A stretch of 64,000 nt of DNA from Klebsormidium nitens. Lineage: Eukaryota; Plantae; Klebsormidiophyceae. The position numbers were made by a program, and so were the translations under genes. Location of the stretch: NCBI GenBank assembly GCA_000708835.1, contig DF237301.1:32790-96789 (forward strand), in the 5' to 3' direction. A model generated the notes under the pieces. The model was not told the DNA's origin. It did not search any database and worked only from the letters and a program-made list of their open reading frames with translations. This document shows, in pieces, positions 1 to 64,000 of the stretch; the stretch's first letter is position 1, and every line of letters begins with the position of its first letter.

Positions 1-1016
1 GCCCTTTTTGGTGCACAACTGTACCCTGCAGGGAAGGTGGAGTGAAGTGGATCAAAATTGTGCAGTGAAGTGGATTGAAATTAGTGGATTGAATTCCTCC
101 AAAGACCGAGCTTGCTTCGTGGGGGGATGATGCGCTGAGAGTACTCTACTTCAGCCTTTAGGTGCTGCCTACTGGCCTGACTTGCCCTTCTTTTCAAGGC
201 ATTTTTCAACGTACTTTCAGTGTATTGCCTTTGCCAGAAGCTGTTGGAACAGTTGTCAATCATTGACTGCTGACAACGGAGAGGATTTCCTTGCTAACAA
301 TCAAGATCATGAACATTTCCCTGAGGAAAGGCTTCAGTGATGCTTCTTTTGAGTGACTACCACCGCTTGACGTTCCTCGTCCTGGGGACTTACCTGTCCA
401 GTAGAATGTAGTCATGCCGCAGCTTCTCCCCCACCCCCAGCACATCAAGCGCCCGCCACGCATTCCTCCAGAGGGCAATCGCTGCCCCGCTGTCTCTGGG
501 ACCCGGGGCGCTTTCCAAGACCAACGACTTTATCCCCATCCGATGGAGAGCCAGCGCCGTTGAAAGCCCTGCTATGCCCCCTCCGACTACGACAACCTCC
601 TCTTCAACGCTGGGGTCAGCTCTAGATTGGGGCTTGCTTTCAGTCTGCAACTCAGCATTGACTGCTCTTGTGCAGGTTGACCTGTTTACTTGACTGCTTG
701 CTCTTCTGCCCATCAGCGGTGCCGCATTGAACACGTCTTGAAGACCACCCGAGTAAAAGCCACCCGATCGTAAGGTCGGTGCTGTAGAGCAGCCGGAATT
801 TGCGGTGCACGAAGCAAAGGCAAGGTTTCTCTTGCAACATTGCGTATATAGATTCCGCTTTCCGCTCCTGGTAGGAAGCGTCGTGGTGAGCCGCCCAATC
901 ACCGATGAACTGAGCGGCCCCTGTAATCTTTCTGCTATTGCGACTCCTTTGCATGCATTCTCGCTGCCACAAGCCCAGGACGCTTCCAAAATGCAGCTCT
1001 GAGCAGCCATGACCAT
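1..1016 (-). CDS. FAD-dependent monooxygenase (UbiH/MO-like family), 5' part only; exons 1016-394 and 25-<1
   Basis: Rossmann motif VVVVGGGIAGLSTALAL followed by LVLES...SGAAIALWRNAWRALDVLG. Donor AG|GTAAGT at 393 and acceptor CTGCAG at 26 join in frame (DR|VQLCTKKG). A ~135-aa Ser/Arg-rich N-terminal extension resembles a plastid transit peptide. Confidence 0.88.
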
Positions 1017-1616
1017 CCTGGGGCAAGCCCTTCAACAAATCACTTCAAATGTCTTGGCCCCGCCAAATGCAGCATGCCGCCCATGCAAATCCGTGCAACT
1101 TGAACTTGAAGTTGAACTTGAACTTGAAGTTGTGAGGACTCTTCGAGACAGGGAAATCTTTGAACCCAAAACCCTAATTCCCCTTCTTTCTTCTCTCTCC
1201 CAGTTCTCCTCCAATTAAGCCTTTTTCAGAGTTTCTCATTTCCGGGGTGGCGCATTGGAGTGACGGGTTTGGGTTGCTCGATGAGTCTGCAAGCCAGCAC
1301 ATCTCCAAGCGCATCGCAAGCTACCCGGCATTCGTGCAAGGCGTTGACTAAACCCTCACAAGCGCCTCTGAGTACATTGATCAAAGCAGGCGTCGTGGTC
1401 ACTCACACACGCAAGGATCTGCGGAGGTGGGGGCGCTCTGCTCCCAGGGGTTTCAAGGAATGCACGCATTTCCAGCGGCGCTGTTCGTTTCCGAGCCTTG
1501 ATGATCTGAGCTGCCAGAGGGGCATATACAATTTGACAGGTTATCTGGACAGATATATACAACGTCACGCAACGTTACACAAGATCAGCCACTTCAGGCG
1601 CCAGCCTAACAGAAAG

Positions 1617-3346
1617 ATGGTGGTCAAAGCTGCAGAAAGCGCACCCCATGAGCAGCTTCAGCAAGGAAGCCCCTCCCTTCTGCACAGTGTGGATGCGTTT
1701 GATAAGTCCTTCTCGGCCTGGCTGTACGCCGATGGGCGGTCCCACTTGCGGGGCTTTCTGAAGTTTCTGGAAATGTCAGGTAAGAATCTAATTTAGCAAT
1801 CGTGGCTCTTGAAGTTTCCGCTAATACCACCATTTAAGAAGCCAGTGGTATGCCCCTGGCTGGCGCTCAACAGAAACTTGAGGTTCGCCTGAGTTTCTGC
1901 ATTGGAAATGTCAACCACTTGTTGATTGGCCATTTGATGCTTAGGCATCTTTTCTTCTGCAGAAAAGACCGCCAGCACGCTGATTGTATGTTCCCGCACA
2001 ACCACGGGCTAGTCAGCAGAGTAGCCCTTCTGCCTTAACCACTGCTTACTACTCATGACCACCCCCACATAGAAAGTCTCACTCTCACCCATACTTGAAA
2101 CTATCGCCTTCCACTGTGAATTGGAGTTCCAGAAAACCAGCTAGAGTGTTTCAACCAACTATCTTTGCGTGAGGATCTGTGGATCTGGCTCTGAACGAAT
2201 GGATTGTCAATTCACGCTTTTAACCCCAGTCCTTTTTCAAGCAGGAACTGGTTCCATCTGGATCCCCGCCATCATCGCCCTCTGGCTGGCTCCCTTCGAC
2301 TACCCCTCCGCTCTTCGTGCCCTGGCCTTCAACCTTCTGGTTGGTTTCCTGTTAGACCTCGCCCTCATTGGGTCCATTAAAGGCCTGGCCAGGCGCACCC
2401 GGCCCAAGTACAACCGCGAGTTTTCAGTTCTTGTACCAGTGGATGTGTACTCGTTTCCCAGCGGCCATGCTTCCAGGTAAGCATCCGTCAAATTTGCGAA
2501 GGTCAGCCTGTGCATGGTGTCGCCTTTCGTGGTCGCTGATTGAGCAACAGGAGATCTACTTGCGCAAATGGAAAGTCAAGATGAGGTCGAGTCAGTCTGG
2601 CACTCCACACCTGTTTGGGGACCATTGGTTTAGAAACCTTGACAACAGAAATTTGTATGAATGGACTTGACTTCGAAGTTTCTCTTCTGCGTCATGCAAG
2701 GATACTGTCTATAATTCCATACTGGGGGCGATCTTAGATGCACCTTCAGATCTAGGAGTCCAGAAGTGCGTCTTGTTAAAGGTGGTCACGAAAAGTGTGC
2801 CCTGACACGGGTTCGTCCTCGCCAACTTGATGCTTTCCCACTTGCATATAGTCTCAGCTGTTCCTATCGGGCAAAGTCAGACGAAACAAGGGATTCATCT
2901 CACTATGCTTCTCGATTCCCCTTACAAATAGTCTCCTCTGCCTTGATTCGTTAGCAAACTTTGAATAGATGCAAGTTTAGCCAAGTCTTCAGTTCGAGCT
3001 CAGAAGGGTCTTCCAATTCCCTCGTACGTTCGCCTAATTTATTCTCCTCGGTTCTTGCAGAGCCATTTTTATCGCCTCCTTCCTGTGCTTCTGCATCTAC
3101 GCCAACAAAGGCTCGTTTCTTACCGGTACATCAGCTGCTAGCGCGTGCTCACTCGTAGCTTTTTGGGCCGCATGCACCGCAAGCTCTCGCGTGTTCCTTG
3201 GCAGGCACTACTTTCTAGACGTCGTTGCGGGCTGCTTACTTGGCATCCTGGAGCTGGTCATCATGACCACCTTTTTGTGGGTGTCCGAAACGACCTCCAC
3301 TAAGTACCACAGCTTGCTGTGGCAAAGACTAAAACTCTTAAACTGA
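1617..3346 (+). CDS. PAP2-superfamily lipid phosphate phosphatase, ~226 aa; exons 1617-1779, 2245-2476, 3061-3346
   Basis: All three PAP2 motifs are present after splicing: KGLARRTRP (Kx6RP), PSGH and SRVFLGRHYFLD (SRx5Hx3D). GT-AG junctions are phase-compatible and there are hydrophobic TM segments. Confidence 0.92.
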
Positions 3347-4159
3347 AATTGCACACAATTTAGTTTCATCTTAGGCGGAGGGGGCTTCTGTCAATGTTAT
3401 GTCAGGCCCGCGGAGGGGGCTCTCAGTCTGTGAATGATCCGACCGTCCTGCATATCCTTCACGTATACCGCTCAGTCAGCCGGCCTGATTATGTAAAGGG
3501 GAGGCTTTCTTCTGGCCGGCCAATGAATGATCCGACACAATCCTTAATGGTCCGACACTGGTTGGCCATGTTGGTCTCGACTCGATCACGCATGGAGCCC
3601 ATCATTCTTTTGCGTGCCCGTGATCAGGGCCGTCCAGATCACCAGCAGTGTACATTGAACATCGTATATTGACAATATAGTTATCATGCTTGACATCCGA
3701 CCGTCCTGGCTCGCACCTGCTGCAGCCGCGCGGCATAGCCCGCGGGCCATGCCGGCCAGCAGGCGATCGAGCCAGCTAGCACTATGGCCATGCCAGATGC
3801 AATCGACTCTTGAGTTCCTCGATTACCGTAATCAATGATGCAGGCTTGCAACGACGTATGGCTCGCACGTGACTATGTTTGCGAACCCGAGCCGGGAATG
3901 TGCTAGTCTTGACAACGTCTGCATTTATATTGTATTCACAAATGATGCAGTTTAGTATCATGGTTTGCCAGCTCGCGATCTTGCGACGCTTCGAGTTCAG
4001 TAGCCTAGGAAGCGCATGCCTAGCTGCCAGTGTAATCATTTTGGAGCTCGAGACTGACTACATATCTCGGCACGAGAATCGACGCGGGCCCGGATGCGAT
4101 CCTCCATGCATAACATTTCCGCCTCGCTATATACATGTGAGCAAAATGAAAACGGGCCT

Positions 4160-7100
4160 TCACGTCCTTTGACCAGCTTTTTCTAACCTGCTCCCCATCA
4201 ACTTGCCCATCTCCGAGTAAAACGCTACAATCTTTCTGTTGTGGGCGTACTTTTTGATCGCTGACGGGTCCTTCGCAATCTCCGCAACCGCGGCCATGAT
4301 TTCTGGATCGTCGAGCCCGGTCGCCACTTCTTTGTTCGCGACCACGTCTTTCAGCAGATCCGGCGTGGGTTGCAAAACGTCTGCGGAGGCAGAGAGTCAA
4401 TCTGCTTCGTGAAAGTGCGCCGCAGCATACGGCACCAAAACGAGTTACTCAACGTAGAGAGTAAGTACGAGTAAGAGCAATCACTCGTAGAGAGGTACTA
4501 GATACTGGCAACTCCCTTGCCTCCTAAGGGGCTTGTCTCCTAAGATTCAAAGGCCCCAGGCAGATGAATGAAAACCCTAACCCAAAAATCACGCGCTCTG
4601 CACCCCTACCACCCTAACCACCAAACCAACCCTACCCGTCTCCCGGGCTGTGAACCCTAGGAGACAACGGAGTTGCCACAATAGATACTAGAGCATACGC
4701 GATGTCAGGATCAGAAGACGAGATGAAGCTCAGGTCCCACCGAGAAGGTCAAACGACGAAGTTGTTTCAGGGCAACAGAAAGAAAAATCGCCACTCACCG
4801 ATCATCTTCTTTTTCATGTCGTCCAGCTTGGTGGGCTCCTGCTTCACTCGCAGGAAGTCTGCACAGAAGACCTTTCCTTTAGAAACGGCTGGACTTGACC
4901 AATCAAGGGTTCGTAGTGTCAACCAGCTTTTCGTGGAAAGGAAAAGCTATCCAGTCCTGATGGTGAACGCGTTCCTCGCCTTGTTTGGAAATACCCATTT
5001 CCTAAGCAGTCTTTTAAAAACGGTTCGCTGCTGCCAGCTGCTTTTGACTATCACCATGGGCGGCTGACACACCGACTTAGCTCAGCTTGGAAAGTCGCAT
5101 CGCCCCATAGTATTCCATGGGTTTGAGAGAGAGGCGCTAATCTGTGAACGTCTTCGAGCGCAGCGACGAGCTCGGAAACGTGCACACAGGCCGAAAAATG
5201 GAAAAGCAGAATCATAGCTCAGCTTGGAAAGTCGCATCGCCCCGTAGTATTCCATGGTTTTGAGAGAGGATGAGAGGAGCTAATTTTGAACATTTTCGAC
5301 CAGAACGACGAGCTCAAATCGTGCACAGAGTCCAGAGATTAAGAACAATCCTTCTTGAACTGGCTTTGAGCACAACAACGTCCTTAAGAAACGTGTACAC
5401 ACACAGCCTCCTCGAGGTAAGCACGCTGTGCACGATGAAAACCTTCGGCCCGTCAGTAAGATCGGTGTTCGAATCTGTAGGCGCCAGCGGACACCCACGA
5501 AGGCATGTTCTATAGGGTCACCGGATTGACAACGGATTTCATGCATGCCCATCTATGAGTTCTTTGGAGGCCTTTTTATCTTTTGATGGGGGTGGACGAC
5601 AGACCCGCAGGCACTTTCACTTTCCGACAGTAGTTTCAAGCTCTTTCTCTTCGAGGCCAACTCTTCGACCCAGACTCAACGCCTACATCAAAGTACAACT
5701 CCACCATGAACCAGAATCAGCGGAGGGTGACCATTCAAGCGCGACGCAAGCTAATCGCTTCACTTATGGGTGGATTTGGACACTCAGATCAAAACCCGCC
5801 CACGTATGAGAACTGGAAGGATCCAACGCACGTTGAACAGCAACCGGCTCACCGGCTGCTGAGTCTTTTGGGTTTCCAAAAGTTTCTTACATTAGATTTG
5901 AAATCTTTTTCTTTTTGTAAGAGAGCTTACCAGGTATGCGCTTCCCATCCTGAGCGTTCGGTGGCTTCGCTTTCAGAACCGGCATCTTCGCTTCTCTTGC
6001 CGGTCCCTTCTTGGCAGGGGGCGCATCAAAGAAACCCCGTTTCAGCGGTTTTGCGGCTGGCGCACTTTCCGGTGCAGCTGGTTCATTGCCAGGCGGTTTG
6101 CCAAGGGCGGCGGCGGCTGCCTCGAGCCGACGATTGGCGTTTTCGGGTTTGATCAGGTCGTCAAGATTCAGGCGACCGGTCCCCTTCTTGGCTTCTGATA
6201 TGAGAGGGTAAAAGTGAAGAGTTGATTTGTTGCGTCCTATGGTTCAACTGTACAATGATTAAGCCGGTGGGGAAGCGGAAGCAGGTTTGTAAGTGATTTT
6301 GAAGAGGGATTGAATTCTTATGGAAGCAGATCTGGGGGTACGTCAGTGAGGCGTAATTTCGAAGTGTTTGGAGAACTGAATCTCGTCCTGGGAAGGAAGG
6401 GCCGGGATGAGATTGATTCACATATGGTACTGCAGGAAAGGAACAGCCCACGGCGGAGCCTCAAGCTAATCTCTTATCTGGCCAGAGGACTATGGGCAAC
6501 TTCCTTGAGAAATTGTGGTCAATATTGACCCAATTAGGACCTTGCAAGAGGCTTTCTCAAACTTGCACTTCAATGGAAAGGGCTCTTGTTCTGCACTGGG
6601 CCACTAGCTGCAGCTCCATCAACTGGGGACAGGGGACTCTTTTCTCATGTTCTAAGTTAGCTGCATAACTAGCGTTCTGCCAAAGCAACCTAGTTGGTCC
6701 TAGTAGGAGTCTGCCCACGGTGTATCCTCAACTGCAAACCTCACCTTCTTGCCGTTTCTTGAACCGCAAAGCCGCCAGCTTTTCAGACATGTCCTCCAAT
6801 GGCGGGGGGCCATCTGCGACAACCAGTGTCAGTAAGACTTTGATAAAGCAGCGTCTGATTCTGCACTAAAGAAGACCTGCTAATCTGCTGTTAAGAAGTA
6901 TGGGGTCCCCATTGAGCTAGGAAAACAGGAAGCCAGCTCGAATGAATGGTTTGTGCAACAAAAAATCCTGAGCCTGTCGGTACAAGTACAGGAAGTTCTT
7001 CTGAGTCCTCAGGTGAGTCGTCTTTGATGAACCTCTGGTGAAACATAAGGTCACAGTGGGCTTGAAGCATGTTCTTTGGATGCAAACCCCATCAGCTGAC

Positions 7101-7208
7101 CCCCATCAGCAAACCCCACTCAATTGTCACATTGGGTTTGTCACCTTAGAAATCGTTTGATGGAAACTCAGAGTGCACCTCACCATCATACTTTTGGGCC
7201 TCGGTCAT
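4160..7208 (-). CDS. STI1/HOP DP-domain protein, ~212 aa; exons 7208-7184, 6813-6745, 6194-5931, 4858-4799, 4380-4160
   Basis: Spliced product MTEAQKYDDGPPPLEDMS...LKRGFF...IPDFLRV...GLDDPEIMAAVAEIAKDPSAIKKYAHNRKIVAFY has a C-terminal STI1-like DP motif. All junctions are GT-AG and in phase. The first small exon is the least certain. Confidence 0.75.
4506..4678. mobile_element. Possible small MITE-like element in STI1-gene intron 4
   Basis: Imperfect 23-bp inverted repeats (TGGCAACTCCCTTGCCTCCTAAG at 4506; CCTAGGAGACAACGGAGTTGCCA ending at 4678) enclose C-rich telomere-like sequence. No clean TSD seen. Confidence 0.3.
5078..5332. repeat. Two-copy tandem duplication, ~137-bp period, in STI1-gene intron 3
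   Basis: TAGCTCAGCTTGGAAAGTCGCATCGCCCC(A/G)TAGTATTCCATGG occurs at 5078 and 5215. A second shared block CGACGAGCTC..CGTGCACA follows each copy. Confidence 0.8.
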
Positions 7209-9044
7209 CGCGTGCTGGTTTCCAAGGCCCTGCAGTTGCACGTAGAGCTGCAGCGGAGTGCTTTTCAACCTTCTCCGCGGTGGGTATCTCCAGTTGTGAA
7301 CAAGGATTACAAAAGTCTCTTGCACGAGGTGTGGATAACGGTATTGGAGCAAATTGCGAGAGAGAAACAGAGCTCGATGGAAGAATGTTGAGCGTACATT
7401 GTCATAGGTCTGGGATTTGCAAAGACAGGAGCTCGAGCTGGCTGGCTGCGAAGCTAGCCAGGCTTGTGAGAAGCAAACCCTAATTTCAGTTCGCTCTAAA
7501 TTTTACAGCCGTACAATTTACAAAGTGGTTGATGTAACCCTGATCACGTCAACCCCGATCACGTTACATAAAACCCAATTTGACTATACTTACTGTGGTG
7601 GGTACAGGTGGGTACACTCTGCCTATGCAAGCAAGCCGCAGATTTGACAACGTACGGTCGAGGCCAATCGCAAGGTACCCAGCAGATTGGGGCCAGCGTG
7701 GGCCCCGGTTCAGTTAAATTCAGTTGACCGGTAAACTGCTCTTGTGCTAGTTCTAACCAGCCTCCTAACCTTTCGGAACCTGCCCAGCTGGGTTCGCGAC
7801 CGTTCCTCTCGATCGAGCGATCCCTGCTTCAGCCTTCAGAATCGGGAACAGGATCAGCAAGAAGGGCGCTTTGAAAGTGCATGCATTAGGCCAGGGATGG
7901 GAGAGGAAGCAGCAGGCAGCATCGTTGTGAGCTCGATGAAGGTCCGCGTCAGCAGCATTTCTATGTGGAACATTCTTCTGTTTGAGAGCTGCTCATAAAC
8001 GAGGGTCGGTGTGCCGGCCAACATTTTTTAATAGAGGGATCACCCAAGGGGCTTTGGAGCCGCTGTGGCCCAATTCTTGGTATTGAAGGTGAGCGGCTCA
8101 TGGGTTTAGAATTGGGCTCGAGCTTTTTGCAGAGACCTTGGTTTGCATTGTCTTGGACTTGTGTCCTGTCCTATGCCTTAGGTTCTTCTGCTGACTTCCT
8201 TCAGCTGGGCGTCTGCACTCTGCCTTGCAATTCCGCTCTGCCAATAGCGTTTTTCTTTTGTCCCGATCGCCCAACATTCGGTCTCCTTTGAAGATGCAGG
8301 TTGCACATTGGCCCTTCATCTTGCTTTTCAGTCTTTTTCTGCCGGTTACAGCTTTGGTGGTGATGTCAACATCTTCTGCCCTCTTCTAGTCTCTTGTGCC
8401 CTGGTTTGTGTCCTGATTGAGTGCGATTGATTGAGATTGATTTCGATTGATTGAGTCGATCAATTTTACAACAATGCTCTGGCCCTGGTTTCCCACGGGT
8501 GGCACTAGTCTGCTGCTAGAAAGTAGTATTGGCAGATTAAATAGAATTCTCTTAGCCACTAGTGGGTCCTGCGCTCCAATGGAAATGCAAATCACAACCC
8601 TGATAATGGCAGTCTTGCTGGACATGGAAAAATGCAAGTGCTATCACAAGTAGCTGCCCTGCCGTTGAAAAGTGAGTCTGATTGATCAATTGTATGAGTG
8701 TAAATGTTGGGGCAGCAGGTCTGTGCTTTGAATTGTCCCCACCACTTGTTTCTCTTAGCAGATCTCGTGAAAAGTCGACAGAGCGGTGGACCACTTTCAA
8801 ACCAGATGGACGCTTCAGACCCTTTAACCTGAAGGAAGGGTGGTGTCAAAAATGATCAGAATCTTAGTATCCAAAGGGCTGAATGCTAAAGGAATGGTCG
8901 GATATTCACATTTTCTTTTGCTCCTGCAGGCTGACCTCACCAAGCTCTAATTCTTCCGTTACGAAAGCTGGTCGCTCGTCGCTTCTTTTTCAACCTGGGG
9001 TCCTGCTCCATGTTTGTCAACCCCCTTGCATCCCCCCCCAAAAG

Positions 9045-12000
9045 ATGCAAATCCCCGACCCGTCCATTGACGAGTTCTTAGAAGCCTTTCTCCTCAACTA
9101 CGGCAACCTATCCGACCGCTTCCCCCGCTTGTCCCCACCCCTCATAGAAGACCCCCCGGTGCCTGACGATCCGTTTGCTGGGGTAGTTCTCGACTGGGGG
9201 GACGAGGAAAACAATCAGCAGGACGAAGAGATGGAGGACTATTACGGTGTCGAGGCGGCAGACCCGGAGGGGCTTGTGTTTGACTTGACACAGGACCTGC
9301 TCTACAAAGTGTTCTCGCACCTGGATGCGCCGGGGCTGTGCAGCGTGGCGCAAGTGTGCCGCCAATGGGGGGCGATGAGCGTACATGAGGACTTTTGGCA
9401 CACGCTGGACTTCACTAGGAAAGAACTACGCACTGAGGATGGTGAGTGGACTGGGAGCTTTTCTTATGAAGCCTTGGGAACTGAGAACTCAAAAGGTTGT
9501 CGGAGGACAGCATTTTGTAATAGTTGTGCAAAAAGTACTTTAGTTTGGCACCTACGAACAGCACTTGACCGCTGTGCGTCATCAGAGGTCAGTTTGGAAT
9601 TCCAGGATCTGCCTGATTGTTCCAAACGTTTCCCTCTGTTGAGGTTGCAAGGATCCCAGCGTTTCATAGTCAAAGACACAGTCACAGCGCAAGGGGCTGC
9701 GCAGGACCACACTCCGTTACGAGGTTCTCATTGCTTGTATGTCTCATATTTATCATCTAGCTTCTTTCTTTTTGATTGCCAGGACATGGAGTTCATGCAG
9801 GTAGAATGATGCCGCTTAATCAATCACTCGTTGTGGTAAATAATCTTTAATCATCGAAACATTGGTATTCATTCGAATTTCTAGAAATTGGTTGCAGAAT
9901 TGCGTGCACTTACAGTCAGACGGTGCTGGTTGTGGAAGGCTTCTCCCTTGATACGTTTCCCTTGCCTTTGAGTCCCTTTGCCTGCCTCACACTTGTTTTG
10001 CACCTTGCAGTTGTTGACGTGTGCAAGAAGTTTAGCAACGCATCGACGGTACTGATGGGGAATGGCAACCGACTGGATGAGTACATTGTTCAGAAGGCCC
10101 TCGGCCGCCTGAGGTGCGTGCCTCACTCCCGCACGTACTTCCTTCATGCTGACGTCACCATGCTTAGTTCACCTGTGCCGGGTCCAGAAGCCCTATGCCA
10201 GCTCAGGCGGGCACCGATGCCGTCCCTAGTTGTCCCTAGTCCTCCTCCACGCTAAAGTCTCGTTTGCCTAGTTTTCCGGTGCATGGTCTCGAAGGCCCTC
10301 GGCCACTATAAGTATCTGCCCTGCTCCCGCGCTCTCGTTTCAAAGCCGCGAGCCCCCCGCCCAATCTAGTCTGCAGAGTCTAGTCAGCCCTCCAGCAGCT
10401 CGGTTACAAGCCTGGACCGCCTTTTTTGTTTCCACGGATGAGAAGGTAGCGGATCACTGCGGAAGTAAGGACCAATTGTGCAGTTCATGCTTTGTTCCAA
10501 TCGTGAGGAATGCAGCAGTCCATTTGAAACGCTAAAACACTCATAATCAACCGCGTAACGACTTGCCATCTCTTCACGCTTAGTTCTGCCGGTCGGCTCT
10601 CGCAGGAACCTGACGTCACTCTCCATCACCGACGCCCACAACAACCTGTCGAGCGCGGACCACTTCTTCCGGGCGCTCACTCAGCACTGTCGCGCCCTGA
10701 CCACACTGTCCGTGACCAACGTCATGCTCACGTCATCGATGGTCGTCATCAGCCATCCGCAGCTCCAGGTTTGACTCTGCCCAATTACGGCCTCTTGAGA
10801 AGTTTTCCCATAGGGCGACTTTCTGCTCTCCAGTTTCTCACTCCAGTGATTTCGCCGCACAGGATACTCAATTTGACACCAACTACGGTCACCCCCCCAA
10901 AAAGGTTCCGACGTCAAACAAGGTGTTTCGCCCTACGCGTGATCACCTTTCGACTAGTTTACAACCAAATTTCCGTTCGAATTCAGTCACCCTCCGTCCC
11001 TCCGCAGAGGCTATTTCTGGACCACACCCACAAACCATGGGCTCCGCCTTGCCTTCCCCGCCCTGAAAATCCCAAAAGTAGAAAAGTGGTCTCGCCGAAT
11101 GCACACGCGTTCGCAACCATGTGCCATCAGATTCATTGCATCCCATCCTCATTGCAGACGCTAGTCTTGGACCACACCCACAACCACGGCCTCCGCCTCG
11201 CATGCCCCGCGCTCAAGTCCCTCTCCCTCCAACACGCCACCCTGAGCGGACTCCTCCTCGAGTGCCCCCTCCTGGAGAGCGTCAACGTCGGGGCCTGCGC
11301 CAAGCTCGCTGACGTCATGCTGAGGACGGCGCTCGTGGCGTGCCCCGCGCTGAAGCGGCTGGACGTGAGCGGGTGCGCGCTGGTCACGGACGACACGATG
11401 CGCCAGGTGGCGGTCGCGTGCGCGAGGCTGGAGCGCCTTGACGCGAGCCACTGCCCGTTGCTGACCTTTTCGGTGAGCTTCAGCAGTCACACACTATCTT
11501 CATTGTTGGCTTTCCGAAGTCGGGTTCTCAAAGGCGGTCTGAGTTCGCCAGCCGTGCGGGAAGCTGGAACACCTCAATATAAGCCACCACCCACTGCTGA
11601 CCCTCTTGGTGGCATGTTTGTGTTAACGTTTGACGGGAGGTTCCGAAGCCTTCCATGGTTGGTAGCTCAAAATAAAGCGTGGCTTTTGCTTGACACACCG
11701 TGGCGGGGCGAGCACAAGCCGAAAAGGCTGCTATACAGGCAAGTTTGTGCTACTCTAAAGACATGGAGGGTTGGAAGCTCTCCGGACTACTCGTTTGTCT
11801 GTCGTTTGAACTGAGCGATGTGTTCGTCACGTCCTCCAGGGGCCAGCGTGACGATTTTGCACTTACAACACGCACAGCATTCGAAGCAAGCGATGATCAA
11901 AGCGTTGTTTTGCAGAACGTCCGCTTCCCTGCGCTCCTGGAGTTCACCGCCATGGGCTGCGAGGGCGTGGCCACGAGTTGTGTCAACATGCTGGGCTACG

Positions 12001-15000
12001 CGCACCAACTGGAGAGCTTGACACTGGACTACTGCTGGACGCTAGCGGCGCTGGAGTTGGAGCTGTACCATCTGCAGAACGTCAGCCTTTTCAACTGTCG
12101 AATGTGAGCGCCGCGAGGTTTTAACTCCTCACCCGGGTTGATGTTCCAGGATAACGCGCTCTGTGATGCGACGAGTGACAGGGATTTCGGGAACGTTAAG
12201 GTGCTGTGGATGTAGAAGCGGAGGGGATCTGCGAATGCAGAACATCAGCACCTTACTTCAATCGAGTTGAACGGAGGTTTTCAAATGCAAGTCGGTCTGA
12301 CGAGTTGACGGCGAGTTAAGGTTACACCTCTGGTAACTTCTTCCAAATGAGCGCTCTTTGATATTGGGCAGCAACCGTTGGCATTGCCTTTCGTATGCTG
12401 CTGGCAACAGCCCTTGACAGACTCTTTAAACGCTAATTGTTCACTTGGATAGCTCGACCCGGCTGGAATATTTTTTGAGTCCGGGCCAAGACTTGTTGGC
12501 TCATAACATGGCAATCGGTTAGGTGATAACCGCCATCTATTGCAATCTTTGGCCGTCCCGCCTGTGGCCCACCCCCACTTCATGCAGTCATTGAAGGTGT
12601 ACTCGCAAGCCTTCAGACGTCTTTGATCCAGCGAAGTTTTCAACTCAACTAACGAGTATCTAAGCACAGAAACAAATTCTCGCCTCAAACCCCAGGCTGA
12701 AGTCATGTCAAACCGACTTTGAAACTTTGAATGGAAAAGTTCTGAAATGTCGAACTATTGCCAGGTTGTCGGACGTGAAGCTTCGCACCCCCCGTCTGTC
12801 CTCGCTCCGCCTCGACAGTTGCGGCGCGCTGCGGAAAGTCGACATCTACTCCGCCGAGCTGCGCGCGCTGGCCCTGCGGGGCCAGCCCTTCCTGCGGGAG
12901 GTGCGCCTACGTGGGCCGGAGCTGACGTCACTCGACCTCACCGAGTGCGACGGGCTGCACGAGCTGACGGGGGAGGCGTTCCTGGACCCGCAGGCGTGCC
13001 CCAAGATGACGTCACTCGTGTTGGACAACTGCGAGGTGAGAGGAGAGGCATGGTTGTGTACTTCGTGGGAATTTGGATATAGCTGGGCGAATGGGAGGGC
13101 TATCAGTGGGGTTTTTGAGGTCCAGGAACCTTTGAGAGGGGAGTCGATCCCGTCACACCAGATGAGCAATTCTTTCACCTTCACGTCCTTTCTTTGCTCC
13201 GTATTTTTGAATCTGATCGATCCAGAGTTCAATTCCATCGCGCCAGCGAGGTCACTCTAATATCAACGGCTCTTCTTCCAGGTACACGTCTTTTATTCTT
13301 TCCGTTTCATTTCGGCCCGTCTCATGTCCAAGAGTACGTGCACCAGCTATCAGACATCCACGTCTGCCACCCAGTCACATGATTCTTCTTCTTGCTTTCT
13401 GCAGAGTCTTTTCCTTTCTGTCATTTGCCTCGCTCTCCTTCGGTCCGTTCTCTCCTCTCCGATTGGTTCTGCCATTTCCTCCATAACTCCACCCTTACCC
13501 GTCTCCCCTGCTGGAGGGGCTTGTCTTATTAGGCCCTCGATTTCTTTTCGAATTTGCGCCTTTTCTTACCTTTGTGTCATCGTCGCTCACCATCCTATGT
13601 TCCTCCTCATGCCCTTGCTCGTCTCCGCTTATTCCACTTCATTCAGTTCTTGTACTGTCGCTTCATTCAAACGGTTCTTTCCTTCTTGTTTTATCCAATT
13701 TTATTCCCATTTTGCTCCATCTCAACCCTCGTCGTTTTTCCTTTTCTTCCTCCCCGCGGGGCCTAAGCCGCCTAAACCTCGCTTTCCCCTCCCTTGCGAG
13801 TTCTGTTTCTACTTTTGAATTCAAAAAACACACACGTTGTTATTTTCCCCAAGAGGACCAATATCCAGTCCGCCTCCCCCCCCCCCAATTTTCTTTCCTG
13901 TTTAGATCAGCTTTGCCCCTTCCCTACTCACATCCTCTACTTCTCGCAGGGCCTGACCCGCCTGACCCTTGCATCCCCCTCCCTCTCCCGCCTCTCCCTC
14001 GCCGGCTGCTCCGGCCTCAGCGCCGTCGACCTCGCCTGCCCCGCGCTGACGTCACTCGCCACCGACGGCTGCAACCGCCTCGCAACTGCGCGCCTGGCGC
14101 CCGTCGCGCTCGCTGACGTCAGCCTGGGCACGTGTCCCCACCTCGCATCACTCTGCATCCAGTCGGCGGAGCTCGCGGGGCTGGACTTACGCGGGTGCGG
14201 CGCGCTCGAGGGCGTGGAGCTGGACTGCCCGGCGATGACGCGCCTCGACACGTCATACTGCAGGTGGGGGCCCGCTTTTCAAAGTCAGTAGTGTGTCTTG
14301 GTATTTGAACGTCTTGATTTGAAGACAGACTTGGTGGATTTGACTTGCGCCAGGTGAGAGCTGCGGATTTGCAGAGTCGGGTTTTTCATGATTTCGCAAC
14401 CTTTCTCGTGAGTCCTTAGGTATCGCTAACTAAGTGTACCGCGAATTTCCCACGATGTGACACGTCAATTGTCTGCGCTCTCAATGGCCCCTTCTTCATA
14501 CGAGGAGTTTGAGGGCTCTTAAGCTTTATTGAAGCCTGCTTCTCAAACCAACAAAGTTTTCGACCATTACTGGTCTCCTGAGTTGCCCTTTAAGGTCCGC
14601 GAGCGATGATGACCATTTTTCGCTGACCTGAAGAGGCCAGAAAACGTTGTCGGTCTTGACGCTAAAGACCTTGGGCGAGTCTCAAACCGTACAAAACCTG
14701 CAGTGCGTTTGCTTGCTTAGCTACTGACTGGACTGCTCGTTTTGGACTGATGCAGTGCTGGCACCCAATTCAGCACCTTACTTTTTGCGTTTTCTTTTCG
14801 AGTACGACAATAGTCTGGATGCAGTCAGTAGGCTAATACTTTCACTTCCGCAACTTTTGCTATCTCAGCACGACGAATTGAGAGTAATGAAGGCAATAGC
14901 GCAGCAATTCTGTGCACTTCAGCCACTGCAGCTTCTTCCAGATTCTGCTGAGCGCCGAAGTCAGCGATCAAATCAGGGCATTGGTGCAGTCAGCGTTTGA

Positions 15001-18000
15001 GACTTTGATGGCGTTGGTTGACCCCGATATAGACTACGTTCTAGGGTTTATTTTGAATGGCGTGTCTTGACCACCACTAAGCCGCCTTTCTCCTTGTCAC
15101 CAAGCCAATCGTCTGCTTCCAATCGGAATCCCTACAGCTCGTTGCTCATCGTATCACAACCGCTGATTGCCAACTTTCTCCGTGGCTTTTGCCACTTCCC
15201 ATTTACCTTCTAGCATGTGCCAACACCCGTTTTAATGGAGATGCCTCTCAGACGAATCCGCATCTACTGGAACCAATCTCAAGCCGTAGATCTTGACGTA
15301 GCTGATCGGATTGTAGGGACAGTGCCTGCAAAAGTGTGTATTGGCGGTGATAGAGCAGCACACCGACGTGGCCAATGATGGTCAGCGCCATGGTGTGTGT
15401 CACGGATACAATTCTGCTTGCAAGCCCTTTCCCTTTGGCTGTGCAATGTGGCCCCTCCTGTTGCCATGGCGTAGAGAACTCACAGTCCTTCAACTGCTCA
15501 TCAAGGGAGCAGGGGAACCAATCTTTTTTTTCAAGGTCAAGCCTGCGCTGAGTGGTCTCCAGATAACTGACAATCTAGATGGTTCTACTGACATGTCGTG
15601 AGAGATTGCTACAAGGCGAAGCCGCCACTCCGGATGCTGACAAGCTCCGCGATAGAAGCGAGCTCGACAATCTGGTCCTGTTCTAAGTGTTCAGCTGTCT
15701 TTTAGTCTGCCTTGCACCCATTCTGTGGGGTCGGGGGGAGGCTACACTTGAATTGACGTCACACGATTTGGCCGTGAGAAAGCTGACACGACCTGACGAT
15801 CGAAACCCCAGTTTCCAGCCTTTGGATCTGCCACATCTACTATATCCACCAACACGTTACTATTTAGGAGGTGAAAGAGGTGAAAGAGCTCTTGGGACCG
15901 ATTCCAACATGTCTTTCTTAAGGTCCGGGCAACGCGGATGCGCTTGAAGAATGACCAACTGTCCCTCTTGAGGTAGTGCAGCGTCAAGTTTCACAGAGCC
16001 TGGTGGCGCAGATTACGCCCGGCACAGGCGATAAAGCTCTGCAAGGGCTGATTGATCTCGACGCTTGTGCTGACTATGGTCCAGTTTTGTCGGTCGTAGC
16101 GACTCTGCCTGCTTGACATCCGAAGTCTTCTGTCTGCGTGCTTTGCATGTTGAAACCCCAGATAAATGTTGAAGAGATAACAACGAACCAAGGACCAGTC
16201 ATTACTGGAAGATCATGCTGAAGTTCTTCACTTTGTTGGTGGCACTTCCAATCTCCTCTTGCAGCCAGACTGTTTTTGGCGGACTAGTGAGTCACTGTAT
16301 GAAGCTGCTTTGGCCATGATAAAGCTACGACGTGGCCTCCTCAAAATCCATGTGTATGCCACTCAAAATGCCAAAATCACATCGGCGCAGCTATAAAATC
16401 CCCTCTGGCACCACCGACACTAGCTTCTTCTGCTTTCTGTACTGACGTCAAGCTGAATGAGCGCTTCCTCGACTGCCCCCTTGTCTCGATTTTTGTTATC
16501 AGAACACTTCTCTCAACCCAACTTCCTTCAAATTGGTCTTCACAAACTTTTTTGCCCAGAGTTTCATGGAATGTTTTAGGCTGTTGTGAAAGTCTTCCGA
16601 GTTTGGAGCTCTTGGAAGGTCATTCTCGGGCAACCTTGGCCATGACGACAAGGCCGCCTGGCTTCCGTTGAGGTCAATCGAGCTTGCCACCGAGCCAATC
16701 AAAGAAAACGTCACCTTCGACCGTTCATCAAGAGTGCCGTAAGGAAACATGGAATTGGCCAGTCCAATAGGGCAAAGTCTGAAATGACTCTTGTGGAACC
16801 TGACTGCCGAGCAGTCAGTATATCACTGGGTATGAACCTTATTGTGCGAAGCGAAGGCAAGATCGGCGTCAAAAGATCTACGTCACTGTCTTCGCACCAC
16901 TCTGCTCCAGTGTGGGACTTCAAGGAGCGGTAGAATCTTCTGCACTGCGCTTGAGGACCTGGAAAACAGAACGTACGTAATGAAAGGCGGTTCTGATTGC
17001 AAGCTCAAAACGGGCGTCAAGGCGGCTGTTGATGTTCAAGACACTTCCGACTGCCTTTGAATGATACAGCAACAATCCTTACCTGGGCCGACTTGCTCGT
17101 CACCAATATATACCGACATTTGTTCCGCTTGTCGTGTTTATGCATTGTCTGCCCAGTACTCTGCAAGCTCGGTTTGAATTACGTGGGCTTTGCTCCACGT
17201 CAGCCATTTGCACAGGTCAGGTTGCACCAGTCAGGATTTGTCACTTTGTTCTCGAGAGGAGGTCCCATCCAAACCGAGGGACGTTGCGGTCGTTCAAATA
17301 CGACAATGTTGCATCCCCTTACCCACAACAGTTGATCTGCTCTTTTTCGGCATGCAGACTACCGTCAATATAACGAGAAACAAATCCGCGTTGGTCGTGA
17401 TAAAACAGCACGGCTGAGGTGGCCACTCAGCCTTCCCTCTATGAACCACATCTAAAATCTAATGTGCTACTGTGCTGTTCCTCTCCTGAATCGGCCCACT
17501 TTTGTGCAGACAAATGAAGTTAACGGTGCGGCCGTTTTCTGCTCTGTTGTTGGTGCAATAAAAAGCAGATCCGTTGACAAGAGCATACAGAGGACTCACG
17601 CTTCCCTTGTATGTAATGCGAAACCTGTTAGTTCCACTTTCTGTCCACGAGGCTGGAAGCGACCGTCGTAAGGGGTCGGTAAGCGAGGACTCAACCGCGT
17701 TAAAACGGGCTCGTCAAGAAACTTCGTGGAGCTCTGGTAGCGACTTTTGAAGCCGGACGTGCCTGGGTGTCTACCTCTGACCGGCCCCCTTGAGCCGCGA
17801 AGACCCCGCCTTTGCTGTCGCAGGTGCTCTATGATGCCGGTGGTTGTGATTTTGATAACCTGCTGAGGAAGAAGCACCTGGGAGCAGGTCCTCGGCTCCT
17901 TTGCCTTTCCGTCTGGTAGGTTATCCTTTTGGAAGACTTTGATTCTGGCCATGACAACTCTTTTGCCTGTCCTGACGGAGGCAATGAACATTGACGACCA

Positions 18001-21000
18001 GATTTGAGCCACACTGTATGTTCAAACGTCCCTTTCCAAGCTGCCAGTGTTTGCTCTTATCCTGGTCTGGATACTGTTCACACCTGCAAAACTACTGATT
18101 TGCGTTGAGTAAGTGACCAGAACACAAGGGCTATGATGTCACCTTGGAGAGGTCAGGCAGAATGGTGCAAACCTTTGATGCCGAGTCGCGTCGACTGTTC
18201 TTGGCAGAGCCATCTAGAGGAGTCTACCATCGCTCACCTTTCAAGTTGTGTTGCAGCGGAAGCATCCCTTGTTCTCATTTCGCGAGATAGCTCCCGTACC
18301 GGTCTTCACCAGTACGTTAAGCCTTCACTTGGAATGTGATTTAAGTTATTCTGAATGTCCAACATTCAGGGATGAGAGGCTGATGGACCAAAGCTACCGC
18401 ACGTGACACCAAATGCTATTGCCTGTAAGCGCTGAGCTCTCGACTTCTATGCTCACTTTGATCAGAATCGTTCAAATCTCAAGGCACGCTCGAACTCAAG
18501 ACCCAAAGAACTTGTGAGCTCCGGCAAACGAAGCTAAATTTTGGTCTGTCAGTGAAACTTGGACACCTCTGAAATAGGTCGGGGTTCGAGCGTGGATCCT
18601 GCAGCTTCTTGCGATCCAATTGCCGCGTGTTTTCTTGACCCATCGAGCTGGTCTGGTTTGGTTTGATGAGCAATTTTGTTTCGACAGTTGAAGTAAGCCA
18701 CGTTTGCATGACGGTAAAGTCGACACTTCGCAATGCGTTTCGGCCGTGACAAATCGTAAGCGCTCACGTTGGCCTTTCCTGGCCACTGTTGAGCTCGTCT
18801 ATGAGCCATTTCCGGCCTTTCTTTGATCTGGTTGGTACGAACTTTTTTTATCGGGTGTCCACAAGCAACACGACCTTTGTTGCTCTGACGATGATGGTGC
18901 TTCGTGAGCTCTTTGATCGTCCTCTGCCGAGATTGGACTCAGAGTTCGGATTGAAATTCTCGCGACGTCACATGTCCTTTGTCCATCACTTTTGCGCTGC
19001 CGTTTGCTTTTCACGGCGCGGTAGGTTTTTGTAGAGGCGATCTGGAGATATGTTTTCGATCCTCCAATGGCTGTGTACCAGCAGCCCTTATAGGCTGAAA
19101 TCTTGAAATCTTGATGAACGAGTAGGCGTCGCTTTTCTTAAGAAGCCAACCCAACGTGCTACCGGCTCGTCTTTTTCAACCTCAGATGCTCATGGCTCAT
19201 TACCCCGCTTTACTGGTCGGATTCTGTTGAACGATGACAAGGGCTTTGCCAATACGTCATTTTAAAGACACGTCGCCATGGCATGCCTTGGTACTGTCAA
19301 CCGTTGATCTAAAGGTCGTTCAAATCACGACTGGTTTTTGCATCCTTGAGAAGCGGCCGCCGGGTCCTTGAATTGGTAATGACATAGCACATGCCGGGCA
19401 TGCTAGGGGCCAAGATTTGGTTCAGAGCCAGTAGTGATGCCAGTTCAGAGATTCTCGGACGAGGCCTGGTTTGAAGGGCGGTGTGGTCCCGCGTAGGGAG
19501 ACTGAATCCGTCGAGCGCATGGTGAACGACAAGAGTGGCACTCTTTCAATTATCCAAGGCGATGATGGTAGGCGATGATGGCTACCGTTACTGACCACCT
19601 GAGGTCACAAAGAGGGATCTTACGGATGCCAGAATTCTTATCCTTTTTGAAATAGCATGTTTGCGACTTCCAAAACAAATCGAGGGCCATGTAGTACAGG
19701 TCCATCTGAGACGTGGCACTGCGGTCACCTCGCGTTTCCGAAATGATGAACTGGTGATCCTTGGTAGATTTGCATCACTCCGAAAGACGTGCAAACGTGA
19801 TGTTGAGCTTCTGAGGAAGCGCCCCCTCGGGCCTCCAGCGAGTGCCGTTCTGCTTCAGACTTCTACTTCTGCCAGGCTGTTTTTGTGACGGCGTGCTCAG
19901 TAACAGCTGGCAATAAAGACAGCTCCTGATAGGCCTTCCTCGGGCCAGCACAAGTTGCAGATGGCCACGTCGCCGATTCGTTTCTCTTAAGCCGAGAACG
20001 GGGTTGTTCAACGAGCGCTCAGCCTACCGAATGCGTCATATCAGTCGTCGGTTATGAAACCTGGACACGAATGGGCAACAGGGCGGCACAGCGGTTGCTA
20101 CACGTTGCGGTGGTGCTGAGCATCTTTCGAACTGCCCCTCGCTTTTGTCCTGGAAGAATCTACTGGGTGGACACTTCTCCGTTATTTTGGGTCGGAGTGC
20201 GTTGTTTGGAAAAAGTCGGGGGCTGTTTTAGGCAATGAAATCGCTCAGCCATGATCGTGTTTGCGTGGTTCTGAAAGCCGTTGCGTTTAAAATCAACAGC
20301 ATGGCTAAATAGAGTTGTCAAACAAGTTTCTAGCACCCTGTTCCTATAACAGAACGGTCCAGATTCAACGTCCTACTCCTGGACAATTGTCAAAGGAAAG
20401 AGGCATTGCGTTCCGAGATTATGTGCCTGACTGATGACATCCAAACGGAACTTTTTCCTTAAGCCTTCGTTTTTCTTACTATTTCATTCTGCAAGTGCTT
20501 ATCCCAGCGACATGGTCCCCATATCACGGTCGATTGGACAGAAAGGGAAGCGTTTGTTTGTATATGTTAAGTCTGAAAACAATCCTTTAACCAAATGCCT
20601 GCATTCTTAACATCCTGTTCCTGGTGCTAATAAACGGACTTCAAAATAGACTCCCTTAGGGCAGAGGCCCCCTCTGTTAACATGGCTTCCCTCCGTCTTT
20701 ATTTAGGCTGAACCACTGATTAATTCTCTCTCCTCTATTGCAGCAAGCTGAGCAGTTTGTCGCTGGCCCCAATGGCCGCCAAGTGTCGCGCCCTGAGCAC
20801 GCTGGTCCTGGCGGGTGCCGTCGTTTCATTGGACGGTCTCATGGCGCTGTCCGAACTGAAGAACCTGTCTAGACTGGACCTCTCCTACACAGAGATTGAG
20901 AGCCTCGAGCCAATCTTCTCTGCGTGCACGCAGCTGAAGGTGGGTGTCGTCTTGGTTAGGCTTTTAGGGTCAGGCTATAAGTCCTTGTCTCAACTCTGGC

Positions 21001-23314
21001 AGATTATCAACCCTTGCGATGGCTTGAGGGAAGGCGAGCGCTTCATTGCCTGCCTAGAACCTGTTTGTAGTCTCGTCAGTGGGCTTGTTCATCTCGGAGG
21101 GTTTGAGTAGGATCTGCTGATTTTATCAGGTCAATGACGTGCTCGGTTCAGGACTCTTGAGCTTGCATATCTCTTGCGTACTTACGAGGGTCGTTTGCGA
21201 AGTAGACGAGTTTCATTGTGTGCTTCGTGGCCTGCTTCGAGCATCTTTGAGAGCTTTTTGGAGGGGCAATGGCGCATTCACATAAGGTGCTGAATTGTCA
21301 GCCCGAAAATCTGGTGCTTGCCCACAACAAGTCAGCCAAAGCTCCTTATACTGGCTCTCCTCGACCTTCTCCGACGAAAGTGAGACATGTTTTGAATGTG
21401 ATTTGACATGTCCTTTGAAATGCAGGCTCTCCTCCTATCGGCCTGCAAGCGCCTCCCCGACGCTGCGTTGACGCCCCTCCACTTCGGCCTTCGCCTACCG
21501 CTTCTTGAGGAGCTCGACGTCTCCTATTGCAACCTGAGCGCCGGAGCAGTGGGCGAGCTTTTGGCTCGGGCGCCCCACATTGCCCGGTTCAGCTTCAACG
21601 GCTGTTCCAAGCTGGACGACTCCATCTGGGACCGGCTGGCCGAGCCGCCGGAGGGATCCCCCAAGCAGAGAGACGAGCGCCCAGGGAATTGCTTCGAGCA
21701 AAGAGACCAGCGCTCTGGGGAATCCCCCGAGCAAGGAGACGAGCGCCCAGGAGGACCCCCCGAGCAGAGAGACGAGCACCCGGGGGTTGCTACCGGGCAG
21801 CAGCAGGGTGGGTTGGAGCACCCGAGGGACGGGAGCAAAAAAATCGCGAGCGAACCCCTGACGTGCCCCCCGGCACCGAGGGTCCTGGGGGATCCCTCGG
21901 AGGAAAGCCCCGGGCGCTCTGAGGGATTATTCGTCGGGGTGATGGGCAGCCCGGGCAAAGTGGCCAAGCGCCTGAGGGAGGTGAACCTGGGCGACGGGAA
22001 CGGAGGTAGGGGCGAGGTTAGGCAGCGCAAGCTGACCACGCAGGAGATGACGTCATTCGAGAACACGTTGGTCAGGCACCCGTTCACACTGGACGAAGGG
22101 GCGGGGAAGCGCCCGGTAGAAAGGATGACGGCGCTCGAGAGCCCCGGGGGGGAGAAAGCGGAGGGAGCAGAAAAACCTAGCGTTGCTGCGACGGACCTTT
22201 CGGCAGTGGCGCAGGATTCCACTGTTTCACACTCGCGCTTCCTTGGACCTTCCGCAGAGATCCCCGAGATCCCCGTTGCAGAAGCTCAGGTTGAAGAACT
22301 TCAAAGCAGAGAGTCCCAAAGCGACGAACTTCAAAGTGATGAGCCCCAGATTGGCGGAGACCCAATGGAGTTCGAGCACCCGCGTCGCATGCTGACGTCA
22401 CTCAGCCTGGTGGGCTGCAACGGGCTGCGCTCGGTGCGGCTAGAGACGTGCCCCGAGCTGACGGATTTGAACGCGTCGCTCTGCGGAAACGTACGGCAGG
22501 CGCGGGTGACGTGTCCGAAGCTCGTGCAGCTGAACCTGAGCCAGTGCGGACGGCTGACGGCTGCGGCGGTCCAGTGTTCGACTCTGCGGACGCTGAATAT
22601 ACAGGTAAGGGAGTGGCTTATTGTAACACTCGGTGACGGTGTGCCGCTGAAAGAGAGGCAGTCGAGCAAAAGGACAGATCGCTGGAAAGAAACTTGGTAC
22701 TTAAGGACCGTACGGAGCGCTGTGATGGTGCCATGTCTCTTCGTGTGCGCACAGGAGCACATGCTGCCTTGCTTGATATTTCTGGTTGGGAATTGAAGAT
22801 CTGGGGGCCAATAAATTGTGCGCATCATTGCATCGTTGTTGCAACATTTATGAATCACAGGATAAATTTGGAAAGAAGGGGATGAGAAGCCTACTCCTTC
22901 GGCGGCTGAGCAGGAATTCTCGTAAAAGTATCCAATCTGGCATTCTTATCTGGGACAACAAGCAATTGTTGCGCCGGTTTTTGTGTCTCCAGCGAAGGCT
23001 AATATCCGATCGATTCAATTTGCGCACTGAAGAAAGTCTGCTAGAGTATCTCAACCTCAATGAGGTCCACTACAAGGCGCCGAAGACATTCCCTCGTCTC
23101 GGGTAAGTACGTAAGATTCTCACTGACTGTCCACACATATCTTTTGCAGGGTTGCCAGCTGGACGACTCCGAGGTTCTGGGCATGGCCCGCGGGTGCCCG
23201 GCGCTCGAGACCTTGGACGTCCGTTCTTGTGTCCGAATGCGTTCGGACGACACGGTCAGGACCGTCCGAGAACTGTGCCCGGGCATCAGGCGGCTTCACT
23301 GCGACGCCCACTGA
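9045..23314 (+). CDS. FBL15: F-box/LRR-repeat protein 15 (SLOMO) homolog, ~1096 aa; exons 9045-9441, 10011-10113, 10606-10768, 11158-11472, 11916-12103, 12765-13035, 13950-14263, 20744-20939, 21426-22604, 23150-23314
   Basis: The F-box DLTQDLLYKVFSHLD...VCRQW...HEDFW and the run of Cys-containing LRRs (e.g. LDLSYTEIESLEPIFSACTQLK) match plant FBL15 as I recall it. Ten GT-AG exons join in phase to the stop at 23312-23314. A probable 5'UTR intron spans 8089-8929. Confidence 0.9.
21663..21794 (+). repeat. Coding minisatellite, 4 x 33 bp (11-aa unit EQRDERPGxxP), in FBL15 exon 9
   Basis: Units start at 21663, 21696, 21729 and 21762 and share (G/A)AGCA(G/A)(A/G)GAGAC(G/C)AGC(G/A)C. Confidence 0.85.
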
Positions 23315-24904
23315 CCGGGGCGTTCTGCCCTTAGGAGGACTGGGGCAGAAGAGTAACAGGCCGGAAAATGGGGGTGCGATGGCTGTGCTCATTGAGCGCA
23401 GACTTACCAGGGAGAATACTGGTCTGGACCGGTGGTGTCTGACATTGTCGGAATTGATTGTTTGGGGGGGTGGGCAAGGGGAATGAATAGAGCTCTCAGC
23501 AGCTTTAAGAAAGATTCTGAAACATCAAACATTTGAAAAGTAAAGCTCGGTACTAAGAGATGTTGTATGTGGGCGACGATTGAAGATTGTTAGAAATAAG
23601 TAAGGTGACTCCCTATGGAGGTTTAGAGGTGGTGGGTTTCGACGCAACAAAGGACAGAGTCCGGTGCTAGGCAACCAAAGGCCCGAGAAGCGCGTAGTAT
23701 TCGCAAAAAGCGGCCATAGTAAGAGGGTTTGCGAAGTTGTTGCACCAGCCTTTGCTTGAGGGCATTGGCTCATATGGACGTTGTCGAAGGAAAGCATCTG
23801 CATGTGACAGCCATCAGTGCCGGCAAAGACTTCTTGCTCGGCCAGATGTAGCGCAAGTACGTAATGCCATGTAGACCGTGCATCTTGGGGTTGATTGGGA
23901 TTTGGGAACTGGTCTTAGGAATTGGCGCCCTTGATAACTATAACGTGACAAGAAGTTGCTGAAATCGAATTGAAGTCGGTGTGGATTGGATATTCTTTTC
24001 GTTTAGTCCCCATTCATCGGTGTGATGAAAGCCGATCTCGATGGCCGTCCGAGACTCATCACGTGCATGGCCCGTACCCACAATGATTGGATCAGAAGGA
24101 GACGTTTTTAAGCTCGTGGGTGCATTATAAGAAGCTTTCATGCGGCATTCCGCTTTCTTGAACTTGTCCCCGCGAGCAATCATGTACGTAAGCCAAGGTC
24201 GATAGAAAAAGATTCGTTTTGCAGCTAACTGGAGCCCCCTCGAATTTGAGGTATGTCAGTGCCCCACTTCCTCTCAGCACCAGAGCTTTATATTGAGCCA
24301 GCGCCCTTGTCCAGTCAAAGACAAAGACCGGAAACATCCTGCCAGATATATCTTCTGGATTGCCGTGCAAGATCCGAATTGTGGAGCCTGAGCTGGTCCT
24401 TGACTCATGCAGCTTCGGCCGAACGCGTGAAGTTGAGTAGACCAGTTTGATGAACCAAATCGTTATCCGATGGCATGATCGAACAGACTCACCAATTGTA
24501 TCGTGGCGCCTTGGTATCATAGAGAGAACTCATCGCTAGCTCGGGATCGATCGATCGAGTGCCTGATCGACGAGCCTGTTGCAAAGTGAGCACCATGAAA
24601 TGGGCCTTGCTTCTCTAAATTGCGTGTGTACAAATATATTGCTGATTCTCTATGTACTCGTAAGACCAACCACTCATTGCCAGGCAGGTGCGAGTTTAAG
24701 TTTGCTATCTTGATCCATTGGTGCAAGTTTGAGAGTTGATATCTTGATGTCTGTCCTTCCACGAAACTTTCGAACTTGCACCGAGAGGTGCTAGACATCG
24801 ATGGGCTGTTTTCCACACGCGTCGATCCCAAGAGGAGCGAGCTTCTTATCTAGGCTGGAAGACGAGGCAGGTCGGAAGAAGAGGAGACTCAATTCGAAGC
24901 TAGC

Positions 24905-25642
24905 CCGTATAATATTAAGGTCGAACTTCCCTTATTCGCAGAATCAAAACCCTATTACCCGTGGAACGGAAATGTGAAGACGTCTTCACGCATATCTCAT
25001 GCTTCGCTCCATCTTTTTGAGATCCGTCTTTTGCACATGAAAGGATACATCAAAAGGTACCTCGTAAGGCTTAGTCGGCAAAAACCAATAGCTCTAAGTA
25101 CCTGCCATGACGTGGCCAAAACATGCGTTTCTGGGCGTTTTCGAGCAGGCACCGAGAACGCGNNNNNNNNNNNNNNNNNNNNNNNNNNNNNNNNNNNNNN
25201 NNNNNNNNNNNNNNNNNNNNNNNNNNNNNNNNNNNNNNNNNNNNNNNNNNNNNNNNNNNNNNNNNNNNNNNNNNNNNNNNNNNNNNNNNNNNNNNNNNNN
25301 NNNNNNNNNNNNNNNNNNNNNNNNNNNNNNNNNNNNNNNNNNNNNNNNNNNNNNNNNNNNNNNNNNNNNNNNNNNNNNNGGCGTTCTCGGTGCCTGCTCG
25401 AAAACGCCCAGAAACGCATGTTTTGGCCACGTCATGGCAGGTACTTAGAGCTATTGGTTTTTGCCGACTAAGCCTTACGAGGTACCTTTTGATGTATCCT
25501 TTCATGTGCAAAAGACGGATCTCAAAAAGATGGAGCGAAGCATGAGATATGCATGAAGACGTCTTCACATTTCTAACATTTCCGTTCCACGGGTAATAGG
25601 GTTTTGATTTTGGCGAATAAGGGAAGTTCGACCTTAATACGG
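24905..25642. mobile_element. Foldback/MITE-like element with ~250-bp inverted arms around an assembly gap
   Basis: 24913-25162 is the reverse complement of 25380-25639, with a few substitutions and one 8-bp indel. The centre 25163-25379 is N. Confidence 0.65.
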
Positions 25643-25730
25643 TGTTCTCGCGCTCAACTCGCGCTCAACACCCTACCGTGGCGGAGCTCCGGTGCAGCAG
25701 ATTAAAAGCAGAACCGTCTATTGCCAGCAT

Positions 25731-25843
25731 GACACGTGGCTATATGCGTGCAAACGTGGACGACCCTACCCTCAATCGTAGCCGTCTCTTGATCGATGGA
25801 ATGAAGTCTTCGCCGTCGGATTAGTTGCCAAGTGGAACGTGGC
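25731..25843 (+). promoter_or_regulatory. ABRE/G-box-like motifs upstream of the GRAM gene
   Basis: GACACGTGGC at 25731-25740 and ACGTGGC at 25837-25843, ~530-650 bp before the ATG at 26376. Function not demonstrated. Confidence 0.4.
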
Positions 25844-26375
25844 AGGTTACCAGCAATCATTAGAGCCACTTGGCAGCTGAGCTGTCGTCCAAACCGACTG
25901 CACAGCTCGAGGACTGCTCCCGTGAATCTAGCTGCCACGGGTGCATATGTCACCTCACAGGTAATTCCGTCCGTTCTGTTACGCGCAGCTATGATGAGGG
26001 GAGTGCGCAGCAGGGAATCAGCAGTATGCCTTCGGCCAGGTGGCAGGGAGTGGCGACGAGGAAGGAGACGGAGCCTCATGAGGAGATGGACTCTGATGGA
26101 GTCTTTCTTCCTCGATCAGAAGTGCACGAAACGGAAAGCCACTTGAGAAAGCTCTTCCTTGCATTCTCTTTCATCGAGCAAATTGACCATTTCATAAGCT
26201 TTTCGCTTCCAGGGATTGGTAGTCTTACGTATTGTCGCATTCCAAAACGCCTGAATTTCACACCGTTCAGAACTGGTGCAGGACTCTCTGCCCAGCTCGT
26301 TACAGCAACTTTCGAAATTCAAAGAGGATCCATCTGAATTGATAAGTGCGGTACATTGAGTAGCCAATCAACGCC

Positions 26376-29300
26376 ATGTCGCTCCTCAACCGCCTGATGG
26401 GGCGCGGCCCCCAGCCGGCGGATCACACAGAATCTGCTCATGACTACCCAAGCGGCCAAGCACATGTGAGCCAACCACGGAACGAGTCCCAGTTCATGCA
26501 GAGTGGCCGGACAGGGTACCTTGGAGAGGAGCACATGCGCACCTACGAGCTTCCAGCTGGGATTGAGCAACAGGGCCTGGCGCAGACTGAGGGTGTGAAT
26601 AGCCCCTTCGATGTCCAGCAGCATGGTGTGCACAGCCAGCATGTTGGAAGCAAGCCCGTGCAGGTGTTTGATGCTGATGAAACTAGAGGTGAAAGGATTC
26701 AGGAGCCGCTGCGGGAGCGGACAACTAGAGAGGAGGGTCTCAGGGAGGGGGTTACCAGCCACCACAATACTGGCATTGGTGCAGACAATGGGGCAGCAAT
26801 TGCCATGGTAAGAGGATTCTAGTGCAATGCAAGCCATTCACTCTGGTCCTATGAATGAGTTGCATGAAGTTTAGTCTACCCTTGCCGTCACCTGAATGCT
26901 GCAAATGATTTTTCCAATTCTGATATATTTTTACCTCGAGCGGTCTTCCTTTCTGTGAGCTTTTACATCTTGGGGGTGGGTCACTTCAGAGATTGATGGT
27001 CAATGTCCTCGCTCCTGTTTGCGTACTTGTAGTTCTCCAGACACGATGAATCTGGAGGGAGAGTTCTTCTTGCATGGTTTGGGCCAAACCCGTTCGATCT
27101 TCAAATGAAGAAATGAAGAACTTTGCATGCAGTTTGGAAGTCAAACTTGTGCAACAAACATCAGCAGGTGGTGCTTATCAACATAGTTCCGAGATATGTT
27201 TGTCACATTTTCACGGAAGGCCTGATTTTTGCAATTCCAAGCTAAACTTGCAATGCTAGAGAAATTTTGACTTATAAGATTGCGTAAAATGCATTTAACG
27301 TTTCACCAGAGTCTATGTATGCAATTTAGCAGCCATGCCCACTGCTAAGCCCCTATCTGACGCCATTTCCTTTTATTACGGAACCAGTTTCAGCAGTCTG
27401 CTCAGACAGGGGCCTCACATGCCCTCTAGTCCCATGAATCCCTGTGGTGCATTGCATCACAACACCTTGTCAACAATCCACATTGAGCACATTGTCAGTG
27501 CTGGACTAGGCCAAAGCATCCCCTCGAAAAGAAGGCTGGCAACATCATTCAAACAGGTTCAACCAAAATTGTGCCATATAGGCATACCAATGTAAGATTC
27601 ATAAGATTATCAAAGACTAATTTTGAAGACACAATGAATACATCCATGTATTAAGGGAGCACTCTCCCCCACATGCAGGAGCAGCCAAGGTCTCCCCGGT
27701 CCCCACGAAAGGAGGGCATGGGCACAAAGATGAAGAAGATGTTTAAGCCCCACAAGTACGAGCAGGAGCGAGAGGAGCGGTCCTCGGGAGAATATGTTGA
27801 CGCGCAGGTGCGGTGTTTGCTAAGAAGTTTCTGCTCTTTGGAAAGTCTCTCGCATCTGTCCCCAAGCTGTTACCTCCATGCTTGAACTGCATGTTACCAA
27901 AGCATATCATTACCTTGCCTGTAAGATGCATGCAGGGTAGCTTCATAAGGTTCAGTATTTAAGGGAGTGTGAGAGTCAGCAATGTGCATCTTTGATAAAG
28001 TCAAAATATGTCAGAAGACTTTTTTATGAAGCTTCCTCCAAGCTGCATGCATGTGTGATATCCACTTCCACTGCGTATATGTCTGTCTTCCAAAGGGTCT
28101 CAGAGGTTCATGAGACTAGATTGCAAGTCTCATGCTGAAGTCGTGCAGGTCTGAGCATCTACAGTTGGGATATACAACTGTTTGCAAAGAAGCACAGTAC
28201 TCCTAGTCAAGTTTGAAACAGATACACTTAGTCCCAGCTGCAAGTACACGTCCTCAGCCCCCTCCGGACTTACGCTTTGGTTACAGGATATGGGGACAAG
28301 CGTTGCAAGGCACCCCCAGACAACTGATGACACCACTGCCGGCCGCATCTCTTCCTCCATGCCTGCGCACTCCACCTCTGCCGGGGGGCTGTCCCCCAGG
28401 GGCAACTGGAACCCCACAGAAGGCTTCAACTTCCGCAAGTCCAGCACGCCACCCCATGTGAGCGGCCGTCGCGAAGAGAAAGCCGCCATTGCTGTTGCGA
28501 AGCACGATGGGGGGCACGGCACAACCAGGAGTAACACCCCCCTGGAGACCTCTGGCTATGAGGGGGGCGACTACGACAACTATGGGGACAATTCCCCTGT
28601 TATGCATGATGTGCCCCATTCCAGGCCGGGGCGGTATGCTTCGGGCGAGCAAGGTGGTGCTTGGGGTGACCACAGGGCGTCGGAGGTCGGGTCCTTCAGG
28701 GGGTCGGGCATGCACAGCCCTTCCAAAGGTATGTTTGTTAGCATAGTAGGATTGACCACTGTCTCTATCAAAGCACAGGAGACGGTGCATGAACCGAACC
28801 TGAAGAAGCAAGAAGGTTTCTGCGTATTGAGTTTTTCGAGGGGCATCTTCTCATTCCTGATGGGGACTTTGTCATCATGACATGCGCCCTTGAAAAATCC
28901 TGTACCCTACACCCTCAAGGATAGATTCCTTTTGTCTTAACAAGGTTCATAATTGTGACTCTGTATTCTCCATTTTGTGTCCATCAACTTTCGGCAGCTG
29001 GGAAACCAGATTTCAGGCTAATTGCAAATTTAAAACTCAGGTTCCTGCCACTGCCAGGCAAGCTGGTTCAATAGGGATTCCAATCTCCATTTTCCTTCCT
29101 GTAGAACGCCCCCCACGTGACTCCCAGAGGCCCACGTGGGTGGCCCCCGGAGCTGAACACGATCCCGCAGTTGCTGCTGCTGCCGCTGCCGGGGGTGCTG
29201 CTGCTGCCAAGGCCGTCACCAGAAATGAAAGGGGGGGCCACTTTTCGGGCAATAGGGAGGGGGGTGTTTCAGTGGAGAGGGCCAGCTTGCAGGGTGAGGC

Positions 29301-32300
29301 GGATGTGTACGACCCTTGGGAGGATCCCAGGTTTCGGGAATCGTGGAAGCACATCCACGCCCCCGGTTAGTGGCGTCCCTTGAGAAAGTGGCTAGTGTGG
29401 CGTCGATCCGTGGGCTGTTTGAGGCGATTTTGTTCGAGAAAGAATCGGCTGTGTGCAATCTGTGGGCTGGAATCCTTTTAGTTATCGGGTGGTGGTATGT
29501 ATCTTATGTCGTTTCGAATCGGTTATTCACAATCTGCGTGAATCACCGATAATAATCTGCCTTCGTTCTGGATTTAATTGCATACAGCCAGTCGGACATG
29601 GGTGTCGGAATAAATGGAAGTCAACGGTGGTCAAGATGAGAATCAGTTTGTCGACTGAGAAGCAATCAGGCCACCTTCCGCCGTTTTTGTCGGGCGCTTC
29701 CATATCCTGCAAACTTATGCATACGACCAAAAGCCCCCTTAAATTTAGCAGAATTTCATTTTCTCTTTCTTGGGTATCGTCAGTATGTTTCCAACCTACT
29801 AACGGTTCTCGCGTCTACATGTCGACAGGATCGTTGTGTTTTTGGTCGAAGCGTTCCAGTGGTTGCAAATTGACCGATCTAGCAACCGTTCTAAACCGAT
29901 TCAGGCTTCTGATCACCGACACGAAAGGTTTTTTCAATACTTTTTGAACCGCTTCCTGTCTGTTAGTCCCGTCAAATCCCCAGGACACTCCCAGATCAGT
30001 ATCAGACGTTTTACCGCTGGATCTGGACAGCACTTTGCGTGTGAGAAACGGCCGCGAAAGTTTCTATTTCTCCCATTTGTGGTGCGCTGACCTCGTGTTC
30101 CGATGTTTCCTTTGCAGGTAGGACTGGATCCCTCTCGTCTCAGGAGCGCGACAACTCCCGCTATGGGCGTTCCACCTCTGCCCGGGAGACGGTCACCGAG
30201 CAGAGGACTTCCCAGTCCAGAGCCCCGAACCGTGCGATGTCAGGGTCGGGTCTTACTAACCGGGCAGAGCCAACGGGGGATATCCGTGACTACTACCAGT
30301 CGCCAGCCGTGCACGTGCAACCGACGGAAAGGGCCAGCGAAGAAAGGAAGCTGGAAAGGGAGCCTTTTGGATCCGGTCAGGATATCGGTTACGATAACGA
30401 GGAGGAGGTAGGGCGGGATCGGGATGGCTTAACCCGGGGTCACGTTAACCAGAGGGTTGAGCACATGAAGCTGAACGATGTGGAAGGTCGTAATGACATG
30501 CCTCTGGGTTCTGCCACCCCGGGTAGGGAGTTTGGTCGGCACACCGGTGAGCAAGAGTTTGACTTCAACAACCAGGGTCTCTCCAACCAGGGTATCACCA
30601 ATCAGGGTTACGGCGACCCGGGTTATGTGAACCGCAGCCACGACTACGACTCGACAATCGCGAAGTCGAGCAGCGCGCGGGGTTATGATAACCAGGAGGT
30701 CGGAGCAGGCTATTCTAACAGAGAGTTCGCGAACCAGAACTCAAACAACCTAAGCGGCAAGTCCGTGAACTCACAGAGTTACGGTAACCAGGACGTAACC
30801 GACCCCCAAACTGGCGCCCAAAACTTCGGGGTCGGAGGCAGACTCGTGGCGGAGACGCCTTATCAGCTGGGAGAGAGAATCTCTGATAGGGACTCGAACG
30901 TCCGCGGTTATGAACGGACGGGTGAAAGGTCGCCGGCAGTGGAGGAGAGCTTTGGAGTCGGGGGGGCGACCACAGCCCGCACACCCTACGGCCTTGGCGA
31001 GAAAATCTCGGACAAGTCCTGGAACGAGGAGCGTGCCCCTGGTAAGAATCTACGGCATTGAGAGGATTCTAAGCAGGCTTTTACGTTGTGCGTTTGGTCA
31101 GCCAAATTAAGGGAAGGCATGTCGGATTTGCCGTTGGTTGCGATGATTTTCTGCAAGGAGTACTTCGTTGCCAGGTTTGGGTTGGTGAAGCTGGCTCCTT
31201 GATATCGCGTGTAATGGCGCGTGCTGCATACTATCTCTGTTGATCTGCACAGAGGCAGAGCGGTGCGGTACCGAAAGGAGACGGGAGCCAGTTAGATAGG
31301 CAGAAATTCTCTATTTGCTACTCTTGACCTAGGTGTCGTTAGACAAAAGCAGAACACACAAGAGGTGCAAATGAAAGCCGTAGGGGTTGGCTGCGTATCC
31401 CATCGTTTTCGTTCGTCGTTTTCGCTTCCTGCGTGGTTTGGATATGCTGACAAGTGATTTCTTGTATGAAACCAGGGGTCCACGGTGAAAACTTCGCCCA
31501 CTCGGGTTATGACAACCAGAAAGTGATCTACCCCCAGACCGGCGCCCAGAACTTCGTGGGCGAAGACAGGAGCGAGGCGGAGACGCCTTACAGAGCGGGG
31601 AAGAGGAGCCGGAATCAGAATGAAGAGTCGCGCATCCTGAACACAAAGCAGAGTGGTGCGCGGTCGTCGGCTGTGGAGCGGGAGCAGAGCTTCGGGGAGG
31701 GAGGGGCGACCACGACTCTCTCGCCGCAAATGCTTGGGGAGAAGACTCCGGACATGCGCTGGAACGAGGAGCGCTCCACTGGTAAGATTGCACCGGAGAC
31801 TTGCACGTGCAAATTTGTTGAATCTTCTCGGGAGTGCTCTTGCTTGGTGGAACGGTCGTATGTTCTCGCCGCTTGATTGTTGGCGGAAGAATGTTGTGAC
31901 GTGTATTTTACGTCGAAAAGGGTGCGCTCGACCAGGTTTTTAGCGTGTTTCTGAACTTCTGATCAAGTGGGAAATTACAGGGGTGACCTTGACACCAGCT
32001 CTGCAGCGCGGCAAATCACTACACGGACGGCACTTATAATCTGCATGTCTGGGTATCGTACTTTGTTCAGACGAACACTGCCCTGTCACTCTTTAACGAG
32101 ACGGCAGGTTTTGAGAACCGGTCTGAACGCCCTAAAGAGCGTTCCTTGCTTTCCGCAGGCCTGAACAATGGCGGTGGGCACCACTCTCGACTGGAGGCTG
32201 GGGCGCTTGGCACAGGCGCCATCGGTAAGACATGTTTTTCCAAAGTTTCAAAATGTCTTCAGAATTTGAGCCGCCGACACAAACGAATCGCCAGAGGTGG

Positions 32301-35300
32301 AGTCTGTGAGCTGACTGTCACAAATTGCGTAGATGAGAGCACTTAAACGACGTCCGCTGAAAGTTTCTGCAAGAAACAAGTTAAATCTCTTGATACAAGC
32401 GCGCTAGAGTGCTAGAGTGTGGGACATTAGCACTGCTTTACTAGTCGTCCCAATGGCCGATCCACTCATCGTTGATGGTGCTAATCCAGGAACATTTTAC
32501 TATACTGCGTCTGGCAGAAAGTGCATCATAATTGGCAGAGTCTTTAGTGATTGAAAGCTGTTCCGACCTTTCTCAGCTCCCGCGCCTCCAAGTAACCACA
32601 TGAACCGTTCTGGTGCGCACTTCTTGCCTTACTAGAACAGTGCGTGTATTAGTGCGGTCGCTAATACTGTGGTTGCTTGCCAACAGGCGCTGGTTCAATG
32701 GCGGCGGACCACATGCCCGGCAGGACTTCCTCCGAGTTCCAGCGCTCGACGGTCACGGGCGAGCCGATCTTGGACCGCGAGAGCGAGATTGCCATGGGTG
32801 GGTTTTCGAAAGGCATCTGACATGTGCGCGTGTTCGTTCTATCTGCCAACGATTTACTCCTCGGGGCATCCAGCCATGCGTGATACGACGCAAATGAATG
32901 ATCCTTCCTTTGCGTCGAGACCAACATCGTCTGTTGATCCGTTTCGTCATTTCCACACAATCTCCTCTTCCGGAAAAACATTTGGTTTTGGCCCGTTCGG
33001 GATTCCTGCACCTTGAAATAGAACTTCTCCACAAAATGCAAGAATTCTCAATCAACGGCGACCATTATTCGTCTCCGCAGGCCAAGGCCGCGCCGCCGAG
33101 GCGCCCCCCGCGGCCGCGGCAGCGGCCACCCAGCACGCCGCGACCGAGCAGAGCGACCTGGACTCCTCGTATGTGAAGGAGAGCCCGGAGACAGCAACCG
33201 GGCAGAGTGGCATGGGCAGTTTGCGTATGAACGAGAGTGCCTCAGGGCTGGCGACGCAGGCCGAGATGGGAGAGCCACCGATGTCGCCCCGCTCGCAGCA
33301 GTACCTCCAGCACGGGGAGCCGGTCAAGTGTGAGTGACAAGCTTTGGTCCGTTTTTCGTTTTGGTGCGTTTTCAACTTGGTGGCAGGAGGTTCTCTGTGC
33401 AGATTGGGATCATTGCGGTAATTTTGACTGTACGGAAGGACCGTGAATTACATACGTCTCTGAACATGTAACTTGGTGCGAGATTTTTCTGCGCAGATTG
33501 GGGTGAGTGCAGTACTTTATCTAGACGTAAGGACCTTGAATCGCTTATGTCTTTGCATAGATAACAGGTGGCACGCGTTCGACCGTACGTGATGCCATAC
33601 GAGCGGCAGATGGTTACTTCCGCCACGAATGCTTTGATCTGGCGTAGGAAAGATTGGAGTCTTCGTACGGCAAAAACGTTTGTTAATACATGGGTGCCTC
33701 CGCCTCCTTTGATCCTTCTTGTCGATCCAGAGCATTGTACGTTCTCAGTTACTTTTCGGAGCTATCGAAACGATTACCTTGATCACGGAGGCGGCGATTT
33801 GATTTCGCAAAACGGTACAGCGAGTCTTTCGAAATCGTGTTCTGATGAGTTGTGCTTCTGTCCCACGTGCAGCCCCCAGCCTGCTGACGAGCGCTAAGTA
33901 CGCCTTTGGGCGCGCTCAGAACAAGCTGACCAACACTCACCATCACCGTAAGTTGCAACCTCTAGCTTCTTCAGCCTCGATTGTAATCTCACCTCTCAAG
34001 AAGAGCGGGCCGGGCGGCCGGTTCGGTTTGCTAAAAAGAATTCTAATTTTTGAATGAGCGAAGAGCACCTTTCCAGGGCTTTGTTTCAGGTCTGCGCGAC
34101 CTGCGCAGGGGGAGTACGGACTCCGATCTCTCTTACCGCCTGTCGAAGCGTAGGAAAGATCCTTTTCTGAGCGGCACTTTCTTTCACCTCACCTGAGTCC
34201 CTCCCGCCTTTCCAATCGCGAAGTCACTTTGTTACCGGCAATGTTAGGCCTCCACTGCCAAACGAACACTTTGGGCTGTTCGTACGACTAAAAGAAGGTT
34301 GGTTCGAAGAGAGCGTTTTCACCCCCTGTGCACAATAAAAACACACGTTCCCCCGCGCGCGCGCAGTGACCGCGGGCGGCGGCACCATCTCTTCGGTGAC
34401 GGGCGTCGCGTTCGGCAAGCTGGACGTGGTCGCCAAGCGCATGCTGCACGGCGGGGAGCACCTGTGGCGCGAGGCCTTCCACCCGCCGCCCGAGGAGCAC
34501 CTCAGGAAGTGTGAGTTCGATCAAACCCAAATTCCTTGACTAAAATACTCGAGACCTCCCAAGCCTTCAATTCGCCGCCCGAGTAGTACTTCAGGAAGTG
34601 TGAGTTCAACCAAATCCAAAGTCCTTAACCCTGAGCTAGAGACCCTACAAATGAAATTCTCGAGACCCTCCAGGCCTTCAACCCGCCGCCCGAGGAGCAA
34701 CTAAGGAAGTGTGAGTTGGACAGAAACTAGGTTTCTTTGACCCTGAGTTCGAAACCCTAAACATGAGTCATCTGAGACCGCCAGGCTTGCAACCCGCCGC
34801 CCGAGGAGCACCTCAGGAAGTGTGAGTTTGATCAAATCTAAGTCCCTCAATCGTGAAATCGAAACCCTGAACCTGAAAATCTTGAGACTGCCAGGCTCTC
34901 CGCCCGCCACCCAAGGAGCACCTGAGGAAGTGGAAGTAGGCTGAAAATCTGAAATTCAAATTGTACGGCAAAGTCGCTCAAGCTCGAACTCAAAAACCAC
35001 TTATTTCATTGGTCCCGATCGGTGGTCCCGCAAGGTAGCTCTTGAGTTGGATAGCACACGACTTTGCAGTCCTTCCTCTTTCCCGTCCTCTTTGTTCTCG
35101 TTAACCGAATGCCCGCCACAGAAGTACGGCTAGGGTCACGGTCTTTCCTCCCTTGACCCTCGGCAGTTATTTCCTTTCCTTGTCACCGCTGGGGATCGTA
35201 CGCGCGCAGGATTGCACGCCTCTCTCTGCACTCCTCACCAGTTGTGAGATCGCGCATTTTCTTGTCCAAACTTTTCCTCGTTATCAATCTAATCTTTCCA

Positions 35301-36374
35301 CGTCGCCCCATTTGCAGCCTTCGCCTGCCTGCTGTCCACCGAGAGCGGCGCCGTGGCCGGTGTGCTGTACCTGAGCGATCACAACCTGTGGTTCTGCTCC
35401 GACCGCGCTCTGCAGCGAGCGGTGAAGGCCTCCGAGGCGGATGTCGCCTCCCCGCCCTCGTATGAGCAGTATCAGTACAAGGTGAGGGGGCGAGGCGAGA
35501 TCGGGACCGCATGGAATACCCGTCATGCACAGACAAAGTCAGCAAATTCTGTAAAGAGCAGAGAAGCACGTGTTTGAGCCGTTCGAATATCGAAACCAAA
35601 TGGGACTGTCAAACTTGCAGCATTTGTTGAACAACTGGCGTTTGTCCAGGACACCGTTCTAAGTCGGTGCTTAGAAAGACTTGAAGGGTTCTCCGAACGT
35701 TGATCTCGTTCAGCGGCTTGGACAAACGGAGCCAGCAGCTTACCGTACAGTGTTCAGTCTCTTCGTTTGTGGGACTCTGATTGGATATGCAGAGGCGGTC
35801 GCATTTGCACTAGGAGGCTTCTTATCTGCTTCAACTGCTAAACTTTTGTTGCTCTGGTACTGCCTTATGAGATATGTTTTTCTAGAATCATTGCGGTCGA
35901 TTCACCGGTTTGTCATCCGTATTTTATTTGGATCGACACGAGCTGTTCGTTAAAATTTCACGCCTCCCCAACCGGCACTTTGCGAATCTCCCTCAACATT
36001 GTCAACTCCTCGAATGTTAGGCAGTCAGCGACGGCCCTATTTCTGATGCCGAAAAGCGGGACGTCTTGGCCCCATCCCCTATTTTTTTGGGTCTAAAATT
36101 GAGGTCCTACTTAACAACTGAGCTTAAACCCTAATCCCTGACTTCCTGATCTTCTCTCCCCCAGGTCGTACTTCCCTTAGCGGAGGTGGCGCACATCGAG
36201 AGCCGCGCGAACGGCCGCAGCGAGCGCGACAAGAGCATCAAGGTGGAGATGACGGGCAGCGAGCAGTTCTGGTTCTTCGGCTTCGTCACCTTCGAGAAGG
36301 CGCTGCTCAACCTGCAGCACGCGCGCGAGGTGCACGGCCTGCGCTCCGCGTCCATGAAGGCGGGCGGGGCGTGA
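26376..36374 (+). CDS. GRAM-domain (GEM-like) protein with long hydrophilic N-terminus, ~1170 aa; exons 26376-26807, 27679-27807, 28287-28728, 29105-29365, 30118-31041, 31476-31781, 32159-32224, 32687-32797, 33081-33329, 33873-33947, 34367-34510, 35318-35481, 36165-36374
   Basis: The C-terminal GEM-type GRAM domain reads LRKSFACLLSTESGAVAGVLYLSDHNLWFCSDR...YKVVLPL...FWFFGFVTFEKALLNLQ. Thirteen GT-AG exons are all phase-compatible. Confidence 0.85.
34483..34935 (+). repeat. Five-copy tandem repeat (89-111 bp) containing the exon-11 3' end and 5' splice site
   Basis: CGCCGCCCGAGGAGCACCTCAGGAAGT|GTGAGTT recurs with donor GT at 34511, 34600, 34711 and 34822. The fifth copy has lost the donor. 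Confidence 0.9.
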
Positions 36375-36375
36375 G

Positions 36376-36455
36376 CGGTTCAGGGGTTGTGGTTTAGGGT
36401 TTAGGGGTTGGGGTTTGGAGTTCGGTGTTCGGGGTTCGGGAGCTGGGTTTGGGAG
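36376..36455 (+). repeat. Degenerate telomere-like G-rich tract right after the GRAM stop codon
   Basis: GGTTCAGGGGTTGTGGTTTAGGGTTTAGGGGTTGGGGTTTGG..., including TTTAGGG units. Confidence 0.55.
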
Positions 36456-38173
36456 CATGGAGTCCGGGGGTTGGAGATTCAGGAGTTTAGATTTAATGCG
36501 GAAAGGGGAGATGTGGATCGTTGGTTCGACGAAACACCGAGTTTGTGGCGGGAGAATTCCTCGAAGTGTAGGAAGGGGAGGTCGAAGTTTCTTCAGGGCT
36601 GTGTTGAGAAGTAAGATTATCCACAGGTTACCCTTGATGTACCTCAAAGGCCGCACCACTTTCGCGGAATTGTATAACGCGGAGCCCGCGGCGTAGCATT
36701 AGTTGTATGATAGTCTTTGATGGGTGCGAAGAAGTGGTTTGGGGACTTGGCATTCCTTTCAGAAAAAGCACGCTGGTAGAGGTTTACTGAGGCGCGCATA
36801 TGTTGGTAGGCTGCTTTCTGGTGGTAAGAGTTGCTCGAGCGCGCAGGCGTTGGAAGCTGTCTTCTCTTGAGACGAGAAACGAGACTTCTTTTAGAGATGG
36901 TTGTCATTAGACGGGTTTTTGTAAGGTGTTTTCTGAAGGCTGGGAACTTTGAAAGTTGGTGTGACTGGTATACCATTGTATACAATGTTATACAATGAAG
37001 ACGTTGTATCGCTAGGATGTTAGCAGCGCATATATCTATACAGTAGTAGGATCTTTTCAATGTGAGGCTTCACAAATCGAAGGACGGATTCAGTTGTACA
37101 GTAACCAGTTGCCATAAGACGTAACAAATATTTTTCGCTCTGAATTCTTGTCATCTATCCTTCGACCGCTCAATCAAATCCACTTCAATCCTCTTGCTTT
37201 TTAAATCCCCGAAGACTGTCCTATAGTCCAGTATTAATCTGAGCTGTGAAAATCTTCACGCGCGCAAATTTTCATGCACCATACCTGTGATCAGAAACAC
37301 AGCATGTTTGGTTTAGGTGCACGAATACGAATTCGCTCTCCTCTGTCTCCCCGGCCGCCAGCTCGTACTCGGTCCGATGGTCTACTCGTTACGAGCTAAC
37401 AGCCGCTCTCTACCATATTGAGACGTTACATGCCGCGTACTCATCTCACCGCCTATAGATGCTTTGAATTGGACATTACAAGGATATATGCTCAAGGAAA
37501 CGGTTTTTAAGTGAAAAAGTGGTTGTTGTGTGGTTAGAAGTGTGCTTGAGCTACTTAAGGGTTGTACATTTGCTAGACGTATGTTAAGTTCACATTGAAG
37601 ATCATTTCCACCTGCTAGTCGATTGCTAATTGTCAGGGGCGGCCTTGCATATTGGATGGCATCATATGAAGGATGGATTCAACGTACAGAATCGTTCAAC
37701 TACCGATGTTCACCACAGTTCATATATCGTACATGTCCTGGCTCCATTGACCATTGCCAGACGGTGCTCAAGCCCCGTGCACAACCCTAGAGGAAGTACA
37801 CGCACGGCACAGAAAGAGTCGAGATATATGGCGCCTACAACAATTGAATCTGGACAAACAGTTGTACACGGCCGTGTTCAAGTGGTTATAGACCTTACTT
37901 TATGAAGAGCATTGCTGCTTTTTCTGACAATAGACAAGTCGCGTCGGCCCGCCGCCTCACATGTTCGCCGGCTCAGTTGATGTCCACCCCAAAACCAAGG
38001 ACGGTTTGGGTCTAAATCATTATGATAGTGCGCCCTCCCATTTCGTGAAGCTCTTCATTGAGCAGGAATGGTGCAGGGATTACATCTTCTGTTATTTTAT
38101 CCATTTGAGTCTATCTACCTTTGATTCTGCGACTATGACGCTACTTATTGTCGCCGTGACTGGCGGGCCTCCA

Positions 38174-41100
38174 TTATCGGGGCGACGTTATGACCCCCTC
38201 GAAGCGGAACGGCATACTTATCATGTCATCAAGTGCATTTTCCCGACCATTAGATGATTCTTTCAGCTTCTTCGTCTCTTCCCTCAGACGCGCCACCAAC
38301 CCCCGCGTCTCGTGAAGCTCCTTCTCCGCCCTGCGCGCGCGCGCCAGAGCGGCGACCAACTCCGGCCCTCTCTCCGCTCCATGTCGCCCCGCGTTCCGCG
38401 CAACCTCCGCGCGCAGCAACTCCACCTGCGCCTCCAGCTCCTCCACTCTCCGCCGGGCACGTGTCAGCTTCTCATTCGCCACGCTGAGCTGCTCCTGCCC
38501 CGCGCGCCGTTCCTCGCGGATCGCGACGACTTTCTCGCCCGACTCTTGACTTTCAAACCGGCACGTTTTGAGTTCCGTTTCCAGCGCCGCCTGGCGCTTC
38601 CGCATACGCTCCATTTCCGACTGCAGCTCCCGTTTCTCTTCGCGAAAGCGCGCGAGCCTCTCCTGGAGCTCGCGCACTCCCTCGTGGCGACCTGACCCCC
38701 GCGCGCGCTGCCCTGCATGTCGCCCTTCGGACCGCCGTCGCCGTCCGTGGCTGCCCAACTGATCCTCCTCGCATGTCGTACAGTCCGAGTCGCATCGGCT
38801 GTGCTCCGATTCGTCTTCGAACGCCTTCCGGGTATTGCGCCGCGAGTAACGGTCCAATGAACTCCTGGGGCTTCGTCTCCCCCACTGCTCCTCTTCCCGC
38901 CAGCTATCGCGCTTCAGCCGCGCGCGCAGTCCCGCGCACTCGCGCCGCAACTCGTCGCGCTCCCGCTCCGCCTCCTCAACCTCGCGCCGCAGCGATCCCT
39001 CGCGCGTTCTCAGCGCGGAGACCTCGCGCGATAGCGCTTTCGCCTCGACCAGCTTAATGCGCGCCTCCGCAAGCTCGCAATTCTTGCCCTCCAGTTGTCC
39101 CTTGAGCGCCTCCAAGCACGCAGCCTGCCGCTTCGCCTCGTGCCTCGCCCACGCCAGATCAACCTCTTTCTGATCTTCGTACGTCCGATTCGTCCGTTCC
39201 GGCGTCCGTTCCGTTCCATTCCGCCTCTCCGCTCTGCAAGCTTGGGCAGCGTCCGGATCTCCCGAACGGTCCGTGTCCCGCACCGGCACCTCGTCGAAGT
39301 CGAGCCGCCGGCTCGCCCGGCGCGCCCGCGCGCGCGAATCGTCCTCGGAGTCGCTGACGTCAGATCTGACGACCGCGCGCGTTGCGAATGCGTCACCCGA
39401 GGCGTCGCTTGCCACCCGGCGCGATTCGGGCGACCGTTTCCGGTTGGCCTCAGGCGTTTTGTCGCCCAGGCAGATGAGCATCTCGCGCAGAGTGGTCAGC
39501 TCGTCGCGCAGTCGGAGGGTCTCGTCACGGAGCTCCTCTTCCCTCTCGCGGTGCACAACTTCCTTGCCCTGAGAGGAAAGGACGTCAGCAAAACGTCAGC
39601 AATCAACAAGTGAGGTTTAAAAACTTCTACTTCTTGCGTTCTGGCGACTGCCTTACGTGGGGTCCGCGGCAGCAAAAGCAAAATCAAAGGCCTGGCTGGA
39701 ACAATGTCCTTAGCGGTGGCATCCGCAAGCTAAAGGTTTCGTTGGATAAGTAACGTATCCTCATACGTGCGCTCACAATCGTGTCACGTGAAGGAAAGCA
39801 GAATGCAGTGATTGAAGTCAGAATACCTGTAAAAAGATCGCGGCATGCCACAGCCGATTACGAAACGTAGAAGGGCGATTCATGTCAAGGACCCGGAAGC
39901 TTACACAAGAGTGGCGGGGAGGAGACCAATCTGTTCAGAATTCTGTATATGCAGCTGTATTCGGAGCGACTCTTGTCCAGTATATTCAAATCTTTCTTTC
40001 AAAGGTATACTTGAAAGAGACCCGAATTGAGGACTGAAGTTGAAAACATTGCGCGATCCACCCCACCAACGCGAGACCTCCTCACCTGCAGCTCTATCAG
40101 CTGGCCCCTGACACGCGTCGCCTCCTCATTGACCGCCCGCACCTGCCGCTGGACAGCTGTCAGCTCCTCGTTGGTCTTCTCCTTCTCCTCCTTCACGACC
40201 CTTAGCTCCCCCCTCAGCTTCTGCTCCTTATCCTGCCACGTGTCACTCGCCCGCTGCACGTCCACCAACTGCTTTCTGACACGTGTCAGCTCCTCGCTCG
40301 CCTCCACGAACTGGCGCCGCAACTCCACCGACTCGACCCCCGCCGCTACGGCCGCCTCCGCTTGTTCCGTCTTAACCCGTTTTAGTTCCTCGTTACGGGC
40401 CTCTAGCGCCCGGTCTAGATCGCTAACCCGGTTTTCGAGCTCCTCAACCCGCGCGGCCGTGACTTCGCTCTCGCTTATCCGCCGCTGCACTCGTCGAATG
40501 TGATGGTCCAGGTTTGTTACGGGGCCGTGCTCGCGCGGGCTTGTCGCGCCGCTCGCGCCGCCCGCAAGGTGCGCGAGCGCGCGCGCGGACGCGGCGAGGC
40601 TGTCCTGGAGCGCCTGGATCTCGGCTTCGTGAGCGGTCGTGGTTTCCGCTGCCGCTTTCTCGTCTGCAGGGTGAACAAGAAGTTGGCTTTTAGTGAATCG
40701 AACCTTCGCGGAGAGACTCGCAATCTGCGGCGCTTCCAGGTTGCGTCCAGGAAGCATTCCTCGTAATAAGCTTCTCCAGGGATTGTTAACACCTCCTCAG
40801 GCTTAGCAAGATCCTGTCAGCAGAAGACCATAAAGGTTTGGGCTTCAATCTTGAGTAACGTTGTATTTGAGTGGAACCACAGCGCAAAGCATTAGACTCA
40901 TTTCAATATCGTGTCAATTTTTCATATACCGGACGCACTGTACAGAAGAGCTGCAAAATCCCTTTAGAAGACAAATCGAGTTACGGAACTCCTTTTGTCG
41001 CACCTTCTGCCAGCTTCTTCTTGCAGCGCTGCAGCTCCGCTTCCTTGTCCCCGAGCGCTCGCTCTAGTTGCCGCACCTCCGTCATCTCCACCAGTCCCAG

Positions 41101-44100
41101 CCGCATCTGCGCCTCGTCACGCAGGCGGTCCTCCAGGTCTTCGCTCGCCCTGCGCGCGCGCTCAATCTCCAAACCCTGATTCTGCAGCGCGCCGCGCACT
41201 TCCGCGGCTTCGGCCTTGGCCGACGCGGAATCGGCCTCGGCGGCCGCGCGCGCGCCGCGCTCCGACGTCAGCTCGCGCTCGAGCTGGCGGGCGCGCGCGT
41301 CGCGCTCCTGGAGGGCGTCTTGGGCGGCCTTAAGCTGCAAGCAGAGGGAGGTTCCAATTATCACCTTGAGGAAAAGGCCTGTCTGGGAAGAGGATGAGAA
41401 AAATAAATTTTTCGCTTGTCAAGGGCTCAGGCCTTTGGAAGCAGTTTCTCTTACAGCAGCGTGAAAGGAGACCTTTGTATGATCTGTCTCCGCTCGAATC
41501 TCAAAGTTGAGCGAAGTGCAGTGGACGCCCTCACATAGCCCTCGTATTTAGCCGGCACCAGAGTTACAACACTGGTACAAGAGACGGCGATGTATGATCT
41601 CCTTGGTGTCACTGTGAGTCTTGCTGTCAAGAAGATGTCTTGAGACCACCGGATGATTGGCTTACCTCCCTTCGAGCGTCGTCTTGAATCAGCGCGGCCG
41701 CCTCCTCCGCCTCCCTGCGCGCTTGCGCCGCGGCTTTCTCCGCGGCCGCCACCTCGCTCTCCATCGACACCCGCCGGTGGCGCGTGTACTTCTGACGCCA
41801 CTCGTCGGCCTATGAGCGTTTAATGTGTGGTTTGAGAAGGTTGAACTGGAGACGCGGTATAAGCCAGAAAGACTGCTTGCGAAGAAGAAATTGTTTAATC
41901 GGCTTGATTAAGGGCGGAAAGTTGCGAGACAGTATAATGGAATCAGGCATAATTATTGCCAAAAAAGCTGATTTTGAAGAGTTGTGGTGACTGGAGGCCG
42001 GATCAGCGACTAGAAAAGCTTCTTGCGAGGTAGTGAATCCGAAAGGGTAAGGGACGGGTATTTTTGACGGATTCGGAAGCTCACGTAGTACGACAGGTAG
42101 GTTCTGAGATTCACAAGGACGAATTACACACTGTCGCTTGTCGAAGACACGTGTAAATGGAAGTAGCCAGAGTCTCTTTCAGTGCGTCGTGATGAGGAAG
42201 TGATCGTTCTGAGCACTCAGAAGTTCCCTGATACAAATAAACCAGTTTTGAAGGGGGAAAATCGGAAAATTCAGTAATGTATCGACGTTCAATCCGCCCA
42301 CCTCGTTCTCGAGCTTCAGTTGCTTCTGCCGCAACTCCGACAGCTCCGTCTCCTTCCGCTTGGCGTAATCGATCCGTCCTTCCGCTTGGAGGGCAGCGGT
42401 CTCGTACTGCCTCGCTTTCGTCTGTCAGGGTGAATGACATAGTATCTTGAAAACAGGTCTTTGTCTTTTCCAGATTGGGATTGCATACCAAAACAACCAC
42501 CAATTGTACCCAAACTCAGCGCAGCTGTTATCTGAGCCGTTCAATGGAACTTCGGATTAACGAAGGTACCGTACTTCAACACGACCTTTCATATCTGATT
42601 GCATATACGTCCACCGACAATTCCTCAAAGCTTTTGAGCCCACAGAACCAGACGCAAATGCGGCCTGATCAATTGATCACAATCCGCAGATGCTAAAAGA
42701 ACATTCCCGAAGTTGGATGAGCTATGGTGGTTTGCCAACCTCACCTTCCATTCATCCAGTTCCAAAGCAAGCTTCTTCGCGAACCGCTCGCTGGCGGCAA
42801 GTTCCTCTTCGAGGAAGGCCACCCGTTGGCGCTCCTTCTCCAGCGCGCGCGCGAGCTCTTGCACCTCACCCCGGAGGTCGTCCGACAGGCTGGAAGACAA
42901 ATTCAAAAAAATGAATATAAGGTCAAAAGTTTAGGTAGATTTGGTCCGTTTCGAGATAGGTTCAGTAGTGGGACACTACACTAGTAAGTGGGACACTACA
43001 GCAGTAAGTGAACTTTGACCAAAGTTTGACATGCCCACTTGACCCGGTAACCGCCGACATCCGTACTCCGGACAACATCTTGCCAACATTCAATTTCGTC
43101 TCAAATCTACATCCAAAAATACTGCTGGAGAGCTATGACGAGACGGTGTAAGCACGAACGGGTCTACAAAAGCCGACTTTGAAATAAGGAGAGCCAACGC
43201 GGAAGAAGGACTCGAGCTCAGGTCAAAAGCAATGCAGAATCAGCACCGGGCTCTTTGGGTTTCTTCAGAGGTCAGAGGGACGTGGGAGACATGTAAGCAA
43301 GGGAAAAGTGCTACGATTCATTGATCCGAGTGGCAATGACTTGCAGAACAAGGAAGCAGGTGTCGAAGCAAAATTTGGTGTCGACAGGGATGTTAAGGGA
43401 CCGAAACGCTTTTACTTCGTTGGAGGACACCGAAAAGCAGAGAAGACTAAAGAAAGAGGTTCGAAGTAAGATGGACCCCTTCCAGACAAGATTAGAAGTG
43501 GTTAATCTCGGATCTCTCACCCTCTGTCTTCGGCTGGCGTCCGCCTAGTATGGCTCACGTGCCCCTCGCGGTGTTGACTTTTCCGGGGTGTCTGCAGAGA
43601 AACATGCTAGCTGATTACGTCTATCTCAAAACCATTGACAATATCGCCACGGTGCTTTCAGGTGGAATAGTAAAACAGTATGCTACGTATTCTTATATGA
43701 TACATATTTCCTTTGAAGATACATTCAAACCGCCAATTACCATCATCGAATCACATGGAGCAAAATGAGTTCCGAAGCAGCTCAACCAGCAGCTAAGAAA
43801 CGGCTCCTGGAGTTCTTCATGCGAGCAGCCTTTCAGCAAGAAATCAGAACCCAAGAGGATCAAGACTCGCCGCTCAAGACATGCAGGAATACAAGCTCAC
43901 CTTGTCATTGTTCATGGCGCCGCTGTCTGGCGCATCCCCCTTTCTCCACGCATCCTCATCCCTCGTCGGCGTTCCGGTGCGGCTCGAAGTCTTCACCGCA
44001 GCTTTCTGCTCTTGCAATCCGTTTTCTCCAGCGGAAACTTTCTCTCCAACCTTGTTCTTTCTGCTGCTCTCTTCCCGCGCCTCGCTGAGATCTTCTCTAC

Positions 44101-47100
44101 CCCGTTCCCTCGTAGGGGACCCCGCCACGCTGTTGCTCCGCTTTTTGGGCGACAGCTCCTCCTTGAACCTCGACACGTGTGTCGCCCCCTTCGGAGAGGC
44201 GGGGAGGCTCCTCGGGACGGCGCTGCCCCACGGCCGCCGAGGTGACGTCAGCGAGTCCCCGGGTGACGTCGGCGCGACGAAGGACCGCCGGACGGACCCC
44301 AGAGGCGACTTGGGCGTTGTGCTGTGGATCTGCCGGGCGGCGGATGACGTCCGTGGTGACGTAGCAACCGGTGACGTGGCAATCGACCTTCGTCGGCCAG
44401 TTGGGGAAGATGCGCGGGAAGTTGCTCTGGTCGGTGAAAGGACGATTGACGAGTGGCGTGAGCGGCCAACGGAGGGGCTTCGTGACCGGTTAACGGGTCT
44501 TTCCGTTACTGTGCTTTCCCGCCGGCTCTTGTCAGAGTGTGGTGCTTTCCTGGGGGTAATTCTGCCCGTCATTTCGTCCCCCTCTTTCCCTCCTAGTGCC
44601 TCCAATTCCTTCGCCGCTCGAGAGCTAGCGCGTCTGCTACTCGGCTCCGTATCGCCCCCGCTCTCGTTCTCCTCCCGAGCACGGCTCGACCTCCGGCTCT
44701 CCGTCGGGCTCTCAGGGGTGCCACGTGTCCAGCTCTGAGACCGTCTCCGTGGACTGCTCTCACCCGTTTCTCCGTGAGAGTCGGTATGCCGACGAGTGCC
44801 ATCTCGACTCGGGCTCCGTCCCCGCTCTGTCGCAGACGCGAAACTTTTGCGCGGACTCGTGAGCGCAGCCTTCAGCAAACTGTGCTCCCTGCTGTTGGCC
44901 AGAGGCGACCGCCCGCGGGGACTGTGCGACCCGAGCGGCGACCGCGCGCCGCTGCTGCGGGGCGACCGGTCGCCGGAATTGCCCGTCCGCGACACGGAGG
45001 ACCGCCCCGAGGACAGCAGCTGCGCCTTGCGCTCCTGCGCGGCTCGCCCGGTAGGAGTCCCCGACCGCGACTTTGACTTGGGGGAGGCGGGGCTGGCGGA
45101 GCGCGTGCTTTTCGGCGAAGTCCCTGCATCAATGGCAAAGGATCAAGAACAGGCGCCGGGGCATTGTGAGCTTTTGGTCGTGCAGAATAGATTCGCGCAC
45201 CTCCCAAGTGGCGAGCCGTTTCTAATCGCTCCTCCTAGAGAATTGTAGTTGCTCTTATAGAGGAATAGAAGATAGACTGTTGGCGAGCCAATCCTATCCG
45301 CTCCTCAAAGATGCTCTACTTGAAAAATTGAAGATTGATTGTCGTGCTAGTGAACCGTGTCCGCTCACCGGCCAGGGTTTCCAGCAGCGCAAGGGGGGAG
45401 GTCCGGGAAGGGGTTCGATCGGACTGCGGGGTTTCGCGGCCGCGCATCGCGGCCGCGACGGCCAGATCGGCCGCCGCGATGGCCGCGTTTATGGAGGACC
45501 GCGCCCGGGTGGATCCGTCAACGGACCGGGGGGAATTGTCTCGTTCCGCGAGCGAGGATTCCGCTCGGCTAGAGCTCCGCTCCTCTTTGTCCGCCAACAG
45601 CGAAATTCTGGAGGTTCTACGTGTTTCTTCTCCGTCAAACGGGAAATCCGCTCGGGCTGAAGCGCTCCTCGATGCTGTCTCCTTACCAGAATGTCGGTAG
45701 GAGCTTGCCCTGCTTGCCGGTCTTTCCTCGACTTCCCCAGAGTCGCGGTAAGAGCTTGCCCGACTCGCCAGTCTTTCCTCCCGCTCCGCCCTTGTTTCTG
45801 CTACGCTTTGGACGCTTCCCTTGGGGGAGCTCCTCAAACTTTCAGCGCCCCGTAGCTCGTCAAGTCTCGAGCTTCGCATCTGTGTGTCTAGGCGCTCATC
45901 ACTACGGAGGCTCGAGCCTCGGCCCAGGTCCCTTTCTGCTAGAGGGCTGCCTTTGATGGAACCCCTGACACTGCGATCCCCTCCAAACTCGTCCCGGACT
46001 GACGGTTGCGAGGTGGTGTCAAGCCGACTTGCCCCTCGCTCAGACGGCTGCTTTCTGTCCCCTTCTCCAAGGGAACTTGCCCGGCTTGAGCCCAGAAAGT
46101 CCCCTCGTTCTTCCAAGTCTCTTAAACCAGCCCTACTGGAACCGCCAGAAACTCTTACGTCTCTGTACTCTTCAGTCCGTGGAGTTGACCGATGTGAAAA
46201 CTCGTCAGCATGACGACTTCCCTGCCGCGATGACGCACGTGTGCTATGAAGCCCGTCTGCCGGGATGCTTTCTCCACGGACGCTGTTTGTTCGCTCTTCC
46301 TTGGGAAGCAGATGAGAGAGACTGACACTAGACCGGCGCCTCCTTTCTGATACTGCGCTGCTGTGCACACTTCCCTCTGCTGGGTACCGTAGATTCGCAC
46401 TCCCCTCCCTGGACCTTGCACTGCCGATTGCAGATGCGGCTACCGGACTCTGCCCCTGACTGCTACCAATCCGGGACGCGCCGCGAGACTGCGACTTCTC
46501 GCTGGCCCCCAGTGTGGTCCGCAAATGCTCAGAGTCCTGGCCATTGCTGACGCGGCTCCGGTCCGAAAGCTGGCCCCTGCGCCCCTGTCCGCGGTCCGCA
46601 TCGCCGTCCAAACCCTCCCGGTCATCGTCCGAAGCAACCGACTGGCTCCCCACGAAGCTGCTCCGACTGGACAGCTGCGTCGAGCTCGGGATCTCGATAA
46701 AGAGCCCTTTGCGCTTGGAGGGTGACGACGTGAACACTAGCGGGGAGATTATGTCTTCCTTTGCCGTCCAAGGCGACAGCGGATTTCCTTCTGGAGGGGC
46801 CTCCTTTGACCCCTTCTTCTTCTTCGGCGCTTGCTTTCCTTCCGCCCCGCTGTTCCTGCTTTTATTCGTTGCTGCTCCCAGAGACGACGCCTTGCTCGTT
46901 CTCCTGAGACTCGAAAGCCCCGCGGTCTTTTTTGCCACCTCCTTTGGCTTTGGGATCCCAGACTTGGCCCCAGCCCGGCCAGCTTTGACTGTACTCTTGA
47001 GAAGCTTTGGCTTGAGCACTGTTGTGACTACTTCCACCCCTCCCAAGGAGCTCCGCTTCGACCTGCTTAACCCCTTTTCTGACCCGATTTGGGACCGTAT

Positions 47101-47330
47101 TTCTGCAGGGTCCACCTCGCTCCCGCTCAGCGAAGACCTCCGAGAACTAGATGCGGAAACGACGCTCATTGCCGTGGTAAAGATGGGAAGGCTGGCCCTC
47201 GTGTCAGGGCTGTCAACCTGGCGAAACGACATCAGGGGGTCGTAGTCCCAGGGGTGCCGCTCCCCCCTGGTTATGTTGAAGATGGCGCTGTTGTTGCGCA
47301 CATGCTGGCTGACTTCCGCCATCGGATTAG
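38174..47330 (-). CDS. Large Ser/Arg-rich disordered plus coiled-coil protein (~2000 aa), unknown function; exons 47330-45369, 45123-43901, 43591-43521, 42889-42745, 42421-42302, 41809-41666, 41334-41004, 40663-40086, 39568-38174; tentative upstream exons 49078-48907 and 47959-47927
   Basis: Long ORFs of 682, 373, 252 and 460 aa join through phase-compatible GT-AG junctions. The C-terminal half is rich in E/R/L/A heptads. The upstream exons need a GC donor at 48906 and are uncertain; ATG 47322 is the alternative start. Confidence 0.78.
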
Positions 47331-50300
47331 CTGCATGAAAGAGAATCTCTGTTCTGTATGCCACTCAGGCTAAGCCTTACCCAAAAGGAAGTTGGCAAGA
47401 AAGAGACACTGTCTTCTTCAGAAGTGGATTGCACCAGATAGGCAGAGGCATCCGCACAGACCTGTGAAAACCGTTTACCGGGTGTATTAATCCTCAGAGC
47501 TGAACTAATCTGGTAAGAGTGGATTGCAAGAGCTGCTTTTCAACAGCTACATCAATGCTGCAAGGTCGATTTTAGGAGACCCAAGTCTGATGATTGATAA
47601 AAGCCATAGAGACAATGAGATGTTCAATTCTGGGCTACTTTGGCATGTTGGCAATTCATTGACAAGACTGGTGGCTCCATGAGACTCCACTGCCCATTGG
47701 ACCCTGCTCTCTTTACGACCTGACTGCCTGAAGAACGTGCTCCTTTTTAGTTGAGCAAACACGGTGGGACAGCAGGAGTCTCCGAGCCCTCAAAAGTTGT
47801 TCGTTTGAGCGAGGCCCAAAAGCATTGCACCTTGCATGATTGGTTTTCTCAACCATCCGACAATACCATCCGAAGATCTCTATTGCACTGTGAAGGTAAG
47901 CTTTCTATTTGGTGAGCTTTTCTTACCTGGCCCCTGTATGTCCAGCGGTGTAGCTGCTCCTGTTAATGAAAGCGGTAATCCTCCATGCGGCAAATGCGGC
48001 ACTCAGAACGTCCCCCGTTTTCTGATTGGACCTCTGAAAGGGGTCTAAATAGCTCGCTGTCTAACGAGCGGGATGTCCGAAAATTGGCCCCAGCTCAAAG
48101 CCGTTGCCAAGCATTGGCAGGCTTTTTCAAGCTAGTGTTATGAGCTCCCCAGCTTGCTCGGACAGCTAGCAAAAGGGAACCTTAAGAAAACGGGGCCTAC
48201 ATTCGTCAGAACATCAGCCATGGAAATCTCTTATGCTCGTGTTAATGTGATGTCCCAATAGCCCACTAAGACCTGCATATCTCTCTGCCATGCAACCTAG
48301 TTTGACGTCAATGTAGGCCCCACAAGCAGCCGGGGATGTATATTACTGAAGTCTTGACTGTTCAATGCTCGACCTTCGCTCTCTGAAGCTGATGCATAAA
48401 TGGCCCACTCTTATCTGTGGCTCGCCAGCTCTTCAGTCAACAGGCGGTTGAGCTGAATAATACAATGCAGCAGACTTACAGCTGAATGTCAGCGACCCCT
48501 ACATTCAACCTACTTTTGGACACAACCACAGCTATCCTGGTCAGTGGCGCTGCGAAGCTGTCATGAAGTAGCTGCATCCTCGTTAGTCAGCTTTTGAGAA
48601 AGTCTTCTCAGTGAGCTTCGGTTGAGTTGCACCTCAAACAAACGATTCCGGAGTGGGTCAGCTTGACGACATACTGAGCAATTTTCATCAGAGAGGGGCG
48701 GATGCAGCTACTGGCATAGATAGAGCGGACAACCTGCATGCATGCCCTTCAACCCGCCAACTTTCTCCTAGTGATGCAGTACGCCCACCATAGTGTAGTC
48801 TGTATTCTGTAGACTGTAGATCCAGAGGGCGATCTGCACGCATATCGGCCATATATCGGCTTGCCTATGTCGCTGACCAACTGACGCCTAATTGAAAGCT
48901 GATTGCCTGTACGCAGTGGTTTTCGCCGTCGAGCTACGGTATCTTGACGGTCCGGATTAATATCGACTAGACGGGGTTGCGCGGCCGCGGCACTAGGGAC
49001 GGGCGGCCGCGCTGTCCGTCGGTCCGACGCCTCGTCCTCTGAGATTGGGTACGGACGGACAGCCGCAAGCTGCGCCATGAGAAGCAAGCGGCTCATAGGC
49101 CTACCTTGCACAGCTTGGTTAGTCTACTCATCACTACGGTCTTGATGCAATGATAGATGTTATCTGCAGCTCGCCCACCGCCCACCACACATGGCTGTTG
49201 GATTGTTGGAAAGGCGGGCCTTGGCCTGAGTTTAATCCGGTGATTGGGCAAAGAGCCATCTCTGCTAATTCTACGTTACCGGTAATTGACTCGGCGTGGG
49301 AACGTCTGGGGGCCATGCACGTCCACGCTTACCACTGTCAAGGCAGTGCACCTGGTCACGACTTCTCAAGCACTACACCATGACTGACTAGTGCTGCCAG
49401 CGTGCCGCCCGATGCATGCACATATGTATGTTTGGGCCCTTGCGTGACGGCCTTCTTACTGCTTATTCAGCCATGTTGAAAATCCGACGATCCTTTAGTT
49501 CTGACACGCATGAAGCTATATGGGCGTAGATTTTTTCTTCCTAAGCAAGAGGATCAACCTTTTGAAAAAAGGAAGGCTATCTCTTTTGATGCACTGTGCT
49601 ATGTTCTAACTCGAACTCGACTAGTAAATGCGGGCACCCAGATTCCCTGAATGATAACCCTCTTTATACTGGTTGCAGTAGTAGAAGCTCGATGTTCCGT
49701 TTACAAGAACCTAGGTCTTTCGAAGCGGAATTGAACAGCTCATGACGTCAAACGCTCAACACAACGTTCAAACGGCGGAAGCAACGCGACGCAGGCAGCC
49801 ATCCGTACTCTACCACGTTTTCGTACGACTATGCTCCCNNNNNNNNNNNNNNNNNNNNNNNNNNNNNNNNNNNNNNNNNNNNNNNNNNNNNNNNNNNNNN
49901 NNNNNNNNNNNNNNNNNNNNNNNNNNNNNNNNNNNNNNNNNNNNNNNNNNNNNNNNNNNNNNNNNNNNNNNNNNNNNNNNNNNNNNNNNNNNNNNNNNNN
50001 NNNNNNNNNNNNNNNNNNNNNNNNNNNNNNNNNNNNNNNNNNNNNNNNNNNNNNNNNNNNNNNNNNNNNNNNNNNNNNNNNNNNNNNNNNNNNNNNNNNN
50101 NNNNNNNNNNNNNNNNNNNNNNNNNNNNNNNNNNNNNNNNNNNNNNNNNNNNNNNNNNNNNNNNNNNNNNNNNNNNNNNNNNNNNNNNNNNNNNNNNNNN
50201 NNNNNNNNNNNNNNNNNNNNNNNNNNNNNNNNNNNNNNNNNNNNNNNNNNNNNNNNNNNNNNNNNNNNNNNNNNNNNNNNNNNNNNNNNNNNNNNNNNNN

Positions 50301-51209
50301 NNNNNNNNNNNNNNNNNNNNNNNNNNNNNNNNNNNNNNNNNNNNNNNNNNNNNNNNNNNNNNNNNNNNNNNNNNNNNNNNNNNNNNNNNNNNNNNNNNNN
50401 NNNNNNNNCTAGCGTATCTTGCCACCTTGAGCACTAGTGCATGAGCGTGACATCTTCCTTGTGACATCCACGTGGCATGCTTGTTCACAGCGGCACGTTG
50501 GGCACTTGAGCTACTTAACATTCACCCGCTTTCCCCACTTGAGCTTTCTTCTCAATCGACATACCGCGGCTCGTTGGAGTGAGATAAGATTTTGCTATTT
50601 CACGTAGCTTATTACATAGGCATCATGCTTTTTCGCTTCGACTGCATATGTTGAACGCACCCGACACGGCACAGCCTCGACTCATTACGGCACGACATCC
50701 CTGTCGCATTCAGAAACACGCAGATCTGACTATCTGACAAAAAAGCACAATAGTGGTGCGCTCCTCTCGAAACGAACAACAATCTTGATTGCAACTATTG
50801 ATGCGTGCAGGAAAGGCGGTGAACCATTTTGCCGCAGCTGAGTAGGCCAAGTCCTCCAGATCACTTTGTGACAGGGCGCGATTTGGAGGTCCTACCAAGT
50901 GTGATACACAGCAGCGGGTGAAGATTCTGAGAAGTCACAAGTACGACTCGACACAAGTGAGAGAGTGTTCAGTAAACACGAAAACGAAAAACGGGTTCGA
51001 CTTTCAGTACCTACATTCCTGAAGTCCAAGTCTGTACGCAATGGATCAGTACCTCGAAGCTGCTGCTTAAGCCCTAAAAGGAAGCATGGGTTCAAGTGGT
51101 GAAGTGGTGGACTAGCTTCTTCACAAAACTTTGGCAATCAGGTTTAAGGCCGCACACTATTTGCGCGCTCTTTCTGAGAAGTGTACAGGTGCAGCACTGT
51201 ACAACATTT

Positions 51210-52979
51210 CTAAACCGCCGAAGACTCGCCCCGAAGCTTTGCAATGTCATCCTTGCACCTTTCCTCGTTCTTTTTGCACCATTCAGTTTCTTCGAGCACT
51301 TCAGCGGCCCCACTCCAGTCCTCTTTGTTGAGTTTTGCTATGAACTTCTCCTGCTCGCAGAGCCAGTCCTTGCCTTTTGCGAAGACGAGGTCGAGAAGAA
51401 CGACCTGCAAGAAAAGCGGCTCACGAAAGTCAAGACCTCTTTTGAGTGCAAGCCCCGCACTTAAAAGCAAGGCGGCGTCCAACCGACTTTCGAAGGGAAA
51501 TGCACTGCCAAGGACTGAAAGCACTGAAAGGACGACACAAGCGGTCTGCTGCACGAGGGAATGCAGGAGTGGGCGTCAGAATCGGAGAGAATCTCTCGAT
51601 ACTGTGCCGCAAACTCAGCATGCTGACTGGACAGTTCCGCGAAGGTAGACATAGACGGGTTGGAGTATTTATAGAAGTGTGACCACGAGAGTAAACGCAT
51701 CAGGTCTGGCGTGACATCTCGGGATAGATGAAAACTCTAGCGAAAGTGCTTCTTGCAAACCTGAATGTCACAGGAGAAGTTGTCGAGAGCCCTGACGCAC
51801 TCCGCTGCCTCGTCCAGGCCCCTCTTCACGCTTATCGTCAGCAGGGCCGTAATCTGGAGGTCGTTCAAGCACTCTTCTCCATGATAGACTGCACACGCGA
51901 TTCAGCAATTGAAAAGACGACAACATAAAGCACAGTGCACAGTAACGTCTGTTGGAAACTTGATGCGTTCTCGCAACCATGGGTTGCCTCTGTGCCCACC
52001 CGTTCGCTTATATGGTAGCATCACGAGGCAGACTACAAGATGTCAAGGACACGTTGTTCACGCCGTCAGCATTCAGAACCTAGGCGTATATCAATAACAG
52101 CGTGGCGCTTAGGAAGACTTGAATGAAGGATGAAAGGGCCAGACTGCCAAATCCTATGGCTTTTGACATCCAGATCCAGTACCGGAAAACCAGATCACCG
52201 CTGAATCGCTTCCCCTGCAGAAGCTGATCTGGACCCAAATTTTCCATGACTGCGCTGCGAACAGAAGTGAATTGGACAGAATTCTCAGGACTTGATTTGT
52301 AAGAGAAAGACCTCTGTAGCTCGTCAGCTACCTAAGTCTAGAATTACTTGCCTTGCTCGTAGTCTGCGAACACTGCTGATAGCTCCGCCTTGCGGTCTGC
52401 CACGGGGCTCTGGTCTAAATCATATGCCACTCCGACAGCCCTGCAAAATAGGACGTATTCGAGAACAAGTATGTACCTTGAGTATCTGCACATCCTAGCA
52501 CACCCTACCCACTTTATCTGGTCTGCCTTCAAGTTCTTCCGCCTGACGGTCCGAGAGGGGGCCAGAATAGGCGACATTCTTTTGTCCATTCGCGCTGCAG
52601 CTCATGCTGGACCACCACAGTGCAATTCGATTTCCAGAGCCTGCACTGATTGCTTGCATGTAGTTGCTTTCCTCTGTTTGAGACCGTATTTGAGGCAGGA
52701 ACTTACTTCTCACCTGTAGTTCCCTGACGTTGCGTTATAGGCACAATGGTGTCTTCCTTCATGTTTTTCCATCCATGAAGCCCCTTTTGGAATGCACAGG
52801 TATCTAGGAGTGCCAATCACATGCAGATTGCTCCAGGAAAGGCGTGGCGCTCCTCCCTTGTGTTCCTTCTTAGTACTGCCCAGAAGGCGTCCAGAGCAAG
52901 AAGTAACTGCAGATGTCAGGACCGCAAGAAAGAGCGCTACATGGATCCAGCGCGGGATGGGAACCATGCTGACCGTCAT
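51210..52979 (-). CDS. Secreted T4-lysozyme-like (GH24) protein, ~225 aa; exons 52979-52714, 52440-52352, 51888-51761, 51404-51210
   Basis: Spliced product: hydrophobic signal (WIHVALFLAVLTSAVTSCSG), then WMEKHEGRHHCAYNATSGNYRAVGVAYDL...CLNDLQITALL...QVVLLDLVFAKG...LNKEDWSGAAEVLEETEWCKKNEERC. This parallels the T4L pattern DEG..Y.D..G..TIGIG...ALINMVFQMG...RWDEAAVNLAKSRW. Intron 2 is GC-AG. Confidence 0.8.
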
Positions 52980-53924
52980 GAATTCCTCTCGCGCTTATTG
53001 CTTGTCGTCAGAAATGGCGCAAAAGGAATGCTGCTTCCGGGGTGGTCACAAATATTGGCAGACGCGAGCTTGAGGGAGACGAACCTCTTCCTCCTCTGCT
53101 TTTCGGCTGTCAAACCTCAAAGTCTCCCCTAGCTTAAACCAGCAGCCAGCCGGCCCGCCGTCTCCTCGCCATGACTTGCCGCGTTTCAGCAGCAGTTGCT
53201 GACGTGTTATTCACATCCAAGCAGTTCATCTCTCTCCATCATAGGACTGACGAACGGTCCGACAGAGTGTGTATTTCCGAGTCGCTTGTTGGCGGAGGCT
53301 GTCTCGTCACTTTTAAGATTGAATCAGAGGTCACCAGTGAACCATTCCACCCTTGGATACTCGTCAAGATAGGCATGTTGCGTAGATGCTGCATGTATCG
53401 GTGACCTCCTAAGACTATCGTCCTCAAGACGTTCGAGCGTCAAGGTTGGCCCGCCCGGGCCCAAGGCAAGGGTCGAGCGCGCGGCGCGCGCTTCGCAGCC
53501 GAGGCGCGCGACCTTGCATTCCCACCCAACCCAGCCTGGGTCAGTGTACCGGGCACCCGGGCGTCAGCCCGTCAAGCATAGCCTATTCGCCATAAGGGCC
53601 GGGACCAGTCGTAAGGGCCCCGTTACCACTCTGGACCAGACCGTTCCCGGGTCACGACCGAACCGTACTCGGAGCCTGCATCATGGTCTCGAAAGCTGCC
53701 ACTTCTAGTCTCCAGCATTGTCCAGCTGCCGACGTACATGCTGCAACTTGCCCGGGCACGAAGCTAAGTAGGATAGCGACTGACGCCAAGCGGAAAAGTC
53801 TTCTCAGGCATGGCCGAGTAAGTGACTGGCAGCCTTCCCTACTTGGCAGTTAAGTCTCCGGAGTTGCTTGAGCTTTTGGGGGCAAACAACATGCTTTGCT
53901 GTGCTCTGCTTCAGTTCAGGATAC

Positions 53925-56900
53925 ATGAACCGCAATCAAAGGGCAGAGGCATCGACCCGCTCTGCAGACCAGCCGGCCCAACCCCAGGAGCTGGAGCAGC
54001 TGCTTGTGTCAGGCGGTAGCGGCGAGCCGGATGGCGAGCAGGTCAGTGTCGAGTGCCCTCAGCAGCTTCTGAGTGAAGTTGAGGGCCTACACTGTCCGGA
54101 TTCCAAGCGCCCCTCCCGCACATGTTGCCAGAGCTGGCCTCTTCCTCGTTTTATAGAATTTTATGCCTGCTAGTGGGTACGCTCAATTAGGTTTAAGCAG
54201 CTTTGGCAGGGCATGGTCGTCTGGTACGGTGTACCCACCAGCGGGCAATTCTTCATAAGATTCAAACACCGGACAGTGGGTATGCTCGATCAACTGGAAA
54301 CAAACATTGCAGGGCATGATTGTGTACCCAGTGTCGGGAAATTCTTTCTTAGACACAAATGCCTGGCGGCGGGTACGCTCAATCAACTGTAATCGAACGT
54401 CGCAGGGCACGATTGTCTACCCAATGTTAAGGGATTTTCCCTTAGACACAAATGCCTGGCAGTGGGTACGCTCAATCAATAAGGAGATGAACAGGGCATG
54501 GTCGTACCTGCTGCAGCGTGTCCCCACTGCCTGGCAGACTCCAACTGCTGGCAAGTTGGTACGCTCTGTCAGTTGTAAGCGGATTGGGCGTGTCGCAGTG
54601 TGTACCAACAGCTGGGGATCCCTTTTTGTATCCGAATGCCCGGTACTGGGTACGCGTTGTCATCTGTAAGCAGCTGTTTTGAGTGGCGTGGCCGTCAGAA
54701 TGTACCCACTGTCGGATGATTTTTTGTAGACTTCACTGCCTGGCGCTCGGTACGCCTCTGTATCGAATGATCTTACAGCTCGAGTTCCTACCAATGGGTG
54801 GTGTCGCTCGCTTTCTTCTGTCGATTCCAAGCAGATTGTTTGCCACCCAATCAATCGCTCCTCTATGTCTGCAGAGTGGTCTTCAATCAACGCTCTCAGA
54901 GTCTGCCGGCCCCTATCAACCACCGCCTTTGGACCAGCCGATGGGCGAGCAAAACCCGTCCGCACATGGTGCATCAGCTGACTCGCCGGTGGAGGGGCCC
55001 CTACCGGACAGTCTCGCTTTGCCGGTTCCACTCCATCCATCAGACATGCCCATTGCGGTGAGCTCTTTGAACGGCACTCACACATTCCTAGTTTTCATTC
55101 CTGTTGTGTGTAATATCACTGGCCGCATGTACCTTCCTGCAAAGTTTCCAATCGTTCGTCAGTGAATACGCTTTGTCATTTGTAAGCTAAACTGGGGGTT
55201 ACGGCCGGTTCAAGGGTGTACCCACTGCCGGAGAACTGATTCTCAGACTCTAATTGCCCGCCAGTGGGTACGCTCTATCTTGCCTGGTATGGCCCGCGCC
55301 CCCTTCACACAGTGTACCCAGCCTTGACGAATTGTTTCTTACACTTGTTCCGCCCGTTAGCGGGTAAGCTCTATCTCGGGTGGTATGGCCGTCGACAGGG
55401 TCTTTTTGCAAGTGTACATAGCCCCGACGAATTAATCCTTAGAGTCTAATGCCCGCCAGTGGGTACGCTCTATCTAGCATGGTATGGCCGTCGCCCCATT
55501 CACGCAACGTACCCAGTCCTAGCGAAATGATTCTAGATTTCAATGCCCGCCAGTGGGTACGCTCTATCTTGCCTCATATGGCCGTCTCCCCTCCCCCCCG
55601 TTGTCACCCACCTCCTGCCATATTGCGCACGTGCAGGGCGGCACCGGACTCGGACTCGGACCCTCCCCGGCGCTTCCCACAGCTGACGCTCGCCCAATCT
55701 CGAAGCCCCCAATTTCGACGCCCGGCGCTCTGCCTTTAAATTCGGAGGTACGTCCAGCCACTTTTCACTTCTTTAGGGATCAGCGTGCACCAGTCACTCA
55801 AGGAATTTGGAACCCACCGCCGCCCATTCCTTTCGAAGCATCCTAATGCCCGCAAGTGGGTACGCTCTATGCTCGGGTGGTATGGCCGTCGTCCCTTTCA
55901 CACGGCGTACCTAGTCCTGGCGAATTGATACATGAACTCCGATTCCTGCCATCGGGTACGCTCTATCTTGCCTGGTATGGCCGTCACCCCTCCAGGCTCC
56001 ATTTTCCACTCACTGCCTCCCATTTGCGGCTCAGGCGCACGGTGGCACTGGACGGGCACCCTCCCCCGCGGTTTCCACAATTGACGCTCGTACAACTTCG
56101 GAGCAGCTCCAGCCCGTCGCTCTGCCTTCGGATCCGGAGGTACGTCTTGCCACTCATCATTTGGGATCCGTGTGCGCCAGTCAGATTAAAGGCCCGCTCT
56201 GCACCCATGGACGAACTGCGCGCGAGCGAGTGCTTGCGGTATGTGTGGCAGCAACTTCTGGAAAAACATCCTCTCAATTCTCGGTTCCGTGTGCGCGCGC
56301 TGACAGCGTCGAGCAATTGCGACATGTTGCCTCCCTCATGCCCACCCATTTTGGCTCGTGCACAGATCGATTCCGCGAGCAGAGTCACAGAAGCGGCCCG
56401 TCCGTCGCCCTCCACGGCTGATGCACCTCATTCGACGGAGGCAATGTTATCAGCTGCCCCACTGGAGCCGCTTCCACAGAGCTGGTGAGCTGTTCTGGCT
56501 CGAAATGGCTTGAAGCGTACCCACTGCCGCCTACTTTTCTTTAAGAATCTTAACGCCCGCCGATGGGTACGCCCTCTCTTGCCTGGTCTGGCCGTCCGCT
56601 TTCCCAACGGCGTACCCACTTCCGCCCACTTCTTTCCAAATAGCATGATGCCCGCCAGTGGGTAAACACTATTCTTAGGCAGATTGGCCATCTGCCTTTT
56701 CTGCACGGCGTACCCACTGCTATCTCATTGATTCTTGGAATCCGGTCGCCCGCCACTGGTAAGCTCCATCTCGTTTTTCGCTCTAAACTTGGGCCATCTC
56801 GTGCATGCATGCATAGGGCGGCTTTGCACCGATACCGCCCCAAGCGACCTCGGAGCCGCGGCAGCCCGCCACTCTTCTCAACCGGCAGTCGGATGTACAG

Positions 56901-58194
56901 GTACGCCTCCGCCATGCGTTGCCTTGAAGCTCCGCCTACATTGTATCCACCGCGGGCACTTGTTTTTCAGAAAACTAATGCCCGCCAACCGGTACGCTCT
57001 ATCCTGGGCGGCATGGCCGTCCCCCGATTTGCCCGATGTGTTGCAGTCCTCATGTCGATCATGATTTCTCCTCAATCAGCCCTTGGCACCTCTCCTCCCG
57101 GCTGCTCTCTGACAGCGGCGCTTCTGAGTCACTGGTGGCCATCTCTGCAAACTTGCCCTTTTGCATTGAGCGTCTCCGTAAGTACTCATACAGTCCGTCT
57201 TGCGTGCAGCCGTCGTCATCTGTTGAGACGAGCACCGCCGGTCCAAGGAGCGCTGCAGGTTCGAAAAGGTCGTCGAGCTGGAGGAGCCCGCGCGTCAACG
57301 CCGGGTCTCGTGGGAAAATTTCCCTGATGGTGAGCGCACAGCATCTGTAGGGGCACTTTTCGTGCAGCTTCAACGGAAAGCGTATGCTTCTTGCATGGGT
57401 GCACAGCATGCTTGACTAGGAACCTTTCAATCAAAGCGGAACCTTCCTTCATTCTTTTCAAGGCGCTCTTGTTCTCGCAGCTCGACGACAAGCACATCCG
57501 CCTCGACGACCGCGATGTCTCCTCCAATCTCATGGGGGTCGGCGGACAGACCTTTAGCCCAGCAGACCTAGCATCCGATTCTGGCCAGGTGATCCTTGTC
57601 TCCTGTGATCCATTTTGAAGTGCTACGAATGCTGAATGAAGTAGAAAATTGCGTGTCGTCAAGTCGGACCCCTCTGAAAGACCGTGCTGATTGCTCGAAA
57701 CATTGGACGATTTTCCAGTTTGCGATTCCTTTGGGACCTTCGACCGACTCATAGTAGGTGGGCTCTATCTTGGGCGACATAGCTCTCATCTTTCTGCACG
57801 TTGTACCCACTTGTGGCGTATTCTTTCTCGAATTCCCAATTGCCGCTAGTGGGTACGCACTATGTTTCGGTGGTACGGTCGGCTGCCCTGTATCCGCCCT
57901 GGGGCGGCATTGCCGCGCAATCTCTGCACGGCAAACCCAGTCGAGGACAATTGTTCCCAGAATAATAATGCCTCGAAGTGGGAACGCGCTATCCTCGGCG
58001 GCATGGCCGCCATCCCTTTCCTCCTGCACCCACCATCACTGCTCGTGCATGTTGTGCAGGCAGCACCTGCCGAGGCTCCGCCTGCAGCTGGCGCTCCCCC
58101 CTTTCGCCGCCTCCACGCATACATAAGGAACTACCTGTCACCCTTTTCATCACCATGTAAGATAAATGAAGATTATCGACAATGTAGGTTATGA
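53925..58194 (+). CDS. Orphan Pro/Ser-rich protein, ~414 aa; exons 53925-54041, 54875-55057, 55637-55747, 56035-56139, 56366-56484, 56817-56900, 57047-57329, 57481-57588, 58060-58194
   Basis: Nine segments bounded by canonical AG/GT sites join in phase with no internal stop. No recognisable domain. The start codon and expression are unverified. Confidence 0.55.
54163..58010 (+). repeat. ~95-bp dyad-containing repeat family (~20 copies) located in introns of the orphan gene
   Basis: Box A AATGCCCGCCAGTGGGTACGCTC(T/A)ATC has cores at 54175, 54278, 54371, 54464, 54557, 54648, 54748, 55266, 55362, 55461, 55555, 55858, 55954, 56564, 56660, 56757, 56990, 57851 and 57980. Inverted box B GTGTACCCACTG lies about half a unit downstream of box A. 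Confidence 0.9.
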
Positions 58195-58656
58195 CCTACA
58201 TACGTTGAAGCAGATATAGGTACATGCCTCTATTGGACAAAGACGGCAGGCCATGCCAGCCATATGATTACCATGAAACATGTGCATGCACGATCCGTGC
58301 TAATGGGCATCCAATTGAGAATAAGATTCGTCCCCTTTCGCCACAAATAAACTCCTGCTTGGTGGCTGCAAGTTCCAAAAGCAATTGGCTCTAGAAGAGC
58401 GTTGCATCATCACAATATCCCGGCTTGACACGACTCACTACGGACAGCAGCCAAACACGGGCTGCCAATAATAATGTCAGTTGCAATTCAGAGAAGCGTT
58501 ATTCTTGCACTGCTGACGACCTTGCACCACTGACGATGTCAGGGCCAACGGTGCATGTTCTGACCGTTCGAAGCAGGATTTCTGACACCATGTAACCAGG
58601 CAGGGGGCAAACCACTTGATGACATCCAGTTCAGAGCAGCCGGTTATCCGATGGAC

Positions 58657-61600
58657 CTAGTCCTGCGAAAACGAGACTCCACGGTCGCAGTTACAAGCCA
58701 CCCACTGCTCGTCGAGTAGGGACGATGCACTTCTAGCTTTACTGCTCAGCATGTGGAGGAACTGGCGGCCTTGCTGTGACAAAACTAGGCCTGCATCGAC
58801 AGCCAACTCCTTCAACACTTTTGCTAATTGAAACAAGTCGGAGGCTTCAACGTATTGACCATTAACCAGAGTGGCGTCCTCCCATGAGTCGAAGCGATCC
58901 AGCGGGGGAGGGTCCCCTACGTGAGCGACGGACTCCAGGTCGATAAGCATGTGCTTCAGGCGCGGGGAAGAGTCCTTGTAGGAACAGATATTGGGCTTGC
59001 GGAGATCCCGGTGGCAAATGGACGCGTTGTGGAGGACGACAAGCGCATGCAGGAGGTCATGCGCGATCTGGCGGATCTCCTGCAGAGTGTTTGAGATGAG
59101 TCAGCTTCAAGACGATTGTACTTAAAACACTCATCCAGTTTTGACTAGGACGGAAAGCCCGGAATTAGAGAGTTGTGCTTCTGACCTCATAAACTTGATC
59201 ATGTCCGATGTGAGGTTTTGCGGAAGTAAAAACGGCAGACTGACCTCCGGCCTTCTTGGAGATTGTTCAAAAGCACTCCCATGACAAACATCGACACACT
59301 AGTAGCTTCTTTACGTTTGCTTAAGAATAGGCTCCTCAACGTACCAATCAGGAAGCAAGCTCCTAAGAGCAGCTCCTGAGGAGCTAGAGGCAAGCAGTCT
59401 ACAGCACCGCGAACGAAACTTGCAGACACCTCACCTCCTCATTGTTTGCTTGCACCGGCATCCCAAGAGGCCGGGTGACGACGCGGTAAGTACCGGTAGC
59501 AGCATCCAAGAAAGGCCCCTTCACCGCGTGCACGATGTGCGTAGTCGTCTTTGCGGCATCGTAAGCTGCGGTCACGATCGCAAAGCTGGTAGCCGCCCTT
59601 TGGAGGTAGTCCGGCGCGTTGTAGATGACCTTGACGATGCTGCAAGCAGAAGAAAGGAGAAAGCAAGACGGACTAGGTTAAGATGAGACTGCAGGACACG
59701 GATCGAACCAAGATCAAGGACTCTAAAGCAAGCAATGTTTGCTGTGGCCACACGAGGAGACACTCGCTTGGGACCAGGATACCAGTGGAAAGCCACTCTT
59801 ATCAAAGCATCTGCCACCTTCCCCCTTCCCGTCCTTCAAAAGTGCTCCAACTTTTGGCTTATCATTTCGCCATGTCTAAACAGAGAGACACGCCCTGAAA
59901 ATCTTTGACGCCAAAGGCTCTCAGTTTGATGCTGTGATCAACCCTCCAGGAGCGCGTTGGCAGCTGGCACGCAAGGCATGCTAGTCGATTTTGCTGACAG
60001 ACTGTTGCTGATCTGTTGTCATTTTCCGAAAGAAGCAACTTAAACTCTGGCTGGGATAAAGAGCTACGGACCTGTTGTGGGTCGGAGTCACGGTAGCTTG
60101 ACCGTGTCGAGTCTTTTTCTTGAACATTTGAAGTCCACCGTGTTCCTTTGGCAGGTACTCTTTCAGCTTCAGGAGCAGCTTGTAGATGTTGACGACGACC
60201 AAGAGCAGCTTGGCGCGGCCGTGCTCGGTGCTGAAATCGATCTCGTCCAGAATCGGAACGAGCTGCAGCTGGAGTGGATAAGATTAGGTACAAGACAAGC
60301 AGATGGTGCTTCTCTAAGCAACAATGTCGTTTCCTGCTTTACAAATCTTCTCCTTCAAAGTTGTGCGGAAAGACTTGGAAAGTCTTTGACCCACCTGTTC
60401 CTGACTCCTGCCCCGTCTGCTCTTCTTTTGGCCTCCAAAACTTGCATCAATCCTTCCGCACTCAAGAGAGGCATTGGAACTGGTGGTCACCTTTGGAAGA
60501 TTCCCTAGTTTTGAAAAACCTGAGGCTTTACCTTTGCCGATTGAGAAAGAGGCAAAGTTAGTTAACTTCGATTAAGGAGAACTAGATGAGGACATGAAGT
60601 ACTCAGGTAGAATTAACAACCAGATTTAACCATCAAATACTACAATACTGCAGGCAGTGACCCCTGCCACACTCTCGGACTTTGTCCCAGCTTTGAGCCT
60701 CTTCAGTTGCATGCTTGGCGGCCACGAAAGAATCTGAGCCCTCGTCACCACTGGCAATCACCCCCTTTGCCAAACCTAAGCGGGTCTGGAGGCCCCGCGG
60801 CAGCACTTAAACAAGGGTGATGGAGTGCTACCAATGAACAGTCAGGTTCAGCTTTGATGGTTGGAGCACGATGATCACCTCCGCAGTCTGAGTCTTGATG
60901 GCAAACCACTGGACTCGCTTTCCGGCGGCGGCGTATGCTGGGATGTAGTCAAGCCGCCCGTAGTGGATGGACGAGAATGGCTCGTTAAATTTCTTCTTGA
61001 CGTCCCTGAGCGCGCTGGCGAGCGGTTCGTCCTCTGGCTTCTCTTCCCCCGCGAGCAGAAGCGTATATGCTGCTGTCAGCGTCCCGTCAGGCCTTGTGCT
61101 CTCAATGTTGGGGACGCTCCACGTGTTCTTGGTCGTCGCGTTCTTATCGTAGACAAGGCCCAGCTGCAGGGGCGGCCTCATTCTGCGATCAATCTGGTAC
61201 AGGACATCGAAGAGCAGCTTGGTGACAGCGTACGCCGTGAGCTCTTCGGTGCCAGAAGTGTGGATAATCTCCTCAATCCGGGTCGAAAACGTGGCGACGA
61301 TATTCGCCTGCACAAACAAGGGGAAAGAAAAGCATTGAGTAGAAGTCTGCATGTACAGATCGACATGAGCGTGCAAATGTACACGATTATCAGTCAAAGG
61401 CGTCGGACATGTTCAACCCAGTGGACTCATCCAAGCTCTGTTGCAGACTGCAAGCTCTGCTCCACAAATCGATGGTAAAACCTGAAATCTTGAGCAATAA
61501 ATCTGGATACTTTTATCCTTCCTGATCAGAAAAAGAAAAGGCGTTAGATGCCGTGACTTTTCCTCAATGGGAGTGCACTACACAGGTACACAACCTAGCA

Positions 61601-62696
61601 GAGGCTCTTCCTGATGCATTTTTTCGATGCAATTGAGGGGGACATCGAGGGCCTTTGGATACACAATCTGAAAGACCCCTCGAGAAAACCACAAAGAGGT
61701 GCTTTTCCAAAAGCCTTGCAAAAAGCCTTCCAAATCTAATTGGCACCAATTTGGCACATGCAGTAGCAGAAGCCCCGCTCCTGCACATCACAAGGACATC
61801 TTGGTAGCAAGGTGCACCGCCTTGACTTGGCAGTGCTTACCGTCTCCTGCTCTGTGCACACGCGGACATAGTCGGTCCCCCCGACATCACGATTCAGGGA
61901 CTGGAACACCTGCAATGTCACCGGCACCTTCTCGAGCGTGCTGAGAAGGAACTGGCTCAAGTCCTCGATGGTCGGGGAAGTCGCTGGCAGGGTCCCGATC
62001 AGGCGTTCCAGAATCAGAATTGACATATCGGGGGCTACTGCAAGACGACGCACACTCTCTGTGAGAACTGCACCCTGCCCTGTGCTACCACTCCCCTAAA
62101 TGCATCAGCCGCAAAGAATCGGCCTTAAGGCTGAATTTTCGGGAGAATAAAGATGTTCACAAGAAGCATCTGCACCATGAAGATCACGAGCCCCATCCTG
62201 CTCGGACAATCTGCATTAGAAAGCGCCTTTTGCAATCCTCACCTTCCCCAGAATGAATGCTTCTCTGGTGGCAAATTTAACAAGAAGGTTGAGGATTGAA
62301 TCAGGAAGAAGAGGAGGGGAGAGCCCTTCCCTGCCAAACAGCAGCTTACAGAAAAGCCTTACCCTTCTGCTTCTTCGCCTCCGCCTCCTCCCTCAGCCGC
62401 TGCCTCTCGTCCTCGTCCCTCCGCCTCTTTGCCTCCGCATCTTCCTTCTGCCGCTGCCTCTCATCCTCCTTCCTTTGCCTCTCATCTGAGACCTTTGTTT
62501 TATACGCCCTAATGAGGGTGAGAAGCGGCACCGGAACATTCTGACAAGTAAGAAAGTCAACATCCGCCTCAGCAAGCGCAAGAGGTTCTGTCAGCAGATA
62601 CTTGTCCAGGATCCCTATATACTCATCTGAAAGATTCTTCGCCGAGGGCAGGTGACCTTCTAGTCCCTTTCTCACTGCATCCAGATCTGAAGACAT
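58657..62696 (-). CDS. Crinkler (CRN)-type protein: helical header, charged linker, PD-(D/E)xK REase-like domain and kinase, ~594 aa; exons 62696-62363, 62037-61841, 61307-60879, 60268-60072, 59639-59435, 59079-58657
   Basis: REase-like motif RPDGTL...LLAGEEK. Kinase catalytic loop HRDLRKPNI with LIDLE in place of DFG. Six phase-compatible GT-AG exons with no internal stop. Confidence 0.82.
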
Positions 62697-62899
62697 GGCT
62701 GAGCTGTCTCCGGGGGGGGCTTACTACAACACCTCAAAAGCGCTTAGGCAGTACAGTTGGGCAGCCGACTCGCACACCGCTGAAGACTGATCAACAAGTC
62801 TCCTTCATGTACACATCTCGTCTCCTTCCGACGTCCCTTATATCCGAATTTCGCGTCTCAAGTGCTCAGCATGGCGCCCTACTAGTATCTGCGTACCAA

Positions 62900-63065
62900 A
62901 AATGGCGCGTACCCACTGGCGGGCATTTGGAGTCTAACAAAAAGTAAACATCACTGGGTACACTATTGTGAGAGTGGGAGACCGACCATACCACTTGGAA
63001 AGGTAGGAGAGACTGAGAACACGCCAGGCCACTGAGCGCACGCTGCTGATCACTTGGCAGGTTTC
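62900..63065 (-). repeat. Inverted copy of the ~95-bp dyad repeat upstream of the CRN gene
   Basis: GCGTACCCACTGGCGGGCATT (62907-62927), CACTGGGTACAC (62952-62963) and GACCGACCATACCA (62980-62993) are the reverse complements of box A, box B and the TGGTATGGCCGTC box. A TATA-like TATAA lies at 62842-62838. Confidence 0.85.
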
Positions 63066-63787
63066 AAAAATCAACCCAAGCTGATATGCTGTCCCCATGC
63101 TGTCAATGCTGGATTCACTCTCCACTAGGTAGTATATATAAGCTCATTGTGAGTGACTCCCGGGGTGACTCCTCAAGCTGCGCAACGTCTCACCTCACAT
63201 GCAAGCCTCGTTATGGATCAAAAGGGTATGCTTGTGTCATTGCAGCTCGCCCACTGAAGATTGCCGGTGTTGCTAGAGCGCCCATTTTGTTATGCGGGGA
63301 AACCTTTGCCCTGAACTTCACCTCAGAGCCCCCGGAGTTGTGCGACTGTAGCAGTTGGGTGCATAGCTTATGGGTGTTAGGGCCGAACCGGGCACTTTCT
63401 GTGCATTTCAGCTGAATCACACATCGACGGCCCTCGGCTAAACCCTGCCCATCGGACGGCGTTGAGAGTTGGGTGGGATTTGAGCCTCGCGCCGCCCCCG
63501 GTTGGCGCGGCGCAGGGCGCGCCTGAGAGCCGCGGTCGCAACCTTCACGCGCGCGCTCCGAGTGCCGCCTAAACCCCACCAGGCAATGCACTGCGCTTAT
63601 TCCAGATAAGACTTATTCTTTGTTATATCCTGACGCGACGAATCTTTGGATCCTGACCATCCTGCAGGCTCGAGGTAGTCTCTAGATCCAAAGAGGAAAC
63701 ACACAGACTGCACACAAATGTCAGGGCCAAAGTCCTCGGTCGAAGAAAGTAATGCGAGTGAGGAGACGTAAGGGAGACAGTCAGAGC

Positions 63788-64000
63788 GGGGTCAAGGAGA
63801 ATCGGTAATTTCAGGACCGGGGCCGGGGACGCTGTTGGAAGCGGTGACGTGGCGAGGTTTAGGGTTTTGACCGGGGCCTTCCTATTCATGATTGGCCGAA
63901 TGGAGCCTAGCCCAGGATTTTGCCACTAAACCTCGCCACGTCAGCCTTTCCAACAGCGTCCCCGGCCCCGGTCCTGAAATTACCGATTCTCCTTGACCCC
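63788..64000. mobile_element. MITE-like element with long terminal inverted repeats (may run past the window end)
   Basis: 63788-63840 is the perfect 53-bp reverse complement of 63948-64000. A further 18-bp match TGACGTGGCGAGGTTTAG lies inside, and the spacer is ~65 bp. Confidence 0.8.

Follow-up and report, generated by a model that had tools for sequence, protein, structure and literature searches.

The G1 gene and its introns

The window, a stretch of 64,000 nt from Klebsormidium nitens contig DF237301.1 within which all coordinates are given unless another contig is named, contains a spliced plus-strand transcript, termed G1, with nine exons and eight GT..AG introns (Table 1). The introns were defined by RNA contigs drawn from four runs in four studies; one of these contigs joins exons 2 to 7 without mismatch, and a colinear contig spans positions 53783-54011, over the start of exon 1. 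G1 is expressed and spliced and belongs to a small and fast-evolving gene family built from duplicated exon-intron cassettes, and the repeat units that occupy its introns are spliced out together with them.

Table 1. Exons and introns of G1 and the nearby solo copy of the repeat
Feature	Position	Strand	Description
Exon 1 (G1)	53925..54041	+	ATG at 53925, open frame; joint 54041/54875 in 4 runs
Intron 1	54042..54874	+	7 subfamily-A units, 54154-54783; seventh partial
Exon 2	54875..55057	+	183 nt; missing in paralogs G2 and G3
Intron 2	55058..55636	+	5 units, 55144-55608; first A-like, other four subfamily B
Exon 3	55637..55747	+	X-type, 111 nt; homologous to exons 4, 6 and G2 exons Xa, Xb
Intron 3	55748..56034	+	leading right arm 55808 and 2 units, 55837-56026
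Exon 4	56035..56139	+	X-type, 105 nt; second copy of the ~398-bp tandem duplication that also made exon 3
Intron 4	56140..56365	+	no intact unit; decayed relic, right-arm-like ~56200, left-arm-like 56217
Exon 5	56366..56484	+	119 nt; deletion of 1 nt within a C run compared with G2
Intron 5	56485..56816	+	leading right arm 56515 and 3 units, 56543-56774; last partial
Exon 6	56817..56900	+	X-type, 84 nt
Intron 6	56901..57209	+	right arm 56941 and 1 unit, 56968-57039
Exon 7	57210..57329	+	120 nt
Intron 7	57330..57480	+	unit-free
Exon 8	57481..57588	+	108 nt
Intron 8	57589..58059	+	3 units, 57739-58033
Exon 9	58060..58194	+	coding part; phase-0 stop at 58192-58194
Solo copy	62894..63006	-	~1.2 subfamily-B units; 198 nt upstream of the next gene's ATG (62696, minus strand)

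The reading frame was taken from exons joined by script; of the eight exons whose two ends are both defined, seven are a multiple of three in length. The initial annotation spoke of coding exons, and the frame is indeed open across the others, but exon 5 breaks it because of the deletion in its C run; the RNA contigs show no indel against the window sequence in this exon. The host protein is low-complexity, and a Pfam search with each of the nine exons taken separately returned no match. A word search in which exon 5 was scored alone within a 210-aa open reading frame likewise gave no match, and one with an open reading frame that reads through two units gave no candidate.

Some AG dinucleotides lie within or near the units. 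A minor alternative acceptor (54405/54406) is located inside an intron 1 unit in RNA run X5, while an AG at 57046 in intron 6 is unused in the RNA contigs. The segment that follows the latter (57047-57177) was considered as a “dead exon” and rejected, being similar to none of the G1 exons. RNA editing was also rejected as the source of an A>G difference at 53981, where both the variant and a 168-nt loose end are consistent with transcripts of paralog G3; the 30-nt consensus of this loose end matches the end of G3 exon 0 exactly. Mutually exclusive choice among the duplicated exons, of the Dscam docking/selector type, was not retained either, as single contigs from several runs carry exons 2, 3, 4, 5, 6 and 7 serially, although contigs may miss rare isoforms.

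A family of dyad repeats within G1 and beyond

Scanning with an HMM built from the units located 21 dyad units of 93-99 bp, all on the plus strand between 54154 and 58033, and none in the exons of G1, in agreement with the initial description of ~95-bp dyad repeats in six of eight introns. Most units have E values of 1e-10 to 1e-22, the weakest (1e-3) being a partial copy. Introns 1 to 8 hold 7, 5, 2, 0 (one decayed relic), 3, 1, 0 and 3 units, respectively, so that the counts first given (7, 4, 2, 0, 3, 1, 0 and 2-3) stand apart from intron 2, and intron 8 is settled at three. Unit DNA amounts to ~1.8 kb out of the 3.19 kb of G1 intron DNA (57%). The relic in intron 4 is clearer in its G2 counterpart. 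With up to two mismatches allowed, the left-arm 12-mer has 26 matches in the window, compared with a mean of 4.05 and a maximum of 10 in shuffles, and 25 of them fall within 54171-57987 or at 62.9 kb.

The units are arranged head-to-tail with a tandem period of 93 according to TRF and start-to-start distances of 91-103 nt. Each runs from a right arm through an AT-rich spacer and a left arm to a box, consensus TGGTATGGCCGTC. The arms are inverted repeats of 10-19 nt flanking the spacer, with an average of 11 and a maximum of 16 matches in 19 positions. The potential arm stems are short (~10-17 bp). Rather than alternating every ~48 bp, as had been proposed, the arms are unevenly spaced, with ~55-65 nt from left to right and 28-40 nt from right to the next left. 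The phase of the arrays is mostly constant, right arm first and ending after the box; the last units of introns, previously described as truncated, are full-length and only decayed and pyrimidine-rich. Two subfamilies can be distinguished, A comprising intron 1 and the first unit of intron 2, and B the remaining units. In the subfamily-B units of G1 conservation is ~80-90% over the first 44 nt and ~55% over the remainder, and the left and right arms differ in their degree of conservation.

Units are also found outside G1, hence the term “intron-confined” is apt for this gene but fails at 62.9 kb and 3' of a replicase stop codon. The copy at 62.9 kb lies ~5 kb from the G1 array within the window, and similarity to contig L010, from a relative, stops at 62901, which is the edge of this copy. 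Its ends are fuzzy and no target-site duplication was seen, this being the one near-solo copy available. A 62% relative of the neighbouring gene (on L011) has neither units nor DNA similarity.

Further arrays are associated with a multi-copy gene encoding a primase/UL9-like helicase (here “replicase”), which carries a Herpes_ori_bp helicase domain (E 4e-14) and adjoins Prim-Pol and DUF5906 genes. One array lies in an intron of GAQ86180.1 (L013 13110-13270, between tblastn-mapped exons ending at 13027 and starting at 13389) and a second starts ~170 nt 3' of its stop codon; both are also present in L012, L014, L015 and L016. The edge of the intron array fades into decayed unit sequence, and arrays in the replicase flank differ by an indel of one unit (77-78 nt). 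In other copies a G-family gene is located directly upstream of the primase/UL9-like helicase gene, whereas tblastn found no replicase homolog in the neighbourhood of G1 within the 64-kb window. The link between units and the replicase element is based on ~170 kb of sequence. In every case checked the arrays share the strand of the adjacent gene, and coding sequence contains none of them. A metagenome scan with the left-arm 19-mer yielded nine matches, which we regard as due to chance because the similarity ends with the 19-mer in each case.

Cassette duplication among the paralogs

The family includes two further paralogs, G2 on contigs L010 and L012 of a metagenome relative and G3 on K. nitens scaffold DF237223.1 (L013), both of which carry sense-oriented unit arrays. 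Cassette layouts were compared among G1, G2 and G3, with no outgroup. With U for an array, u for a single unit, i4 for intron 4 and X for any member of the exon 3/4/6 family, G1 reads E1-U-E2-U-X-U-[X i4 E5]-U-[X u E7 E8]-U-E9, G2 reads E1-U-[X..E7 E8]-U-[X i4 E5]-U-E9 and G3 reads E1-U-[X i4 E5]-U-E9. The three genes therefore differ in the set and order of their cassettes, and arrays bound every cassette. Exon 2 lies between A-type units in G1 and is absent from G2.

Similarity among exons points to their duplication within the gene. Among the five X exons of G1 and G2 similarity is 57-78%, and within G1 exons 3 and 4 (z 17), 4 and 6 (z 7.7) and 3 and 9 (z 5.3) are similar. The 398-bp duplication of exon 3/exon 4 extends from the first base of a unit to ~55 nt beyond the donor site. 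An ancient origin of exon 2 from exon 1 together with the beginning of intron 1 was considered but is not claimed, as the similarity is weak (z 5.0 with lenient gap costs). Unit counts in intron 1 are 7 for G1, 7.5 for G2 and 4 for G3, and between G1 and G2 the first three A units of this intron align position for position. The suggestion in the initial annotation that units mediate exon-cassette shuffling thus receives indirect, comparative support from the array-bounded cassettes, the duplication that starts exactly at a unit and the absence of exon 2 from G2.

Constraint, origin and possible roles of the units

Between G1 and G2, identity is 75.0% in exons, 70.4% in other intron sequence, 72.4% in the 5' half of units and 68.8% in their 3' half. 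Among copies of the replicase element it is 96.0% in exons, 94.6% in non-unit intron, 93.3% in units and 96.4% in non-unit flank. This lack of extra conservation counts against a protein-binding array, which had been raised with regard to the GTAC core recognised by SBP/CRR1. The uneven conservation of subfamily B hints at uneven constraint, but it is largely gone between positional homologs and may be an artefact of a poorly aligned, indel-rich half. A structured RNA, also proposed initially, finds no backing: the whole window has no match in Rfam, RNAalifold over the units gives a consensus of -2.6 kcal/mol without the arm stem, and compensatory changes in the arms are absent, cognate arms (11.3 and 10.8 of 19 positions matching) being no more complementary than non-cognate ones (11.2-11.4). 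Of the three observations that together were to refute the initial reading (scattered copies, a lack of covariation and a lack of small RNAs), the first two were made. The scattered copies found all share the strand of the adjacent gene, and none falls in coding sequence.

The explanation that we favour, and consider fairly probable, is that the units constitute a minisatellite-like dyad repeat family of Klebsormidium that drifts by unequal recombination or slippage, travels with duplicated cassettes and has no sequence-specific function. The common ancestor of the paralogs would already have borne arrays, which may have spread to several G1 introns mainly through tandem duplication of whole cassettes, each an exon together with an array-bearing intron. 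Unit number would then have drifted through unequal crossing-over or replication slippage, both of which could be favoured by the hairpin-prone arms. Because neighbouring introns share array homology, unequal recombination between them could duplicate, delete or reorder the intervening exons.

The sense-only and mostly one-phase arrangement of the arrays is not required of a neutral repeat and counts against this explanation, although inheritance from one ancestral array could account for such placement. The favoured explanation also gives no route by which units came to be present in the intron and flank of the replicase gene.

Several other readings deserve consideration. It is possible, but in our view unlikely, that the units derive from a small mobile palindromic element, MITE-like or introner-like, which inserted independently into introns and was then amplified locally. 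Inverted arms of 10-19 bp surrounding an AT-rich spacer, copies at unrelated places (G1, 62.9 kb and the replicase intron and flank) and the solo copy exactly where similarity to the close relative's contig stops would all be consistent with mobility. On the other hand, neither target-site duplications nor sharp ends were found at the one near-solo copy available, and the edges of arrays grade into decayed units; the splice sites are located in sequence free of units, intron 7 is devoid of units and intron 4 retains only a relic, and the metagenome 19-mer scan produced chance matches only. Moreover the arrays are positionally common to the paralogs, which argues that they are old and not independent insertions.

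A functional connection to the replicase-bearing element can also be envisaged. We think it doubtful that the units are working parts of this element, either as origin-like sites bound by the helicase or as modules that reshuffle cassettes of an accessory gene family, with sense-only, phase-locked placement under selection. In a more specific form, to which we attach a low probability, the units would be putative cis-acting, origin-like or iteron-like palindromes recognised by the element's own UL9-like origin-binding helicase. Arrays within and directly 3' of the Herpes_ori_bp gene, close to Prim-Pol and DUF5906 genes, and their recurrence at these two positions across five copies of the replicase region accord with such binding sites, and the inverted arms around an AT-rich spacer may be likened to herpesvirus oriS. 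However, units are the least conserved class among the element copies (93.3% versus 94.6-96.4%), and G1 has 21 units yet no replicase within 64 kb.

It is improbable that the arms act by folding in the pre-mRNA, their hairpins shortening long introns or tuning splicing or intron retention. Hairpins between a right arm and the next left arm reach z scores of -3.3 to -5.7 in three of four cases, unit-bearing introns fold slightly more stably than shuffles (z -1.1 to -3.1, compared with ~0 for unit-free introns), and all arrays are in the sense orientation; but any inverted repeat would yield such modest z scores, compensatory changes and a consensus structure are absent, the arms are unequally conserved, and unit number varies freely across paralogs.

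Very improbable, and rejected on the basis of alignments and PWM scores, is the proposal that the arrays are “mirages”, tandem copies of the gene's own exon-intron junctions (PMC3087553). In its favour, the unit contains GTACGC, which resembles a donor, and TTCTTAG, which resembles an acceptor; several donors are followed after 30-60 nt by the first right arm, roughly in unit register, and the donor of intron 6 corresponds to unit position 13, which is the GTAC of the unit. However, the unit PWM scores -11 to -23 for the eight donors as against +11 to +38 for units (donor scores p 0.02-0.22 against random GT sites), no alignment crosses from unit into exon at either end, and unrelated genes carry the G1-type unit, so the units are not copies of splice junctions and hence not mirages.

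Overall, the units look like unconstrained repeat DNA and not like a new RNA or regulatory system. As the repeat bears no sign of function its value is mainly descriptive: the locus is an RNA-supported example of a short, hairpin-prone repeat that fills introns and accompanies remodelling at the level of cassettes, with three paralogs having three exon sets and each cassette bounded by arrays. It bears on intron lengthening and on the gain, loss and reordering of exons in modular genes, and links the repeat with the multi-copy Klebsormidium element that encodes a primase/UL9-like helicase. Annotation of the K. nitens genome is also affected, as the arrays cause assembly gaps and split gene models.

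Comparison with known systems

Among described repeats, the arrays agree with intronic minisatellites in being head-to-tail with a period of 93-99 bp, differing in copy number between copies, removed with the intron and showing no detectable constraint. They depart from these in the strong internal dyad of the unit, and in that the family recurs in many introns of one gene as well as in other genes, in the sense orientation wherever this was checked and largely in a single phase. As with mirages, these are minisatellite-like intron arrays ignored by regular splicing, in which some units have unused AG/GT signals and one contains a cryptic acceptor with low-level use, but the Klebsormidium units include no neighbouring exon edge and are common to unrelated genes. 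A short unit with inverted arms and an AT-rich core, present as arrays and one near-solo copy, recalls MITE-derived arrays and satellites, although neither target-site duplications nor defined termini were observed, nor was there an identifiable autonomous partner with matching terminal repeats.

Like the introner elements of Micromonas, Aureococcus and fungi, the present family has been seen in non-coding DNA only, chiefly in introns, and in the sense orientation relative to the gene. Introners span nearly the whole intron and supply or create splice sites. In G1, by contrast, every splice site is outside the HMM-defined units, and one to seven units sit inside older introns. Exons are also duplicated or deleted through unequal recombination between intronic repeats, for example in Alu-mediated events in primate genes. 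While the Klebsormidium case involves a local minisatellite in place of a dispersed SINE, and the evidence is comparative only, repeats in neighbouring introns here similarly flank exons that differ between copies, and one duplication starts exactly at a unit.

Intronic arrays and the G1 transcript

The dyad-repeat arrays are real, are intronic and lie on the sense strand of their host gene G1. RNA contigs from four RNA-type runs in four studies, mapped over 53400-58600, define eight splice joints in G1, all GT..AG on the plus strand, and join exons 2 to 7 within single contigs with zero mismatches; they hold no information on strand, rare isoforms or small RNAs. Allowing up to 2 mismatches, the left-arm 12-mer CAGTGGGTACGC matches the window 26 times, compared with a mean of 4.05 and a maximum of 10 in shuffles, and 25 of these matches fall within 54171-57987 or at 62.9 kb. 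A profile made from the units, whose period is 93-99 bp (Tandem Repeats Finder and a repeat finder), places 21 of them between 54154 and 58033, all on the plus strand and none overlapping an RNA-supported G1 exon, and retrieves a single solo copy elsewhere in the 64 kb. Of the 3.19 kb of G1 intron DNA, units account for ~1.8 kb, and the counts per intron tabulated below are near those of the initial annotation.

In each unit the left arm, with consensus TGCCCGCCAGTGGGTACGC, is joined by a short linker to a box that reads TGGTATGGCCGTC in subfamily B and GGCATGGTCGTC in subfamily A; a C-rich linker then leads to the right arm (GCGTACCCACTGCCGG), and ~28 nt of AT-rich spacer complete the unit. 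Subfamily A comprises the units of intron 1 and the first of intron 2, and subfamily B all the remainder; pairwise likeness among units is 58-87%, and they are therefore old. In introns 3, 5 and 6 at least, where the leading right arm lies 30-60 nt downstream of the donor, and in both arrays of the replicase region described below, the array begins with a right arm and finishes after a box, so the natural register of the unit is right arm, spacer, left arm, box. The final units, which the initial annotation took to be truncated, are instead complete, their right arm having decayed to the pyrimidine-rich tract before the acceptor.

The introns are also covered by low-depth contigs, as expected of unspliced RNA. 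A minor alternative acceptor at 54405/54406 lies within a subfamily-A unit; in run X5 its joint, 54041 to 54406, has depth 9, versus 53 for the main joint. All four runs carry a 168-nt loose end ahead of 53927 and an A>G difference at 53981. The 30-nt consensus shown for this loose end is an exact match to the end of exon 0 of G3, the paralog that K. nitens scaffold DF237223.1 carries; both features are therefore cross-mapping G3 transcripts and not RNA editing or trans-splicing. Separately, high-depth RNA contigs over 53500-53700 replace 53524-53582 by 27 other letters and show several loose ends; this segment resembles a portion of another, more strongly expressed transcript and is ~80% identical to a segment upstream of G3 and of the second paralog, G2.

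Positions of the introns, repeats and related features (L010 and L012, metagenome relative carrying G2; L013, DF237223.1; L014-L016, further metagenome contigs)
Feature	Sequence	Coordinates	Strand	Content
Intron 1	window	54042-54874	+	7 units
Intron 2	window	55058-55636	+	5 units
Intron 3	window	55748-56034	+	2 units
Intron 4	window	56140-56365	+	0 units
Intron 5	window	56485-56816	+	3 units
Intron 6	window	56901-57209	+	1 unit
Intron 7	window	57330-57480	+	0 units
Intron 8	window	57589-58059	+	3 units
Exon 5	window	56366-56484	+	
Solo unit	window	63006-62894	-	1 copy (about 1.2 units)
G3 cross-mapping site	window; L013	53927-54041; 3938-4239		loose end, A>G 53981
Replicase gene set	L013; L012; L014-L016	8653-21532; 1-8300; 		multi-copy
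Assembly gaps (N runs)	window; L013	25163-25379, 49839-50408; 15347-15365		
Other tandem array	window	21656-21785		33 bp x 3.9
Other tandem array	window	34542-34932		111 bp x 3.5

Folding of the units

Single units form the expected hairpins when folded. In the left-to-right register z is near zero in subfamily B and -3 to -4 in subfamily A, and between a right arm and the left arm that follows it, three of the four cases reach -3.3 to -5.7; whole unit-bearing introns outdo their shuffles by a small margin only (z -1.1 to -3.1), and unit-free introns give z of about 0. Cognate arms are complementary at 11.3 and 10.8 of 19 positions and non-cognate arms at 11.2-11.4, which gives no sign of selection for pairing in the arms; their complementarity is an inherited property of the unit consensus. 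The structured RNA proposed in the initial annotation is not supported; Rfam gives no match, and no consensus arm helix emerges among the units with RNAalifold.

Modular exons and cassette differences among paralogs

A tandem duplication of ~398 bp, spanning the first base of a unit to ~55 nt past the donor, produced exons 3 and 4, whose duplicate origin is clear (z 17); z is 7.7 for exons 4 and 6 and 5.3 for exons 3 and 9, pairs of older kinship. Exons 1-8 measure 117, 183, 111, 105, 119, 84, 120 and 108 nt, only exon 5 not being divisible by three. The ATG frame (53925) is open across exons 1-5, and the frame open in exons 6-9 is that which a 120-nt exon 5 would yield. Relative to the 120-nt exon of G2, exon 5 lacks 1 nt of a C run near 56453, hence its 119 nt, and the resulting shift makes the ATG frame stop at the exon 7/8 border. 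The window sequence is matched here by the RNA contigs of all four runs, which makes an assembly error improbable. In G2, exon 8 holds a TAG within an otherwise conserved frame and exon 1 is 95 nt long, and both genes look frame-damaged. The G1 product is rich in Pro/Ser/Ala; its exons, each searched singly, gave no Pfam matches or word-search relatives.

With U for an array, u for a single unit, i4 for intron 4 and X for an exon of the exon 3/4/6 family, G1 reads E1-U-E2-U-X-U-[X i4 E5]-U-[X u E7 E8]-U-E9, G2 reads e0-E1-U-[X..E7 E8]-U-[X i4 E5]-U-E9 and G3 reads e0-E1-U-[X i4 E5]-U-E9. The order of the bracketed blocks is reversed between G1 and G2. Exon 2, unique to G1 among the three, is flanked on both sides by A-type units; in the corresponding G2 intron A and B units are continuous, with no exon between. 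G1 is without exon 0 and ~3 kb of upstream sequence common to G2 and G3. Arrays bound every cassette that differs among the paralogs, a pattern that fits, and does not prove, unequal recombination between arrays; the suggestion in the initial annotation of exon-cassette recombination has comparative support.

The replicase element and the nature of the arrays

Relatives were reached by a word search with a neighbour-gene exon (minus strand, 60.8-61.3 kb), and all comparisons cover ~170 kb of sequence. The search led to a JGI metagenome contig encoding a protein of 99% identity; across 59658-62503 this contig and the window share 98.8% identity. The match breaks off at 62901, where the solo unit has its edge; past this point L010 has, at about 7940-7950, a sequence resembling a tRNA, followed by an element copy (G2 and replicase), a structural difference between the two. 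G2 carries sense arrays of 7.5, 2.5 and 2 units. The gene region that comes next encodes a UL9-like helicase domain (Herpes_ori_bp) and bears two further arrays on the same strand; its DUF8368 part clusters at no less than 90% identity with K. nitens GAQ86180.1. On DF237223.1, G3 carries 4 units in one array and 3.5 in another, 1.7 units sit in a replicase-gene intron placed by tblastn mapping of the exons, and a 3.5-unit array starts ~170 nt past the replicase stop codon; both replicase arrays are also present on L014, L015 and L016. The assembly gap on this scaffold falls inside a unit array, so such repeats disturb the reference assembly.

The unit family is thus common to other members of an element-associated gene set. 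This multi-copy, intron-bearing set combines a primase-like part with a UL9-like helicase (PF02399) and DUF8368, and a DUF5906 gene comes next; its copies are 92-95% identical, on L015 and L016 it adjoins a retrotransposon with a DNA methylase, and overall it resembles a large Klebsormidium element of mobile or viral origin.

Between G1 and G2, positional identity is 75.0% in exons and 70.4% in other intron sequence, and 72.4% and 68.8% in the 5' and 3' halves of matched units. Copies of the replicase element, among which a whole-unit indel occurs, are 96.0% identical in exons, 94.6% in non-unit intron, 93.3% in units and 96.4% in non-unit flank. Conservation of the units therefore does not exceed background. 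The arrays are quite unlikely to act in cis for the neighbouring UL9-like replicase or to have been selected for shuffling cassettes. Their behaviour is that of unconstrained repeat DNA, which would have multiplied by tandem duplication at two scales, that of the 95-bp unit and that of a cassette of at least ~400 bp.

Nor are the units mirages, which are tandem copies of exon-intron borders (PMC3087553): this defining feature is absent, as unit alignments stop short of the exons at all 16 G1 junctions and, against a position matrix built on the left-arm region, scores run from -11 to -23 in the eight real donors and from +11 to +38 in the units. The window holds two other tandem arrays of no relation to the dyad unit, and the 111-bp array, whose unit contains a donor-like GTGTGAGT, may be such a junction-echo array.
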